Below, piece by piece: positions 1-64,000 of a stretch of DNA of 64,000 bases. Numbering within the stretch: the first letter of the stretch is position 1; each line of letters opens with the position of its first letter. Under the pieces are notes generated by a model. The model saw nothing but the letters and a program-made list of their open reading frames with translations, made no database searches and was not told the DNA's origin. Origin of the DNA: a phage. A program made the translations under genes and the position numbers. The stretch lies in the sequence record PZ347775.1; one strand, 5' to 3'.

Positions 1-273
1 CATACCATTAACGGAAATCAATTTGTCAATAGAAAAGCCTCGCCATGCACCAAGCTCAACATCAAATACTGGAATCATATCAATAGATTCTTTCCGAGTA
101 GATTCAGTCAATTTACCGGTTTGCATAGTTGGCATAAAGTCAGCATCACGAGTGCCTTTCATAGTACGAATAGTACCATCAGACTTTTCAAAAACCACGT
201 TTGAAATACCCATGGACAATTTAGTTTTCAAAATTTCACGAATTGCTTGCTTCTGCTTAGTTGTCAGTTTCAT
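1..273 (-). CDS. hypothetical protein, 3' end cut by window edge
   Basis: Hand-read minus-strand frame (MKLTTKQKQAIREIL...) whose ATG abuts the stop of the next ORF at 274; runs off the window start; not in ORF track. Confidence 0.35.
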   Translation of the reverse strand, partial: MKLTTKQKQAIREILKTKLSMGISNVVFEKSDGTIRTMKGTRDADFMPTMQTGKLTESTRKESIDMIPVFDVELGAWRGFSIDKLISVNGM

Positions 274-510
274 TTATTTACCTATTACAGTTTTAATATG
301 GGTTGTTCCACGTTCTTTAAGAGTGGAAAGCAATTTTTGGCATTTTTCTAAATCAGATTTCCAACTATATGGTCTATCAATACAAACCCATTCTGACTTA
401 TAATACTGCTTCCATTTAGAGAAAAAATGTTTCTTATACTCTACAGCAAATGAAATATTCTCATTAGAATAAGAACTAATTGCTGTGAGTTGTACCAAAC
501 GAAATTTCAT
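274..510 (-). CDS. hypothetical protein (78 aa)
   Basis: ORF track; ATG overlaps cd stop (TAATG); same strand as flanking operon. Confidence 0.5.
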   Translation of the reverse strand: MKFRLVQLTAISSYSNENISFAVEYKKHFFSKWKQYYKSEWVCIDRPYSWKSDLEKCQKLLSTLKERGTTHIKTVIGK

Positions 511-1091
511 TATTCACCACAGAATTCGTTGATATTTTCCCAATTTAACTTATTCAAGTTTTTCTTAGGAACATTGAACACTTCAATACCTGCATTTCGC
601 AGAATATCATCCCAACCAGGTTTATTTTTATCATATGTTTCGCAATAAACCAGCTTTTTAATTCCAGATTGAGCGATCGCTTTTGCACAATCTGGGCAAG
701 GAGAAAGTGTTACATACATAGTAGCACCTTCAATTGAAGAACCGTTTCGCGCAGCAAACAAAATTGCATTTAGCTCAGCATGAATTTCATTTTTAGACGA
801 CCATTCAGAGTGAGCGCTGCGATGTTCTTTCGCCAAAACAAAACGATCAGTTGAACCAAACGATACACATTCGGGCTTATGACCTTGAATGATAGTATGT
901 TTAGGCTTATTCAGCAACCAACCTTGCTCAGCAGCATAATCACAACAGTTCACACCACCTGCCGGAGAACCGTTATATCCGGTAGAAATAATACGCCCAT
1001 TCTTTTCAATTACTGCTCCTACCTTCCAGGAGCAACATTTGGATTCTTGTGATACTAAATATGCAATTTGAAGTACTGTACTCGCTTTCAT
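510..1091 (-). CDS. cd: dCMP deaminase
   Basis: 193 aa; zinc deaminase motifs HAE...PCPDC; size and position as T4 Cd. Confidence 0.9.
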   Translation of the reverse strand: MKASTVLQIAYLVSQESKCCSWKVGAVIEKNGRIISTGYNGSPAGGVNCCDYAAEQGWLLNKPKHTIIQGHKPECVSFGSTDRFVLAKEHRSAHSEWSSKNEIHAELNAILFAARNGSSIEGATMYVTLSPCPDCAKAIAQSGIKKLVYCETYDKNKPGWDDILRNAGIEVFNVPKKNLNKLNWENINEFCGE

Positions 1092-1426
1092 TTCATAATC
1101 ACCAGATAAGCAGATTTAGCAGTTTCAACACGATAAATTTCATGACGAAGTTTAGTTATACTTTTAATAACAGAACTAATTATATTCTGCCCATCTTTAA
1201 AGCGGTTTTTCTTATCAATGAAAATTGCACCAGCCATCTTTTTGTGAAGCTCAACCGGATACTTCGTCACAATAATAGCATCATACACAGAAGGATGAAT
1301 ACTATTCACTAGAGTATCATTCATTAAAGTTATTCTAATGAACTGTGCTGTTTCAGAATCAAGCGCTCTATGATCGCCAGTATCGTTTTCAAGACAATTA
1401 TCAATTATATCAGTTAAATTCATCAT
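1088..1426 (-). CDS. hypothetical protein (112 aa)
   Basis: ORF track; ATGA-type overlap with neighbours; cd-pseT interval. Confidence 0.55.
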   Translation of the reverse strand: MMNLTDIIDNCLENDTGDHRALDSETAQFIRITLMNDTLVNSIHPSVYDAIIVTKYPVELHKKMAGAIFIDKKNRFKDGQNIISSVIKSITKLRHEIYRVETAKSAYLVIMK

Positions 1427-1659
1427 AGTACGCCATACACCCTTTGTGCTTCAACTAATCCATCAAAATCCAATTTGAGATGTGTTATTTGGTCACCATC
1501 ACCCGGATTCACAATTACTAATACTGAACGAGGAGTTTCGGTAATAACACGAACCGATGTTTCAGGAAATCGTTCAGAAACCTTATTTACTAATTCCTGA
1601 GCAAATAGTTTAACTTTTTCTTGGAATTCTTTAACAGTAATTGGTTTTTCGCTTAGCAT
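1423..1659 (-). CDS. hypothetical protein (78 aa)
   Basis: ORF track; tightly packed in minus-strand operon. Confidence 0.55.
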   Translation of the reverse strand: MLSEKPITVKEFQEKVKLFAQELVNKVSERFPETSVRVITETPRSVLVIVNPGDGDQITHLKLDFDGLVEAQRVYGVL

Positions 1660-2180
1660 GTTGATCCCAGCTCCTTACTTTCAACGTTTTTAACTAATTT
1701 GACAGAAACTAATTCGGCATCTTGGGTAATCATTACCGGGCCTTCTTCATACTCTTCAAGATATTCTAGAGCTTTCTTTTTAGCTTCTTCCTTCGTATCA
1801 GTTTGAGCATAGATATAAAACATACAACCAGTAATACCTACTACTTTCCACTTAATTTCTTTATCAGTTTTAATTTCAAATTTACTGATAGAGTCATCTT
1901 TTTGAACTTCTTCGAAAAAATAATATTCTGACATATAAGTAATTGAAAATAGCGGGCTATCTTTATAAGATTCGCCCATTACATCAACAGCTTTATACCA
2001 GCAATCGTCAATTTCGCGTTTAATGCTAATAACATTTTTCGCAGGATCTATTTTTACTTTAAATGAATTTTCCCCAATAAACTGAGCAATTCGTTTATTA
2101 GCCCCACAAGTTTCATTAAAAATATCTTTATATCCAGCTTTAAAGCGATAAACCTTATCTTCTTCAAACCATTTGCTCAT
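1653..2180 (-). CDS. hypothetical protein (175 aa)
   Basis: ORF track; preceded by early-promoter-like element and GAGGA SD. Confidence 0.6.
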   Translation of the reverse strand: MSKWFEEDKVYRFKAGYKDIFNETCGANKRIAQFIGENSFKVKIDPAKNVISIKREIDDCWYKAVDVMGESYKDSPLFSITYMSEYYFFEEVQKDDSISKFEIKTDKEIKWKVVGITGCMFYIYAQTDTKEEAKKKALEYLEEYEEGPVMITQDAELVSVKLVKNVESKELGSTC

Positions 2181-2210
2181 TTCAATTTCCTCATTTGTTT
2201 TGGTAGAGCT

Positions 2211-2240
2211 ATAATATCACAACTCTACCGTAAAGTAAAC
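2211..2240 (-). promoter_or_regulatory. sigma70 early promoter (GTTTAC -35, 18-nt spacer, TATTAT -10) overlapping a stem-loop
   Basis: Reverse complement reads GTTTAC-18nt-TATTAT upstream of ORF starting 2180; 7-bp inverted repeat ggtagag/ctctacc spans the -10. Confidence 0.5.
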
Positions 2241-2242
2241 TA

Positions 2243-2518
2243 TTAAATTGCTTTGAATTCTGATGTCTGCGATTCAAAACGAATATCGCCTTTGATAACT
2301 AACTCAGCATCAAGACCAAACACAACAATAATATGAGCAGAACCTGGATACAGAGTAATTGCAATAGAATCCACTTGGTCTGGAAGCAAAGCGTTCAATA
2401 CATGAGTCACTTGAGCGTGGATTCGAAGTTCAGCTGCATTATCAAGCTTTTCAAACATGTTATTAGCGATAATTTGGCTAAATACTACTTCTACGATTTT
2501 AGAATAAGTCGGAAACAT
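2243..2518 (-). CDS. hypothetical protein (91 aa)
   Basis: ORF track. Confidence 0.55.
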   Translation of the reverse strand: MFPTYSKIVEVVFSQIIANNMFEKLDNAAELRIHAQVTHVLNALLPDQVDSIAITLYPGSAHIIVVFGLDAELVIKGDIRFESQTSEFKAI

Positions 2519-2520
2519 AT

Positions 2521-2721
2521 TTACCTCACATAATTTTCTTCAAGCCAATCAATAACATCCAACGCATTATCAAAAGTTGAACCATCTACTTTGTCTTCTG
2601 TTTCATAATCAAGAACATCTAAGCCTACTCTTCCATCAACAATAGGCCATAGACAAAATAGATATTTCTTTTCTTTTTCAATTTTATCACAAAGTCGATA
2701 AATCTTTTCTATGTTATTCAT
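2521..2721 (-). CDS. hypothetical protein (66 aa)
   Basis: ORF track. Confidence 0.5.
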   Translation of the reverse strand: MNNIEKIYRLCDKIEKEKKYLFCLWPIVDGRVGLDVLDYETEDKVDGSTFDNALDVIDWLEENYVR

Positions 2722-2910
2722 AAGTTTTCCATGGTAAAGGCAGTTTAGTTTTCTTTACTGTTAGTTCAATATCAGGATTCTTTTCTCTTAATTTAAGGCA
2801 TTCCTCCCAAGCTCTTATTTCACTAGTGAATACACAAAATTGCCCATTACTAGTACCAACTAAACCACTATTTACAATAACAATAGACCAAGTTTCATGA
2901 TGCCACGCCA

Positions 2911-2911
<1 letters not shown>
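2714..2911 (-). CDS. hypothetical protein (about 65 aa)
   Basis: Track ORF 2714..2941 trimmed to internal Met (MAWHH...) so start overlaps pseT stop by 1 nt. Confidence 0.4.
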
Positions 2912-4136
<1,225 letters not shown>

Positions 4137-4139
4137 TTA

Positions 4140-4370
4140 TTATTTCTCAACCAATGATTGAATATAATCATGCAAGTCTTTAGATGCTTTACCCCACTTA
4201 TTTTGGTATTCATTTTTAAGATTAGCCCGAGATTGAGCTAATAAAACATCATTAGTTGGAGGTAAAGATTCTAACCGTTGAATCTGGCGTCCATAAATCA
4301 TTGCAGCCATCTCGGATTCATAAATCAATCCTTTGAGATGTTCAAATTGATGCCATGAAATCATTTGCAT
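4140..4370 (-). CDS. hypothetical protein (76 aa)
   Basis: ORF track. Confidence 0.5.
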   Translation of the reverse strand: MQMISWHQFEHLKGLIYESEMAAMIYGRQIQRLESLPPTNDVLLAQSRANLKNEYQNKWGKASKDLHDYIQSLVEK

Positions 4371-4660
4371 TTATCCTCTTTTAACTCTTGACGATAATAA
4401 CATATCATAGTTTTCTGATCATGTACATATCGTTTTACATCATTAAGCCAAATGCGAAATTCCTGGGAATCTTCAAATGGCATACCGACCCAAGCTTTAC
4501 CATCAATAACTTTAACTTGCCAAGATAGTTTAGCTTCATCATATGACTTTATTTGTACAGGCCAATTAGGATGAACTGTTTCTTTCTTTACTTCTAGAGG
4601 CTTTGTCGAACAACCAACTAGAAGACCAATAGATAATATTACTGCTGATAGTTTAATCAT
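4361..4660 (-). CDS. predicted lipoprotein (99 aa)
   Basis: N-terminal signal peptide ending in lipobox LLVGC. Confidence 0.55.
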   Translation of the reverse strand: MIKLSAVILSIGLLVGCSTKPLEVKKETVHPNWPVQIKSYDEAKLSWQVKVIDGKAWVGMPFEDSQEFRIWLNDVKRYVHDQKTMICYYRQELKEDKCK

Positions 4661-5010
4661 TTAGAAAGGTCCTGGATGTCTTCTGCGAACTTGTTGAAGG
4701 AGTTGTTGATTTGTTTTTCAACCAATCCTGGCTTATGAGCCACCACATCCGCCTTCTTTGCGTCTTTGCGCAGTTTTTCATTTTCACGCTCAATAGCAGC
4801 AATTGCCTCACGATTTTTATTATTCATCGCATCAATATAATTATACTGAATTCGCAAATTATCTAATGCTAAAGCGTTTTCATTGGCCGTTTTTGTAATT
4901 TCTACAACAGACGTTTCTAATCTTTCAATTTTACTTTTTAAAATTAAAGAAGTTCCGCCCAATGCAATTACAATTAATAGCAAGCCTGCTGTCGTATTAC
5001 TTAATTGCAT
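4657..5010 (-). CDS. membrane-anchored coiled-coil protein (117 aa)
   Basis: N-terminal hydrophobic helix followed by charged helical region. Confidence 0.55.
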   Translation of the reverse strand: MQLSNTTAGLLLIVIALGGTSLILKSKIERLETSVVEITKTANENALALDNLRIQYNYIDAMNNKNREAIAAIERENEKLRKDAKKADVVAHKPGLVEKQINNSFNKFAEDIQDLSK

Positions 5011-5504
5011 AAAGTTTTAATAACCTCTATAATATCGTCTTGAGAAAGACCGTTAATTAAAATATGATGTTCAGCCGGAGATTTAGAAATTTTAAAGCAT
5101 GCCTCAACATCTTCTGCCATATCTGATGCGCTACGATTTGGATTACTAATTCCAAGACGATGTTTTCCCGTCAAAGGATTAACGATGATATAGCATTTAC
5201 AGTTGTTAATATGAACATTAGGTTGAGTCTGATTAATGAACACATCACAATCATATTTCGCAAGCTGATTTTCTAAAAAGACTTTCATCTCCTCAACTGC
5301 ATCAGGAAGCATATCACGGGCTTGCTCAAGACGACGATTTCGATATTCTTTAATGGTCGTTTTCCGCTTGACTTGCTTAGCTAAATCTTTCTTAAGATCG
5401 GTGATATATCCAACTCGACGATTTCCTTTAAATACAGAAATCCCATCTGTAGTATCACCGTATGCTTCAACGACCATTTCAGTAGTAATAAGCTGTAAAT
5501 CCAT
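5001..5504 (-). CDS. alc: probable Alc (inhibitor of host transcription on cytosine DNA)
   Basis: 167 aa from second ATG (GAGGA SD 6 nt upstream); position between rnlA and pseT as in T4; no sequence recall, assignment by size and synteny. Confidence 0.55.
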   Translation of the reverse strand: MDLQLITTEMVVEAYGDTTDGISVFKGNRRVGYITDLKKDLAKQVKRKTTIKEYRNRRLEQARDMLPDAVEEMKVFLENQLAKYDCDVFINQTQPNVHINNCKCYIIVNPLTGKHRLGISNPNRSASDMAEDVEACFKISKSPAEHHILINGLSQDDIIEVIKTLCN

Positions 5505-5568
5505 CATAAAGTCCTCATGTTATGTCAGTAAGACTACTGTAACACAACACGAGGGACTTGTAAACAGC

Positions 5569-7156
<1,588 letters not shown>

Positions 7157-7163
7157 AATAAAA

Positions 7164-7179
7164 TGGGCCTTGCGGCCCA
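7164..7179 (-). promoter_or_regulatory. GC stem-loop with GCAA tetraloop in nrdB-denA junction
   Basis: tgggcc-ttgc-ggccca inverted repeat; on the mRNA a 6-bp stem with GNRA loop just upstream of the denA start. Confidence 0.4.
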
Positions 7180-7183
7180 CTCC

Positions 7184-8362
7184 TTAAAAATATTTTTTAA
7201 AACTCATCATAACTTTATCATCAACGTCATTATCAATCTGTGCTACAAGATAAGATGACAGTTCTACTTCTTGTGGCGCGGATTGAACATTATCAGAATT
7301 AAGATATTCACGAATCCAAGGATACGGATGTTTAACCGGAGCATCAGTAATTGGGCATGGAAGACCACACTGTTTCATACGAGATACAGTTAAGTAATCA
7401 ATAAAGCTCCACATGCTATTTGTATTTAATCCAGGAACATCGCCATCTTTAAATAAATGAACTGCCCAATCTTTTTCTTGGCGGTTAACTTCCATGAAAA
7501 TATCAACTGCTTCTTGTTCACACTCTTGAGCAATTTTAACCCATTCATCGCCATCAGTACCGGATTGAAGTTGACGAATAATATATTGGGTGCCTTTAAG
7601 GTGAAGCTGCTCATCACGTGCAATGAACTTCATAATCTTGGCATTACCTTCCATGATTTCCATGTTCTTATGGAAGTTAAAGGTACATGCGAAAGATACA
7701 TAAAAACGAATAGCTTCCAATGCGTTGATTACATGCAGGCAGAGGTAAAGAGATTTCATTAGTGCTCGTTTAGCTTCGGCTTCTTGTTTAATAGCTCGAT
7801 TTAAACGAAAATCAGCATCAGGAGATTCTTTAGCTAGTTCTACGAATTCTTTAGCATTTTCCCATTCACGGGTCTTCTTAAGAACATCATCGTAGTAGCG
7901 ACCAATGGACTCGGCACGTTTCATAATATCTTCATCTAATACAATCTCATCAAATACCTTTGACGGATCAGTATAAAGATTTCGCATAATATGAGTATAT
8001 GAACGGCTGTGAATAGTTTCGCTAAAAGTCCATGTAGCAACCCATGTATCAAGACTTGGGTCTGAAATTAACGACATAAGTACAGCAGATGGCGCACGAC
8101 CCTGAATGCTATCTAGAAGTGATTGATACTTCAGATTATTAGTAAAAATATCTTGCTGATATTGAGGAAGCTTGTTAAATTGTGCAGCATCCATCATTAA
8201 GTTTACTTCTTCAGGACGCCAGAAAAATGATAATTGCTTTTCGGTTAAATCTTCAAAAACTTTATGGCGTTGAATATCATAACGTGCAATACCAAGACCT
8301 GAACCGAAGAACATAGGTTCTTTTAAAACATCAACTGGATTTGTATTAAAAACTGTGCTCAT
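7184..8362 (-). CDS. nrdB: ribonucleotide reductase small subunit (intron-less)
   Basis: 392 aa uninterrupted ORF; size and position as class Ia NrdB of T4. Confidence 0.9.
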   Translation of the reverse strand: MSTVFNTNPVDVLKEPMFFGSGLGIARYDIQRHKVFEDLTEKQLSFFWRPEEVNLMMDAAQFNKLPQYQQDIFTNNLKYQSLLDSIQGRAPSAVLMSLISDPSLDTWVATWTFSETIHSRSYTHIMRNLYTDPSKVFDEIVLDEDIMKRAESIGRYYDDVLKKTREWENAKEFVELAKESPDADFRLNRAIKQEAEAKRALMKSLYLCLHVINALEAIRFYVSFACTFNFHKNMEIMEGNAKIMKFIARDEQLHLKGTQYIIRQLQSGTDGDEWVKIAQECEQEAVDIFMEVNRQEKDWAVHLFKDGDVPGLNTNSMWSFIDYLTVSRMKQCGLPCPITDAPVKHPYPWIREYLNSDNVQSAPQEVELSSYLVAQIDNDVDDKVMMSFKKYF

Positions 8363-8413
8363 AAATTTTCCGCTTAGTTAATAGATAGTGACTCGTCCGT
8401 GAGTCAAATTATA

Positions 8414-10678
8414 TCATAATTTACAGGATGAACAATCTTCAGCTTTTGGAGTTTCTATTTCATAATCATCAGTACCAGAACCATCGCGGGTATTATGATA
8501 ATAGAAATTTTTTCCGCCAAAATACCAAAAGTACAAAAGGTCATCAATCATTACAGACATTGGAACCTTTCCTTTTGGAAAAATCTGCGGGTCATAATAT
8601 GTATTCGCTGAAGCTGATTGACACACCCATTTAAGCATAATAGCTACTTGCGTAAGATAAGGTTTATTACCTTTCTTAGCTAATTTCCACGTATAATCAT
8701 AGAGGTCTATGTTATGCTCAATATTGGGCACGACTTGATTAAAGGAACCCTCTTTTGATTCTTTAACAGAGACTGGTCCACGTGGAGGCTCGATACCGTT
8801 TGTACTGTTAGAAACTTGGGAAGATGACTCACATGGCATAAGTGCTGATAATGTGCTATTACGGATGCCAAAGAGCTTAAGGTCTTCCCGCAGCGACGAC
8901 CAGTCACAAACGTATTTTGGAGCTGCGATTTGGTCAATCTTTTTATTGTACCAGTCGATAGGTAATTCGCCTCGAGACCAACGAGTGTCTGAATAATACT
9001 CGCAAGGTCCTTTTTCTTTGGCGAGCTTAATGGATGCTTTAATGAGTCCATACTGTAATCTCTCAAATAGTTCATGTGTTAAATCGTTAGCATCTTCATA
9101 AGAAGCAAAGTTACTTGCCAGCCAAGCTGCATAGTTAGTAACACCTACACCAAGATTTCGACGCTTTTTAGCTTTTTCTGCTTCAGGAACTGGATATCCT
9201 TGGTAATCCAAAAGATTATCAAGAGCACGAACTTGAACTTCTGCCAATTCATTAATTTTATCTTGGTCTTGCCAATCAAAGTTATCTAACACAAATGCAG
9301 ATAACGTACACAATCCAATTTCAGCATCAGGACTATTCACGTCATTTGTTGGAATAGCAATTTCACAACACAAGTTACTCTGACGAATAGGTGCCTTTTC
9401 ACGAATAAATGGAGTATAGTTATTCGTATTATCAATGAACTGTACATAAATCCTTGCTGTTCCTGAGCGTTCAGTCATGAGTAATTCAAACAGTTCACGG
9501 GCTTTAATACGCTTTTTACGAATATTAGGGTCTTTTTCTGCGGCTTCATATAATTCACGGAAACGGTCTTGGTCTTTAAAATAAGAATAATAAAGCTCGC
9601 CACCTATTTCATGTGGACTGAACAAAGTAATGTAGTCGTTCTTTCCAAAACGTTCCATCATCAAATCATTCAGCTGGACGCCATAATCCATATGACGGAT
9701 ACGGTTTTCTTCTACGCCTTTGTTATTTTTCAAAACGAGAAGATTTTCAACTTCCAAATGCCAAATAGGATAATAAGCAGTAGCAGCGCCGCCACGAATT
9801 CCACCCTGTGAGCATGATTTAACAGCAGTCTGAAAATGTTTCCAAAAAGGAATAACACCAGTATGACGCACTTCACCTGTGCCAATCTTAGAACCTTCGG
9901 CACGAATCATACCAACGTTAATACCAATTCCAGCGCGTTTGGAGATATATTCAACAATTGAAGCGGAAGCCTTATTGATAGACTTTAATGAATCACCTGC
10001 CTCAATAACAACGCATGAACTAAACTGTCGAGTCGGAGTACGACATCCAGCCATAATAGGAGTTGGTAATGAAATCTGTCGAGTAGATACCGCTTCATAA
10101 AAACGAATAATGTGTTTTAATCTATCAACAGGTTCATCTTGATGCAATGCCATTCCAATAGTCATAAATGCAAACTGTGGAGTTTCATAAATTTGACCAG
10201 TGGTTTTATCTTTAACTAGATATTTTTCTTTTAATTGCATCGCCCCGGAATAAGTAAATTCCATATCCCGCTCATGCTTAATTTTTGATTCTAAAAATGT
10301 AATTTCTTCAGCAGAATATTTTGACAACAGTTCAGGGTCATATTTACCTTCATTTACACAGTAAGAAATATGATCAATAAATGAACGTGGTTCATATTGC
10401 CCATAAACATGCTTACGAAGAGCGAACATTAAACAGCGAGCGGCTACGTATTGATAATCAGGCTCTTCAACTGAAATAGAATTCGCAGCAGCCTTAATTA
10501 CAATGGTTTGAATGTCATCAGTGGTCATTCCATCACGGAGATATGATTTAATATTTTCATATAATTCATAAGGATCTACAGATGTTCCTTCAGCTGCCCA
10601 GGATAAAACTTTAATAATTTTTTGCGGGTCAAAGCTCTGAGAAACACCACTACTTTTGATAACATTAATTAATTGCAT
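8414..10678 (-). CDS. nrdA: ribonucleotide reductase large subunit
   Basis: 754 aa; active-site region NLCCEIA; C-terminal Cys pair CSSCKL. Confidence 0.95.
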   Translation of the reverse strand: MQLINVIKSSGVSQSFDPQKIIKVLSWAAEGTSVDPYELYENIKSYLRDGMTTDDIQTIVIKAAANSISVEEPDYQYVAARCLMFALRKHVYGQYEPRSFIDHISYCVNEGKYDPELLSKYSAEEITFLESKIKHERDMEFTYSGAMQLKEKYLVKDKTTGQIYETPQFAFMTIGMALHQDEPVDRLKHIIRFYEAVSTRQISLPTPIMAGCRTPTRQFSSCVVIEAGDSLKSINKASASIVEYISKRAGIGINVGMIRAEGSKIGTGEVRHTGVIPFWKHFQTAVKSCSQGGIRGGAATAYYPIWHLEVENLLVLKNNKGVEENRIRHMDYGVQLNDLMMERFGKNDYITLFSPHEIGGELYYSYFKDQDRFRELYEAAEKDPNIRKKRIKARELFELLMTERSGTARIYVQFIDNTNNYTPFIREKAPIRQSNLCCEIAIPTNDVNSPDAEIGLCTLSAFVLDNFDWQDQDKINELAEVQVRALDNLLDYQGYPVPEAEKAKKRRNLGVGVTNYAAWLASNFASYEDANDLTHELFERLQYGLIKASIKLAKEKGPCEYYSDTRWSRGELPIDWYNKKIDQIAAPKYVCDWSSLREDLKLFGIRNSTLSALMPCESSSQVSNSTNGIEPPRGPVSVKESKEGSFNQVVPNIEHNIDLYDYTWKLAKKGNKPYLTQVAIMLKWVCQSASANTYYDPQIFPKGKVPMSVMIDDLLYFWYFGGKNFYYHNTRDGSGTDDYEIETPKAEDCSSCKL

Positions 10679-10995
10679 AAGTCCTCAACTTGAAAATCGT
10701 CTTTAAACAATCGGTTAACTATATGAGCTATTATATCACCATGACACGGCTTTGGTTTACATGTGCATCCTAGCCTCATTCCACGTAAAGGCTCTAAATG
10801 TGCTTTAGTTATTTCTCCGGATTTAATTCGACGTATAAAATCTTTTTTGAATAATTCAATGGCAGCCTCCCGGCTGCCAGCATCTTTACCGACGTAATTT
10901 CCCCAAAATGTACCACGGTGAATATTAACATCAAAGTCGGATTTATATTTATTCACTACCCGACATAGACGGCCCGCGTGGTAATAATTCGTCAT
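10669..10995 (-). CDS. hypothetical protein (108 aa) with Cys/His cluster
   Basis: ORF track; motif [12 protein letters not shown]; overlaps nrdA start by 10 nt. Confidence 0.55.
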
Positions 10996-11212
10996 ATTGT
11001 TTTTCCGTTAAAACAGTAATATCATAATAACAATCAGAAGAAGTTTTAACTGTAGAAATTTTATTATCAAAATACTCACGAGTCATTTTATGAGTATAAT
11101 ATTTTTTGCCATAAATGATAATAGGCTGTTCTGGTCCTGGAACTTCTAACTCGCTTGGATTAGGAAGTGTAAAAAGAACGACACCAGAAGTATCCTTAAA
11201 TCGTAAAATCAT
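10949..11212 (-). CDS. hypothetical protein (about 87 aa)
   Basis: Track ORF 10949..11224 trimmed to first ATG (MILRFK...) with GAGAGGA SD; overlaps previous ORF in another frame. Confidence 0.45.
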
Positions 11213-11235
11213 ATATCCTCTCAATTAAATTAAAA

Positions 11236-12096
11236 TTACACCGCCATCTTTCCTTTCAATACACCGTGGGACTGATAATCTTTGAGAACGAAATCCCGTG
11301 CTGTCATATATTCAGTTAACCAATACATTTGAGTTTCAGTATCGCATTGACTGAATCCATTAGGCCAATTAATACTGAGTTTGCATAGATCCATAGGAGT
11401 TCTATTTAATATCTCTTTGCATTGCTCAATATGGTTAGAATAAATGTGTGTATTACCACCCGAGAATACCAAATCGCCCGGAACTAGTTCACACATATCA
11501 GCAACAATATGTAAAAGAGCAGCATAACTCGCGATGTTAAATGGAAGACCGAGGAAAACATCTACCGAACGTTGATACCATTGGAGGTCAAGGTATCCGT
11601 TACGCACATTAAACTGATAGAACATATGACAAGGTGGTAATGCCATCTGCTTGAGTTCAGCTGGATTCCATGCCGACACAATTTGGCGTCTATCATTGGG
11701 AAATGTTTTAATACGATTAACAACTTCTACAATTTGATCTACACCACCAAAATCACGCCACTGTTTTCCGTAAATTGGACCAAGTTCACCGCTATGATAA
11801 CCTAAGTCTTTGGCCTGGTTTTCGTAGTTTTCATCCCAAATTGTTTTTCCTGCAATTAAAGATCCATGAGTACGTTGACGTAAATCATTTACGTTAGTAC
11901 TTCCTGATAAGAACCACAATAACTCAGAAATACATGCATTCCAGGCGAGCTTCTTAGTTGTTACTGCAGGAAAACCTTTAGTTAAATCCCAGCGTAATTT
12001 AGTACCGAACAAAGCAATTGTTCCTGTGCCCGTTCGGTCATCGGTTTCATAGCCATTTTCAAAAATGTTTTTAATTAAATCTTGGTATTGTTTCAT
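11236..12096 (-). CDS. td: thymidylate synthase (intron-less)
   Basis: 286 aa continuous ORF; catalytic Cys motif PPCH; ThyA-like throughout. Confidence 0.95.
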   Translation of the reverse strand: MKQYQDLIKNIFENGYETDDRTGTGTIALFGTKLRWDLTKGFPAVTTKKLAWNACISELLWFLSGSTNVNDLRQRTHGSLIAGKTIWDENYENQAKDLGYHSGELGPIYGKQWRDFGGVDQIVEVVNRIKTFPNDRRQIVSAWNPAELKQMALPPCHMFYQFNVRNGYLDLQWYQRSVDVFLGLPFNIASYAALLHIVADMCELVPGDLVFSGGNTHIYSNHIEQCKEILNRTPMDLCKLSINWPNGFSQCDTETQMYWLTEYMTARDFVLKDYQSHGVLKGKMAV

Positions 12097-12141
12097 TTAG
12101 TACCTTATATAAATTATAATACATTTTATGAAGCTAAATAA

Positions 12142-12489
12142 TCAATACGGTTTAGCATCAAATTTTCTTTCAACTTCAGGTGTGAAATATAATTCTTTAC
12201 CACGTTTGGAAAAGCGACCAATAATATGATAATTATTCTCATCAAACGTAATATTGCCAATATCCATAGCTTTCAACCAAATATCGATATTTCTGTCAAG
12301 CTTTATATCAAAATTCCAATACGGAGAACTATTACCGAAAATACTGCAAGCGGATTCAGTGAAACAACTGCTATAAATCTTGTCTTTAGGAACTACTAAT
12401 TGATAGACGCCTTTAATAAACTGAGGACCCTGCCATTTTGGTTGTTTCGCGTCTTTTTCTAATAGAATAGGGTAATAATTAAAATTCAT
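12142..12489 (-). CDS. hypothetical protein (115 aa) between frd and td
   Basis: ORF track; ATG start; no recognisable motif. Confidence 0.6.
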   Translation of the reverse strand: MNFNYYPILLEKDAKQPKWQGPQFIKGVYQLVVPKDKIYSSCFTESACSIFGNSSPYWNFDIKLDRNIDIWLKAMDIGNITFDENNYHIIGRFSKRGKELYFTPEVERKFDAKPY

Positions 12490-12508
12490 ATTTTCCGCCA
12501 GTGTTATT

Positions 12509-13338
<830 letters not shown>

Positions 13339-13346
13339 TTTATCTC

Positions 13347-13682
13347 CTAATATAAAGGATCGGGAACATATCCACTAGCTTTAATCATTTTAATTAATGT
13401 TAACATTCCTTTATTAACTGCTCGTGAAATTTCATCAAAAACTTCATCACTAAAAAGTTCTAACACGCCCTTCTGAACTTTTAATTTACAACCAACAATT
13501 TCGTCATCGCCTATAGTAAATTCGTTTCCGCCAATTCCACCGAAAAACTTAATTACGCCAGTTAACTGTCTTCCACGAGAATATGGGTCGTGTGATAAAG
13601 TAATATGAGTCACCCCAGGTACAGTTTTAAATTGGCAGCGAATGTTTACTTGGGAAATTCCAGTTACATGAATGTCAGACAT
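13347..13682 (-). CDS. hypothetical protein (111 aa)
   Basis: ORF track. Confidence 0.55.
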   Translation of the reverse strand: MSDIHVTGISQVNIRCQFKTVPGVTHITLSHDPYSRGRQLTGVIKFFGGIGGNEFTIGDDEIVGCKLKVQKGVLELFSDEVFDEISRAVNKGMLTLIKMIKASGYVPDPLY

Positions 13683-13692
13683 AATATTTTCC

Positions 13693-13935
13693 TCAAACAG
13701 ACTTTTTCACAGTTTTCCAATCAGCTTTAAACTGATCGACGTCAGAATGGTAAATCCAGAATCCTGCGCTTTCTCCATCTTCATAAAGAGGACATCCATC
13801 GCATTCATCTTCCCATCCCATATCACGCAAAAGACGTTCAGCTTTTTCAACAAGTTCAGAATCTTTACCGATGATATTAAAATACCATTTACCCCTAACT
13901 TCTGAATCTTTAATGCTCTGACGTTGTAATCTCAT
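13693..13935 (-). CDS. hypothetical protein (80 aa)
   Basis: ORF track; AAGGAG SD; early promoter upstream. Confidence 0.55.
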   Translation of the reverse strand: MRLQRQSIKDSEVRGKWYFNIIGKDSELVEKAERLLRDMGWEDECDGCPLYEDGESAGFWIYHSDVDQFKADWKTVKKSV

Positions 13936-13960
13936 TTTATTCTCCTTAGTTGATAGGGTA

Positions 13961-13990
13961 ATAGTATCACACTACTACCCTACTGTAAAC
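13961..13990 (-). promoter_or_regulatory. sigma70 early promoter (GTTTAC -35, TACTAT -10) with stem-loop
   Basis: Reverse complement GTTTAC-18nt-TACTAT; inverted repeat agggta/taccct within spacer. Confidence 0.5.
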
Positions 13991-14352
13991 TACTTTTTGA
14001 AAGTTTTTCGCAAAAGTTCAATGATTTCATCTACATTGTTTTCGTCAACAATGCAGTGAATTTTTGTTACGCCAGAAACCTTGTCTTCGACTTCATCTTC
14101 AGAAGTCGGTTCTTTATACTCACGAAAACAATGAAATTCATCTTCGCAGACGTTGAAGTAAAAATGCTTTCCATTGGCGCATTCTACGTGTTTTACTACT
14201 TTAAATCCATCAGCAAAGAAAACTTCTTTAACTTCAAACCATCCGCCATTTTCTTGAATAGCTTTAACTATTAATGAATTAGAACGCGGGCGATAATTAA
14301 TAAATGTATCAATAAGTCTTGGAACAAGTTCGTACTTTTTATCAATATACAT
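13990..14352 (-). CDS. hypothetical protein (120 aa)
   Basis: ORF track. Confidence 0.55.
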   Translation of the reverse strand: MYIDKKYELVPRLIDTFINYRPRSNSLIVKAIQENGGWFEVKEVFFADGFKVVKHVECANGKHFYFNVCEDEFHCFREYKEPTSEDEVEDKVSGVTKIHCIVDENNVDEIIELLRKTFKK

Positions 14353-14396
14353 TATGTTTTCCTCATTTTAATAGGGGCTTGATAGCCCCTCGATAA

Positions 14397-14627
14397 TTAC
14401 TGTTCAATCAATCCCATGTAAAATTCTGCATCTTCAGCATCCATACCATCACAGTATTCATTAGCCATAAATCGTTCAAGAACTTCTAAAGGACCTTCAA
14501 TAACAATAGAAAAATTGCAATAATTGGGATCATCATGAATACTTGTGATACTAAGTTCAGGATAACGATTACGAATAATTTCTTCAATATATTCAAAATC
14601 AACGATGTCAATATCAACTTTAGCCAT
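14397..14627 (-). CDS. hypothetical protein (about 76 aa)
   Basis: Track ORF 14397..14699 trimmed to internal Met (MAKVDIDIV) with AGAGGA SD so it no longer overlaps gene 32. Confidence 0.45.
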
Positions 14628-14640
14628 ATTATTTTCCTCT

Positions 14641-15564
14641 TTAATCATCAGCAGTATTGCCGATAGTTGTATAGTACCATAGGTCCGTGTCATCAGCACT
14701 AGATGAACTGCCAGAGCTTGAGCTCATAAAATCATCTTCAGTTTTTGTTTTGAAGTCATCAACATTGAATGCATCCAAATCATCAGCAACTTTATCGGCT
14801 TTCTTAGCAGCAGTTGCTGCGGCACCACCCATAGCAGCAGTTCCCATAACTTGACTGAACTTAGTGCTCAGTTCTTCAAACGATTTGAATTTATCTTTAG
14901 AAGTCATTTCAGAAAGGTCAACCATTTGTTCGAACAGTTCTTTCTGGAAAGATTCATCATCAATGTTTGGAATCGCAGATTGATTCAGGAATTTAGATTC
15001 GTCGTAGTTACTAAAACCAGAAACTTGTTTAACTTTCAATACAAAGTTAGCACCTTCCCACGGACAAGTTACATCAACCGGAGTTTCACCCATTTCAACA
15101 TCAACTGCAATCATTGCATTGATTTTATCCCAGATTTTCTTACCGAAACGGTATTTAAATACTTTACCTTCATTTTCTGGAGCAGCTGGGTCTTTTACTA
15201 CAAGAATGTTAGCCCAGTAAGAAGTTTTACGTTTAACAAGACCGTACTCTTTATTGTCAGTGTTATACAAATCATTTTTACTGATGTACTGACATACTGG
15301 ACAAGAATCGTAATCACCGTGGGTGGATGAACAGTTTTCAATATACCATTTACCATTTTTCTTGAAACCGTGATTTACAAGAATTGCGAATGGTGCTTGT
15401 TCATCATTTTTAGACGGAAGAAAACGAATTACTGCTTGACCGTTACCCGCATTGTCGAGTTTCAGTTTCCACTCGCCTTTATCTTCAGAAGAAAAACCAC
15501 CTTTATTTCCAGCCAGTTTAGCCATTTGTGCAGCGAGTTCAGCAGTAGATTTACGTTTAAACAT
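14641..15564 (-). CDS. 32: single-stranded DNA-binding protein gp32
   Basis: 307 aa; zinc-binding motif H...C...C...C ([12 protein letters not shown]); acidic C-terminus. Confidence 0.95.
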
Positions 15565-15640
15565 TTTTATTTCCTTTTTAATTTAATTAACAGTTGGTGC
15601 TATGACGATGTATGACCTCATAGCTGGTCAGTGAGATAAT
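15565..15640 (-). promoter_or_regulatory. gene 32 translational operator (A/U-rich leader, autoregulation site)
   Basis: mRNA leader reads ...UUAAUUAAAUUAAAAAGGAAAUAAAAAUG, the unstructured A/U-rich gp32 binding region known from T4. Confidence 0.6.
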
Positions 15641-15647
15641 TATAATC

Positions 15648-15655
15648 TATTTATA
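15648..15655 (-). promoter_or_regulatory. late promoter -10 element TATAAATA upstream of gene 32
   Basis: Exact TATAAATA on minus strand about 85 nt upstream of gene 32 start. Confidence 0.5.
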
Positions 15656-15663
15656 ATAAGCAA

Positions 15664-16317
15664 TTAATACTTGCAAGATTTCACAGTTTCAATGAAAACA
15701 CTTTTAGCTTTCTGTGAATCAATATTTAAAATTTTTCTATAAGCCTTTAACTTTATAGAATAATTATTCCAGACTAAATTATCAGTCTGTTCATCATGTT
15801 TATCGATTATATTTAAAAACGAATCAAGCAAGATAAACGTCTCAAACGAAATTATATTCGATTGAAGTAGTTTAAAAATATAACTTGATTGAACTTTTGG
15901 ATTATATTCAAAAATTTCTTTAAAAGCAGAAACTTCAACTTTTTTACTAAAATAATAAATGTTGCGAATATCTTCTTCAAACTTAAATTTAATTTGCTTT
16001 AAGCGTCCGATATATTCACGATAAAACACAAGTGCATCAGCGTCAGAGATGTCACCAATCCAAGCATCTTGGTTAGCAACCAGATTGCTTATAAAGATTA
16101 AAGCAAGTTCCTTTAATTTATATTTTTCTGATAACTTCTGGAAAAAATACTTATCCCTTCGCTTTTGATAAGCGGCATCAGACACCCGCATGCACCAATT
16201 ATACTTAATTACATCATACTTTCCATTCATATGTTGTTTTATCATTAAGTATAATTTATAAACTGATTTACCATCAATATATCTTTCACCACCAGCAGGC
16301 ATGCGGAGTTTAATCAT
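15664..16317 (-). CDS. 59: helicase loader gp59
   Basis: 217 aa, the T4 gp59 length; position between 32 and 33. Confidence 0.8.
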   Translation of the reverse strand: MIKLRMPAGGERYIDGKSVYKLYLMIKQHMNGKYDVIKYNWCMRVSDAAYQKRRDKYFFQKLSEKYKLKELALIFISNLVANQDAWIGDISDADALVFYREYIGRLKQIKFKFEEDIRNIYYFSKKVEVSAFKEIFEYNPKVQSSYIFKLLQSNIISFETFILLDSFLNIIDKHDEQTDNLVWNNYSIKLKAYRKILNIDSQKAKSVFIETVKSCKY

Positions 16318-16652
16318 AGTAGAAAATCTAATGTATTAGTTTTTTCACAACGAACAACAGAAGGACGTAAAAGATTTTCGTCGATAGCTTCTGACTGAAT
16401 TTTTTCAATTATACCCGAAGGAATAAATTTAGCAAATTGAGTTTCAGGAATAGAATTTTCTTCTAAGAATGCTGTTGTAGCTTCAAGATAACTCATTCCA
16501 AACTCTTCTACCATTTTTTCAATAATAAATCCATTTTCTTGACGGTCAAGAAGCTTTGCTATTTCATCCTTTTCTTTCTTAATTGAAAGTTCTTTTTCTG
16601 AAAGACCGGTCTCATCGACCGGACGAATATCATTTAGAGAAAACTGTGTCAT
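16314..16652 (-). CDS. 33: late transcription co-activator gp33
   Basis: 112 aa from MTQFSL; track start is a non-ATG codon 3 codons upstream; position as in T4. Confidence 0.8.
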   Translation of the reverse strand: MTQFSLNDIRPVDETGLSEKELSIKKEKDEIAKLLDRQENGFIIEKMVEEFGMSYLEATTAFLEENSIPETQFAKFIPSGIIEKIQSEAIDENLLRPSVVRCEKTNTLDFLL

Positions 16653-16899
16653 AAAGTTCAACTACCTCTTCAGTTTCAGCTTCAAACACATCACGGTTAT
16701 CTTTATGATACAAAGCTAATAGACGATTAAACATCTTACCATCAACGCCAAGTTCATCTTTAGCACGAATTCGAATATCTTTAATCAATTCATTATAACC
16801 AGAAATTTTCAATTTATGGTCAGATGCTTCTTTGATAAATTTGGCCAAGTCTTCGCCATGGATAGCTTCATCAAATTCAACCATTTCTTTTTTAGCCAT
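16630..16899 (-). CDS. dsbA: dsDNA-binding protein DsbA
   Basis: 89 aa; basic/acidic small protein between rnh and 33 as in T4. Confidence 0.65.
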   Translation of the reverse strand: MAKKEMVEFDEAIHGEDLAKFIKEASDHKLKISGYNELIKDIRIRAKDELGVDGKMFNRLLALYHKDNRDVFEAETEEVVELYDTVFSK

Positions 16900-16907
16900 T
16901 ATTCACC

Positions 16908-17825
16908 TCAAAATTCATTAATGCTATTAGTTAATTTAGAAAGACCCGCTTTTACAAAATATGAATAAATTTTGCCACGCGGTGGTAATTTATATGAATT
17001 ATAGTAATTCACGATGTTTGAAGCAATATTATCAGGAATATAATCGAAATCAATTAGAACTAAATTTTCTTTATATCGATTATATTCAGATTCAGTGAGA
17101 AGCACCTTAGCTTGCTCACGGTCATTAGCAATAGCTTCAACGATTGAAGTTTTCATTGAAGGAGTTCGTTCACCTTCAACTCTAGTAAACCAAAAGTCAG
17201 ATCGTACTTTAACTGAAGCAACGTTATCCTTTTTGTCACCTTTAAGGATTTTAGTCATACAGTCAATTTCAGCAGAACCGCTTTTAATTTTAACCCATTT
17301 CTTGTGCATCGGTGACCATTGCTTAACATTTGGATATTTGTGAAGTTGAGTAAAGTCACCATCCGATGAAATGATTAAAATCTTATGTCCTTCTAAAGAA
17401 AACTTTTTAACAAGAACAGCAATATGGTCATCTGCTTCATACTTATCAATATCCATAACAATGTATGGCATATAAGCTTTCAATTCATCTATAACTTTAT
17501 GGCTGGATTCAAAATAACCTTCCCAGTCCCAAGTAGATTCTTCTCGTGCTTTTCCGCGGTTTTTCTTATAATAATAAGCGAAATCACGACGCCAGTATCC
17601 AGATTTCGCGTTATCAATACACAATACAATTTTAGTGTATCCAAGAGTTTTTGCTTTTTTGACATTAAACTTAATTGAGTTCAATATCAAATGACGAACC
17701 ATTGATAAATTAATTTTTTCTTTATCTGGGAAGTTTACTAGAGCAGTTGAAAGCGCAATTTGACTAAAGTCAATTAAGCAGATTCCTTCTTTGTAATCTT
17801 CATCCAGCATCATTTCTAAATCCAT
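16908..17825 (-). CDS. rnh: RNase H (5'-3' exonuclease, FEN family)
   Basis: 305 aa from MDLEMM (track ORF starts 5 codons earlier at a non-ATG codon); acidic FEN active-site clusters. Confidence 0.9.
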   Translation of the reverse strand: MDLEMMLDEDYKEGICLIDFSQIALSTALVNFPDKEKINLSMVRHLILNSIKFNVKKAKTLGYTKIVLCIDNAKSGYWRRDFAYYYKKNRGKAREESTWDWEGYFESSHKVIDELKAYMPYIVMDIDKYEADDHIAVLVKKFSLEGHKILIISSDGDFTQLHKYPNVKQWSPMHKKWVKIKSGSAEIDCMTKILKGDKKDNVASVKVRSDFWFTRVEGERTPSMKTSIVEAIANDREQAKVLLTESEYNRYKENLVLIDFDYIPDNIASNIVNYYNSYKLPPRGKIYSYFVKAGLSKLTNSINEF

Positions 17826-17854
17826 ATGAACCTCGTTCAATTAGTGAGATTTCT

Positions 17855-17884
17855 ATTATATACCATCCGAATCTTAAAGTAAAC
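17855..17884 (-). promoter_or_regulatory. sigma70 early promoter for rnh (GTTTAC -35, TATAAT -10)
   Basis: Reverse complement GTTTAC-18nt-TATAAT immediately upstream of rnh. Confidence 0.55.
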
Positions 17885-17887
17885 AAG

Positions 17888-17895
17888 TATAAATA
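17888..17895 (+). promoter_or_regulatory. late promoter TATAAATA for tail fiber gene 34
   Basis: Exact TATAAATA 34 nt upstream of gene 34 ATG; GGAG SD follows. Confidence 0.65.
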
Positions 17896-17928
17896 CTTAT
17901 TATTGAAAACACAATAGGAGCCGGGAGA

Positions 17929-20900
17929 ATGGCCGAGATTAAAAGAAAGTTCAGAGCAGAAGATGGTCTGGACGCAGGTGGCGATAAAATAATCAACGTA
18001 GCTTTAGCTGATCGTACCGTAGGAACTGACGGTGTTAACGTTGATTACCTAATTCAAGAAAACACAGTTCAACAATATGATCCAACTCGTGGATATTTAA
18101 AAGATTTTGTAATCATTTATGATAACCGCTTTTGGGCTGCTATAAATGATATTCCAAAACCGGCAGGAACTTTTAATAGTGGACGCTGGAGAGCATTGCG
18201 TACTGATGCTAACTGGATCACAGTTTCATCTGGTTCATATCAATTAAAATCTGGTGAAGCTATTTCAGTTAACACTGCAGCTGGTAATGATATCACATTT
18301 ACTTTACCATCTACTCCAATTGATGGTGATACTATCGTTCTCCAAGACATTGGAGGAAAACCTGGAGTTAACCAAGTTTTAATTGTAGCTCCAGTGCAAA
18401 GTATTGTAAACTTCAGAGGTCAGCAAGTACGTTCAGTACTAATGACTCATCCAAAGTCGCAGTTAGTTTTAATTTTTAGCAATCGTCTGTGGCAAATGTA
18501 TGTGGCTGATTATAGTAGAGAAGCTGTAGTTGTAACACCAGCGAATACTTATCAAGCGCAATCCAACGATTTTATCGTACGTAGATTTACTTCTGCTGCA
18601 CCGATTAATATTAAACTTCCGAGATTTGCTAATCACGGCGATATTATTAATTTCGTCGATTTGGATAAATTAAACCCTCTTTATCATACAATTGTTACTA
18701 CATACGATGAAACGACATCAGTACAAGAAGATGGAACTCATTCCATTGAAGGCCGTACATCTATTGATGGTTTCTTGATGTATGATGATAATGAAAAATT
18801 GTGGAGATTGTTTGACGGGGATAGTAAAGCACGTTTACGTATCATAACAACTAATTCAAACATTCGTCCAAATGAAGAAGTTATGGTATTTGGTGCGAAT
18901 AATGGAACAACCCAAACAATTGAACTTCAGCTTCCAACTAATATTTCTGTTGGTGATACTGTCAAAATTTCCATGAATTACATGCGAAAAGGACAAACAG
19001 TTAAAATCAAAGCTGCAGGTGAAGATAAAATTGCTTCTTCAGTTCAATTGCTGCAATTCCCAAAACGTTCAGAATATCCACCTGAAGCTGAATGGGTGAC
19101 TGTTCAAGAATTAGTTTTTAACGGTGAAACTAATTATGTTCCAGTTTTACAACTTGCTTATATAGAAGATTCTGACGGAAAATACTGGGTTGTACAGCAA
19201 AACGTTCCAACTGTTGAAAGAGTTGATTCTTTAAATGATTCTACTAGAGCAAGATTAGGCGTAATTGCTTTAGCTACACAAGCTCAAGCTAATGTCGATT
19301 TAGAAAATTCTCCACAAAAAGAATTAGCAATTACTCCAGAAACATTAGCTAACCGTACTGCTACAGAAACTCGTAGAGGTATCGCAAGAATAGCAACTAC
19401 TGCTCAAGTGAATCAGAACACTACATTCTCTTTTGCTGACGATATTATCATCACTCCTAAAAAGCTGAATGAAAGAACTGCTACAGAAACTCGTAGAGGT
19501 GTTGCTGAAATTGCTACGCAGCAGGAAACTAATGCAGGTACTGATGATACTACAATCATCACTCCTAAAAAGCTTCAAGCTCGTCAAGGTTCTGAATCAT
19601 TATCTGGTATTGTAACCTTTGTATCTACCGCAGGAGCTACTCCAGCTTCTAGCCGTGAATTAAATGGTACAAATGTTTACAATAAAAACACTAATAATTT
19701 AGTTGTTTCGCCTAAAGCTTTGGATCAGTATAAAGCTACTCCAACACAACAAGGTGCAGTAATTTTAGCAGTTGAAAGCGAAGTAATTGCTGGACAGAGT
19801 CAAGAAGGATGGGCAAATGCTGTTGTAACGCCAGAAACGTTACATAAAAAGACATCAACTGATGCAAGAATTGGTTTAATTGAAATTGCTACACAAAGTG
19901 AAGTTAATACAGGAACTGATTATACTCGTGCAGTCACTCCTAAAACTTTAAATGACCGTATAGCAACTGAAAGTTTAAGTGGTATAGCTGAAATTGCTAC
20001 GCAAGTTGAATTCGACGCAGGCGTCGACGATACTCGTATCTCTACACCATTAAAAATTAAAACCAGATTTAATAGTACTGATCGTACTTCTGTTGTTGCT
20101 CTATCTGGATTAGTTGAATCAGGAACTCTCTGGGACCATTATACCCTTAATATTCTTGAAGCAAATGAGACACAGCGTGGTACACTTCGTGTAGCTACAC
20201 AAGTTGAAGCTGCTGCAGGAACATTGGATAATGTTTTAATAACTCCTAAAAAGCTTTTAGGTACTAAATCTACCGAATCGCAGGAAGGTGTTATTAAAGT
20301 TGCAACTCAGTCTGAAACTGTAACTGGAACGTCAGCAAATACTGCTGTATCTCCAAAAAATTTAAAATGGATTGTGCAGAGTGAACCTACTTGGGCAGCT
20401 ACTACTGCGATAAGAGGTTTTGTTAAAACTTCATCCGGTTCAATTACATTCGTTGGTAATGATACAGCTGGTTCTACGCAGGACTTAGAGCTATACGAGA
20501 AAAATAGCTATGCAGTATCACCGTACGAATTAAACCGTGTATTAGCAAATTATTTGCCGTTAAAAGCAAAAGCCGCTGACGCGAATTTATTAGATGGTCT
20601 AGATTCATCTCAGTTCATTCGTAGGGATATTGCGCAGACGGTTAATGGTTCACTAACCTTAACCCAACAAACGAATCTGAGTGCCCCTCTTGTATCATCT
20701 AGTACTGCTACGTTTGGTGGATCAGTTTCGGCAAATAGTACATTAACTATTTCTAATACTGGAACGGCAACTCGTCTGATTTTTGAGAAAGGACCTCAAA
20801 CTGGAACTAACCCAGTACAGACGATGACTATCAGAGTTTGGGGAAATCAGTTTGGTGGCGGTTCAGATACAACACGTTCTACTGTATTTGAAGTTGGTGA

Positions 20901-21798
20901 TGAAACGTCTAATCACTTTTATTCTCAACGTAATAAAGCTGGGAATATAACGTTTAGTATCAATGGTACTGTGATGCCAATAAATGTTAATGCTTCGGGT
21001 TCTTTGAATGCGAACGGCGTTGCAACATTTGGTAGTTCAGTTACAGCCAATGGTGAATTCATCAGCAAGTCTGCAAATGCTTTCAGAGCAATAAATGGCG
21101 ACTATGGATTCTTTATTCGCAATGATGCTGCTAACACCTATTTTATGCTTACTGCATCGGGTGATCAGACTGGTGGATTTAATGGATTACGTCCTTTATC
21201 TATTAATAATGCATCTGGTCAAGTAACGATTGGTGAAAGCTTAATCATTGCCAAAGGTGCTACTATAAATTCAGGTGGTTTAACTGTTAACTCGAGAATT
21301 CGTTCTCAGGGCACTAAAACTGCTGACCTATACACCCGTGCGCCAACATCTGATACTGTAGGATTCTGGTCAATTGACATTAATGATTCAGCTACTTATA
21401 ACCAGTTCCCAGGTTATTTTAAAATGGTTGAAAAAACTAATGAAGTGACTGGACTTCCATACTTAGAACGTGGAGAAGAGGTTAAATCTCCTGGTACATT
21501 GACTCAATTTGGTAACACACTTGATTCGCTTTACCAAGATTGGATTACTTATCCAACGACTCCAGAAGCGCGTACCACTCGCTGGACACGTACATGGCAG
21601 AAAACCAAAAACTCTTGGTCAAGTTTTGTTCAGGTATTTGACGGAGGTAACCCTCCACAACCATCTGATATTGGTGCTTTACCATCTGATAATGCTACAA
21701 TGGGGAATCTTACTATTCGTGATTTCTTACGAATTGGTAATGTTCGCATTATTCCTGACCCAGTGAATAAAACGGTTAAATTTGAATGGGTTGAATAA
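17929..21798 (+). CDS. 34: long tail fiber proximal subunit gp34
   Basis: 1289 aa; repetitive beta-rich fiber sequence; first gene of late plus-strand fiber module. Confidence 0.9.
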   Translation: MAEIKRKFRAEDGLDAGGDKIINVALADRTVGTDGVNVDYLIQENTVQQYDPTRGYLKDFVIIYDNRFWAAINDIPKPAGTFNSGRWRALRTDANWITVSSGSYQLKSGEAISVNTAAGNDITFTLPSTPIDGDTIVLQDIGGKPGVNQVLIVAPVQSIVNFRGQQVRSVLMTHPKSQLVLIFSNRLWQMYVADYSREAVVVTPANTYQAQSNDFIVRRFTSAAPINIKLPRFANHGDIINFVDLDKLNPLYHTIVTTYDETTSVQEDGTHSIEGRTSIDGFLMYDDNEKLWRLFDGDSKARLRIITTNSNIRPNEEVMVFGANNGTTQTIELQLPTNISVGDTVKISMNYMRKGQTVKIKAAGEDKIASSVQLLQFPKRSEYPPEAEWVTVQELVFNGETNYVPVLQLAYIEDSDGKYWVVQQNVPTVERVDSLNDSTRARLGVIALATQAQANVDLENSPQKELAITPETLANRTATETRRGIARIATTAQVNQNTTFSFADDIIITPKKLNERTATETRRGVAEIATQQETNAGTDDTTIITPKKLQARQGSESLSGIVTFVSTAGATPASSRELNGTNVYNKNTNNLVVSPKALDQYKATPTQQGAVILAVESEVIAGQSQEGWANAVVTPETLHKKTSTDARIGLIEIATQSEVNTGTDYTRAVTPKTLNDRIATESLSGIAEIATQVEFDAGVDDTRISTPLKIKTRFNSTDRTSVVALSGLVESGTLWDHYTLNILEANETQRGTLRVATQVEAAAGTLDNVLITPKKLLGTKSTESQEGVIKVATQSETVTGTSANTAVSPKNLKWIVQSEPTWAATTAIRGFVKTSSGSITFVGNDTAGSTQDLELYEKNSYAVSPYELNRVLANYLPLKAKAADANLLDGLDSSQFIRRDIAQTVNGSLTLTQQTNLSAPLVSSSTATFGGSVSANSTLTISNTGTATRLIFEKGPQTGTNPVQTMTIRVWGNQFGGGSDTTRSTVFEVGDETSNHFYSQRNKAGNITFSINGTVMPINVNASGSLNANGVATFGSSVTANGEFISKSANAFRAINGDYGFFIRNDAANTYFMLTASGDQTGGFNGLRPLSINNASGQVTIGESLIIAKGATINSGGLTVNSRIRSQGTKTADLYTRAPTSDTVGFWSIDINDSATYNQFPGYFKMVEKTNEVTGLPYLERGEEVKSPGTLTQFGNTLDSLYQDWITYPTTPEARTTRWTRTWQKTKNSWSSFVQVFDGGNPPQPSDIGALPSDNATMGNLTIRDFLRIGNVRIIPDPVNKTVKFEWVE
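19351..20260 (+). repeat. in-frame periodic repeats inside gene 34
   Basis: Exact 24-nt actgctacagaaactcgtagaggt at about 19357 and 19477; exact 20-nt atcatcactcctaaaaagct at about 19446 and 19556; protein motif TP.KL..R.ATE..RG.A.IATQ recurs about 7 times. Confidence 0.7.
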
Positions 21799-21806
21799 GA
21801 GGTATT

Positions 21807-22922
21807 ATGGAAAAATTTATGGCAGAGTTTGGACAAGGATATGTCCAAACGCCATTTTTATCGGAAAGTAATTCAGTAAGATACAAAATAAGTATAGCGG
21901 GTTCTTGCCCGCTTTCTACTGCAGGACCACACGTTAAATTTCAGGATAATCCTGTCGGAAATCAAACATTTAATGCAGGTCTTCATCTAAGAGTTTTTGA
22001 CCCTTCCACAGGAGCATTAGTTGATAGTAAGTCATATGCTTTTTCTACTTCAAACGATACTACATCGGCTGCTTTTGTTAGTTTCATGAATTCTTTGACG
22101 AATAACAGACTTGTTGCTATATTAACTAGCGGAAAGGTTAATTTTCCTCCTGAAGTAGTATCTTGGTTAAGAACCGCAGGAACGTCTGCTTTTCCATCTG
22201 ATTCTATATTGTCAAGATTTGACGTATCATATGCTGCCTTTTATACTTCTTCTAAAAGAGCTATTGCATTAGAGCATGTTAAACTGAGTAACAGAAAAAG
22301 CACAGATGACTATCAAACTATTTTAGATGTTGTATTTGACAGTTTAGAAGACGTTGGAGCTACGGGATTTCCTAAAAGAACATACGAAAGCGTTGAGCAA
22401 TTTATGTCAGCAGTCGGTGGAACTAATAACGAAATTGCACGTCTACCAACTTCAGCTGCCATAAGTAAATTATCTGACTATAATTTAATTCCTGGCGATG
22501 TTCTTTATCTCAAAGCACAGTTATATGCTGATGCCGATTTACTTGCGCTTGGAACCACAAATATATCCATCCGTTTTTATAATGCATCTAATGGATATAT
22601 TTCTTCAACACAAGCTGAGTTCACCGGACAAGCTGGGTCTTGGGAATTAAAGGAAGATTATGTAGTTGTTCCAGAAAACGCTGTGGGATTTACGATATAC
22701 GCACAAAGAACTGCACAAGCTGGTCAAGGTGGCATGAGAAATTTAAGCTTTTCTGAAGTGTCAAGAAATGGAGGTATTTCGAAACCTGCTGAATTTGGCG
22801 TCAATGGCATTCGTGTTAATTATATCTGTGAATCTGCTTCACCTCCGGATATAATGGTACTTCCTACGCAAGCATCGTCTAAAACTGGTAAAGTGTTTGG
22901 GCAAGAATTTAGAGAAGTTTAA
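21807..22922 (+). CDS. 35: long tail fiber hinge protein gp35
   Basis: 371 aa; GAGG SD; position between 34 and 36. Confidence 0.85.
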   Translation: MEKFMAEFGQGYVQTPFLSESNSVRYKISIAGSCPLSTAGPHVKFQDNPVGNQTFNAGLHLRVFDPSTGALVDSKSYAFSTSNDTTSAAFVSFMNSLTNNRLVAILTSGKVNFPPEVVSWLRTAGTSAFPSDSILSRFDVSYAAFYTSSKRAIALEHVKLSNRKSTDDYQTILDVVFDSLEDVGATGFPKRTYESVEQFMSAVGGTNNEIARLPTSAAISKLSDYNLIPGDVLYLKAQLYADADLLALGTTNISIRFYNASNGYISSTQAEFTGQAGSWELKEDYVVVPENAVGFTIYAQRTAQAGQGGMRNLSFSEVSRNGGISKPAEFGVNGIRVNYICESASPPDIMVLPTQASSKTGKVFGQEFREV

Positions 22923-22927
22923 ACTGA

Positions 22928-22950
22928 GGGAGCCTTCGGGTTCCCCTTTT
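22928..22950 (+). terminator. rho-independent terminator after gene 35
   Basis: gggagcc-UUCG-gguuccc hairpin followed by cttttcttt. Confidence 0.6.
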
Positions 22951-22953
22951 CTT

Positions 22954-22961
22954 TATAAATA
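22954..22961 (+). promoter_or_regulatory. late promoter TATAAATA for gene 36
   Basis: Exact TATAAATA 24 nt upstream of gene 36 ATG. Confidence 0.6.
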
Positions 22962-22984
22962 CTATTAAAATAAAGGGGCATACA

Positions 22985-23650
22985 ATGGCTGATTTAAAAG
23001 TAGGTTCAACAACTGGAGGCTCTGTTATTTGGCATCAAGGAAATTTTCCATTGAATCCAGCCGGTGACGATGTACTCTATAAATCATTTAAAATATATTC
23101 AGAATATAATAAACCACAAGCTGCAGATAACGATTTCGTTTCTAAAGCTAATGGTGGTACTTATGCATCAAAGGTAACATTTAACGGCGGTGTTCAAGTC
23201 CCATATGCTGTAAACAACACAAACCCATGCGGTATTTATCCAGGTAATGGTGATAATGCTACTTTTGCTGTAACAAATATCGATATTGTTTCGTGGAATG
23301 GTATTGGTTTTAAATCATCACAAGGTTCAGCAGACCGAACTGTTGTAATTAATGCACGTAATGGTGATATTAGTACAAAAGGCATTGTGATAGCAGTAGG
23401 TCAAGTAAAAAGTAACGCAGCTGCTCCTATAGAAGCTCGTGATCTTACTAGAAAGGACTACGTCGATGGAGCAATAAATACTGTTACGGCAAATGCGAAC
23501 TCTAGAGTGTTACGATCTGGTGACACTATGATAGGTAACTTAACCGCACCAAACTTTTTCTCACAGAATCCCGCATCTCAACCTTCACATGTTCCACGAT
23601 TTGACCAAATCGTAATTAAGGATTCTGTTCAAGATTTCGGCTATTATTAA
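22985..23650 (+). CDS. 36: long tail fiber distal connector gp36
   Basis: 221 aa as T4 gp36; between 35 and 37. Confidence 0.85.
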
Positions 23651-23658
23651 GAGGACTT

Positions 23659-26600
23659 ATGGCTACTTTAAAACAAATACAATTTAAAAGAAGCAAAACC
23701 GCAGGTGCTCGTCCTGCTGCTTCAGTATTAGCCGAAGGTGAATTGGCTATAAACTTAAAAGATAGAACAATTTTTACTAAAGACGATTTAGGAAATATCA
23801 TTGATCTGGGTTTTGCTAAAGGCGGGCAAGTTGATGGAAATGTGACTATCAATGGTCTTTTGAAATTAAACGGCGATTATGTACAAACTGGTGGAATGAC
23901 CGTAAATGGACCTATTGGTTCTACTGAAGGCATAACTGCAAAAGTTTTCAGATCTACACAAGGTTCATTTTATACAAGAGCCTCAAATGATACTTCCAAT
24001 GCCCATCTTTGGTTTGAAAATGCCGATGGCATTGAACGAGGCGTTATATATGCTCGTCCTCAAACTACAACTGACGGTGAAATACGTCTTAGAGTTAGAC
24101 AAGGAACCGGAAGCACTATTAATAGCGAATTCTATTTCCGTTCTATAAACGGCGGTGAATTTCAAGCTAACCGTATTTTAGCATCAGATTCGTTAGTAAC
24201 TAAACGCATTGCGGTTGATACTGTTATTCACGATGCCAAAGCCTTTGGGCAATATGATTCTCAATCTTTGGTTAACTATGTTTATCCTGGAACCGGTGAA
24301 ACAAACGGTATAAACTATCTTCGTAAAGTTCGCGCTAAAGCTGCCGGAACCATGTGGCATGAAATCTGTACAGCTCAGACTGGCCAAGCAGATGAAATGT
24401 CTTGGTGGACGGGTAATACTCCATCATCTAAACAATATGGTATTCGTAACGACGGCCGAATGGCTGGGCGTAATAGCCTTGCATTAGGTACATTCACTGC
24501 AGATTTCCCGTCTAGTGATTATGGTAACGTCGGTGTAATGGGCGATAAGTATCTTGTTCTCGGTGACACTGTAACTGGCTTGTCATACAAAAAAACCGGT
24601 GTATTTGATCTAGTTGGCGGTGGATATTCTGTTGCTTCTATTACTCCTGACAGTTTCCGCAGTACACGTAAAGCATTATTTGGACGCTCAGAAGATCAAG
24701 GCACAACATGGATTATGCCTGGAACCAACGTTGCCTTTTTATCGGTTCAAACACAAGCTGATGGAAACACTGCTGGAGACGGCCAGACACATATTGGCTA
24801 TAACTCAGGCGGTAAAATGAACCACTATTTCCGTGGTAAAGGCAAAACTAATATTAATACTCAAGAAGGCATGGAAGTTAACCCGGGTATTCTTAAACTA
24901 GTAACCGGTGCTAACAGTATTAGCTTTAACGCTGCAACAGGTAATATTGATTCTACATTAGCTTTTCGTCTTAATAAAGGTATAATTATTGATGGACCTG
25001 ATAATCAGGGATTCCAATTTAATGCTCCGACGGCTGTAGATGGTACTAGAAGCATATACTGGAATAGTGGCACACGCTCAGGTCAAAACAAAAGCCCTGT
25101 TACAGTTAAAGTGTGGGGTAATTCATTTAACGCATCTGGTGATCGTAGTCGTGAAACCGTTTTTGAAGTAGCTGATGGGCAAGGTTATTATTTTTACGCT
25201 CAACGTACTAATCCTGCATCAGGTCAAACGGTAGGTCCGGTTAACTTTAAATTTAACGGAACTGTCGAAACAGGTCATATCATAGGCCTTGGAAATATAA
25301 GTGCCTCCGGTACAGGTTCTTTCGGTGGCAATGTTACTATGTCTAACGGTTTGTTTGTCCAAGGTGGTTCTTCTATTACCGGCCAAGTAAAAATTGGTGG
25401 AACTGCTAATGCATTAAGAATTTGGAATTCCGAATATGGCGCTATTTTCCGTCGTTCAGAAGCCAACTTCTATATTATTCCAACCAATCAAAATGAAGGC
25501 GAAAGCGGAGACATTCACAGCTCTTTGAGACCTGTGAGAATAGGATTAAACGATGGCATGGTTGGGTTAGGAAGAGATTCTTTTATAGTAGATCAAAATA
25601 ATGCTTTAACTACTATAAATAGTAACTCTCGCATTAATGCCAACTTTAGAATGCAATTAGGACAAAATGCTTATATAGATATTGAGGCTTCTGATGGAGT
25701 TCGCCCAACGGGTTGTGGTTCCTTTGCATCTCAGAACGATGTAAACGTAAGAGCTCCAATTTATATGAATATAGAGCGTACTGCTACTTCTGAATACATT
25801 CCTATTGTTAAACAACGGTATGTAAAGGGTGATAGTACTTATTCTATTGGTACCTTAATTGCCCAAGGAGACTTCCGTGTCCATTATCACCAAGGTACTA
25901 GTACTACCGGAACCGATATAAGTTGGGAATTCCGTCGTACCGGTGACTTCCGCACACCTGGTAAAATTATTGCCGGTGCTGCTACTCTTGGTACTGATGG
26001 TAATATTACTGGTGGTTCTGGTAATTTTGCTAACTTAAACAGTACGATTGAATCACTTAAAACTGATATTGTTTCAAGTTATCCTATTGGAGCTCCGATT
26101 CCTTGGCCTACTGATACACCTCCTGAAGGTTATGCCATAATGGAAGGTCAAACATTTGATGTTGGCTTGTATCCTAAGTTAGCTGCGGTGTATCCTTCCG
26201 GCTCTCTGCCTGATATGCGCGGGCAAACTATCAAGGGTAAACCAAGTGGTCGTGATGTTTTGAGCGCAGAAGAAGATGGTGTTAAGGCTCATAGCCATAG
26301 TGCATCGGCTTCAAGTACTGACTTAGGTACTAAAACCACATCAAGTTTTGATTACGGTAGCAAAACGACTTCAAGCTTTGATTATGGTACTAAGACCAGT
26401 AATAATACTGGTGCTCATACGCATAGTTTGAGCGGTTCCACAAACACCGCCGGTGCGCACAGCCACACAAGCGCTCTTTATGCGGGCGATAGAGACTCTC
26501 CTGGTGGTAGTTCTGCAAGAGGATCCGCCGGTGGTGGTAATACGCTTGGAACTTCTTCTTCTGGGGCACATTCGCACTCTATATCTGGTACTGCTGCAAG

Positions 26601-26781
26601 CGCAGGCGCTCACGCACATACTGTTGGTATTGGTGCTCATACCCATACAGTTGGTATTGGTGCTCACACCCATTCAGTAGCAATTGGTTCACATGGGCAT
26701 ACAATAACTGTAAATAGTACAGGTAATACAGAAAACACGGTTAAAAACATTGCTTTTAACTATATCGTTCGTTTAGCATAA
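23659..26781 (+). CDS. 37: long tail fiber distal subunit gp37 (receptor-binding tip at C-terminus)
   Basis: 1040 aa; C-terminal His-rich HxH repeats and ...[11 protein letters not shown] end typical of T4-type gp37. Confidence 0.9.
26326..26403 (+). repeat. 30-nt in-frame tandem repeat (about 2.6 copies) in gp37 tip
   Basis: Period-30 repeat encoding [10 protein letters not shown] / [10 protein letters not shown] / GTKTSN. Confidence 0.7.
26620..26700 (+). repeat. 27-nt in-frame tandem repeat x3 (His-rich) in gp37 tip
   Basis: Encodes TVGIGAHTH / TVGIGAHTH / SVAIGSHGH. Confidence 0.7.
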
Positions 26782-26802
26782 GGAGAGGGGCTTCGGCCCC
26801 TT
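26781..26802 (+). promoter_or_regulatory. gene 38 split ribosome-binding site (SD + UUCG hairpin)
   Basis: AGGAG at 26781 then aggggc-UUCG-gcccct hairpin, AUG at 26809 (23-nt SD-AUG distance shortened by folding). Confidence 0.55.
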
Positions 26803-26808
26803 CTAAAT

Positions 26809-27360
26809 ATGAAAATATATCATTATTATTTTGACACTAAAGAATTTTACAAAGAAGAAAATTACAAACCGGTTAAAGGCCTCGGTCTTCCTGCTCATTC
26901 AACAATTAAAAAACCTTTAGAACCTAAAGAAGGATACGCAGTTGTATTTGATGAACGTATTCAGGATTGGATTTATGAAGAAGACCATCGCGGTAAACGG
27001 GCTTGGACTTTTAATAAAGAAGAAATCTTAATAACTGACATAGGAAGCCCGGTTGGTATAACTTTTGATGAACCCGGCGAATTTGATATATGGACTGATG
27101 ATGGTTGGAAAGAAGACGAAACATATAAACGCGTTTTAATTCGTAATAGAAAAATTGAAGAATTATATAAAGAATTCCAAGTATTGAATAATATGATCGA
27201 AGCTTCAGTTGCAAATAAAAAGGAAAAATTCTATTATCAAAACCTTAAACGGTTCTTTGCTCTTTTAGAAAAGCATGAGCATTTAGGTGGTGAATTTCCT
27301 AAATGGCCTGAAAAAGAATGGAAGCCTTGGTATAAGCGTTTATTCAGGAATTACGTATAA
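26809..27360 (+). CDS. 38: tail fiber assembly chaperone gp38
   Basis: 183 aa; immediately downstream of gp37. Confidence 0.8.
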   Translation: MKIYHYYFDTKEFYKEENYKPVKGLGLPAHSTIKKPLEPKEGYAVVFDERIQDWIYEEDHRGKRAWTFNKEEILITDIGSPVGITFDEPGEFDIWTDDGWKEDETYKRVLIRNRKIEELYKEFQVLNNMIEASVANKKEKFYYQNLKRFFALLEKHEHLGGEFPKWPEKEWKPWYKRLFRNYV

Positions 27361-27363
27361 ATA
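27356..27363 (+). promoter_or_regulatory. late promoter TATAAATA for holin t
   Basis: Exact TATAAATA overlapping gene 38 stop, 19 nt upstream of t ATG with AAGGAGG SD. Confidence 0.6.
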
Positions 27364-27381
27364 TCCTTAAAAGGAGGGTCT

Positions 27382-28038
27382 ATGGCAGCACCTAGAATAT
27401 CATTTTCGCCCTCTGATATTCTGTTGGGTGTTCTAGATCGCTTGTTCAAAGATAACGCTACCGGGAAAGTTCTTGCTTCCCGGGTAGCTGTCGTAATTCT
27501 TTTGTTTATAATGGCGATTGTTTGGTATAGGGGAGATAGTTTCTTTGAGTACTATAAGCAATCAAAGTATGAAACATACAGTGAAATTATTGAAAAGGAA
27601 AGAAATGCACGCTTTGAATCTGTCGCCCTGGAACAACTCCAGATAGTTCATATATCATCTGAGGCAGACTTTAGTGCGGTGTATTCTTTCCGCCCTAAAA
27701 ACTTAAACTATTTTGTTGATATTATAGCATATGAAGGAAAATTACCTTCAACAATAAGTGAAAAATCACTTGGAGGATATCCTGTTGATAAAACTATGGA
27801 TGAATACACAGTTCATTTAAATGGACGTCATTATTATTCCAACTCAAAATTTGCTTTTTTACCAACTAAAAAGCCTACTCCCGAAATAAATTACATGTAC
27901 AGTTGTCCATATTTTAATTTGGATAATATCTATGCTGGAACAATAACCATGTACTGGTATAGAAATGATCATATAAGTAATGACCGCCTTGAATCAATAT
28001 GTTCTCAGGCGGCCAGAATATTAGGAAGGGCTAAATAA
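27382..28038 (+). CDS. t: holin
   Basis: 218 aa; single N-terminal TM segment (VAVVILLFIMAIVWY) plus large periplasmic domain, T4 T-holin architecture. Confidence 0.85.
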   Translation: MAAPRISFSPSDILLGVLDRLFKDNATGKVLASRVAVVILLFIMAIVWYRGDSFFEYYKQSKYETYSEIIEKERNARFESVALEQLQIVHISSEADFSAVYSFRPKNLNYFVDIIAYEGKLPSTISEKSLGGYPVDKTMDEYTVHLNGRHYYSNSKFAFLPTKKPTPEINYMYSCPYFNLDNIYAGTITMYWYRNDHISNDRLESICSQAARILGRAK

Positions 28039-28311
28039 TTATTTGTTTGTATACATCTCTAGATATCGATATACACCCTCAAAACCCTCGTTGAATTCGT
28101 CGATGAGGGTTTTCTTATCTTCTTGAGTTAATTCAGAAACAATTTTACGGAATGAATTCTGATTTAACTTTCTACCTTCATGCGTTACTCCAATCTCATT
28201 CAGAAATGCAATAAAATTAGCACGATTCTCAACAATATCTTCTCTGGAAAATTTAATCAAAATAGACGCAACAGTAATAATTTCACGAACTGTATCAATG
28301 TTTTTATTCAT
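28039..28311 (-). CDS. asiA: anti-sigma70 factor AsiA
   Basis: 90 aa; position convergent with t and upstream of motA as in T4. Confidence 0.8.
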   Translation of the reverse strand: MNKNIDTVREIITVASILIKFSREDIVENRANFIAFLNEIGVTHEGRKLNQNSFRKIVSELTQEDKKTLIDEFNEGFEGVYRYLEMYTNK

Positions 28312-28472
28312 TAACTATACCACTCAATTAGTTGACTTTATTATAATATCATCAGACACTTGATTTGTAAACTGGTCTGTGTTATTTTCTTCAAAAATTT
28401 TTTCTACGAATTCTTTGAACGACTCACGTTCCTGAGCTACATTATGCTCGATTACCTTTTCAAGATTATGAC

Positions 28473-28751
28473 TCATTCGAAATAATCTTCAATTTCGTAA
28501 TCATGGACGTAAATCATTATAGTTTTTAATACATCATCAATACTTTTTCCTGGAGCTGGAATTACGTAAAAATATCCCGCCTTTGAGTTATCTTTATAAG
28601 TTCCAACCAAGAAATCATTATTCTCAAGATGTAGTTCTTCAACTAATTCATCGACAATTGAGTGGTATAAATTTGGTAGAAACTTATATAGCTTTTCTAG
28701 AATATCAATTTTGATTGTATATTGAACCACAGATTGAGAATCAATAATCAT
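28473..28751 (-). CDS. arn: probable Arn (anti-restriction, McrBC inhibitor)
   Basis: 92 aa acidic protein next to asiA as in T4; assignment by size and synteny. Confidence 0.55.
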   Translation of the reverse strand: MIIDSQSVVQYTIKIDILEKLYKFLPNLYHSIVDELVEELHLENNDFLVGTYKDNSKAGYFYVIPAPGKSIDDVLKTIMIYVHDYEIEDYFE

Positions 28752-28834
28752 AGACCTTCCCCTTATGTTTCTGTTTGCGATTAGATTCTTTAAACGCTTT
28801 CTTCTTATCCTTATGGACAGAAGCTCTATTAAAA

Positions 28835-29053
28835 TTATGTTTTGCGACTAAATTGTTCATAATGCTGAATTACCTCTCTTAAACATTTGCATGTGAATGA
28901 AAACTTTTTAGCTACACCACATTCAAATATATGTTCTCTTAAATCACGTGTGTCAGTATATCCCATCTCAACAATAAAATGCCGTATTAGATTTTTATCT
29001 TTATCATTGAGAGAATTAAAATAATCGGATTTTGAATTAATTTCCCTGGCCAA
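28835..29053 (-). CDS. hypothetical protein (72 aa)
   Basis: ORF track; apparent non-ATG start with AAGGTGA SD; Cys motif CGVAKKFSFTCKC. Confidence 0.4.
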   Translation of the reverse strand: MAREINSKSDYFNSLNDKDKNLIRHFIVEMGYTDTRDLREHIFECGVAKKFSFTCKCLREVIQHYEQFSRKT

Positions 29054-29333
29054 ATTGAATCACCTTCAGTTGACGTTTTAGTTCTTTTATCATTTCTTCG
29101 TTCATCGCAATATAAAGATCGCGTAAAGCGGGTTTTAGCATGTCATTTATTATAGAACTAAATGGACATACATAATCTTTTCCTACAAGCTTTTTAGTGA
29201 ATTCCATATCGCAGAACTTAAATCCCGGTTCATTGGCATAAATTCCCCATTTGGTTGACATCATTTTATTGGCATATTCCAATGCCTGGATTTGATTCAT
29301 AATTCCATCAATTTGAAACTTTTTAATATTCAT
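29037..29333 (-). CDS. hypothetical protein (98 aa)
   Basis: ORF track. Confidence 0.5.
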   Translation of the reverse strand: MNIKKFQIDGIMNQIQALEYANKMMSTKWGIYANEPGFKFCDMEFTKKLVGKDYVCPFSSIINDMLKPALRDLYIAMNEEMIKELKRQLKVIQFGQGN

Positions 29334-29794
29334 TAGTAAAGGTCCTCAGAGTAAAGTTCTTTTTCACTACCACCACGTTCAATACGTACTTGTCCAGCGT
29401 AAGTTGCAATAATCATTGCTTCTTCACGTGTCCAATAATTACTATATTGGTCAATAAATCCTTGGTCATCATCACAAACTTGCTGAGTAACTAATTGAGG
29501 TTTAACTACATCTAAAACTGCTGCCATATCTTTAGAATAATGACGAGCACCTGGAATAACAAGAGTTCGTCCATCTTTTAATTTAAAACGGTTGGCTGCA
29601 CAAACAATTCGTCGTTGATACTTTTGGTTTTCATCCCAGTATGCAGACTGCCAACAGATTTCAGGAACTTCTTTTAGAATATCTTCTTCTGCGCATTTAT
29701 AACCATGCGCTTTAAATTTTTCAGCAAGACTTTCTGGAGTTTCACGAGATAAAGGAACATTTAGCATTTTTAAACGATTAATAAATGGGTTCAT
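29333..29794 (-). CDS. hypothetical protein (153 aa)
   Basis: ORF track. Confidence 0.55.
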
Positions 29795-30120
29795 TTAAAC
29801 CATCCTTTAATACGCTGCCATAAAGTTTTCTGCTGAGCTTTGTTAACACCAATTGAGCGAATAACTGGTTGAGATTCTTGGAATTCTTTATAATCAGCCA
29901 GGTAAATTTCGTAAGCTGAATCTGTGAAGGAACTTATCGCTGCCATGAAATTATTGCGAATACCTACTGGAGCATCTTTACTTTCACGAATAATCATGTA
30001 TTTGCCAGTCTTAATCTTTACGATAGTTCCAAGATAAGCCCCGTGGTACCAGATGTCCCAACCCTCTTGAGTGGGTTCTGCGCAACGACGAAGTTCATTG
30101 ATAATTTCTAACTTGTTCAT
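29791..30120 (-). CDS. hypothetical protein (109 aa)
   Basis: ORF track. Confidence 0.55.
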
Positions 30121-30130
30121 TATTTATTCC

Positions 30131-30766
30131 TCACAGTTCAGATGCCACGATGATTACAGCTTCAATGTTTTCTGCCGAGCGTTTAATGTCAAGATACACA
30201 TTACCGTTTTTAGCGATTTTACATGACATTCCAATATCAGTAAATTTCTGAATATGATGTTCCATCATTTTGTATCCAAAAATTCGCATATTTCCATTGT
30301 TGTTAATTTCAAAATTACGAATTCCGTGAGTGCGTTTTTCTAAAATAGCGAGATAGTTACTACGATAAGTTTCAACCTTTTTAAGAACAAATCCATTTTC
30401 ATCTAAAAGTTTTAACATGAAGTCTTTATCTTCTTCCATATCAGAAGTAATCTCGCGAGCTTTACGAGTTGCTCGTTTTTTCAGTAGTTCCGGAGCATTT
30501 TCCTGTGCGTATAAAGTTGCTGCATTTGAAATAATATCCTGAGCTTCACCTGTAATGATTAATCCATCACCAGATTTCTCCACCAGGCCTTTTTTAATCA
30601 ATACCCCAATATTACTATTAACTACTGCATTACCTAAATCTGTATGCACCTCACGAACTTCTGCAGCTGTAATGAAATCTTTCTTAGCAATGGTAATTAA
30701 AATCGCAGCAGTTTTTTCATTCAGAACATCGTTAGAAGCTTTGATGATGTAAGTTACTTTAGACAT
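30131..30766 (-). CDS. motA: middle-transcription activator MotA
   Basis: 211 aa as T4 MotA; between asiA block and gene 52. Confidence 0.85.
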   Translation of the reverse strand: MSKVTYIIKASNDVLNEKTAAILITIAKKDFITAAEVREVHTDLGNAVVNSNIGVLIKKGLVEKSGDGLIITGEAQDIISNAATLYAQENAPELLKKRATRKAREITSDMEEDKDFMLKLLDENGFVLKKVETYRSNYLAILEKRTHGIRNFEINNNGNMRIFGYKMMEHHIQKFTDIGMSCKIAKNGNVYLDIKRSAENIEAVIIVASEL

Positions 30767-30854
30767 TTTCTAATCTCCGTAATTCTGTATCAGTAGTTGA
30801 TAGTTGTATAATACCACAGTATGCTTTGGGGGAGAGCCTCGGCTCTCCCTAAAA

Positions 30855-31004
30855 TTACTGCATGACTGTGATAACTGTCATGATAACACGTTGAATGCCG
30901 AACGCAAGAAGACCTCCTGCTACGGCTGGAACAACACCTAAACCCGCCAGTAAAATGCTACCAGATACTAATGCCGCGCTTGTAATACCTATAAATGGAC
31001 TCAT
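30855..31004 (-). CDS. small hydrophobic protein (49 aa)
   Basis: Hand-read ORF MSPFIGITSAALVSGSILLAGLGVVPAVAGG...; start overlaps gene 52 stop; below ORF-track size cutoff. Confidence 0.4.
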   Translation of the reverse strand: MSPFIGITSAALVSGSILLAGLGVVPAVAGGLLAFGIQRVIMTVITVMQ

Positions 31005-32329
31005 TTGATTTCCTCTAAATCTTTGGTGTATTCTGTAACTACATCAGTAGTTTTCCAATATTCGTTTTCTTCTTTCTTAGCTTTAGCTTCTTCAGCAAGT
31101 TTCTTTGCTTCATCAGAAGTCATATGAAAAATATTCATTCCGACTAGTTTATCAACATAAGAAGAATACATATCAATTTTAGAAAGTTCTTCGGTCAGTT
31201 CTTTGCGAGTTTTACCTTGCACAACAATTTCACCTGAAATTACTTTCTTAATGAAATGTGCCTTGGCAAAGGCTAAACGAAATGCTGATTCAGTTTCTTT
31301 GATTTTGTTATCAATTCGCTTTTGGACATAAGTTTTACGAACTTCAACAAAGTCTTTAATTAAATCAACTACGTTATCGTAAACTTGTAGCTTTCCTTTC
31401 TCATTAATAACAGTAATATTCTGGGAACGACGCTCAATCAACCCGAAGTCTTTCATGATTTTTGCATGGCGTTCTTCTTCGTTATCGCTCAAAGAATATT
31501 CTTTACGGAATTTAACTTTAAAGCCAAAGCCATGCTCACCACAAGCATCATCCCATGTAATGAAGCCTTTATCTTCAAGCGGGTCTAAGATTTTACTCAC
31601 ATAAGTTTCACGATCATACTTATACGGAATCTCAGTGATATTCATTTGAGTTCGTGAAGTAAACTTGTACGTTCCACGAATTTCATATTGACCGTCAATT
31701 TCAACGACTTCACCACGAAATTCTGGGAATTCTACCTTCGGTTTAGTTACTTTCTTTCCTTGAAGAGCTTGTAATACAGCTTTCTTAACAGAAGAAACGC
31801 TATGAGGAAGAATGTAAGTTGCATAACCAGTTGCAATACCGGAAACACCATTAAGAAGAACAGTAGGAATAATAGGCAAATAGAAAGCAGGAGGAATGTG
31901 TTCTTTATCTTGATGTACCGGAGCATATTCAGTATCTTTATATACACTATAGAAATTTTTACTTACACGAGCAAAAATATAACGACTTGCTGCTGCTTTT
32001 TGGACAGTACGAGAACCAAAGTTTCCTTGACCATCTAACAAAGGAAAGTTATTATTCCAAGTATTAGCCATCAAAGCCCCCGCGTCTTGCGCAGAGTTTT
32101 CACCATGATGATATCCAAGGTCAGCTACACCACCTGCAATAGAAGCGAGTTTGTGAAACTTATCTTTATTTCCTCGCGCCAAATCAAGAGCTCGAGCAAT
32201 AACAAATCGTTGGACTGGCTTAAATCCATCAATCATATTTGGAATAGCACGATTTTCAACCGTGTACATAGCATAAGCCAATGCTTCATTATCAATGATA
32301 CTTTTTAAATCGCGATTATTCAGTTGCAT
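31001..32329 (-). CDS. 52: DNA topoisomerase II medium subunit gp52 (GyrA-like cleavage domain)
   Basis: 442 aa; GyrA/ParC-like N-terminal cleavage core. Confidence 0.95.
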   Translation of the reverse strand: MQLNNRDLKSIIDNEALAYAMYTVENRAIPNMIDGFKPVQRFVIARALDLARGNKDKFHKLASIAGGVADLGYHHGENSAQDAGALMANTWNNNFPLLDGQGNFGSRTVQKAAASRYIFARVSKNFYSVYKDTEYAPVHQDKEHIPPAFYLPIIPTVLLNGVSGIATGYATYILPHSVSSVKKAVLQALQGKKVTKPKVEFPEFRGEVVEIDGQYEIRGTYKFTSRTQMNITEIPYKYDRETYVSKILDPLEDKGFITWDDACGEHGFGFKVKFRKEYSLSDNEEERHAKIMKDFGLIERRSQNITVINEKGKLQVYDNVVDLIKDFVEVRKTYVQKRIDNKIKETESAFRLAFAKAHFIKKVISGEIVVQGKTRKELTEELSKIDMYSSYVDKLVGMNIFHMTSDEAKKLAEEAKAKKEENEYWKTTDVVTEYTKDLEEIK

Positions 32330-32333
32330 AAAT

Positions 32334-32474
32334 TTACCATACTAGTGAATGTAGTGCCATAATAACATCAGAAATGAAAAGCACGACTTGAATTAATCCG
32401 AACATTACTCCATAATATAGTGCTACCAATAAAGCAGCAAGGGCTACTGAGTAGCCCAAGATTTTCTTAATCAT
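32334..32474 (-). CDS. small membrane protein (46 aa)
   Basis: Hand-read ORF MIKKILGYSVALAALLVALYYGV...; stop 5 nt from gene 52 start. Confidence 0.4.
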   Translation of the reverse strand: MIKKILGYSVALAALLVALYYGVMFGLIQVVLFISDVIMALHSLVW

Positions 32475-32625
32475 TAGTAGATAACAACACAAATGTTAAA
32501 TATGCACACATACCCTGAGCTAAAGCTTGCGAAAACACACTGCTGGCATCAATACAGATAGTTAAAACGCATGCTACTATCCAACAAATAAATGAAATAA
32601 CTCCTAATAATTTTGCAATATTCAT
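32467..32625 (-). CDS. ac: probable Ac (acridine sensitivity membrane protein)
   Basis: Hand-read 52-aa hydrophobic ORF MNIAKLLGVISFICWIVACVL...; between stp and 52 as in T4. Confidence 0.5.
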   Translation of the reverse strand: MNIAKLLGVISFICWIVACVLTICIDASSVFSQALAQGMCAYLTFVLLSTND

Positions 32626-32632
32626 ATTTTCC

Positions 32633-32713
32633 TCACTGGCGTCCGAAGACGCCTTTAGTTTTAAGATTGTTACGATAGAACTGCATCACGTGTTCGTTAT
32701 GGAAATTACTCAT
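32633..32713 (-). CDS. stp: Stp peptide (activator of host PrrC anticodon nuclease)
   Basis: Hand-read 26-aa [29 protein letters not shown]; start overlaps ndd stop; matches T4 Stp as I recall it. Confidence 0.7.
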
Positions 32714-33168
32714 TAATATGCCTGCAAAACAAATTTAAAGTTATCAGCCAACATACGGTTCATTTCTTCAAGTGTTTGATACTCAGAATGATGATTACGA
32801 GTAAACGCCAAAGCTAACTGACCCTTTCCAAATCCCGTCGTCAGAGGTTTCATCTTAGAAGCAGGCAAATAAAATACTGTATATGGAACATTGTTATTTG
32901 CAATAGTACGCGCAAGCTGAGATCGACGCTGGCGAATATGACTTAGAACTGCACTGAATCCTTGCTTAGAACGCTGATTACCTACATAAAATCGTGCAGA
33001 TACACACGGATTATCAAATGGACCGCCAAATTTGCTCACTAAAAAGTAAAATCCAGGTTTAGATAAAATATCTTTATGTGGAACTCCCAAAAACCATTCA
33101 CCGTTCTTGATTGTACCAATAACGGTAGCGCCTGCATTGTTCAGATCAGTAACAGTCATATATTTCAT
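32713..33168 (-). CDS. ndd: nucleoid disruption protein Ndd
   Basis: 151 aa from [11 protein letters not shown] (track ORF trimmed); AGAGGA SD. Confidence 0.8.
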
Positions 33169-33228
33169 ATTAATTTCCTCTAAATTATTTTCTACTCCAA
33201 GGCCGCATGAATACACACGGCCATTAAA

Positions 33229-33444
33229 TTAATCATCGCAGTCGACGCTTAATTCCCAGAACTCTTCTACAGTATAAGTTTCAGTATCATTTTCAATACA
33301 GAAACGTTCATTGCTGTTATTTGCTAAAGTAGCGTTAACTGTCATTTTCTCGCTAGTGCTTTTAAGAGGCGAAATACGAATTAACTGATCACCATTATCT
33401 AAGCAAAAAATTTCACCAACTTTTACATCTTTAAAGATTTTCAT
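33229..33444 (-). CDS. hypothetical protein (71 aa)
   Basis: ORF track. Confidence 0.5.
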   Translation of the reverse strand: MKIFKDVKVGEIFCLDNGDQLIRISPLKSTSEKMTVNATLANNSNERFCIENDTETYTVEEFWELSVDCDD

Positions 33445-33559
33445 AATTCACCTCAAGGAGTATAAAATCCAAATGCAGTTGTTGACCATCCCATCCAATA
33501 TGGGAAATTTGCACCAATGTAAAACATAAGAATATAAAACCAAATGCTTAGTAAATTCA

Positions 33560-33757
33560 TTATTTTACACCATTCCAAATTGTTTCAACCACAGATTTTA
33601 AGCCATTTTGGTGAATATCCATTCCGACAACTGCCATCAAATAGATTCCAACTACAACTGAACCTAAGGCAAAAATCAGCATGAAAATGAATAAAGCTGG
33701 AAAAATATTATCGAAAAACCATTCAATAAATGTAAAAGCACTGCGTTTACGCTTCAT
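33560..33757 (-). CDS. small membrane protein (about 65 aa)
   Basis: Track ORF trimmed to MKRKRSAF with GAGGA SD; two hydrophobic segments. Confidence 0.45.
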   Translation of the reverse strand: MKRKRSAFTFIEWFFDNIFPALFIFMLIFALGSVVVGIYLMAVVGMDIHQNGLKSVVETIWNGVK

Positions 33758-33764
33758 ATTTTCC

Positions 33765-33878
33765 TCACATAAATCCAAAGTAAGCGTTTAATACATCAAT
33801 CATTAAAACGATTGGGAATATACTCAAAACTACTAGTATTATAACTACATTCCATATAGCTTTAACAATATTTTTCAT
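33765..33878 (-). CDS. small membrane peptide (about 37 aa)
   Basis: MKNIVKAIWNVVIILVVLSIFPIVLMIDVLNAYFGFM; track ORF extends spuriously through promoter. Confidence 0.35.
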   Translation of the reverse strand: MKNIVKAIWNVVIILVVLSIFPIVLMIDVLNAYFGFM

Positions 33879-33906
33879 TTTCTGTTCCTCCGTAGTTGAT
33901 AAGATA

Positions 33907-33936
33907 ATAATACCACAGAGGAACAGTCTTGTAAAC
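33907..33936 (-). promoter_or_regulatory. sigma70 early promoter (GTTTAC -35, TATTAT -10)
   Basis: Reverse complement GTTTAC-18nt-TATTAT; conserved cassette-like downstream leader. Confidence 0.5.
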
Positions 33937-34121
33937 AACTTTTTTAAAAATATTCGTAATAAATGTGAATGCCAATCACTACTGCCGAAACTTGCGCAAC
34001 CCACCACGCACACGCAATAAGTACAGAATTCAAAATTTTCATAATAACCTCATCACAAAAGTAAATGTTAAACAAATTAATGGAATACTAATTAACCAAA
34101 TAAAACACCACCATAATGAAC

Positions 34122-34394
34122 TCATAGTTCAATCTCAGCGATTTTCATTTCATTACTACTAATAGACGCTTTAAGACTATCTGAAAGAATTACATTCCAG
34201 TGGTCATTCATATGACCATTAACTAAGCGTGTAATTTCTTCGGGAGTTGAAAAATAAGGCGTATCAGACTCCCAGTGCGATAGTCCCAAGCGAGTATAAA
34301 TCATACCTTCATCATCGCTAGAATATTCAACTGACACAAACTCATCAGTTATTTTATGCTTAGCGTAATAAAATTTAAATTTCATTTTACTCAA
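34122..34394 (-). CDS. hypothetical protein (90 aa)
   Basis: ORF track. Confidence 0.5.
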   Translation of the reverse strand: MSKMKFKFYYAKHKITDEFVSVEYSSDDEGMIYTRLGLSHWESDTPYFSTPEEITRLVNGHMNDHWNVILSDSLKASISSNEMKIAEIEL

Positions 34395-34597
34395 TAATCC
34401 GCTAAAAGATCGACGATTGCATCACGAAGACACTTATTCGCAATACGCTTAAGAGCAATTTCAGTTTCTGGAGCATTTTGAATAATCATTGAATTCAATT
34501 CAGCCTCAGCAAACTGAAGTTCTTTGACTAATTCAGCTTTATATTTTCCTTGCCCTTTCTTAGCTTTTGCTCGTTTTAATTCAGCTGTAGTAAACAT
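34391..34597 (-). CDS. hypothetical protein (about 68 aa)
   Basis: Track ORF trimmed to MFTTAELK; upstream part of track ORF is the promoter cassette. Confidence 0.5.
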   Translation of the reverse strand: MFTTAELKRAKAKKGQGKYKAELVKELQFAEAELNSMIIQNAPETEIALKRIANKCLRDAIVDLLADY

Positions 34598-34631
34598 TTT
34601 ATTCTCCAAATCCGCATCAGTTGATAGTTGT

Positions 34632-34661
34632 ATAGTACCACAGTCCTTGTGGTTTGTAAAC
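34632..34661 (-). promoter_or_regulatory. sigma70 early promoter (GTTTAC -35, TACTAT -10), cassette copy B
   Basis: Reverse complement GTTTAC-18nt-TACTAT; 43-nt downstream leader nearly identical to copy at 61964-62006. Confidence 0.55.
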
Positions 34662-34677
34662 CGTTTTGTGAAAATTT

Positions 34678-35235
34678 TTAAATGGAAAGATACCATCCGT
34701 TGTAGTTGCTTTTTCTTACAACTTTACGAAGGTCTTCTCTATCACCGATGAACTTCGGAGTGTACTGGATGACACCTGGATGAATTTCTTTAGTGTTGAA
34801 TATAATTATACAGTCAGCGACTTGGTGATTCAGAATGGGCCCTAGATTTATTCCAGAACCGTATGGATACTCTCCGCTGCATCCGGTTGTTACCGAAATC
34901 CAACGTGAGTCAGTTTGGTGTGTCTTAACTTCTACACGAAGCCCGCAATATCTTGGATGCGCCAATACATCCCATGCGTATGTATACGGGTCATTAACAT
35001 CCTCTTGGCCTTTGTTAACATACCCGCTCAGCCAATCTGCTACAAAAAACTCTGCATACACAGCGATACGGCATCTTTCGATAACTTCTGCTTTATCCTG
35101 ATTAGGATTTTGTTTTAAAGAGTATCTTGCTGTATCAGCAATTTTGACCTTCATTTCACTAGTCAAATCATTGTTCGATAGGGTAAATGTTGGAATCTGA
35201 AATAGTCTCTGTAAACCCGGATTCGTTTTCTGCAT
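34678..35235 (-). CDS. denB: endonuclease IV
   Basis: 185 aa as T4 DenB; adjacent to rIIB. Confidence 0.75.
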   Translation of the reverse strand: MQKTNPGLQRLFQIPTFTLSNNDLTSEMKVKIADTARYSLKQNPNQDKAEVIERCRIAVYAEFFVADWLSGYVNKGQEDVNDPYTYAWDVLAHPRYCGLRVEVKTHQTDSRWISVTTGCSGEYPYGSGINLGPILNHQVADCIIIFNTKEIHPGVIQYTPKFIGDREDLRKVVRKSNYNGWYLSI

Positions 35236-35300
35236 TAAACTTTCCTTTTACGTCGGAATCACTGATATTCATATAATAAATCATAGTTTCTCTTAAAACA

Positions 35301-35317
35301 AAAGGGCCGAAGCCCTT
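35301..35317 (-). terminator. UUCG-loop hairpin followed by U-rich tract
   Basis: mRNA aaagggc-UUCG-gcccuuu then uguuuu; lies 4 nt past stop of the 64-aa ORF. Confidence 0.5.
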
Positions 35318-35321
35318 TATT

Positions 35322-35516
35322 TTATTTGAATTGTGCAATTCTTTTCTCTAAACAATCTGCATAAGATTTCATTGAGATAAACTGCGAAAGCAGTAATTCT
35401 TGCTCGACTTCATTAATCGTTAGAAACTTTGTGCTTTCTAAAAATTTGCTTAGTGCATTAATTTTGAGCATTAATTGATCGTATTCTTCTTTTACTCGTG
35501 CTTGATAACCTAACAT
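35322..35516 (-). CDS. hypothetical protein (64 aa)
   Basis: ORF track; AAGGA SD; C-terminus ...IAQFK mirrors rIIB C-terminus ...TEQFK. Confidence 0.5.
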   Translation of the reverse strand: MLGYQARVKEEYDQLMLKINALSKFLESTKFLTINEVEQELLLSQFISMKSYADCLEKRIAQFK

Positions 35517-35530
35517 AATTTTCCTTAGTT

Positions 35531-35546
35531 AAGGGCCGAAGCCCTT
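35531..35546 (-). promoter_or_regulatory. UUCG-loop hairpin at rIIB 3' end (copy of the 35301 hairpin)
   Basis: Identical 16-nt aagggccgaagccctt; overlaps rIIB stop; precedes SD of the 64-aa ORF. Confidence 0.45.
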
Positions 35547-36483
35547 ATTTAAATTGTTCAGTAACGTCTTCAACTACTTCGTATTGGCAGGTACGCATTT
35601 TAGCATCGTTGTAATCAATCGGAATTGATACTACATCGCGAGGATGTACTTTAACTTTTACAACTCGGCTGGTTGAACTGCCAAAGTGACGAATATAAGA
35701 TTTAGAACACACATGCAGACCACGAGAACAAGTTTGTGTATCATCGTCATTCACACGAGTACGTGGCATTTTAACTACTTTACCAGGACTGTTATCAAAA
35801 GTATTTGAATGACAGTCAAAGTAATTACTGCGAACTACTTTCCAAGCATAGAAGTAACCGTCTTCTGTAATTTCAATATCGTTTGCTACCAAGAAATCAA
35901 AGAGTCGAGATACCGCTTTTTGGCTCGGGTTTTCTAACAGATTTTCCAAGAACGGAAAATAAAATTCAAAGTTTTCGCCTTTTTCCATCGAATCGAGAAT
36001 ACGATCAACTAAACCAGACCGCAATTCAATATTTTGATAGAACAAGCTTCCACCTTCAATTCGAACATCACCGGAAATATATTTTTCAACAGCGCGACGA
36101 ACGTTAATTTTTTGCGCCGCTTCTTCCAATTTATCTGCAACAAGCAGATTAAGAATTTCCTGGAAGTTTGAATGAGTATTAGGAGTTGCGTTATAAGTTA
36201 CACCGTCAACAGTAATTGAAATGAATTTTTTAGATGCATTCCAAATAATGTCAGATTTAGCAACTGGAGCAATAGCTGCATCGCTCTTAACTGTAACTGT
36301 AATGTCACCGCTAATGGTAACTTTGGAGCGCTCAGCTTCTTCAGCATTTTTCAAAACACGACGGATTGTGTCCACCGATACACCTTGCCAATCAGCCAAT
36401 TCCTGTTGGGTGTAATTACCACTTGAATACAGTTTGACAATTTCAGCTTGTTCGTTTTTGGTCAGGCATTTAATATTGTACAT
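35545..36483 (-). CDS. rIIB: rIIB membrane-associated protein
   Basis: 312 aa as T4 rIIB; immediately downstream of rIIA. Confidence 0.9.
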   Translation of the reverse strand: MYNIKCLTKNEQAEIVKLYSSGNYTQQELADWQGVSVDTIRRVLKNAEEAERSKVTISGDITVTVKSDAAIAPVAKSDIIWNASKKFISITVDGVTYNATPNTHSNFQEILNLLVADKLEEAAQKINVRRAVEKYISGDVRIEGGSLFYQNIELRSGLVDRILDSMEKGENFEFYFPFLENLLENPSQKAVSRLFDFLVANDIEITEDGYFYAWKVVRSNYFDCHSNTFDNSPGKVVKMPRTRVNDDDTQTCSRGLHVCSKSYIRHFGSSTSRVVKVKVHPRDVVSIPIDYNDAKMRTCQYEVVEDVTEQFK

Positions 36484-36494
36484 AATTTTCCTTA

Positions 36495-38672
36495 TTAGGC
36501 CGCAAGGGCCTTCATAGTTTTAGCGATTTGGGAAACTTCATCATCACTTAAAGAATTGCGATAACCGATGAAGTCGGAAACAATACGGAATTTCTTGGTA
36601 AACTCAGCAACCATTTTATCACTGTTTTTTAAAGCATTACGTGATAATTCATCAAAAAGATTAGTTACGGTCCAGATGTCATGACCGATGGTATCTTTTC
36701 CACCATTGAAATATACACCCCGCAATGAACTAACCATATTACCAAGGCGAGTATATTCTTCGGAAACTTCATCTGTACTGAAATATTTCATCATAAAATT
36801 AAGTTCAGGATACTTAATAATTTTATCAATATATCGCTGAGCTGAACTTGAATAACCTACATACTTATCATAATCTACATCGTCAAAAGCATCTACATAT
36901 AAATCACGCAGAGTTTCAAAAATACATTGGCACTGACCAAGTTCTTTTACCTTTTTCTGCAAAAGTGGACGAATAACATAAAATTCATTAATGCCAATAA
37001 GATTAGCCATACGGGTCAAAATACTCGTAGATGGATTACAAAGCGATGTAGTACCATCCATAGAGAAAATATCAGAACGATGCATATATGCTACATAACC
37101 AGTAATTTCATCTGCTTCTGATGTGAGCGTAAACAGTTCCTCTTTTTCCCAGCGCCCGTCTTTAATTTCAAACTTAAATGCAGTAGCAGTTTTAGGACGA
37201 GGAGCTGCGCTTTTTACTACCTTTGGAATATAACTTTTAACTAAAGCTTCGATTTCTGACAAATAATGAATGTTAACTTCATCACTTTCAAACATTGCCA
37301 TAATGTCAGGAAGCAAATCAATCTGCGATTCTACTTCTGGATTAATAAACAGAAGCCGCTCATTGTGATGAATATTTAAGGTGTTATTAAATTCGCTATC
37401 ATCTAATGCACGTGCTAATCCACGGACAATATTAACACGATTTTTAGTATTATCAATAACAATATTAATTTTTGACGTATTAATACCAAACAGACGATAG
37501 CTTGACGCAACGGCTGAAGTTTCATGGCTTTGCTTAATGCGTTTCAGTCGAGGGTCAAGATTTACTTCATACACAACCCCTGCATTGCATAACTTACTGT
37601 CAGGTTCAAACATACTCTGCATCTTTTTATATGACAGATTTTTAGTCGTGAATTTGACTGAATTGCTAATCATATAATCTCGGGCAGAATATCCCATCTT
37701 CATCAATTCACGGTATGTATGACGAGGAGATGTAGATTCTTTAAATCGTTTTACATCTTCATTAAACGCCTGCTCACTGAGCTCTTTAACACGCTCAATA
37801 ATATTTTTACGAGTACGATCATCTAGTGAAAGAGCCTCACGCGATGGGGCAATATCAAGTGAACCCATTGGAAACTTAATGTAATTCACTTCATTGCGGA
37901 TGCTTAACCAGTTACGATCTCTAATAACACCTTCGATAGGATAAACAATGCCGCCATAGATAGCATACAATCCACCGCGATCTGGCCAGTATCTTTCTGG
38001 ATTTACGCCGTAATAATCATCAAAATCCGGAAAATAATCAATTTCGCGGTCAAGACCGTTAATGATAGCCAAATCTTTGAATGGTCGCATAATATAAGAA
38101 ACTTCATAAGCAAAGTTTCTAAAGTCTTTTTCTTCAACTGGAACTACGATTTCAATACCAGTTTTATCATCTGGACCCATTTCTTTTACGAATGTAGGTT
38201 TAATCTGTGGACCATCACCATCCATGTAAGCTACATAACCACGAATTTCACCTTTATGATATGAAGTAATACTAAATGTATCAGTATAACTAAACGGAGA
38301 TTTAGAACCTAAACCAAATCCACCAATGAAATCATTAGATTCAGCCTTAGATGAACTAAAGTATGAATTATACAACCCAGGAGAATTATCATCACCCTGA
38401 ATATCAAAATCGCTCATACCTGGACCAAAATCTCGGCAAACAAATCGCGGATCTAATCGTCCTGGAACTTGAATGATAAATTTTTCAGGATTTCCATTAA
38501 GAGCATGGGCATCAATCATGTTGGTAATCAATTCACGGACTACTGCGCGAATCTTGTTTGTATACAAATCAGATGACAGAATTTTAAATACTTTAGGAGA
38601 CGCTGTGATGCTAAATGCTTTTGATTTAGAACCATTACCAAGAATTGTTTCTTTTTCAGTGGTGATAATCAT
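36495..38672 (-). CDS. rIIA: rIIA protein
   Basis: 725 aa as T4 rIIA; N-terminal GHKL-like region. Confidence 0.9.
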
Positions 38673-38682
38673 AATTTCCTCA

Positions 38683-38886
38683 TTAATTCATATTGCGTTT
38701 AATAACTTCAGCAACTTCTAGTAGTTCATCTTTAGTTGCGGTGTCGGATTGAATTTTATCTCTAATATCCTTAAAGCGGTTTTTAAACTCTTCGGCTTCT
38801 CCCATATCGAAAAAGCGTTGAATGATTCTATATTCTCGATGAACTGCTTTATCAAAAAGTTCTAAATTTACTTTATATGATTTCAT
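38683..38886 (-). CDS. hypothetical protein (67 aa), rIIA.1-like
   Basis: ORF track; between gene 39 and rIIA. Confidence 0.55.
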
Positions 38887-38911
38887 TTCAATATCCTCAT
38901 TTGCCCAATTA

Positions 38912-38941
38912 ATTATACCACATCCTTGTGGTAAAGTAAAC
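38912..38941 (-). promoter_or_regulatory. sigma70 early promoter (GTTTAC -35, TATAAT -10)
   Basis: Reverse complement GTTTAC-18nt-TATAAT; -35 overlaps gene 39 stop; ccaca/tgtgg stem in spacer. Confidence 0.55.
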
Positions 38942-40758
38942 TATTGGCTCATCCATTCTTTACGAAGGTCAGCATTATCTCCCATAAGCATTTCAAAAAG
39001 CTCTTTCCAGTTCTCAGGAAGTTTAACAACATCATATACTGGATTTTGAATCATCTCACGATATTCAGATTTTTCCAAAGAGCCAAGTCCTTTAATATAA
39101 CGGATGCTATGTTTAGGTAGAGCATCTTTGGCACTCTCATATTCAGCGACTGTATAAAACCATTCTTGTTTTTTACCGACCTGAGCGATGATTACAGGAG
39201 TTTTGACAAAGCGAATTCTTCCTTGTTCAAACAGTTCTGGCCAATTACTAAAAAATCCGAGCAGAGAAGGATAAATGCTTCCTAGACCATCATGGTCAGC
39301 GTCAGTCATAATGGCAATATTGTGATAATTCAAGTTTTCGGCTTTTTCACCAAGAACTAATCCAGTGATTGCGCAAATATCAAACAGTTCTTTGTTTTTA
39401 AGCATATCAGCATAAGACATACCCCAACTGTTGAGAACTTTACCACGCAATGGATAACCACCATGAAGTTCTTTATCACGAACATCAATAAGATATCCGA
39501 TAGCAGAATCACCCTCAGTCAAGAAAAGAGTAGTATCAGCATCTTTACCGCAAAGATTCGCTTTAATATGTTTATGAACCTTAGCTTTAGAAGCCTTTTT
39601 AGCTGCTTTAGTTTCTGCTGCTTTTTCTGCCGCCAATTTACGAGCCAAAGCAGCTTCAATAATTGGCATTAAAATTGCTTCATTATTTAAAATAGCACGT
39701 GAAATCTTTTTAGCATCAAGCTGAATATGACTACGAATTTCACCAAATGGAGAAGTCAAACGCTCTTTAGTTTGAGAATCAAATCGCATGTTTTTCATAT
39801 CACGAACAAACATAACGATAGTCAAACATTCTTTAACACGTGCTTTAGTTACATCAATTTTGAACTTACGTTTGATTTGTGGAATAAGGTCTTCACAAAT
39901 ATCATCCATAACACAGTCAATGTGATGGCCACCATTCTTAGTATGAATGTTATTAACGTATGTTAATTGACGAAAACCGTCGGGTGAACGACCGACCGCA
40001 ATAGAACAGTTTTCCTGTTCTTGAACGATAGCATGCTCATCATATTGGCGTGCATATTTCTTAAAATTACCCTGAACCTTTTTACCGTTAAAGGTAAATT
40101 GAATATCAGGATAAACTACTGCAAGTGTCTGGAGACGATCTAGTGTAATGTCAAGATAAACTTGAGATAGCTCATTAGTTTCAAATGACATAAAATCAGG
40201 AATGAAAGTAACGCGAGTTCCTTTCCATTTTCCAGGAATATCTTCCCATGATTTATTTTCCATGCCATTTGAACAACGAACTACAATATTATTTTGACCA
40301 TCGCCAGTTTCACCGACAAACATCACAGAAAAAATGTTAGTTAAACTAGAACCAACACCGTTCATACCGCCAGTGACGCGTTCTTTGTCATCACCGAAGT
40401 TACCACCTGCTTTTGGAATAGTCCAGGCAGCAACAGGACCAGGAATTTCTTCACCAGTAGGTGTTTTAACCATCGCTTGTGGAATACCACGACCGTTATC
40501 TTCAACTGTTACTTGATTGTTTTTAATAGTAACATTAATTTTATTCGCGAATTTAAACTTAGTACGAATACCTTCATCTACTGAGTTATCGATAATTTCA
40601 TCAATAAGCTTAACAAGACCAGGTACATACTGAACACTTTCCCATTTACCAAACAGAAAGCGCTCATGCATTTCATTAGCAGAAGAACCAATGTACATGC
40701 CGCTACGCTTTTTGATATGTTCAATATCGCTCAGAATTTTAATTTCATTCTTAATCAT
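38941..40758 (-). CDS. 39: DNA topoisomerase II large subunit, uninterrupted (gp39 with gp60-equivalent C-terminus)
   Basis: 605 aa from MIKNEIK; GHKL ATPase motif VEDNGRGIP; C-terminal about 115 aa (IAIMTDADHDGLGSIYPSLL...) is the segment encoded by the separate gene 60 in T4. Confidence 0.95.
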   Translation of the reverse strand: MIKNEIKILSDIEHIKKRSGMYIGSSANEMHERFLFGKWESVQYVPGLVKLIDEIIDNSVDEGIRTKFKFANKINVTIKNNQVTVEDNGRGIPQAMVKTPTGEEIPGPVAAWTIPKAGGNFGDDKERVTGGMNGVGSSLTNIFSVMFVGETGDGQNNIVVRCSNGMENKSWEDIPGKWKGTRVTFIPDFMSFETNELSQVYLDITLDRLQTLAVVYPDIQFTFNGKKVQGNFKKYARQYDEHAIVQEQENCSIAVGRSPDGFRQLTYVNNIHTKNGGHHIDCVMDDICEDLIPQIKRKFKIDVTKARVKECLTIVMFVRDMKNMRFDSQTKERLTSPFGEIRSHIQLDAKKISRAILNNEAILMPIIEAALARKLAAEKAAETKAAKKASKAKVHKHIKANLCGKDADTTLFLTEGDSAIGYLIDVRDKELHGGYPLRGKVLNSWGMSYADMLKNKELFDICAITGLVLGEKAENLNYHNIAIMTDADHDGLGSIYPSLLGFFSNWPELFEQGRIRFVKTPVIIAQVGKKQEWFYTVAEYESAKDALPKHSIRYIKGLGSLEKSEYREMIQNPVYDVVKLPENWKELFEMLMGDNADLRKEWMSQ

Positions 40759-40785
40759 CACTTATCCTCGTTTGATTTCGGGAAT

Positions 40786-40812
40786 ATTATACTCCGGTAA
40801 TCATAAAGCTAA
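40786..40812 (-). promoter_or_regulatory. candidate MotA-dependent middle promoter upstream of gene 39
   Basis: Minus strand reads aGCTTTA (MotA-box-like, one mismatch) - 12 nt - TATAAT, then GAGGA SD and gene 39 ATG. Confidence 0.3.
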
Positions 40813-40827
40813 AGGCCCGAAGGCCTT

Positions 40828-41088
40828 TTATTTAAAACGGATAGTCGAATCCTTGAAGAATAGACCAGAACATACGGTTCCTTCTACTTTCTGCCCTGTA
40901 GGTCCAATAGCACGAAATCCAGTATGCTGGAAATCATTTTCAGAGCAACCGAACCAATTATATCCAGTGATTTCAATATTAGTAAAACCACTTGAAGACA
41001 AAACTTTGGTTGCATTATCAGCATCAGTACATCCTACTAAAGATACTGCTAATACTAATGCCGCGATAGAACGATTAACATATTTCAT
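40828..41088 (-). CDS. predicted lipoprotein (about 86 aa)
   Basis: Track ORF trimmed to first ATG MKYVNRSIAALVLAVSLVGCTD (signal peptide + lipobox). Confidence 0.5.
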   Translation of the reverse strand: MKYVNRSIAALVLAVSLVGCTDADNATKVLSSSGFTNIEITGYNWFGCSENDFQHTGFRAIGPTGQKVEGTVCSGLFFKDSTIRFK

Positions 41089-41092
41089 AATT

Positions 41093-41464
41093 TCACTCAA
41101 ATTTAATGGCTTGAAGGAGACTAATAATTCTTAAGCGACTTCTTTCATCTTTAACTGTAAAAGAAAGAGGGTCACCAGATTTCATAGTGATGGTGCATCC
41201 AAAATCAAAATCTTCTGTAACTTCTTCGAAGAAGTCAAATTCTTCATCATAAATTAGAACATTACTCTGAAAACTGTGAAGAATTTTTCCATCATTTCCA
41301 GATGCTGTACTAATCATTGTAACATTATGGCCTTTCATATCTTCAACGATAAATTCGCTTGTAGATATTACGGCATTAATAGAACCATTCCTATAAATAG
41401 AAGAAAGCAGATATTTCTTTTCTTCACCTTCGCGAACACGATATTTCTTACCGATTTTAAACAT
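41093..41464 (-). CDS. hypothetical protein (about 123 aa)
   Basis: ORF track trimmed to first ATG (MFKIGKKYRV). Confidence 0.5.
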   Translation of the reverse strand: MFKIGKKYRVREGEEKKYLLSSIYRNGSINAVISTSEFIVEDMKGHNVTMISTASGNDGKILHSFQSNVLIYDEEFDFFEEVTEDFDFGCTITMKSGDPLSFTVKDERSRLRIISLLQAIKFE

Positions 41465-41466
41465 AA

Positions 41467-41643
41467 TCACCCTTTAAGTAAGTCGTAAAATCCACCATTC
41501 ACATGCTTAGGAGCAGAAGGCAGACGAGTAGACAAACGATGACATTTAGGGCAAACATCATTTTCTCGTTCAGAAATCTTTTTAATTTTTTCATATTCAT
41601 GCCCACAATCTTCGGATTGGCATTTATAATCATACAATGGCAT
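41467..41643 (-). CDS. zinc-ribbon protein (58 aa)
   Basis: Hand-read ORF MPLYDYKCQSEDCGHEYEKIKKISERENDVCPKCHRL...; CxxC-17-CxxC. Confidence 0.45.
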   Translation of the reverse strand: MPLYDYKCQSEDCGHEYEKIKKISERENDVCPKCHRLSTRLPSAPKHVNGGFYDLLKG

Positions 41644-41645
41644 AA

Positions 41646-42065
41646 TTATTCCTTAAAGTGTGCTTTCAACATCTGATACAAGGACCATGCCTGTTCATTA
41701 TTTTCAATAGTAACTTTCATGACTGGGAATTCTGTGAAATCTTCTATTTGTTCTTGCTCTTCCTGCTCTTGTTCTTCAGATGCCTGGTATGGATTTTCCA
41801 CTTCATCAAAGAACCCAGCTTCGTTAGTAGAAAGCCAGATAAAGTTTTCGTCAAGGATATCACCATGTGTTGCATATCCAACTGTGCCAGTAGATGTCAC
41901 AATTTTAGTAGGACGCCCGTAATAGTCCACATCTAAAATTTTAAAAGGTTCCATACCTAAACGTCGTGCATAGATTCCGTTATCAGTATGGTCTTTAATA
42001 AAATTTTCTTGAGCTTGTTTATTTTTAAATTGATACCATTTATTAACTTCAAATCTAATAGCCAT
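41646..42065 (-). CDS. hypothetical protein (139 aa) with acidic EQEQEEQEQ tract
   Basis: ORF track. Confidence 0.55.
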
Positions 42066-42280
42066 TAATAAATTTCCTTCCAGTAAGTTGTGCCATCTTC
42101 AGTAATTTCACGGAATACACCGTAAATTGGTTGTTTATCGCCGACTTTCTCATACACATAAACCGAAGTCAAGTGAGTAAACTTAACAGTATGTTCCTTT
42201 TGAACCACTACCAAATCTGGATCAAATAATACATCTTCAAATTCGTCATTAGTGCAGTTCTGAACAATTTTACGTTTCAT
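42065..42280 (-). CDS. hypothetical protein (71 aa)
   Basis: ORF track. Confidence 0.5.
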
Positions 42281-42293
42281 TACAATTTCCTCA

Positions 42294-42563
42294 TTAATTG
42301 AACAGTGGAGCGATGCGTTTCAGAAGAGTAGCAGCACCTTTGGCAAATTTTACATCATGAAAAACAGTTTCTTCTTCCGTTACAACACGAACTTTAATGT
42401 TTTCACAATCCCAATTTTTACGAACAATCTTCAAAAGCTGCAGTAAATCTTTACATTCAGCAATATCGATAACACATCCACGAGAATCTTCCATTATCGC
42501 ACGATAACCATAAGCCATACCATAATCGTTGAAAGATTGTTCGATGATAATTAAGTTTTCCAT
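42294..42563 (-). CDS. hypothetical protein (about 89 aa)
   Basis: Track ORF trimmed to first ATG MENLIIIEQ. Confidence 0.5.
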   Translation of the reverse strand: MENLIIIEQSFNDYGMAYGYRAIMEDSRGCVIDIAECKDLLQLLKIVRKNWDCENIKVRVVTEEETVFHDVKFAKGAATLLKRIAPLFN

Positions 42564-42591
42564 TTTATTCTCCAAGTTGTTTTCTGTATCA

Positions 42592-42660
42592 GTAGTTGAT
42601 ATTGATATAGTACCATAATCAACTACTGATGTATATAGTTTTATGAAAAAATTTTAAACT
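42592..42660 (-). promoter_or_regulatory. promoter/stem-loop cassette with 11-bp inverted repeat
   Basis: cagtagttgat...atcaactactg inverted repeat enclosing TACTAT; GTTTAA and TATATA motifs upstream; same leader family as other cassettes. Confidence 0.4.
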
Positions 42661-42670
42661 TTATGCAAAT

Positions 42671-43090
42671 TTATGCTAAAGCTGCTTCGCACCATTTTTT
42701 AATTTGGAATTCAGGAACTACCATGAACTGGCCTGCAAAAACAATATTGTAGAGCTTGACGCCATCTTCTACCCAACGGTCCGAAATAAAACCAGCGACT
42801 TGATTCGTTGTCCACGGAGTTCCATCTGTTGCCGCCGCAATTGTGAATTTATGGTCTTTTACAACTAAAACTGAAGAACAAAGTTTCCATTTAAATGCGC
42901 TTTCTTCTGGCTCAATGAATTGGCTTGAGACATAACCAATGTTACCATCAGCGTCACGAACTTTAACCTCGTTACGACCAAAAACTGGATCACTTACAGA
43001 AAGAACTTCAACCAGCTTTCCTGCAACTTTAGAACGAGAAGCAACGGATACATATACGTAATCACCAGTAGAGAGATTTACAATATTCAT
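42671..43090 (-). CDS. MotB-like paralog (139 aa)
   Basis: Shares blocks with next ORF: GKLVE, EVKVR, WVEDGVKLYN.VF.G...V.PE. Confidence 0.6.
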   Translation of the reverse strand: MNIVNLSTGDYVYVSVASRSKVAGKLVEVLSVSDPVFGRNEVKVRDADGNIGYVSSQFIEPEESAFKWKLCSSVLVVKDHKFTIAAATDGTPWTTNQVAGFISDRWVEDGVKLYNIVFAGQFMVVPEFQIKKWCEAALA

Positions 43091-43106
43091 AATAATTCCT
43101 TAAACT

Positions 43107-43595
43107 TTATGCATAGAGAGCTTTGCTATAGTGTTTAATCCAGCTTTCAGGAATGACTTTGTATGTTCCTAAAAATACCACATTATACAGCTTAACACCG
43201 TCTTCTACCCACTGATCGGTAATGTATGCGCACATAGCACGAGTATAAACAGCCACACCATCATCTTTGATAAATTTAAATTCACAAGGAGCAATGAACT
43301 TAATAGCCTGACCGAGTTTCCACTTAAAGTCTACACCTACATGCGAAGTATCAATCGTTTCAATTCCTTTAGCAGGAACAGCTTTCAAAAACGCAGACTC
43401 AAGAAATTTCGCACGAACATAGCCAAACTGAGGTTTAGACTTTCCATCTTTAGGAATGATACGCACTTTTACTTCAGAATCTTCATCTTTAACACCATGT
43501 TTAAGCTGAATGCTTACAATTTCGACCAATTTTCCTGCTGCTTTAGAACGTGATTTATCAGATACACGAGCAATTTCACCAATATTAATAATCAT
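43107..43595 (-). CDS. motB: probable MotB (modifier of transcription)
   Basis: 162 aa as T4 MotB; early promoter upstream; paralogous to 42671..43090. Confidence 0.55.
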   Translation of the reverse strand: MIINIGEIARVSDKSRSKAAGKLVEIVSIQLKHGVKDEDSEVKVRIIPKDGKSKPQFGYVRAKFLESAFLKAVPAKGIETIDTSHVGVDFKWKLGQAIKFIAPCEFKFIKDDGVAVYTRAMCAYITDQWVEDGVKLYNVVFLGTYKVIPESWIKHYSKALYA

Positions 43596-43639
43596 AGTTA
43601 TCTCTCACTTGTTAAAAAGATTTTATACTCCACAGGACC

Positions 43640-43669
43640 ATTATACTCTGGTCCCAAGAGTTTGTAAAC
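43640..43669 (-). promoter_or_regulatory. sigma70 early promoter (GTTTAC -35, TATAAT -10)
   Basis: Reverse complement GTTTAC-18nt-TATAAT upstream of 43595. Confidence 0.55.
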
Positions 43670-43827
43670 TATTAATTCAAAATAGCTACCACTGCACTAC
43701 GAGGTACTACGCTAAAATCACCTGCATGAACAACGTTCAGAAGTTCAACACGATAAATTTTCATTTTATTATCCTCAGTAGCTATGGTGTTATAATACCA
43801 TAACTAACCGAGGAAGTAAACAACTTT

Positions 43828-44511
43828 TTATCGTTTTGTTGGAAGGGATAGAGGATCGCAATCTTCCTCTGACGGAGCATCTTCAAGACCCATAGCATAT
43901 CGCAAAGCATACTTCATCATCAGGATGTCTTTCGCACAGTCATGAATAGAATCATGTGCAACGAATCCATCTAAAGTTCCCTTTGGAAGAGGACATGTGG
44001 TCATATCACGAACAAGCAAAAGTGCTTCAATTCTAGTACGAATATCACGTTGATTCCAGAATTTACATGGTTCTAACTTAAATGTATCAAGCTCATTCTC
44101 AGAAACGCCATTAAGACGTTGAATATCGCGAATGAGATCGACTAAAATTGGAAAATCAAACGACATTCCACGGCACCAGCCTTGAGATTTCCAAGGATCG
44201 ATGTTATGTGCATTGATGTAATCATTAAATTTTGCAATACCATCGATAGTGCTTACATCTTCATCTGATGGCGCAATATTTTTTCGAGCTTCAGGAGACT
44301 GATTTTTCCACCATTCGATAGTGCTTTTAGTAAAAAGACGATGTCCTTTTTGGCTTTTTAAATCAAACTTGATTTTAATGCCGCGTGAAACTAATTCATC
44401 AAAGGATTCAACTACTTCTGGGTTAGGGTCAAAGGCAATAACAGCTAAGTCAATAACAGCTGCTTTTTCACCGCTTCCCATTGTTTCAAAATCTATAATA
44501 AAATCAAACAT
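43828..44511 (-). CDS. dexA: exonuclease A (DnaQ-like 3'-5' exonuclease)
   Basis: 227 aa as T4 DexA; DEDDh-like N-terminal motif DFETMG. Confidence 0.8.
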   Translation of the reverse strand: MFDFIIDFETMGSGEKAAVIDLAVIAFDPNPEVVESFDELVSRGIKIKFDLKSQKGHRLFTKSTIEWWKNQSPEARKNIAPSDEDVSTIDGIAKFNDYINAHNIDPWKSQGWCRGMSFDFPILVDLIRDIQRLNGVSENELDTFKLEPCKFWNQRDIRTRIEALLLVRDMTTCPLPKGTLDGFVAHDSIHDCAKDILMMKYALRYAMGLEDAPSEEDCDPLSLPTKR

Positions 44512-44753
44512 TAAATTTTCCTCGCTAAATCGCGAATTTGACCTACAGTATAATCTTGGATATAAACTTTATTAATGGGCTCATCAATAAATTTTGCCAT
44601 AGATTCAATATCTTTTTGTATCTCTTCAAGACTGTATACTATCTTTAAAGCTTTTTCGCGAATAGTAACATTATCAGGTCCTGAATTTTCTTGAATGACA
44701 GCTTTAACATTTGTCATAAGAGATTTAAACTGCTGCAAACTTAATTCAATCAT
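44511..44753 (-). CDS. hypothetical protein (about 80 aa)
   Basis: Track ORF trimmed to first ATG (MIELSLQQF). Confidence 0.45.
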   Translation of the reverse strand: MIELSLQQFKSLMTNVKAVIQENSGPDNVTIREKALKIVYSLEEIQKDIESMAKFIDEPINKVYIQDYTVGQIRDLARKI

Positions 44754-45006
44754 TAATAACCGCCTTATAAAGATGGCTAATTTCACCTAAAACATAATCA
44801 CTGATTGTAACAGTTTTCACTTCACCACAAAAGAATTCTAACGCAATCAAATCTCGTTCAATTTCTTCCAATTGAAGCATTAACTTGCCTGATTCAATTT
44901 TCACGTTTTTGCGATTTTTACTATAAGCTATTTCATATATTTCGCTCACTTTATCTTGAAGTAGATAAAACTGGTCTTTAGTTATTTCCACGAATAGCTT
45001 CCTCAA
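44746..45006 (-). CDS. hypothetical protein (86 aa), start uncertain
   Basis: ORF track; apparent non-ATG start. Confidence 0.4.
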   Translation of the reverse strand: MRKLFVEITKDQFYLLQDKVSEIYEIAYSKNRKNVKIESGKLMLQLEEIERDLIALEFFCGEVKTVTISDYVLGEISHLYKAVIND

Positions 45007-45012
45007 ATTTAA

Positions 45013-46332
45013 TCATACATAAAACACATCATAACGACCACGTGTTACACCAACATAAAGAAGCTGCTGAGCCAATTCAGCATCTGCATAATGGATACAA
45101 GGCGTATAGATAAAAGCACGGTCTACAGACATGCCCTGAGCTTTGTGGAATGTTGATGCAGGAAGTGCTTTCACTTTACTAAACTGTGATTTAGCATCCC
45201 AAAAATCACTCCATGGAGCTTTTCCACCTTTATTCCAATTTTTATAAGTTTCTGCCGTTTTACCTAAAAATAAGTTAAACTTATACAGCTCTTCATCAGA
45301 TGAAATTATTTTAATCTTTTCACGATAATATTCATCATCGCCGTAAGTTTCTACTGTTAAATCCCAATGACGAATTAGATATTCTCCAGGAACACCACGA
45401 GCTTTAACAAATGTTGATGTATACTCTGCTTCTATAATACGAACTAATTGTCCGTTATTAAAAATAATTTCTGACACAGGCTTTCCATCAATTTTATATG
45501 TTTTAATTAGTGGTTCCTGCATTACAATAATTTCACCAACGATAAAATCTTTATCAGTTTCAAAAATCTTTTTACGAATAATGCTATTTAACTTGTCAAC
45601 AGATTTATTCGTAAATGCCATTACACGATTTTCAAACAAATCATCTAGTGATTTTACGATTGAAAAATAATTTACCATAAAATCGCGTAAAGCGGTATCA
45701 CCAGTAAATCCACGTACTCCATGTCCGTCAACAATTTTATCATAAATCCACTTACCATTACGAACATCAGTAGCTACATCAATAATAGGAGCATTACTGC
45801 GTTTAACTTCAGTGAGTTCACACTGATAAAAATCTTTATGTGTAAAGAATGGACTGATATAAGCAGTGTTTTCTCCTGGGTCAACAGGTCTAATTTGCTT
45901 ATTATCGCCTATTCCAATTATAGTACACCATGGCGGGATAGTTGAAAGCAAAATTTTAAATAGCTTTCTATCATACATTGACACTTCGTCGCAGATTAAT
46001 ACCCTGCATTTAGCCAAATCCGGTACTTCTTTTTGCTCAAAAAGAACGTTTTCTTCGTATGTTACTGGGTTAATTTTGAGAATACTGTGAATAGTACTCG
46101 CTTCTTTCCCTGACAGTTTTGAAAGAATCTTTTTAGCTGCATGAGTAGGAGCTGCTAAAATAATGCCAGTTTCGCCTGTAGATATTAAGGCTTCAATGAT
46201 GAACTTAGTAAGAGTAGTCTTACCAGTACCAGCAGGTCCATTAATAGTTACATGATGTTTCTTTTCTTTAATAGCCCTCATAACGATGTTAAAGGCATTT
46301 TTCTGGCCTTCTGTCAAATCATCAAATGTCAT
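45013..46332 (-). CDS. dda: DNA helicase Dda (SF1B)
   Basis: 439 aa; Walker A GPAGTGKTT; T4 Dda size. Confidence 0.9.
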   Translation of the reverse strand: MTFDDLTEGQKNAFNIVMRAIKEKKHHVTINGPAGTGKTTLTKFIIEALISTGETGIILAAPTHAAKKILSKLSGKEASTIHSILKINPVTYEENVLFEQKEVPDLAKCRVLICDEVSMYDRKLFKILLSTIPPWCTIIGIGDNKQIRPVDPGENTAYISPFFTHKDFYQCELTEVKRSNAPIIDVATDVRNGKWIYDKIVDGHGVRGFTGDTALRDFMVNYFSIVKSLDDLFENRVMAFTNKSVDKLNSIIRKKIFETDKDFIVGEIIVMQEPLIKTYKIDGKPVSEIIFNNGQLVRIIEAEYTSTFVKARGVPGEYLIRHWDLTVETYGDDEYYREKIKIISSDEELYKFNLFLGKTAETYKNWNKGGKAPWSDFWDAKSQFSKVKALPASTFHKAQGMSVDRAFIYTPCIHYADAELAQQLLYVGVTRGRYDVFYV

Positions 46333-46640
46333 CGTAAATTCCCTGCAATTGGTATACTAACAATACGCCCAGTATCTAAAATTCGCCGATATAATCTTTG
46401 TGTGTCTACATCAGGCTTAACATGTTTAACTTCTATTTTATTAAACCAAAACTTGCGTGGAGTCTCAACTAATCTCGGAATTCCCATACCTAAAGCTAGT
46501 CGATACTGCTCTTTAAGAGTTGTAAAAACTTTATCGGCAATCTCCCTTTCAAAAAATACAGCAGGACGATGTTCATCAAGAGGAACAGGCACCGCAAATC
46601 CATCTTTATCTCTATACACTATCGCATATACATAAAACAT
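46329..46640 (-). CDS. hypothetical protein (103 aa)
   Basis: ORF track; ATGA overlap with dda. Confidence 0.55.
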   Translation of the reverse strand: MFYVYAIVYRDKDGFAVPVPLDEHRPAVFFEREIADKVFTTLKEQYRLALGMGIPRLVETPRKFWFNKIEVKHVKPDVDTQRLYRRILDTGRIVSIPIAGNLR

Positions 46641-46641
46641 A

Positions 46642-47388
46642 TTATCCTCGGATAAGTTTAAAAATTGAACAATTTAGCGGGTATCCTCTTTTCAGTTTAA
46701 GTTTATCAATAAAAGACAAGTTTTGATACCGCTCTACACCTTGAATAATTTTATCACACATATCATATTGCATTTCTGCTTCTGACAACTTTTTCACAGT
46801 TTTCCAATCCGAGCCTTTAAGAAGAACGTTCAATTTAACAACTTCAGCGCCTTCTGCTATACGAGAACCATCAATACGAGCTTTGAGTGCTACAATCGTT
46901 AGCTTAATGTCAGAGGTTTGTTTTGATTTAGAAAGCTGAGAAATGTGTTCAATTCGGTTTTCGCGTTTTTTCTGTATAGCTTTAATTTGATTATAAGTCT
47001 TTTTGATTTTAGCCCATTTCTTTTCATCTAAATTTAGTTTATGAACTTTTTTCGCAGATGAACGACCAATTCGTAAAGCAAACAAATCACGCTTTTCAAT
47101 CAACTCTTCTAAAGTATAATCAGAACGAAATGTATTGTACTTTTTCTTTACTGCAATAACATTCCCTTTAATGTATCCAACGTTATTATCAAAACGTTCT
47201 AATGATAATTTCTCTCCTTCAATACGATTATCAAAAGGTTCTCCCGAGTAAGCGCAAACTTTCTGATCTAAAATGTTCTTAATGTAATTGAAGTCTAAGT
47301 TAAAATCTTTAGAACGTCTTTTGGCAGATGCCTGAGTATGCTCTAAACGACGTGTAATTTTACGAATTTGATTTTTAGACAGTTTCAT
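46642..47388 (-). CDS. srd: probable Srd (sigma-like regulator)
   Basis: 248 aa basic protein between dda block and modA as in T4; assignment by synteny. Confidence 0.55.
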   Translation of the reverse strand: MKLSKNQIRKITRRLEHTQASAKRRSKDFNLDFNYIKNILDQKVCAYSGEPFDNRIEGEKLSLERFDNNVGYIKGNVIAVKKKYNTFRSDYTLEELIEKRDLFALRIGRSSAKKVHKLNLDEKKWAKIKKTYNQIKAIQKKRENRIEHISQLSKSKQTSDIKLTIVALKARIDGSRIAEGAEVVKLNVLLKGSDWKTVKKLSEAEMQYDMCDKIIQGVERYQNLSFIDKLKLKRGYPLNCSIFKLIRG

Positions 47389-47418
47389 ATTTTTCTCACG
47401 GACGGGTTAACTACTTAT

Positions 47419-47448
47419 ACTATAACATTTTTACTTCAGCTTGTAAAC
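47419..47448 (-). promoter_or_regulatory. sigma70 early promoter (GTTTAC -35, TATAGT -10)
   Basis: Reverse complement GTTTAC-18nt-TATAGT upstream of srd. Confidence 0.5.
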
Positions 47449-47504
47449 AACTTTATGAAAAATGCTTTAAAACTTTCATGGTATAATGAATCTAAGTCCT
47501 TCCA

Positions 47505-48107
47505 TTATAGATTAAATCCTTCAAAATCAAGAGTATAGATAGTGTATGTTGAATACTTTTTATACTCGTATCTATCCGCAATTCTAAATACACTTCCAGC
47601 TGGTATCATTACTTCCTGTTCATCTGAAACTAATTCCATATTACGATAACGATGGCTATCCGGAAATTTAAAACTCGGACTATATTCTTTACAACGTAGA
47701 GCTTTTATAGCATACTCCTGAAAATTAAATACCATAGGAGCTTTGAATTCAAAAATAACTTGTGTGTTGTATTCTAATCCAGAAGCAAAATGCAGAGCTA
47801 TATTTTTATCATATGAAGCTGATACTACTTTATCGAATGTAATAATATCAATTCCTTGATTTAACACCTGTTTAGTCTCAACTGGAACACCTCTCCAAAG
47901 AGGTTTATCGTTTGGAACCAAACGAGATTTGATTATTTCATTTAACCAAGAATGATCGTCTGGCTTATTAGTAATACAATGAATTAAAAGTTCAATTTCA
48001 GATAAATTAAATCCTTCAGAAAGTAATTCTTCACGAATAGAAGCACGCACCGATGCATCCATTGATTTTATTTTAAAATCTTTTAATTGCATTGCTGAAT
48101 ATTTCAT
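47505..48107 (-). CDS. modA: ADP-ribosyltransferase ModA
   Basis: 200 aa; paired with adjacent 211-aa paralog sharing ...E.....IP.G... C-terminal core; T4 modA-modB arrangement. Confidence 0.7.
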   Translation of the reverse strand: MKYSAMQLKDFKIKSMDASVRASIREELLSEGFNLSEIELLIHCITNKPDDHSWLNEIIKSRLVPNDKPLWRGVPVETKQVLNQGIDIITFDKVVSASYDKNIALHFASGLEYNTQVIFEFKAPMVFNFQEYAIKALRCKEYSPSFKFPDSHRYRNMELVSDEQEVMIPAGSVFRIADRYEYKKYSTYTIYTLDFEGFNL

Positions 48108-48739
48108 TCAACTACCTCAATATCATACACTTTAAATGTTCCAAACGAATCATGTAATTTTTCTTTTGAAATAGAAGTTATTTTATACTTTCCAATTGGA
48201 ATCATCCATTCTTGTTCACGTACAATCATCATTAAGTTATCAGTACGTTCTGAATCTAATCCATCAGTATCTTCATATGTATACTTAAACTCAGTATTAG
48301 GAGAAGAAAGTATAATATCGCTGATATGGTCAGAGTAATTAAAAGCTTTATCAGTTTTTAAGCGAAGTACTATTTCAGTGAAATATTCAGCATAGGAAAA
48401 AGAACACGCTGTATGCAAACTAGTAGTAAATGAATCTACTCTGTTCGTTGAAAACACTTCTCCAACTTGTAAATCTTTAATGAGTTCTTTTGTCGATTTT
48501 GATATACCACGATATAACTGATAAGGTGATTCAGTTAAATGCTTTTTAATGATTTTATTCAACTGCCGATGAAGAGCTTCATTCTTTTTGGCTTCCATAC
48601 ATTGCCAAAGAATTGACTGTTCAAAGTCAGTAAATTTTTCACAGACCTTTTTATACATATCATATTGAAAATCGACACTTTCAGCTTTTATAGATAACTG
48701 TTCAACATCTGCGAGATTAATAATCATGATAGCCTCCAT
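48104..48739 (-). CDS. modB: ADP-ribosyltransferase ModB
   Basis: 211 aa; ATGA overlap with modA. Confidence 0.7.
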   Translation of the reverse strand: MEAIMIINLADVEQLSIKAESVDFQYDMYKKVCEKFTDFEQSILWQCMEAKKNEALHRQLNKIIKKHLTESPYQLYRGISKSTKELIKDLQVGEVFSTNRVDSFTTSLHTACSFSYAEYFTEIVLRLKTDKAFNYSDHISDIILSSPNTEFKYTYEDTDGLDSERTDNLMMIVREQEWMIPIGKYKITSISKEKLHDSFGTFKVYDIEVVE

Positions 48740-48753
48740 ATACTTCAGAAGCT

Positions 48754-48783
48754 ATCATATCATTGTTAGGAAGGAAAGTAAAC
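48754..48783 (-). promoter_or_regulatory. sigma70 early promoter (GTTTAC -35, TATGAT -10)
   Basis: Reverse complement GTTTAC-18nt-TATGAT upstream of modB. Confidence 0.45.
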
Positions 48784-48794
48784 AACTTTTTGAA

Positions 48795-48977
48795 TTATTT
48801 TGCCCAGGGAGCCCAGGGCGGAGGGTCAAGATGGTATGAAGCTAGTTCTTCTAGAAGAGCATCTGGGGCTTCAATTCCATAATTCTGTAATACTATACGG
48901 TACTCTTTCTTATAATCACTAGAATCATTCTGGATATTCGTAGAATGATTATCTTCTAACATCTCAAATAAATCCAT
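48795..48977 (-). CDS. hypothetical protein (60 aa)
   Basis: ORF track. Confidence 0.45.
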   Translation of the reverse strand: MDLFEMLEDNHSTNIQNDSSDYKKEYRIVLQNYGIEAPDALLEELASYHLDPPPWAPWAK

Positions 48978-48985
48978 ATTAATTC

Positions 48986-49456
48986 CTAGCGATAAAAACC
49001 AAAATAACGATTAGTTTCAATAATCTTTCTTTCTTCTTCGGACATTCTCCAGCGTAGTCCAACATCAAAATGAGCCCAGACCATCTTAACAAATGCATTT
49101 ATATCTTTAATATCTTCAATAATGAATGTTTTACTTTTAGAAGGTTGACTCGCTAATTTAACTTTATCGTCTTCAAACAGGTCAAAAAGACCATATTCAT
49201 GAGCTCTTTTATAGCCTTTAATAGTTAAAGCTTCAGAAGAAGAAAATGGTGAATCAGTATTCTGCAAAATATCTTCAGTATGCTTTATAATTAGAATAAC
49301 ATTTTCTGGATATTTTCTTTCTTTTATATCTTTAATTAAAAGATCCGGATTTTCTGCTAAAGGAATAATTAATGAGCACTTTTTATCAAGTGTATTTACT
49401 GATTTACCTTCTTTGGACATAAATTCTATTGAATAATGTTTTGCTACTTCAATCAT
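48986..49456 (-). CDS. hypothetical protein (156 aa)
   Basis: ORF track. Confidence 0.55.
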
Positions 49457-49609
49457 GTGATTTCCTCTTGCCTACTAATGGGCCGTCAGGAATTTTGTTT
49501 TCCTGGATATATTTCTCATTTTCTTCCATCATTTTACTGCCAATTTTAAGAAGCAAATCCAATGCTTCATTTGCTTTAGCCTTGGCCTCTTCTAGCGTCA
49601 TATCTCTGT

Positions 49610-49813
49610 TCACGATTTATCCCCATAGATGTCTCTCATCAATTTAAGCGCTGAGCGTTCTAATTTCTTTTCTTTCTCAACGCTAATCATTGATTTCATC
49701 CATTCTTCTGATTCGTTCTGCATTTCTTTATTTGCTTGTTCAACCCAACCATCATCAATGTACATTGAGTTTGGTCTATTGAACCATTCAAACATTTTCT
49801 TCAGAACTTTCAT
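49610..49813 (-). CDS. hypothetical protein (61-67 aa)
   Basis: ORF track; alternative start at internal Met would remove overlap with upstream gene. Confidence 0.45.
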
Positions 49814-50285
49814 TTGTTTTACCTAAAACAACAGTAGGAGCATCATCAAATTCATGAATTTTTAGCAAATTTGGATGTAAACTATTCCACACAGAAGAAA
49901 TAAAGTATGATAAAGCATCTTCGTCCACAATTATAAATTTATTTCCTTTATCTATTTTCCAACTATATACTGAATCGTACGAATAAAAAGATAAAGGTTC
50001 ATCATTATATTTTTCTGTGTTAACATTAATGTATTCTGATTTAGTAAATGCTTCAATTGCTCTAAACGGAATATTTGGTACAGTTTCAATAATACCAATC
50101 TTTTTAAGTTTTATTTCAGCATCTTCTGGAACTGGCATTGAAACAAAATTTTCTACGAGATACATTGGGTCACAATAACCCTTATCAATCATTACTGCTA
50201 CTGTAATTGGAATATCTTTAGCAAACGCCATGCTATCACTGCTAATATACATTTCAAACAAAATCGCTTCCATAATTTTCCTCAA
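49788..50285 (-). CDS. hypothetical protein (165 aa)
   Basis: ORF track. Confidence 0.5.
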
Positions 50286-50623
50286 TCACAAGATGTAGAT
50301 GAACAACTAGAATCACAAGAACTTCCACACGAATCGCCCGTCCATACATGAACAGGAACATTAGTGTCATATGAATCAGAACTAGACTGCGTATTCTGCG
50401 TATTAGATGATGTAGTAGGTGTTGACCAGCGCCAAGGATTTTTATAATATTCTTGGGCTTCTTCATAAGTCATAGTAACTGCTTCTACTGTTCCATCTCC
50501 CATATAAACATATTCAACTACAGTTAAAGGAAGGTAGTCATTTGAAATAGGAACTACACCTTCCCCAGGAGTCGTAGAGAAAAAATCCGTAAAGAAGCTT
50601 TTAAACCAATTAAAGATAAACAT
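50282..50623 (-). CDS. hypothetical protein (113 aa) with Cys/Ser-rich C-terminus
   Basis: ORF track; C-terminus [18 protein letters not shown]. Confidence 0.5.
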
Positions 50624-50829
50624 TACAAAAAGCCTCTCTTGAATTCGACTTGCTTCTCGCCATAATCATATCGAATCTCTGCATTAAATTCGACAGAACC
50701 ATCTGCGTACATCATAAATGAATGCACAACAACTTCTGTAGACCATGGCTGTAGTTCATATTTCTTCATTACATGCCGTGAAATGATAATATCTAAATCT
50801 TCATTTGGTTTAATCCAGCGATTTAACAT
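50623..50829 (-). CDS. hypothetical protein (68 aa)
   Basis: ORF track; early promoter upstream. Confidence 0.5.
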   Translation of the reverse strand: MLNRWIKPNEDLDIIISRHVMKKYELQPWSTEVVVHSFMMYADGSVEFNAEIRYDYGEKQVEFKRGFL

Positions 50830-50855
50830 AGTGCTCTCCTCTATAAGATAATTTT

Positions 50856-50885
50856 ATTATACCATACTCATTTTGGAAAGTAAAC
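50856..50885 (-). promoter_or_regulatory. sigma70 early promoter (GTTTAC -35, TATAAT -10)
   Basis: Reverse complement GTTTAC-18nt-TATAAT. Confidence 0.55.
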
Positions 50886-50894
50886 CGGTAAAAT

Positions 50895-50920
50895 GAAAAA
50901 AGGACTCCCGGAGGAGTCCT
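50895..50920 (-). terminator. rho-independent terminator after soc
   Basis: mRNA aggacucc-UCCG-ggaguccu hairpin followed by UUUUUU. Confidence 0.65.
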
Positions 50921-50925
50921 TGAAA

Positions 50926-51171
50926 TTATTCACCAGTTACTTTCCACAAATCTTCGTTTGCAGTAATCCATTCAGTACGTTGATTTTCTTCATATACTGT
51001 AGAATATGCTGCTTTTTCTGAAGGGAATGTCTGGTAATGAGAGCCAGAAATTTTGTGAACGTCAGAATAAAGAGGGAAAGCTACAGAAATTTCCTTTCCT
51101 TCAATTTTCTTATTTCCATCTAATTTTTGCTCAAATGTTTTGATATTAACATAACCGCGAGTACTAGCCAT
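50926..51171 (-). CDS. soc: small outer capsid protein Soc
   Basis: 81 aa; followed by strong terminator; position as T4 soc. Confidence 0.75.
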   Translation of the reverse strand: MASTRGYVNIKTFEQKLDGNKKIEGKEISVAFPLYSDVHKISGSHYQTFPSEKAAYSTVYEENQRTEWITANEDLWKVTGE

Positions 51172-51187
51172 GTAATTCTCCTTTTAT

Positions 51188-51397
51188 TTAAATTACATGA
51201 CTATTTATAATAAATTCTTGCGGAACGCTAAAATATCCAATTTTAGTTAATATAACAACATCACCGTTAATAACTACCGGAGAATAATCGGCTGGAGCAT
51301 TAAACTTCCAATGAGCTCTAATATTATATCCATCAGAACCAAATGCTCGACTAGCCGGTCTCCCGGCTTTTTGCCATGCATAAAAATCAAATTTCAT
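51188..51397 (-). CDS. hypothetical protein (69 aa)
   Basis: ORF track. Confidence 0.45.
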   Translation of the reverse strand: MKFDFYAWQKAGRPASRAFGSDGYNIRAHWKFNAPADYSPVVINGDVVILTKIGYFSVPQEFIINSHVI

Positions 51398-51594
51398 TTT
51401 GAATGCTCTATAATTAATTTTAAGGCTTCTTCATGCACCTTACCTAATTGTATATGTCCAGTTTTAATTGTGTAAGCTTTGTGGAGCTGATTAGATAAGA
51501 GCTCACATACGAGCTCCTTGTCATAATTTTTAAATAGCTGGTCAATACGTTTCTTGTGGGCTTTCTTAAGCTGGCGTTTATTTAAACGAGCCAT
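51394..51594 (-). CDS. hypothetical protein (66 aa)
   Basis: ORF track. Confidence 0.45.
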   Translation of the reverse strand: MARLNKRQLKKAHKKRIDQLFKNYDKELVCELLSNQLHKAYTIKTGHIQLGKVHEEALKLIIEHSK

Positions 51595-52112
51595 TAATAA
51601 CCTCGGTCTTGACGAGCGAAGTTTTCAGCATTTTTCAGATAATAAAGTTTAAAGATTTCTTCAGCCGTAAGACCAAGACCTTGGAACATGTTCAGAACGA
51701 AATGAAGAATATCAATCATTTCGAATTTAATTTCCAACTGGTCTTGTGGAGACAAATCAGTAATTAGAGTTTCACGGCGTTCACCATGTTGAGCTTTCCA
51801 AGGCTTCCATACAGCAGATGCATCTTTTTCGCCATTGCTCATACCGCCAAGAGATGTCAGAAGTTCACGGAATTCATCGTCAATATAATCTTTCTGATTA
51901 CGTAGCCAATCAACAACTTCACCAGCAGTAGCCAAATCATCAGGATGACGATTATATTCAGGTTTATCTTTAGCTAAACGAACTTGCAGAGATTTCTGCA
52001 TATCAAGCATAACCTGCAGCGGGTCTTTTTCATCACAGAGAATATCCCAGTATTCATTTTGAGCTTTATCAGCGCCTTCGATCAGATGACTACATTCGTT
52101 GAAATGTGGCAT
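51594..52112 (-). CDS. 56: dCTP pyrophosphatase (dCTPase-dUTPase)
   Basis: 172 aa; MazG-like all-alpha NTP pyrophosphatase features; position as T4 gene 56. Confidence 0.8.
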   Translation of the reverse strand: MPHFNECSHLIEGADKAQNEYWDILCDEKDPLQVMLDMQKSLQVRLAKDKPEYNRHPDDLATAGEVVDWLRNQKDYIDDEFRELLTSLGGMSNGEKDASAVWKPWKAQHGERRETLITDLSPQDQLEIKFEMIDILHFVLNMFQGLGLTAEEIFKLYYLKNAENFARQDRGY

Positions 52113-52113
52113 G

Positions 52114-52764
52114 TTATTTTTCCTTTCTTATGAAGTTTTCTATCATATGTCTATAGCAGATATTAGGATAACCTGCCTTGACAGCTATTTTATTAAATTT
52201 TGTGCGCTTAGGTCTATTATTATAAACCCATAATTCATAAAGCGCATCATAACTATTCCATATTTCTCCTCGCCTAGGATTTGGTAAACCGTATCGAGGC
52301 GAATTTTTACCGCTAAATCTTCCTTTTCGGGCTTTACTCATATTAGCCTTGGCTTCATCGGATATAATTTTACCTTTATGAGCTAGACGCATTTTGGCTT
52401 TAGTTTCTTCTGGGGTCTTTTTGCCTTTAATCCATGACGGCTTGCCATATCTAGGATTATTTTCACCCGAGAAAAGAACAGAGTTTTGGATTTTAAGAGT
52501 TTCTATTAATCTACTTGTTAATTTAACACCTTTATTATATCGCATTAAATTTACAGCATAATGCAATCCTCTCACATCTGGATATATTTTAGTTAATAAT
52601 CTATGAGCTATAAAATGCTCACGCGCAGTTAACTCAACAAGATTGTTTTTGTCATCTGCTCCTCCTATACATCTAGGAATTATATGATGGCGTTCTTTAT
52701 ATCCGCCAAGATGCCGGCATTTAGCTTTTGTAATTAAAGCCGAGTAAATTTTTTGGTAATTCAC
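52114..52764 (-). CDS. HNH homing-endonuclease-like protein
   Basis: 216 aa; HNH motif ERHHIIPRCIGGADDKNNLVELTAREHFIAH; basic repeats NPRYG...GKK; apparent GTG start with AAGGA SD. Confidence 0.7.
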   Translation of the reverse strand: MNYQKIYSALITKAKCRHLGGYKERHHIIPRCIGGADDKNNLVELTAREHFIAHRLLTKIYPDVRGLHYAVNLMRYNKGVKLTSRLIETLKIQNSVLFSGENNPRYGKPSWIKGKKTPEETKAKMRLAHKGKIISDEAKANMSKARKGRFSGKNSPRYGLPNPRRGEIWNSYDALYELWVYNNRPKRTKFNKIAVKAGYPNICYRHMIENFIRKEK

Positions 52765-52834
52765 ATATATCCTTTCAATTCATTGGTTAGTAGATTAATT
52801 ATACAATAAATATATAAAGCAATAAGGAGGATAT

Positions 52835-53035
52835 ATGGTACAAAAATTAATGGCACTTGTTAATGCCATCAAAGGTAATAAAAAACGTATAGCTTTTACT
52901 ATTTCTGCTATGATAGGAATTTTACTTTGGAATTTTGTTTTATCGCCAGTTGCTATTGCTCATGGCGTTAGTATTCCAGTAATTACTCTTGATACATTCG
53001 TAGATTTAGCATTTGCTTTAGTTGGGTTAATTTAA
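52835..53035 (+). CDS. small hydrophobic protein (66 aa), opposite strand to neighbours
   Basis: ATG preceded by AAGGAGG 7 nt upstream; two hydrophobic segments; convergent with gene 61; no clear promoter. Confidence 0.35.
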   Translation: MVQKLMALVNAIKGNKKRIAFTISAMIGILLWNFVLSPVAIAHGVSIPVITLDTFVDLAFALVGLI

Positions 53036-54060
53036 ATCTTAGCATATTTAGATAGCCGCATTTTAGCCATCAACCCTTGGGCAATATTATTTTTCATATA
53101 TTCCATAATTTGTTCAGGGGTTGCACCTTCCTTTCTAATCATATCATTAACATCTTTTGATTTCCAGGGAGATTTGTCCCAAAACATAACCCTTTCTCCT
53201 GCATCAACTAATTTAGTCATTCGTTTAATAGTGTCAGGATGACGAGGTTCATTATCTAAAACCCATACACGTCTATCTTTAAATGGAACAATTTCTAGGT
53301 CTAATTGACCACCCGTAATAGCTATACCATTTTCAATAAAAAGCGAATCTATAGGTCCTTCTAGAACATATACATCACCATCTTTAACCCGTTCAACACC
53401 ATAGATTTTTGTTGCCTCAGGATAAGCTTTGATGGTGATATATTTTTGGGGAGCATCTTTCTTTAATGCACGCCCTTGAAAAGACTCAGCTTTTCCATTA
53501 GCATTATAAATTGGAATAACAAGACGAGGCTCAGGTATTTCCTTTTTGTATGTTCCTGGTGCTATACTATTAACTAATTTAGGCCATTCGGTTGTAAACC
53601 AAAGATATTTCCATTTGTCCTTTGGAATACAACGAGCTTTTACGTATTTTATAATTGGATGGTCTTCCGCCAGTTTATCTAATCTAACACATGACGGAAG
53701 AGATTTAATTATTTTCTTCTCAGGTTGTTTAGGAAGTTCTTTAGGTTTTTCTACTGGACGACTTTTACCTTTTTCTTTTCTTATTTCAAAGATATACTCA
53801 CGATATAAATCGGGTTCAAACTCCTTTAAATATATTCCGATTGGTGCATGATAGTTGCAGTTATAACAATGAATATTTCCTTCATTATTATCGCCATAAT
53901 ACCATCCACGGGCTTTATTTTGGTCGGTTTTTGAATCTCCACAAACAGGGCATCTAAACCGCAATTTAAAAGTTGAACTATTATTTACTTGTGTGAATTT
54001 AGGTAAATGAGCTAATGCACGATATGCAAACTCATTATCAATCCAAGGTATTGATGACAT
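53032..54060 (-). CDS. 61: DNA primase gp61
   Basis: 342 aa; N-terminal zinc ribbon CPVCGDS...CYNC; T4 primase size. Confidence 0.9.
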   Translation of the reverse strand: MSSIPWIDNEFAYRALAHLPKFTQVNNSSTFKLRFRCPVCGDSKTDQNKARGWYYGDNNEGNIHCYNCNYHAPIGIYLKEFEPDLYREYIFEIRKEKGKSRPVEKPKELPKQPEKKIIKSLPSCVRLDKLAEDHPIIKYVKARCIPKDKWKYLWFTTEWPKLVNSIAPGTYKKEIPEPRLVIPIYNANGKAESFQGRALKKDAPQKYITIKAYPEATKIYGVERVKDGDVYVLEGPIDSLFIENGIAITGGQLDLEIVPFKDRRVWVLDNEPRHPDTIKRMTKLVDAGERVMFWDKSPWKSKDVNDMIRKEGATPEQIMEYMKNNIAQGLMAKMRLSKYAKI

Positions 54061-54228
54061 TTTTACTCTTCTTTTTCTTTAGATTCCTCTTTTTTCTTTT
54101 TAGGAATCTGTTCAGGACCTTTATTTACTACAGCGCCTGATGTTGTTCCAGTGGAGATATTTTCAGGATTACCACCTGAATCTCCAGCTACCATATCTTC
54201 TTTGATAAATTCTTTATATGTTTTCATA

Positions 54229-54855
54229 TTAACCTCTATTCATAAAAGCATTAAAAATTTGGTCATCAATAGAAACATTCACTTTAGACTGTTTTTCTGA
54301 TGGTAATTCATATCCACATATTACAATTTTGTGATCAATATCAAAATACACAGAAGCAATATGATTAATGATGTTTTCAGTAAAGTCTAAATCAACATCA
54401 ATATCTTTTTGACCACAGCCCAAAGGATAAATAATGCGAGTAATTCGATTATCTTTAACAAAGATTCCACCGACATACTCTGTGCTGCGTTTAAAGTCTA
54501 CACGCCGACGAAATGAAAAATATTCAGGCTCTTTATGAGCTCGGCTCATAGGACACAACGAGTAACTAGAATAAGAAATGTCAAATCCTACGCCTTCAAT
54601 ATGAGCCAAATTATCATGATTAAACCAATTATAATCGTACGCCAAGTCCATTAGATTATAATATGTAAAAGGCACCGGATTAACGTCATTAGTCACAAGC
54701 ATGTAATTAGCAACTGCTATAATTTCATTGTTTTTAACGAATACAAACCGTGATTGATGCGAATGACCTGGACCCGCGTTTTCACGATTAATGATATAAC
54801 ACTGGGCACCTTTATATTTGTATGTATCTTTGCACTTGTGCATTTGGTAAAGCAT
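54229..54855 (-). CDS. hypothetical protein (208 aa)
   Basis: ORF track; 61.x region. Confidence 0.55.
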   Translation of the reverse strand: MLYQMHKCKDTYKYKGAQCYIINRENAGPGHSHQSRFVFVKNNEIIAVANYMLVTNDVNPVPFTYYNLMDLAYDYNWFNHDNLAHIEGVGFDISYSSYSLCPMSRAHKEPEYFSFRRRVDFKRSTEYVGGIFVKDNRITRIIYPLGCGQKDIDVDLDFTENIINHIASVYFDIDHKIVICGYELPSEKQSKVNVSIDDQIFNAFMNRG

Positions 54856-55148
54856 TATTCACCTACCACTTCAGCGACGATATTTTTATTATTAAAGTTT
54901 TTATCGCAATATAGAACATAATTATACTGCATTACACCACCAGACTTAAGCTGTTTTTGCACTTCAGCTTTCATTTCAGGACGATCACGCTCAACGATAT
55001 TCATAATATCTGCTTCAATTTGAGTTTCAACTTCAGTCTGATCTGCAGTCATAGACCACTCACACAAATCTTTATCATATCCTGCCATAGCAGGCTGAGC
55101 AGCGCAAGAAGATAAAGCAAAAATTGCAGCAAAGATAAATTTTTTCAT
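54855..55148 (-). CDS. sp: probable Spackle (periplasmic superinfection-exclusion protein)
   Basis: 97 aa with cleavable signal peptide (MKKFIFAAIFALSSCAAQPAMA); size and locus as T4 Sp. Confidence 0.6.
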   Translation of the reverse strand: MKKFIFAAIFALSSCAAQPAMAGYDKDLCEWSMTADQTEVETQIEADIMNIVERDRPEMKAEVQKQLKSGGVMQYNYVLYCDKNFNNKNIVAEVVGE

Positions 55149-55251
55149 GATAATCTCCTCAGTAGTTTATGTTTATAGTATCTCAATTTTCAACAAAAGT
55201 AAACACTAGTAGAAGCAAACAGACAAATTACAATAATTGGTGATTTCAGTT

Positions 55252-55443
55252 TCATTCTTCTCCTCCATGTTGATGAACATATTCTTTTTCAAGTCTAGAG
55301 CACAAGTTTTCATATTCAACTAATAAAAATGAATCAAGTGCGTTATTTCTATGCTGACACCGTTCTTGTAAAGAATCCATCTCTGAACGTTGTTCTTGTG
55401 TTAATAATTGATAACCTGATACTTTAGACATTTTGTTCTCCAT
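55252..55443 (-). CDS. hypothetical protein (63 aa)
   Basis: ORF track. Confidence 0.45.
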   Translation of the reverse strand: MENKMSKVSGYQLLTQEQRSEMDSLQERCQHRNNALDSFLLVEYENLCSRLEKEYVHQHGGEE

Positions 55444-55495
55444 TTACTCGTTTGTTTTGATAGGTCTATAATAACATGTTTAAAACAAAAGTAAA

Positions 55496-55750
55496 CTATT
55501 TTATTTCCTCAAGTTCGTTAATCAATAAAAGTTCTCTGACGCTAAAAATAAAGAAAAATGTGTTCCCATCAACCAGAGCATGACCGCTAATAGAACACCC
55601 TCTGCGGAATTTAGAAACTTCACAATCTAGAACTGTAAAGGGTTTTAATCCTATGACTTTAGCTGTGCGTCTATTCAGTTCACAACCACTCGCGAATTTT
55701 TCCAAATCTTCTTCTGATTTAAACTGATATTCTCTATTAACTAGCATCAT
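55496..55750 (-). CDS. hypothetical protein (84 aa)
   Basis: ORF track; promoter cassette upstream. Confidence 0.5.
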   Translation of the reverse strand: MMLVNREYQFKSEEDLEKFASGCELNRRTAKVIGLKPFTVLDCEVSKFRRGCSISGHALVDGNTFFFIFSVRELLLINELEEIK

Positions 55751-55781
55751 TTTCTTTTCTCCGCGATTAGCTGATAGAATT

Positions 55782-55811
55782 ACTATAACACAACTCTATC
55801 AGCTTGTAAAC
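55782..55811 (-). promoter_or_regulatory. sigma70 early promoter (GTTTAC -35, TATAGT -10) within 9-bp-stem hairpin
   Basis: Reverse complement GTTTAC-18nt-TATAGT; inverted repeat agctgatag/ctatcagct. Confidence 0.5.
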
Positions 55812-55813
55812 TA

Positions 55814-56071
55814 CTATTTTAAAACTTCTGTATAATCACATGTTACAAACTGTTTCTCTAACTTGACGATTTTACGAAAGTATCTTTTGCATTGGCGAAT
55901 CTGCCGCTTTGTAGGGCGCACAGCAAACTTAATAAATTCCACTCGACCAAATGGAGGGCTTTCTTCTGCTGGAATATCTAATACCAATTCCCACGTATCT
56001 GCGATAAGTGCTTTGAATTGAGTATTTTTCCTGACGTTATACGGAGTAGGTTTAAATAAAACAATATGCAT
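55814..56071 (-). CDS. hypothetical protein (about 85 aa)
   Basis: Track ORF 55814..56113 trimmed to internal Met (MHIVLF) to avoid 41-nt overlap. Confidence 0.45.
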   Translation of the reverse strand: MHIVLFKPTPYNVRKNTQFKALIADTWELVLDIPAEESPPFGRVEFIKFAVRPTKRQIRQCKRYFRKIVKLEKQFVTCDYTEVLK

Positions 56072-56072
56072 A

Positions 56073-56255
56073 TTATCCTCGGCAATCCACTTCACATACT
56101 TTCTTGTCATCAATGAAAGCTTTAACTAATGCTTTATTAACTTCAGCATATTGAGTAGTAGCCCATTGAACGTCATCTTTCATCATTGTGATTTCTTTAG
56201 TAAACATGCTTTCATTCTTAAACCACCCCATAAAAACTACTTTTACCAATTCCAT
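56073..56255 (-). CDS. dmd: possible Dmd (antitoxin against host RnlA/LsoA)
   Basis: 60-aa ORF directly downstream of gene 41 with its own early promoter, matching size and locus of T4 61.5/dmd; sequence not verified. Confidence 0.45.
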   Translation of the reverse strand: MELVKVVFMGWFKNESMFTKEITMMKDDVQWATTQYAEVNKALVKAFIDDKKVCEVDCRG

Positions 56256-56284
56256 AAAAATCTCCTCATTTAACCAACAAGACT

Positions 56285-56314
56285 ACTATACCATAGTCTT
56301 GTCGGCTTGTAAAC
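56285..56314 (-). promoter_or_regulatory. sigma70 early promoter (GTTTAC -35, TATAGT -10)
   Basis: Reverse complement GTTTAC-18nt-TATAGT; agacta/tagtct stem. Confidence 0.5.
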
Positions 56315-57741
56315 TAAAATTTTAATTCATTTGCCAAAGCATCTAACTGAGCTCGAGCGGATTCGTTTCTTTGATAGCGATTCTGTTCAGCCTGAATCTG
56401 CTGTGAACCTGCTACTTCGTTCACTTCAGTTGGAGTAGAATCTTGTTCAATTTCTACCCATTTCTGATTTCCTTTTTGAACACCCATCAAAAACTTATTC
56501 CATTTATTCTTATCACCGTATCGTGATTTGATTTGCTTAATGAGTTGTTGTTCAGCAGCTGCTAACTCCTCGGTTTCAATGACCGCAAGCATAAAATCGG
56601 CTGTTGCTGGAAGACCGGCAGATTCTGCAATATCGCTCATGTTAACATCAGAAGAATCCCAAGCTTGTTTACCAACCTGTGCTGCAGTCCAAAGAACAGT
56701 TTCGGTTTCAACAGCCAGAGCACGCAATTCCTCTGCGATAGCTTTAACAGTTGTGTAACTATTTTCTGAATAAACTCTAATGCGGCAAGATTTACAAATA
56801 CCTAGATAGTCGACAATAATGATTGTTGGAACAAAATTCTTCTTGAGCTTCAATTCGTTTAAAAGCGATCGAAATGTATTAGCGTCTGCTCCACCAGTAG
56901 GATATTGCTTAACGATTAAACGACCGAGAGTAGATTTCTCACGCCATTTTTCCATCTTTCCTTTATACTCAGCGTAAGAAATATGCCCATCATCAATGTC
57001 ATCAAGAGAAACATCAAGCATATTAGCATCAATACGTTTAGCACAGACTTCTTCAGCCATTTCCATGGAAATGTAAAGAACATTATGTCCGAGCTGCAAA
57101 TAATCTGCTGCCAATGAACACAGACCTAATGACTTACCAACGTTAACACCAGCCATTAAAACGTTCAGTGTTCCAGTTTCAGCTCCGCCTTTAGTAATTT
57201 TATTTAGAATTTTGAGTTTAAATGGAACCTTACGAGCTTTATTCATATAAGATAGCCAACGTGCTTCGTAGTCATCCATCCAATCATGACCAACGTAACT
57301 ATCAAATGAAATTGATAATGCTTGGCGCATGATGTCAGGAATAGCACCTACATCCGGCATTTTCTTATTGCGTTTTTCCGGAGGAAGCTCAGCATTGGTT
57401 TGAATTTCAATTATTTTAGATGTGGCGTTAAACATCGCCCTTTGCTGAACATATTTTTCTGTTTCTTTTACTAACCAGCTGTGGTCTTCCGGAGAATCGG
57501 CCAGTTTTGAAATAAGTGTTTTTATACCAGAATATTCTGTTTCAGTAAATGAACTATTTTCTAACGCAACATTTAACGCATTAATAGATGGAACGCTATG
57601 ATACTCGTTAACATGAGATTTAATTAATTTGAATGTATTTTTAGCTGGACCACTTTCAAAATATTCTGAATCCATATATGGCCAAACTTTTGAAAAATAA
57701 GCTTGATCAAATATGAGATGAGAAAGAATAATTTCTACCAC
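56314..57741 (-). CDS. 41: replicative DNA helicase gp41 (DnaB family)
   Basis: 475 aa; Walker A GVNVGKS; DnaB-like. Confidence 0.95.
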   Translation of the reverse strand: MVEIILSHLIFDQAYFSKVWPYMDSEYFESGPAKNTFKLIKSHVNEYHSVPSINALNVALENSSFTETEYSGIKTLISKLADSPEDHSWLVKETEKYVQQRAMFNATSKIIEIQTNAELPPEKRNKKMPDVGAIPDIMRQALSISFDSYVGHDWMDDYEARWLSYMNKARKVPFKLKILNKITKGGAETGTLNVLMAGVNVGKSLGLCSLAADYLQLGHNVLYISMEMAEEVCAKRIDANMLDVSLDDIDDGHISYAEYKGKMEKWREKSTLGRLIVKQYPTGGADANTFRSLLNELKLKKNFVPTIIIVDYLGICKSCRIRVYSENSYTTVKAIAEELRALAVETETVLWTAAQVGKQAWDSSDVNMSDIAESAGLPATADFMLAVIETEELAAAEQQLIKQIKSRYGDKNKWNKFLMGVQKGNQKWVEIEQDSTPTEVNEVAGSQQIQAEQNRYQRNESARAQLDALANELKF

Positions 57742-57750
57742 ACTTACTCC

Positions 57751-58113
57751 TTAAAAGAATTTAAATTTTTTCTTTGACCTTTTATTAAATGCATCTTGTA
57801 GTTGCATTGTAATACATTTTTCTACATGAGGAGCTAACTCAGCTTTTCTTTCTTGGTCAAGAACAGCAAAGTCCATTACGACTTTTCCATCAACCCAATC
57901 TAATTTTGTCACATACACAATGTGTGTAGAACCGTCTTCTAGTTTAATGACAATCTCCTGGATAACATTTTCCATGGCAGATTTAATTATCTTAAGAGAT
58001 TCATTAAAAAGACGTTCTTTTCTTTCTTCTTCCCCCTCCGAAGAGGGGGATTCATCGATAATTTCTAGATCTAAATCTAAATCATCTTTATTCATTAAAT
58101 TCTTCCATATCAC
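57751..58113 (-). CDS. 40: probable gp40 (head vertex assembly chaperone)
   Basis: 120-aa ORF (start uncertain, overlaps uvsX 3' end) between uvsX and 41 as T4 gene 40. Confidence 0.55.
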   Translation of the reverse strand: MIWKNLMNKDDLDLDLEIIDESPSSEGEEERKERLFNESLKIIKSAMENVIQEIVIKLEDGSTHIVYVTKLDWVDGKVVMDFAVLDQERKAELAPHVEKCITMQLQDAFNKRSKKKFKFF

Positions 58114-59269
58114 TTAACTGATCTAGGTCAGTTTCTAAATCAGCTGCTGATTTACTTTTACTTTCTGGAGATTTAAATTTTTCAACCTTTGAGTTAATCA
58201 ATTCATCAACTTCAGCTTCAACAATTTCATTACTATCAATAGCACCTAACTGATAAGCGCGTTTAATAGCATCTCGGAATGGTTGATGCTTAAATAAAGG
58301 ACCCCAGAATGTAGTGCAATTGGTATCTTTTGCACGCCAAGATTTTTCTTCGCGAATCATCTCGCCGGTTTCTTCATCAAGAAATTCACGAGCATACCAA
58401 CCATTTTTAGGTTTTACTACAAATCCTAGTTCAAGAGCCATATCTAACAATCCAGAATAAGGATCGATACCACCGTCAAATTTAACATCAATAAAGAATT
58501 TACTTTTTTCTTTGACGGTACGAGATTTTTCTACATTTAGAACAAATTGATACCCCTGAAGATCAGAACCATCTTTAATCTGACGCTTACCGATAATGAA
58601 TACAGTATCAGCTGAATACATTACGCCTGTACCACCTGTCATCACGGTTTTACTAAACATTTCAATTGTTTCAATTGTGTGGTTAACCGCAACACATGGA
58701 ATATTTTTAATGCTAAAATAAGGAGTAACAATACGGAATAATGACTTCAGTGATTTAGCACGAGTCATATCTGCCACAGATTTTTCATTCAAGGCATCTT
58801 CCGTTTCTTTCTTAGAAGCCATATTACCGATTGAGTCGATGAATACAATAACTTTTTCACCGCGCTCAATAGCTTCAAGCTGATTCACCATATCAATTTT
58901 CAGTTGTTCAACTGACTGGATTGGTGTATGAATTACTCGTTCCGGGTCAACTCCCATGGATCGCAAATAAGCTGGAGTAATACCAAATTCACTATCATAA
59001 AATAGACAAACCGCGTCAGGATATTTGTTCAAATACGCCGCAACCATAGTCAAAGACATATTTGATTTAAAGTGTTTAGAAGGACCTGCAAAAATGGTTA
59101 AACCAGACTGCATACCACCATCAATCGCGCCGGAAATAGCGATATTGAGCATTGGGATTTTTGTACGGATTACATCCTTTTCATTAAAGAATTTAGATGT
59201 AGTCAGTTCAGCAGTCATTTTAGAAGTGGAAGCTTTAATCAAACGGGATTTTAAATCTGCAATAGACAT
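58088..59269 (-). CDS. uvsX: recombinase UvsX (RecA/Rad51 family)
   Basis: 393 aa; Walker A GPSKHFKS; RecA core. Confidence 0.95.
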   Translation of the reverse strand: MSIADLKSRLIKASTSKMTAELTTSKFFNEKDVIRTKIPMLNIAISGAIDGGMQSGLTIFAGPSKHFKSNMSLTMVAAYLNKYPDAVCLFYDSEFGITPAYLRSMGVDPERVIHTPIQSVEQLKIDMVNQLEAIERGEKVIVFIDSIGNMASKKETEDALNEKSVADMTRAKSLKSLFRIVTPYFSIKNIPCVAVNHTIETIEMFSKTVMTGGTGVMYSADTVFIIGKRQIKDGSDLQGYQFVLNVEKSRTVKEKSKFFIDVKFDGGIDPYSGLLDMALELGFVVKPKNGWYAREFLDEETGEMIREEKSWRAKDTNCTTFWGPLFKHQPFRDAIKRAYQLGAIDSNEIVEAEVDELINSKVEKFKSPESKSKSAADLETDLDQLSDMEEFNE

Positions 59270-59346
59270 TCATTTTTTCCATAGGCATCATTATATTTTC
59301 CTCACTGGTTAAAGATAGAGTAATTATAACACAATAAATTTAGGCA

Positions 59347-60195
59347 TTAATCAACCGCTATTGGATGAATAGCATTAAACTTATGAAACGCTTCTGATTT
59401 TTCTTTGCGTGAAACACACATGCGAAGAACCTTTAATGGCTCGTCTTCTTCACCTAATGATTTTCGTTTTTCAATATTAGAAGTTTTCCAACGAGCTTGC
59501 TCTGGAAACTCTCTATTGATTTGCTCAAGAGCTCTATTATGTTTTGAATTACTACGAATTGAACTACATCCACCGGGGGCTTGTGCTTTTCCAGATACAA
59601 CTAGATATTTGAACAAGGCCAAATGCGGATAACCTTGATTAATTAAATTGAGAAATGCATACATATCTTCGCATAAATCAATTTTTCCATACCCAATTTG
59701 TTCTGTTGTAAGTTTTCCTAAATCATACCAGGTATTCGTGAATCCGTATGAATTTTCACGATAATTACCCCAAGATGAAGTAATTTTAAAAATAGGTAGA
59801 CGAGCATGACCATGATAATACCCGCAATCCATGGCATCTTCAACGTATTGAATCAATTCATAGAACTGTTCACGAGTTAACTGATTAATTTTATCTACGC
59901 AGCGACGATCATCTTTCTTTCGCATTGAACTCATACGAATAGTAGTATCATCATCAATCATCCAAATTCGTTGACCTGCATACATATCAGTAATTGCTTT
60001 ACGAGTTCCAGCAATTCCATTAACATCATCAGGAATAGTTATAATTTTAGCCCTAGACCCGTAAGCGTCATAATAAGCTTTTTCTTCATGTTCACGTACT
60101 ACAATATGAGGTTCATAATCAGTCGGAAACATATCAAGGGCAGAAACTGCCCCTACGCGTTGATAGCTTGGAATTACGAATTGAATCATTTCCAC
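59347..60195 (-). CDS. glycosyltransferase (GT-A fold, DxD)
   Basis: 282 aa; N-terminal FVIPSYQR and DxD motif WMIDDD; sits where T4 carries beta-gt but looks unrelated to it. Confidence 0.55.
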   Translation of the reverse strand: MEMIQFVIPSYQRVGAVSALDMFPTDYEPHIVVREHEEKAYYDAYGSRAKIITIPDDVNGIAGTRKAITDMYAGQRIWMIDDDTTIRMSSMRKKDDRRCVDKINQLTREQFYELIQYVEDAMDCGYYHGHARLPIFKITSSWGNYRENSYGFTNTWYDLGKLTTEQIGYGKIDLCEDMYAFLNLINQGYPHLALFKYLVVSGKAQAPGGCSSIRSNSKHNRALEQINREFPEQARWKTSNIEKRKSLGEEDEPLKVLRMCVSRKEKSEAFHKFNAIHPIAVD

Positions 60196-60926
60196 TCACC
60201 GTTATAATCTTTTTTCGCAATATGGGTTTCGCCAGTTTTCCACCAATGGTCAACCAAATAAAAATGACGGGAATACACATGAAGGCTCCCGACATTCCAT
60301 ATAATGGAACCTGCTTTATACTGACGAGTTGAATCACCTGCATTCAAATCAGATACTAATTTATCTAGTACGTATTTTTGCCATGCATAATCATTACGGA
60401 ATCCGAAGACCACGTCATTTGAACGCATGTTAACCACTGCATTAATTTTCTTATCACGAATCAGGTACTGTACTGTATTAGTACACATGAAATCTGACAT
60501 GCCATCTTTATTGTAGTCAAATTGCATGGATGGACGAGTATAAATCATGATACCACGTCGAGAATCAGGATTTTGACCAAGTTCAGCTAAACACATATCA
60601 TATTGGGCATAGTTATCTTCTGACCAGATGGCCCAACCATAATTCGAGTTAATTTCGCCTTTAGAAGATGCTACCTGCTGCCAAATCTTTGGTGTTTCAC
60701 CTGGAATATCTTTAACAAACAGACTTTGAGACTTATACCATTCAAGTTCACGCTGAATGTATTCATCATTAAGAGCGCCAAAAATAAAAGGTTCATCTGC
60801 TACAAATGATGCACCAATAATTTCAATAGTTTTAACCCCGGTTTTATCAATTACGAAATCTTTTTCCTTTAATGCAAGACCCAAATCAAGACGGATTTCT
60901 TCAACTGTCATATAATCGTTAATCAT
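60186..60926 (-). CDS. 42: dCMP hydroxymethylase
   Basis: 246 aa as T4 gp42; thymidylate-synthase-like fold. Confidence 0.9.
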   Translation of the reverse strand: MINDYMTVEEIRLDLGLALKEKDFVIDKTGVKTIEIIGASFVADEPFIFGALNDEYIQRELEWYKSQSLFVKDIPGETPKIWQQVASSKGEINSNYGWAIWSEDNYAQYDMCLAELGQNPDSRRGIMIYTRPSMQFDYNKDGMSDFMCTNTVQYLIRDKKINAVVNMRSNDVVFGFRNDYAWQKYVLDKLVSDLNAGDSTRQYKAGSIIWNVGSLHVYSRHFYLVDHWWKTGETHIAKKDYNGEWK

Positions 60927-60933
60927 TTAAACC

Positions 60934-61083
60934 TCAATTGATGCATTCATATTTAATTTGTAACAGTAATAAACTCCAACCTATAATAAGTGGCGGAATC
61001 ATAAGAGGAACTGTTACGCTATAGTATATACTTATTATAATCATTAAGATTAAAAGCAATACTGCTAAAATTTTGCTTTTCAT
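60934..61083 (-). CDS. small membrane protein (49 aa)
   Basis: Hand-read ORF MKSKILAVLLLILMIIISIYYSV...; ATGA overlap with imm stop. Confidence 0.35.
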   Translation of the reverse strand: MKSKILAVLLLILMIIISIYYSVTVPLMIPPLIIGWSLLLLQIKYECIN

Positions 61084-61331
61084 TCCTTCTCTCTGATGAT
61101 AATTACTTGATTTGGCTGTGTTGACTTTTTAGTTTCACCGGCAATTGACCAAATAAATGTAATAAACCAACCAATGATTGACCAGTTAAACAGTAAAGAT
61201 GTGAAAAAGATTCCTACTGTCGATTTTGACCCACGCATCAAGGCGATGAACCAAGGAAGCATGTATATAATAATAGCCAACACGCCTGAAACTAAAACCA
61301 TAAAAATTGAACCTGCTACTAAAGTTTCCAT
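61080..61331 (-). CDS. imm: immunity (superinfection exclusion) membrane protein Imm
   Basis: 83 aa, two TM helices; between 42 and 43 as T4 imm. Confidence 0.7.
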   Translation of the reverse strand: METLVAGSIFMVLVSGVLAIIIYMLPWFIALMRGSKSTVGIFFTSLLFNWSIIGWFITFIWSIAGETKKSTQPNQVIIIREKE

Positions 61332-61338
61332 GTTTTCC

Positions 61339-61719
61339 TTACTTAGTCAAATTTTTTACACATGAATTATAAGAATTTACTACATACTCCATCGGAGCAT
61401 TTTTACCGGTACGCCATTGGTAATTATTAGCCCAATTTGCCCAAAGTTCAGCACAGTAGTTTTCAATTTTTTCTTCACGCGTAATCACATCTGAATTACG
61501 ATATGCTTGTGCAGATTCATCTGGACGAATAGCTTCGTCAAAATTCGCCTGCATTTGTTCTACTGTCTGTTTTGGAGCCTCTTTATAACACTTGACGTTA
61601 GGATTATAAAATTTGCTTGAACAGTTTACAATTTTTCCTACATCAGACTGATTTACTACTGGTCCTTGAGCTACACATCCAGTAAGACCCAATGCAATAA
61701 CCAAAATAGCGATTTTCAT
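61339..61719 (-). CDS. predicted lipoprotein (126 aa)
   Basis: Signal peptide + lipobox ALGLTGC. Confidence 0.55.
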   Translation of the reverse strand: MKIAILVIALGLTGCVAQGPVVNQSDVGKIVNCSSKFYNPNVKCYKEAPKQTVEQMQANFDEAIRPDESAQAYRNSDVITREEKIENYCAELWANWANNYQWRTGKNAPMEYVVNSYNSCVKNLTK

Positions 61720-61729
61720 AATAATTTCC

Positions 61730-61966
61730 TCAAATACAAGTAGTAATTACTCCAGTAGTGCTTACACAGGTATTACCTAATTGAACACCCAGCGTTCCAT
61801 TAGTATTCATATGAAGATTATCATCAATTTTTGTTGATACTTTACCATTCATGTGAATAATAGTATTAGATTCAATCACATTCTGAGTGTCATTTTCAAT
61901 ATCAATAAATGGAACAGTTGCTAATGCAACTAAACACACTGCTAAACAACCATAAACAATTTTCAT
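61730..61966 (-). CDS. secreted/membrane protein (about 78 aa)
   Basis: Track ORF trimmed to MKIVYGCLAVCLVALATVPF (signal-like N-terminus); upstream track residues are promoter cassette. Confidence 0.45.
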   Translation of the reverse strand: MKIVYGCLAVCLVALATVPFIDIENDTQNVIESNTIIHMNGKVSTKIDDNLHMNTNGTLGVQLGNTCVSTTGVITTCI

Positions 61967-62000
61967 TTTATTCTCCAAATCCGTATCAGTTGATAGTTGT

Positions 62001-62030
62001 ATAGTATCATGGAAGAACGGGAATGTAAAC
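62001..62030 (-). promoter_or_regulatory. sigma70 early promoter (GTTTAC -35, TACTAT -10), cassette copy C
   Basis: Reverse complement GTTTAC-18nt-TACTAT; leader nearly identical to copy B at 34595-34637. Confidence 0.55.
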
Positions 62031-62112
62031 AGTTTTGTGAAAAAATTTTTAATGAATTTACAGGACCTAGAATCATCTATTTTTCCTAAGTATAGATTTA
62101 TATTACTTGTAT

Positions 62113-62135
62113 GAAAAAGGGACCCGGAGGTCCCT
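62113..62135 (-). terminator. rho-independent terminator after gene 43
   Basis: mRNA agggacc-UCCG-ggucccu hairpin followed by UUUUU. Confidence 0.65.
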
Positions 62136-62147
62136 AGATTTATTCTA

Positions 62148-64000
62148 TCAGCCAAACAGGAAGTCTAACGAAGCTTTTTCCTCATAGTCCATACCTGCCG
62201 ATTCACACATACCCGCAAGCGGTTTAACAAACGATTTTTGGAACAAAGTTGAGTAGTCAATCCAAGACAGCACGTCAGAACGAATTTCTTTTGGAAGTTC
62301 CGTACCCGATGGCCAAGCAATGCACTTGTCACCAAATGGATTTCCTTCACGTAATGGAAGAACCATTACCTTATTTCCATCCAAAATTGGAGCTACACCT
62401 AAACCGCTAACAGCTCGACGATAAGTTAGCACACCACGAATATGGAACGGACATTTAAATCCTGGCCAACCTTTATCATCATATTTCGCTATATCGTTCG
62501 CAGTTTTTACTTCAGCAATAACTTTATAGTCAAGTTGACGATATTCTTTCTCAAAGTTCTTGTAGTATTCTTGGACAGACTCTTCGCCTTCCTGAAGAAT
62601 ACGACGAATACTTTCTTCGAGAGCTTCTTGTACTGCTTTTGGTGTTGAGCTCTGCTGAGTTTCCATACCCATGATTTTTAGATGCGGTTCGGCAAATCGC
62701 TTATCTTCCATATCATAAACGTTCAGAGCATAACGTTTTTTCGCTTTCCAAAATCCACCAACGCCCTTTGAACCAAGCGGAGGGCAAGAAATAGCTTCAC
62801 GGTCCATATGCATCAGATGCTCGCGGTTATTCATATAATCACATAACTCACGATATGCAACATCAATCATAGGTTCCATCTTTTTCTTACCAAACTGATT
62901 CATGAATTCAACTAAATCATTTTGTTCTTTAAAGCGATCAAGACCTACTTTTTCAATAACTTTATCTACACAAACATATACCGAATCAGTATCACCTGCT
63001 GCGATGAAATCTTCACCATTAGTTCCACATACTTTATTCAGATATTCATTAATTTTGCGAGCAATCCACTGAATACCAACTTGTCCAAAAATCGTGATAG
63101 CAGTAGCATTTCGCAAATCATAGTAGCGGAAATGAATATTACCAAGAGCACCATAAAGACTGTTGATAAGAATTTTACGGTTCAGCTGATTTGTGTTAGC
63201 AAGTGTAGCTGCTTTTTCACATTCTTCAATCAAACTATTGAGAACAGATTCAGTATAATTCGATAGTTCATTTAAGAAATCATCACTGAACTTAACATAT
63301 CGTTCAACTTCAGGTTTAGTTGAACAGGACCCTGCACCTTTCATAATAATCTTTTTAATAGCTTCGGCATTCATTTCTTCGGCGAACATTTTCTTTTTCC
63401 AATCTTTACGCTGGAAAAATACTTTAGCGATTTCCTTTGGAATGATACCTTCTTGATGCTTATCATACATCCATCCATTCGGAGAACATGAATACTCATC
63501 ACTTGGCTTAGGAGCTGTTCCTGCGATATATTCATGAATTGGATGAACTTTAAACTGTCCACGAATAGTCTCAGGACTAATGTTAACCTGACGAATAATG
63601 CTAGGATACAGAGACGTCAAGTCAAAACTCATAATGTATCGACGAGCAATTGGTTTAGGTTCAAACACAAATGCACCCGGAAAACTCTGTTTAACGTGTG
63701 AACCTTGTTGAGGAATAACCTTATGTTCACTTTTCAACGAGTTAAAAATAATAGCATCCCAAGTTTTAATAGGACTCATTACACCAGAAAAAGGCATTTT
63801 AGCATAATAAGACATACTTAAAACTAGATCGATAAACCCACGAATTTTATCAATTGCTTGAACTGATTCTACGTCAATAATGTTATAACTAATGTATCGT
63901 TGATGATTAGTCTCACGAAGTTTATTAATAGGACCATCGTACGGCAATTTACCTTTTTTGGTTTCATGTTGAGCAACTGATTCCAAAGAGAATGATGGCA
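62148..64000 (-). CDS. 43: DNA polymerase gp43, C-terminal part (5' end beyond window)
   Basis: Family B polymerase motifs DLTSLYPSII (motif A) and AGDTDSVYV (motif C); frame continues to window edge. Confidence 0.95.
   Translation of the reverse strand, partial: PSFSLESVAQHETKKGKLPYDGPINKLRETNHQRYISYNIIDVESVQAIDKIRGFIDLVLSMSYYAKMPFSGVMSPIKTWDAIIFNSLKSEHKVIPQQGSHVKQSFPGAFVFEPKPIARRYIMSFDLTSLYPSIIRQVNISPETIRGQFKVHPIHEYIAGTAPKPSDEYSCSPNGWMYDKHQEGIIPKEIAKVFFQRKDWKKKMFAEEMNAEAIKKIIMKGAGSCSTKPEVERYVKFSDDFLNELSNYTESVLNSLIEECEKAATLANTNQLNRKILINSLYGALGNIHFRYYDLRNATAITIFGQVGIQWIARKINEYLNKVCGTNGEDFIAAGDTDSVYVCVDKVIEKVGLDRFKEQNDLVEFMNQFGKKKMEPMIDVAYRELCDYMNNREHLMHMDREAISCPPLGSKGVGGFWKAKKRYALNVYDMEDKRFAEPHLKIMGMETQQSSTPKAVQEALEESIRRILQEGEESVQEYYKNFEKEYRQLDYKVIAEVKTANDIAKYDDKGWPGFKCPFHIRGVLTYRRAVSGLGVAPILDGNKVMVLPLREGNPFGDKCIAWPSGTELPKEIRSDVLSWIDYSTLFQKSFVKPLAGMCESAGMDYEEKASLDFLFG

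What the first reader, a model, noticed from the sequence alone, without database searches (positions are those of the whole stretch)
60934..61966. Cluster of envelope-targeted small proteins between gene 43 and gene 42
Downstream of an early promoter (about 62001) lie a 78-aa protein with signal-like N-terminus, a 126-aa lipoprotein (lipobox LTGC), Imm (83 aa, 2 TM) and a 49-aa single-TM peptide. This is a compact module of exported or membrane proteins around the known exclusion gene imm, and a candidate extended superinfection-exclusion or envelope-modification system.
Basis: inference. Interest (0 to 1): 0.45.

Follow-up and report, generated by a model that had tools for sequence, protein, structure and literature searches.

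The report
T4-type imm gene block, envelope proteins
This is the already-annotated early gene block around the superinfection-immunity gene imm of a T4-like phage; only Imm has a proven job, but its lipoprotein neighbour Imm.1 stays next to imm across many related phage genera, so it is a good untested candidate for a second exclusion factor.

Summary
On the minus strand, between gene 43 and gene 42 of a Tequatrovirus (98.9% identical to vB_EcoM_SA21RB), lie four small genes. They follow the gene-43 terminator and a T4-type early promoter. The genes are ORF78, imm.1 (126 aa, lipobox LTGC, Pfam DUF5481), imm (83 aa, PF14373) and 42.1 (49 aa).

Three are named genes in T4 or its RB relatives. 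ORF78 is an annotated hypothetical in about 326 phage records and is absent from T4, apparently through a microhomology deletion.

Only Imm has a demonstrated function: it binds the tape-measure protein and works alone.

New here:
- Every imm-adjacent lipoprotein I examined in the seven T4-like genera that have one belongs to one family (phrog_1754).
- It was adjacent to imm in 22 of 22 T4-like metagenomic contigs, although gene order varies.
- In Mosigvirus the imm.1–imm pair sits at a different locus, next to spackle.
- Imm.1 is under strong purifying selection (pN/pS 0.03). In T4 it is an early protein.

No fold or family match gives it a mechanism.

Gene 42.1 stays at the gene-43 locus when imm moves. 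ORF78 is dispensable. Each of imm and the lipoprotein can occur without the other nearby.

An "extended exclusion system" is therefore plausible for Imm.1 only, and it is untested.

The parts
62118..62135 (-). Intrinsic-terminator-like hairpin (AGGGACCTCCGGGTCCCT followed by TTTTT) just after the gene 43 stop codon
   Evidence: The same element is annotated as a rho-independent terminator in vB_EcoM_SA21RB. It is conserved in T4, RB32 and AR1.
62001..62030 (-). T4-type early promoter (GTTTAC, 18 nt, TACTAT) that drives the block
   Evidence: The pattern occurs 19 times in the window, all on the minus strand, against 2.75 expected. It is conserved in T4, RB32 and AR1.
61730..61966 (-). ORF78: a 78-aa accessory protein (the same gene as AR1_049 and Shfl2p051; phrog_4189). 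It has an N-terminal signal peptide or membrane anchor. All four Cys (7, 11, 67, 77) are conserved, and C67/C77 lie in the predicted periplasmic part. It is absent from T4, T2 and RB32.
   Evidence: The RBS is GGAG, 6 nt before the ATG. pN/pS is 0.41. It is found in 326 phage records. It is a precise 247-nt indel flanked by the repeat ATGAAAAT.
61339..61719 (-). imm.1: a 126-aa predicted lipoprotein (lipobox LTGC, Cys15, Val at +2, so outer-membrane sorting by the Lol rule). Pfam DUF5481, phrog_1754.
   Evidence: At least 95% identical in 502 phage records. pN/pS is 0.03. In T4 it is early at both RNA and protein level.
61080..61331 (-). imm: the 83-aa inner-membrane superinfection immunity protein
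   Evidence: Pfam PF14373, 58.2 bits. phrog_1039. 97-100% identical to T4-group Imm. Published function: binds the tape-measure protein gp29.
60934..61083 (-). 42.1: a 49-aa very hydrophobic peptide. Its ATG overlaps the imm stop codon (ATGA), which suggests translational coupling.
   Evidence: phrog_3610; named 42.1 in RB32. It is conserved in Mosig-, Dhaka-, Gapriver- and Winklervirus. pN/pS is 0.36.
61034..61058 (-). MotA-type middle-promoter motif (TGCTT, N14, TATAAT) for gene 42, lying inside the 42.1 coding sequence
   Evidence: 8 matches in the window against 0.48 expected. Annotated as a T4 middle promoter in SA21RB.
60186..60926 (-). Gene 42 (dCMP hydroxymethylase), the next gene in the same transcription direction. 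No terminator lies between it and 42.1.

Best explanation
This is the promoter-proximal part of an early transcription unit of a T4-like phage. It makes four small envelope proteins within the first minutes of infection.

Shown or published:
- Imm sits in the inner membrane and stops the DNA of later-arriving T-even phages by binding their tape-measure protein.

Inferred:
- Imm.1 is exported, lipid-modified at Cys15 and, lacking Asp at +2, sent by Lol to the inner face of the outer membrane.
- There it exposes a flexible tether and a Cys-stapled helical hairpin to the periplasm.
- Its family has stayed beside imm through reordering and relocation in several genera, and in Mosigvirus it joins imm and spackle in one early cluster. 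I therefore take it to be a separate, periplasm-facing layer of the same protection against secondary infection, or against damage from it.
- It would act on something conserved, such as a virion tip component or a host envelope component, rather than on a specific receptor.
- It would act independently of Imm, not as an obligatory subunit.
- 42.1 is a tiny hydrophobic inner-membrane peptide made by termination-reinitiation from whichever gene precedes it.
- ORF78 is a dispensable, faster-evolving secreted or anchored periplasmic protein that T4 lost by deletion.
For: Identity of the block:
-.

Imm:
- Family membership.
- Published mechanism and sufficiency of Imm alone.

Lipoprotein features and their conservation:
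-.
- 19 of 20 further family representatives have a lipobox, and none has Asp at +2.

One family:
- All seven lipoproteins from seven genera (six of them next to imm) hit phrog_1754, with E between 1e-15 and 1e-51.

Linkage:
- 22 of 22 T4-like IMG/VR contigs have the lipoprotein adjacent to imm.
- 135 Klebsiella phage records match Imm and 135 match the Klebsiella-type lipoprotein.
- Four different gene orders occur.
- In Mosigvirus the order is dmd, early promoter, imm.1 homologue, imm, sp.

Specificity:
- None of 58 non-T4-like imm loci has a family member, and only 3 of 58 have any lipobox ORF within 400 nt.

Constraint and expression:
- pN/pS is 0.03.
- In T4, imm.1 is early at both RNA and protein level.

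Against a receptor target:
- The protein is at least 95% identical in 502 Tequatrovirus records. These include a T4 record (99.2%), and T2 carries the imm.1-imm-42.1 stretch at 94.7% DNA identity. By textbook knowledge these phages use different receptors.

Independence of the two genes:
-.
Against: - There is no functional datum for Imm.1, 42.1 or ORF78 anywhere in the library searched.
- Gene order in T4-like genomes is generally conservative, so adjacency may be inherited rather than selected.
- Structure prediction gave only a generic helical hairpin. The window protein reached pLDDT 50 and the Bp7-type homologue 69, with the C-terminal part above 90.
- There were no significant fold or sequence matches.
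- The lipoprotein and imm each occur without the other nearby in some phages.
- Lipidation and outer-membrane sorting are rule-based inferences.
Confidence: 0.45

Rival explanations
1. Neighbours by descent only. Imm.1, 42.1 and ORF78 are envelope proteins with jobs unrelated to exclusion, such as outer-membrane stabilisation, lysis timing or lysis inhibition, or inhibition of a host periplasmic enzyme. They sit by imm only because this variable slot between core genes collects small early genes.
For: - Imm works alone.
- CHI14 keeps the lipoprotein and 42.1 with no imm within 50 kb.
- Rgz1 has imm without the lipoprotein in the 3.2-kb stretch fetched.
- 42.1 separates from imm in Mosigvirus.
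- No fold or family hint of function was found.
- Other clusters of small hydrophobic ORFs exist in the window.
Against: - The imm.1-imm pair sits at different loci in Mosigvirus and Tequatrovirus, so it relocated as a pair, and in Mosigvirus it lies beside sp, the other exclusion gene.
- Adjacency survives an order swap in Dhaka- and Gaprivervirus.
- 22 of 22 T4-like contigs keep the two adjacent.
Confidence: 0.35
2. Obligate multi-subunit machine. The four proteins, or at least Imm.1, Imm and 42.1, assemble into one trans-envelope exclusion complex. This is the strong form of the first reader's idea.
For: - They are co-transcribed from one early promoter.
- The imm stop overlaps the 42.1 start (ATGA), and the same overlap is seen in Bp7 and VR25.
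- The predicted locations are complementary: outer membrane, periplasm and inner membrane.
Against: - Imm alone binds the tape-measure protein and excludes T4.
- ORF78 is absent from T4.
- 42.1 is unlinked from imm in Mosigvirus and absent beside imm in S16 and the Klebsiella phages.
- The lipoprotein occurs without a nearby imm in CHI14.
Confidence: 0.08
3. Receptor masking, as with T5 Llp or the Cor proteins. Imm.1 is an outer-membrane lipoprotein that blocks the phage's own receptor to stop adsorption of secondary phage and loss of progeny on cell debris.
For: - It is an early-expressed, small, predicted outer-membrane lipoprotein, like Llp.
- Weak hits to the Cor PHROG exist, restricted to the signal peptide.
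Against: - Imm.1 is at least 95% identical across 502 Tequatrovirus records. These include a T4 record (99.2%), and T2 carries the imm.1-imm-42.1 stretch at 94.7% DNA identity. These phages use different receptors (textbook knowledge), so a receptor-specific blocker should co-vary with the adhesin.
- There is no similarity to Llp or Cor beyond residues 1-18.
Confidence: 0.07

Closest known systems
T4/RB-phage genes imm.1, imm and 42.1 (T4p046, T4p045; RB32ORF043c-045c)
   Same: These are the same genes, in the same order, with the same early promoter and gene-43 terminator. The Imm.1 protein is 99% identical to that of T4 and AR1. Between the window and T4 the DNA is 95.8% identical for imm.1, 96.4% for imm and 92.0% for 42.1.
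   Different: - The window carries the extra ORF78 in front of imm.1, as in AR1, Shfl2 and SA21RB. T4, T2 and RB32 lack it.
- 42.1 is left unannotated in the T4 reference, which has a 153-nt gap between gene 42 and imm.
T4 Spackle (gp61.3), the periplasmic inhibitor of the gp5 lysozyme
   Same: It is an early, exported, small protein of T-even phages that acts in the periplasm against secondary infection. In Mosigvirus its gene directly follows imm.1 and imm. Morganella phage Rgz1 has an Sp-like gene directly after imm.
   Different: There is no sequence relationship to Imm.1. Sp is soluble and is not described as a lipoprotein. In this window sp lies 6 kb away, at 54855-55148.
Lipoprotein exclusion factors Llp (T5) and Cor (phi80, T1-like phages)
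   Same: These are small phage lipoproteins made in the infected or lysogenic cell that protect against further infection at the envelope.
   Different: They block one specific receptor (FhuA). Imm.1 does not vary among phages that use different receptors, and it shares only signal-peptide similarity with the Cor PHROG.
Ltp of Streptococcus phage TP-J34 (from my own knowledge: a lipoprotein reported to block DNA injection by targeting the tape-measure protein)
   Same: It is a membrane-tethered, largely helical lipoprotein that acts after adsorption. This is the closest functional analogy if Imm.1 targets a tail-tip or tape-measure component, as Imm does.
   Different: The host is Gram-positive and the fold family is different. 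I found no detectable similarity. The analogy comes from memory and was not tested here.
HK97 gp15 and P22 SieA, inner-membrane exclusion proteins
   Same: These work like Imm: inner-membrane proteins that stop genome entry. gp15 is said to act through the tape-measure protein (cited).
   Different: They are not related in sequence to any of the four proteins here, and they are prophage-expressed.

Membership tests
Pfam PF14373 Imm_superinfect (T4 Imm family) | Profile match above the gathering score | tested here: met
   58.2 bits against a cut-off of 27.9, residues 22-63. phrog_1039, E 2e-32.
Pfam PF17578 DUF5481 / phrog_1754 (Imm.1 family) | Profile match over the full length | tested here: met
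   DUF5481 at 239 bits (cut-off 27) and phrog_1754 at E 5e-44. Six lipoproteins from six other genera (five of them next to imm) also hit phrog_1754.
Bacterial lipoprotein (Lgt/LspA substrate) | A positively charged n-region, a hydrophobic h-region and a lipobox [LVI][ASTVI][GAS]C with Cys at about residues 15-35 | tested here: met
   The sequence is MKIAILVIALGLTGC with Cys15. The lipobox is invariant in alignments A2 and A3. It is present in 19 of 20 further representatives.
Bacterial lipoprotein (Lgt/LspA substrate) | Actual diacylglyceryl modification and signal peptidase II cleavage | not testable with these tools
   This needs globomycin and palmitate labelling.
Outer-membrane (Lol-sorted) lipoprotein of Enterobacteria | No Asp at position +2 after the lipidated Cys | tested here: met
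   The +2 residue is Val in the window. In 19 other members it is V, A, Q or H, never D. This is a rule-based inference only.
Llp / Cor receptor-blocking lipoproteins | Sequence or profile similarity in the mature part | tested here: not met
   Only residues 1-18 (the signal peptide) of homologues match phrog_1119 Cor, at E about 0.01-0.02. The window protein has no hit.
Superinfection-exclusion factor (functional class), for Imm.1, 42.1 and ORF78 | Reduced plating or DNA entry of secondary phage when the protein is expressed | not testable with these tools
   No published test was found. There is only gene-neighbourhood evidence for Imm.1.
Sec signal peptide (ORF78) | n, h and c regions with small residues at -3 and -1 | tested here: inconclusive
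   The sequence is MK, then IVYGCLAVCLVALA, then ALA|T. Variants read ALAA or ALVA. An uncleaved N-in anchor cannot be excluded. No SignalP was available.
gp5-type triple-stranded beta-helix repeat (ORF78) | An eight-residue repeat of the VxGxxxxx kind | tested here: inconclusive
   - Weak match to a baseplate spike C-terminus: PDB 9f4a, E 0.37.
- blastp against SA21RB gp5: E 0.012 for a single comparison.
- The period-8 self-similarity is not significant (z 0.88).
T4 early promoter | GTTTAC, then 18 nt, then TAnnnT, oriented with the genes | tested here: met
   Found at 62030..62001. The motif is enriched 19 against 2.75 expected, and all copies are on the coding strand.

The most novel reading that the evidence does not exclude
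Imm.1 would be a third, so far unrecognised exclusion factor of T-even phages. It would be an outer-membrane-tethered periplasmic protein that intercepts a conserved tail-tip component. Together with Spackle in the periplasm and Imm in the inner membrane it would form a three-layer barrier.

A bolder addition: ORF78 would be a secreted mimic of the gp5 needle beta-helix.
Probability: 0.3. Interest if true: 0.6.

Novelty: new member of a known kind. Interest (0 to 1): 0.35.

Why it matters
Superinfection exclusion by T-even phages has been explained by two genes, imm and sp, since the 1970s-1990s. The mechanism of Imm has only just been described.

If the lipoprotein that accompanies imm across the seven imm-carrying T4-like genera examined here contributes to exclusion, the classical picture is incomplete. 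A simple plasmid or deletion experiment in T4 would show this.

It would also give a function to DUF5481 and phrog_1754. I found that family in roughly 900 sequenced phage genomes and in only 28 clusters among 1.84 billion representative proteins.

If the experiment is negative, the block remains an ordinary set of small early envelope genes.

Tried and rejected
- Structure. AlphaFold2 of the window Imm.1 gave pLDDT 50. The Bp7-type homologue gave pLDDT 69, with a confident C-terminal helical hairpin. Foldseek against BFVD and PDB returned only the family itself or generic helical hairpins. No functional inference was possible.
- Solved structures by sequence. Nothing was significant: YecR at E 0.84, covering the signal peptide only.
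- PADLOC and NCBIfam. Only spurious low-score hits, so I rejected them.
- Rfam on 60000-62400. No RNA family matched.
- Locus search with the lipoprotein alignment. It was too divergent to use, so I used the Imm alignment instead.
- ORF78 as a beta-helix mimic. The period-8 test was not significant. I keep it only as a lead.
- The longer annotations of ORF78 (115 aa in SA21RB; a 141-aa TTG ORF here). I rejected these because the extension lies upstream of the early promoter and has no ribosome-binding site.
- Literature. There were no papers on DUF5481. The only mention of Imm.1 assumes a role in exclusion from its name and wrongly counts it as absent from the RB69 group. Miller 2003 and Cornett 1974 are not held in the library.
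- CHI14. I did not scan the rest of the genome for imm beyond the first 50 kb.

Full report
**What is there**

The window is a Tequatrovirus (T4-like) genome segment. The stretch 60700-62300 is 98.9% identical to Escherichia phage vB_EcoM_SA21RB and at least 90% identical to about 520 records.

On the minus strand the order is as follows:
- the end of gene 43 (DNA polymerase, stop at 62148)
- a terminator-like hairpin at 62135..62118
- a T4-type early promoter, GTTTAC-N18-TACTAT, at 62030..62001
- ORF78 (61966..61730)
- imm.1 (61719..61339)
- imm (61331..61080)
- 42.1 (61083..60934)
- gene 42 (60926..60186)
- a beta-glucosyl-HMC-alpha-glucosyltransferase gene

The early-promoter pattern occurs 19 times in the window, all on the coding strand, against 2.75 expected. 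A MotA-type middle-promoter motif for gene 42 lies inside 42.1, at 61058..61034. That pattern occurs 8 times against 0.48 expected. No terminator separates 42.1 from gene 42, so the block is the front part of a longer early unit.

Yes. All four ORFs have ribosome-binding sites or a coupled start.
- ORF78 has an N-terminal hydrophobic stretch with a possible ALA|T cleavage site.
- Imm.1 has a canonical lipobox (LTGC, Cys15).
- Imm matches PF14373.
- 42.1 is hydrophobic over about 37 residues with a Pro-rich centre.

Four hydrophobic-segment genes in a row occur in about 1% of shuffles of the window's 106 greedily called genes.

Substitution patterns among 11 Tequatrovirus sequences show that all four are coding:

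| Gene | pN/pS |
|---|---|
| imm.1 | 0.03 |
| imm | 0.07 |
| 42.1 | 0.36 |
| ORF78 | 0.41 |
| gene 43, C-terminal end | 0.01 |
| gene 42 | 0.07 |

**What is already known**

- imm.1 and imm are named genes of T4. 42.1 is named in RB32 and RB14. ORF78 is an annotated hypothetical (AR1_049, Shfl2p051).
- In the T4 reference, 42.1 falls in an unannotated 153-nt gap between gene 42 and imm.
- A 2026 preprint shows that Imm alone, from a plasmid, excludes T4, and that it binds the tape-measure protein gp29.
- In T4 omics data, imm.1 is classed early at both RNA and protein level. imm is classed early at RNA level and middle at protein level.
- I found no experimental work on Imm.1, 42.1 or ORF78.

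**ORF78 is accessory**

An alignment with T4, RB32 and AR1 shows a precise 247-nt indel. T4 and RB32 go straight from the ORF78 ribosome-binding site into imm.1. The two junctions share ATGAAAAT, the first eight bases of both genes. This looks like a microhomology deletion in the T4 lineage.

ORF78 is found in 326 phage records, against 502 that carry T4-type imm.1. It also varies much more: most copies are 78-90% identical to the window protein, while Imm.1 is at least 95% identical everywhere. Its four cysteines are conserved.

A weak resemblance to the gp5 C-terminal beta-helix did not survive a periodicity test.

**The new point: Imm.1 is a conserved partner of imm**

Next to imm I found a lipobox protein in seven groups:
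- Tequatrovirus
- Mosigvirus
- Gaprivervirus
- Dhakavirus
- Gelderlandvirus
- Jiaodavirus
- the contigs L029-L031 (about 40% Imm identity)

Evidence that these form one family:
- All seven lipoproteins tested (the window's and six from other genera, five of them next to imm) hit phrog_1754 over their full length, with E between 1e-15 and 1e-51.
- Pfam DUF5481 covers only the T4 and Mosigvirus types.
- The lipobox Cys and two further Cys (89 and 120 in the window protein) are invariant.

Survey of 80 metagenomic loci that encode an Imm relative:
- 22 of 22 T4-like contigs have the family member directly beside imm.
- None of the 58 other loci has a family member.
- Only 3 of those 58 have any lipobox ORF within 400 nt of imm.

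In GenBank phages, 135 Klebsiella phage records match Imm and 135 match the Klebsiella-type lipoprotein.

The gene order differs between groups:

| Group | Order |
|---|---|
| Tequatrovirus | lipoprotein, imm, 42.1 |
| Dhaka- and Gaprivervirus | imm, 42.1, lipoprotein |
| S16 and Klebsiella phages | lipoprotein, imm |
| Mosigvirus | lipoprotein, imm, sp |

In Mosigvirus the pair has left the gene 43-42 slot. It lies about 10 kb away between dmd and spackle, behind an annotated early promoter. The 42.1 homologue stays at the gene-43 locus.

The family is narrow. An exhaustive profile search of 1.84 billion representative proteins found only 28 clusters. Of 20 further representatives, 19 have a lipobox, and none has Asp at +2.

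**Limits**

- Adjacency can be inherited rather than selected.
- The two genes are separable. Serratia phage CHI14 has the lipoprotein and 42.1 but no imm in the 50 kb that covers both candidate loci.
- Morganella phage Rgz1 has imm followed by an Sp-like gene and no lipoprotein in the 3.2-kb stretch fetched around imm.
- Imm does not need Imm.1.
- Structure prediction gives a disordered N-terminal half and a helical hairpin. No informative fold or sequence match was found.

**Most likely mechanism**

I take Imm.1 to be an early, Lol-sorted outer-membrane lipoprotein that faces the periplasm. It would add an independent layer to protection against secondary infection, alongside Sp in the periplasm and Imm in the inner membrane.

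Its near-identity across 502 Tequatrovirus records (the T4 record is 99.2% identical, and T2 carries the same stretch at 94.7% DNA identity), whose members use different receptors (textbook knowledge), argues for a conserved target and against Llp-like receptor masking.

Gene 42.1 is a coupled hydrophobic peptide of unknown role. The ATGA overlap with whatever gene precedes it is kept in Tequatro-, Dhaka-, Gapriver-, Mosig- and Winklervirus. ORF78 is a dispensable periplasmic accessory protein.

I put about 0.45 on the exclusion-related reading of Imm.1. I put 0.35 on unrelated envelope roles. The obligate-complex and receptor-masking models each get under 0.1.

**Verdict**

The genes are already annotated, and the only proven function is that of Imm. 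Interest is moderate to low as a discovery. The hypothesis is cheap to test in T4.

Noticed in passing
window 54855-55148 (-), promoter motif 55175-55204 (-): The spackle gene sp (phrog_1586, E 6e-47) lies about 6 kb downstream, with its own T4-type early promoter motif directly upstream. Its N-terminus (ALSSC) also matches a loose lipobox pattern, although Sp is described as a soluble periplasmic protein.
   Followed up: partly
window 40828-41100 (-): Another predicted lipoprotein of unknown function (90 aa, TTG start as called, lipobox LVGC, phrog_902).
   Followed up: partly
window 4361-5010 (-): A spanin pair. The lipobox ORF at 4361-4660 matches phrog_812, a Rz-like spanin. The overlapping 117-aa ORF at 4657-5010 has an N-terminal transmembrane segment.
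   Followed up: partly
window 59347-60195 (-): The gene after gene 42 is annotated in the closest relatives as beta-glucosyl-HMC-alpha-glucosyltransferase, the T2/T6 type, rather than the T4 beta-glucosyltransferase. This phage therefore probably modifies its DNA in the T2/T6 manner.
   Followed up: no
window 30855-33757 (-): A second group of very small hydrophobic ORFs (49, 46, 52 and 65 aa; one is phrog_2501, unknown function). It shows that clusters of tiny membrane peptides recur in this genome.
   Followed up: no
L003 1837-1986 (T4 strain 147); T4 reference gap 26220-26372: The 42.1 ORF is conserved in T4 but is not annotated in the T4 strain 147 record. It also falls in an unannotated gap in the T4 reference gene table used by the omics paper.
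   Followed up: yes
L013 1698-1940 (Morganella phage Rgz1): An Sp-like periplasmic protein (E 6e-39 to a two-sequence Sp profile that was built using this Rgz1 sequence itself, so the score is circular) directly follows imm with overlapping stop and start codons. This would be a second case, besides Mosigvirus, of imm and sp being adjacent.
   Followed up: partly
L001 1725-2072 (SA21RB_049): The ORF78 homologue in the closest GenBank relative is annotated with a start 111 nt too far upstream (115 aa). That start lies before the early promoter and is probably an over-extension.
   Followed up: partly
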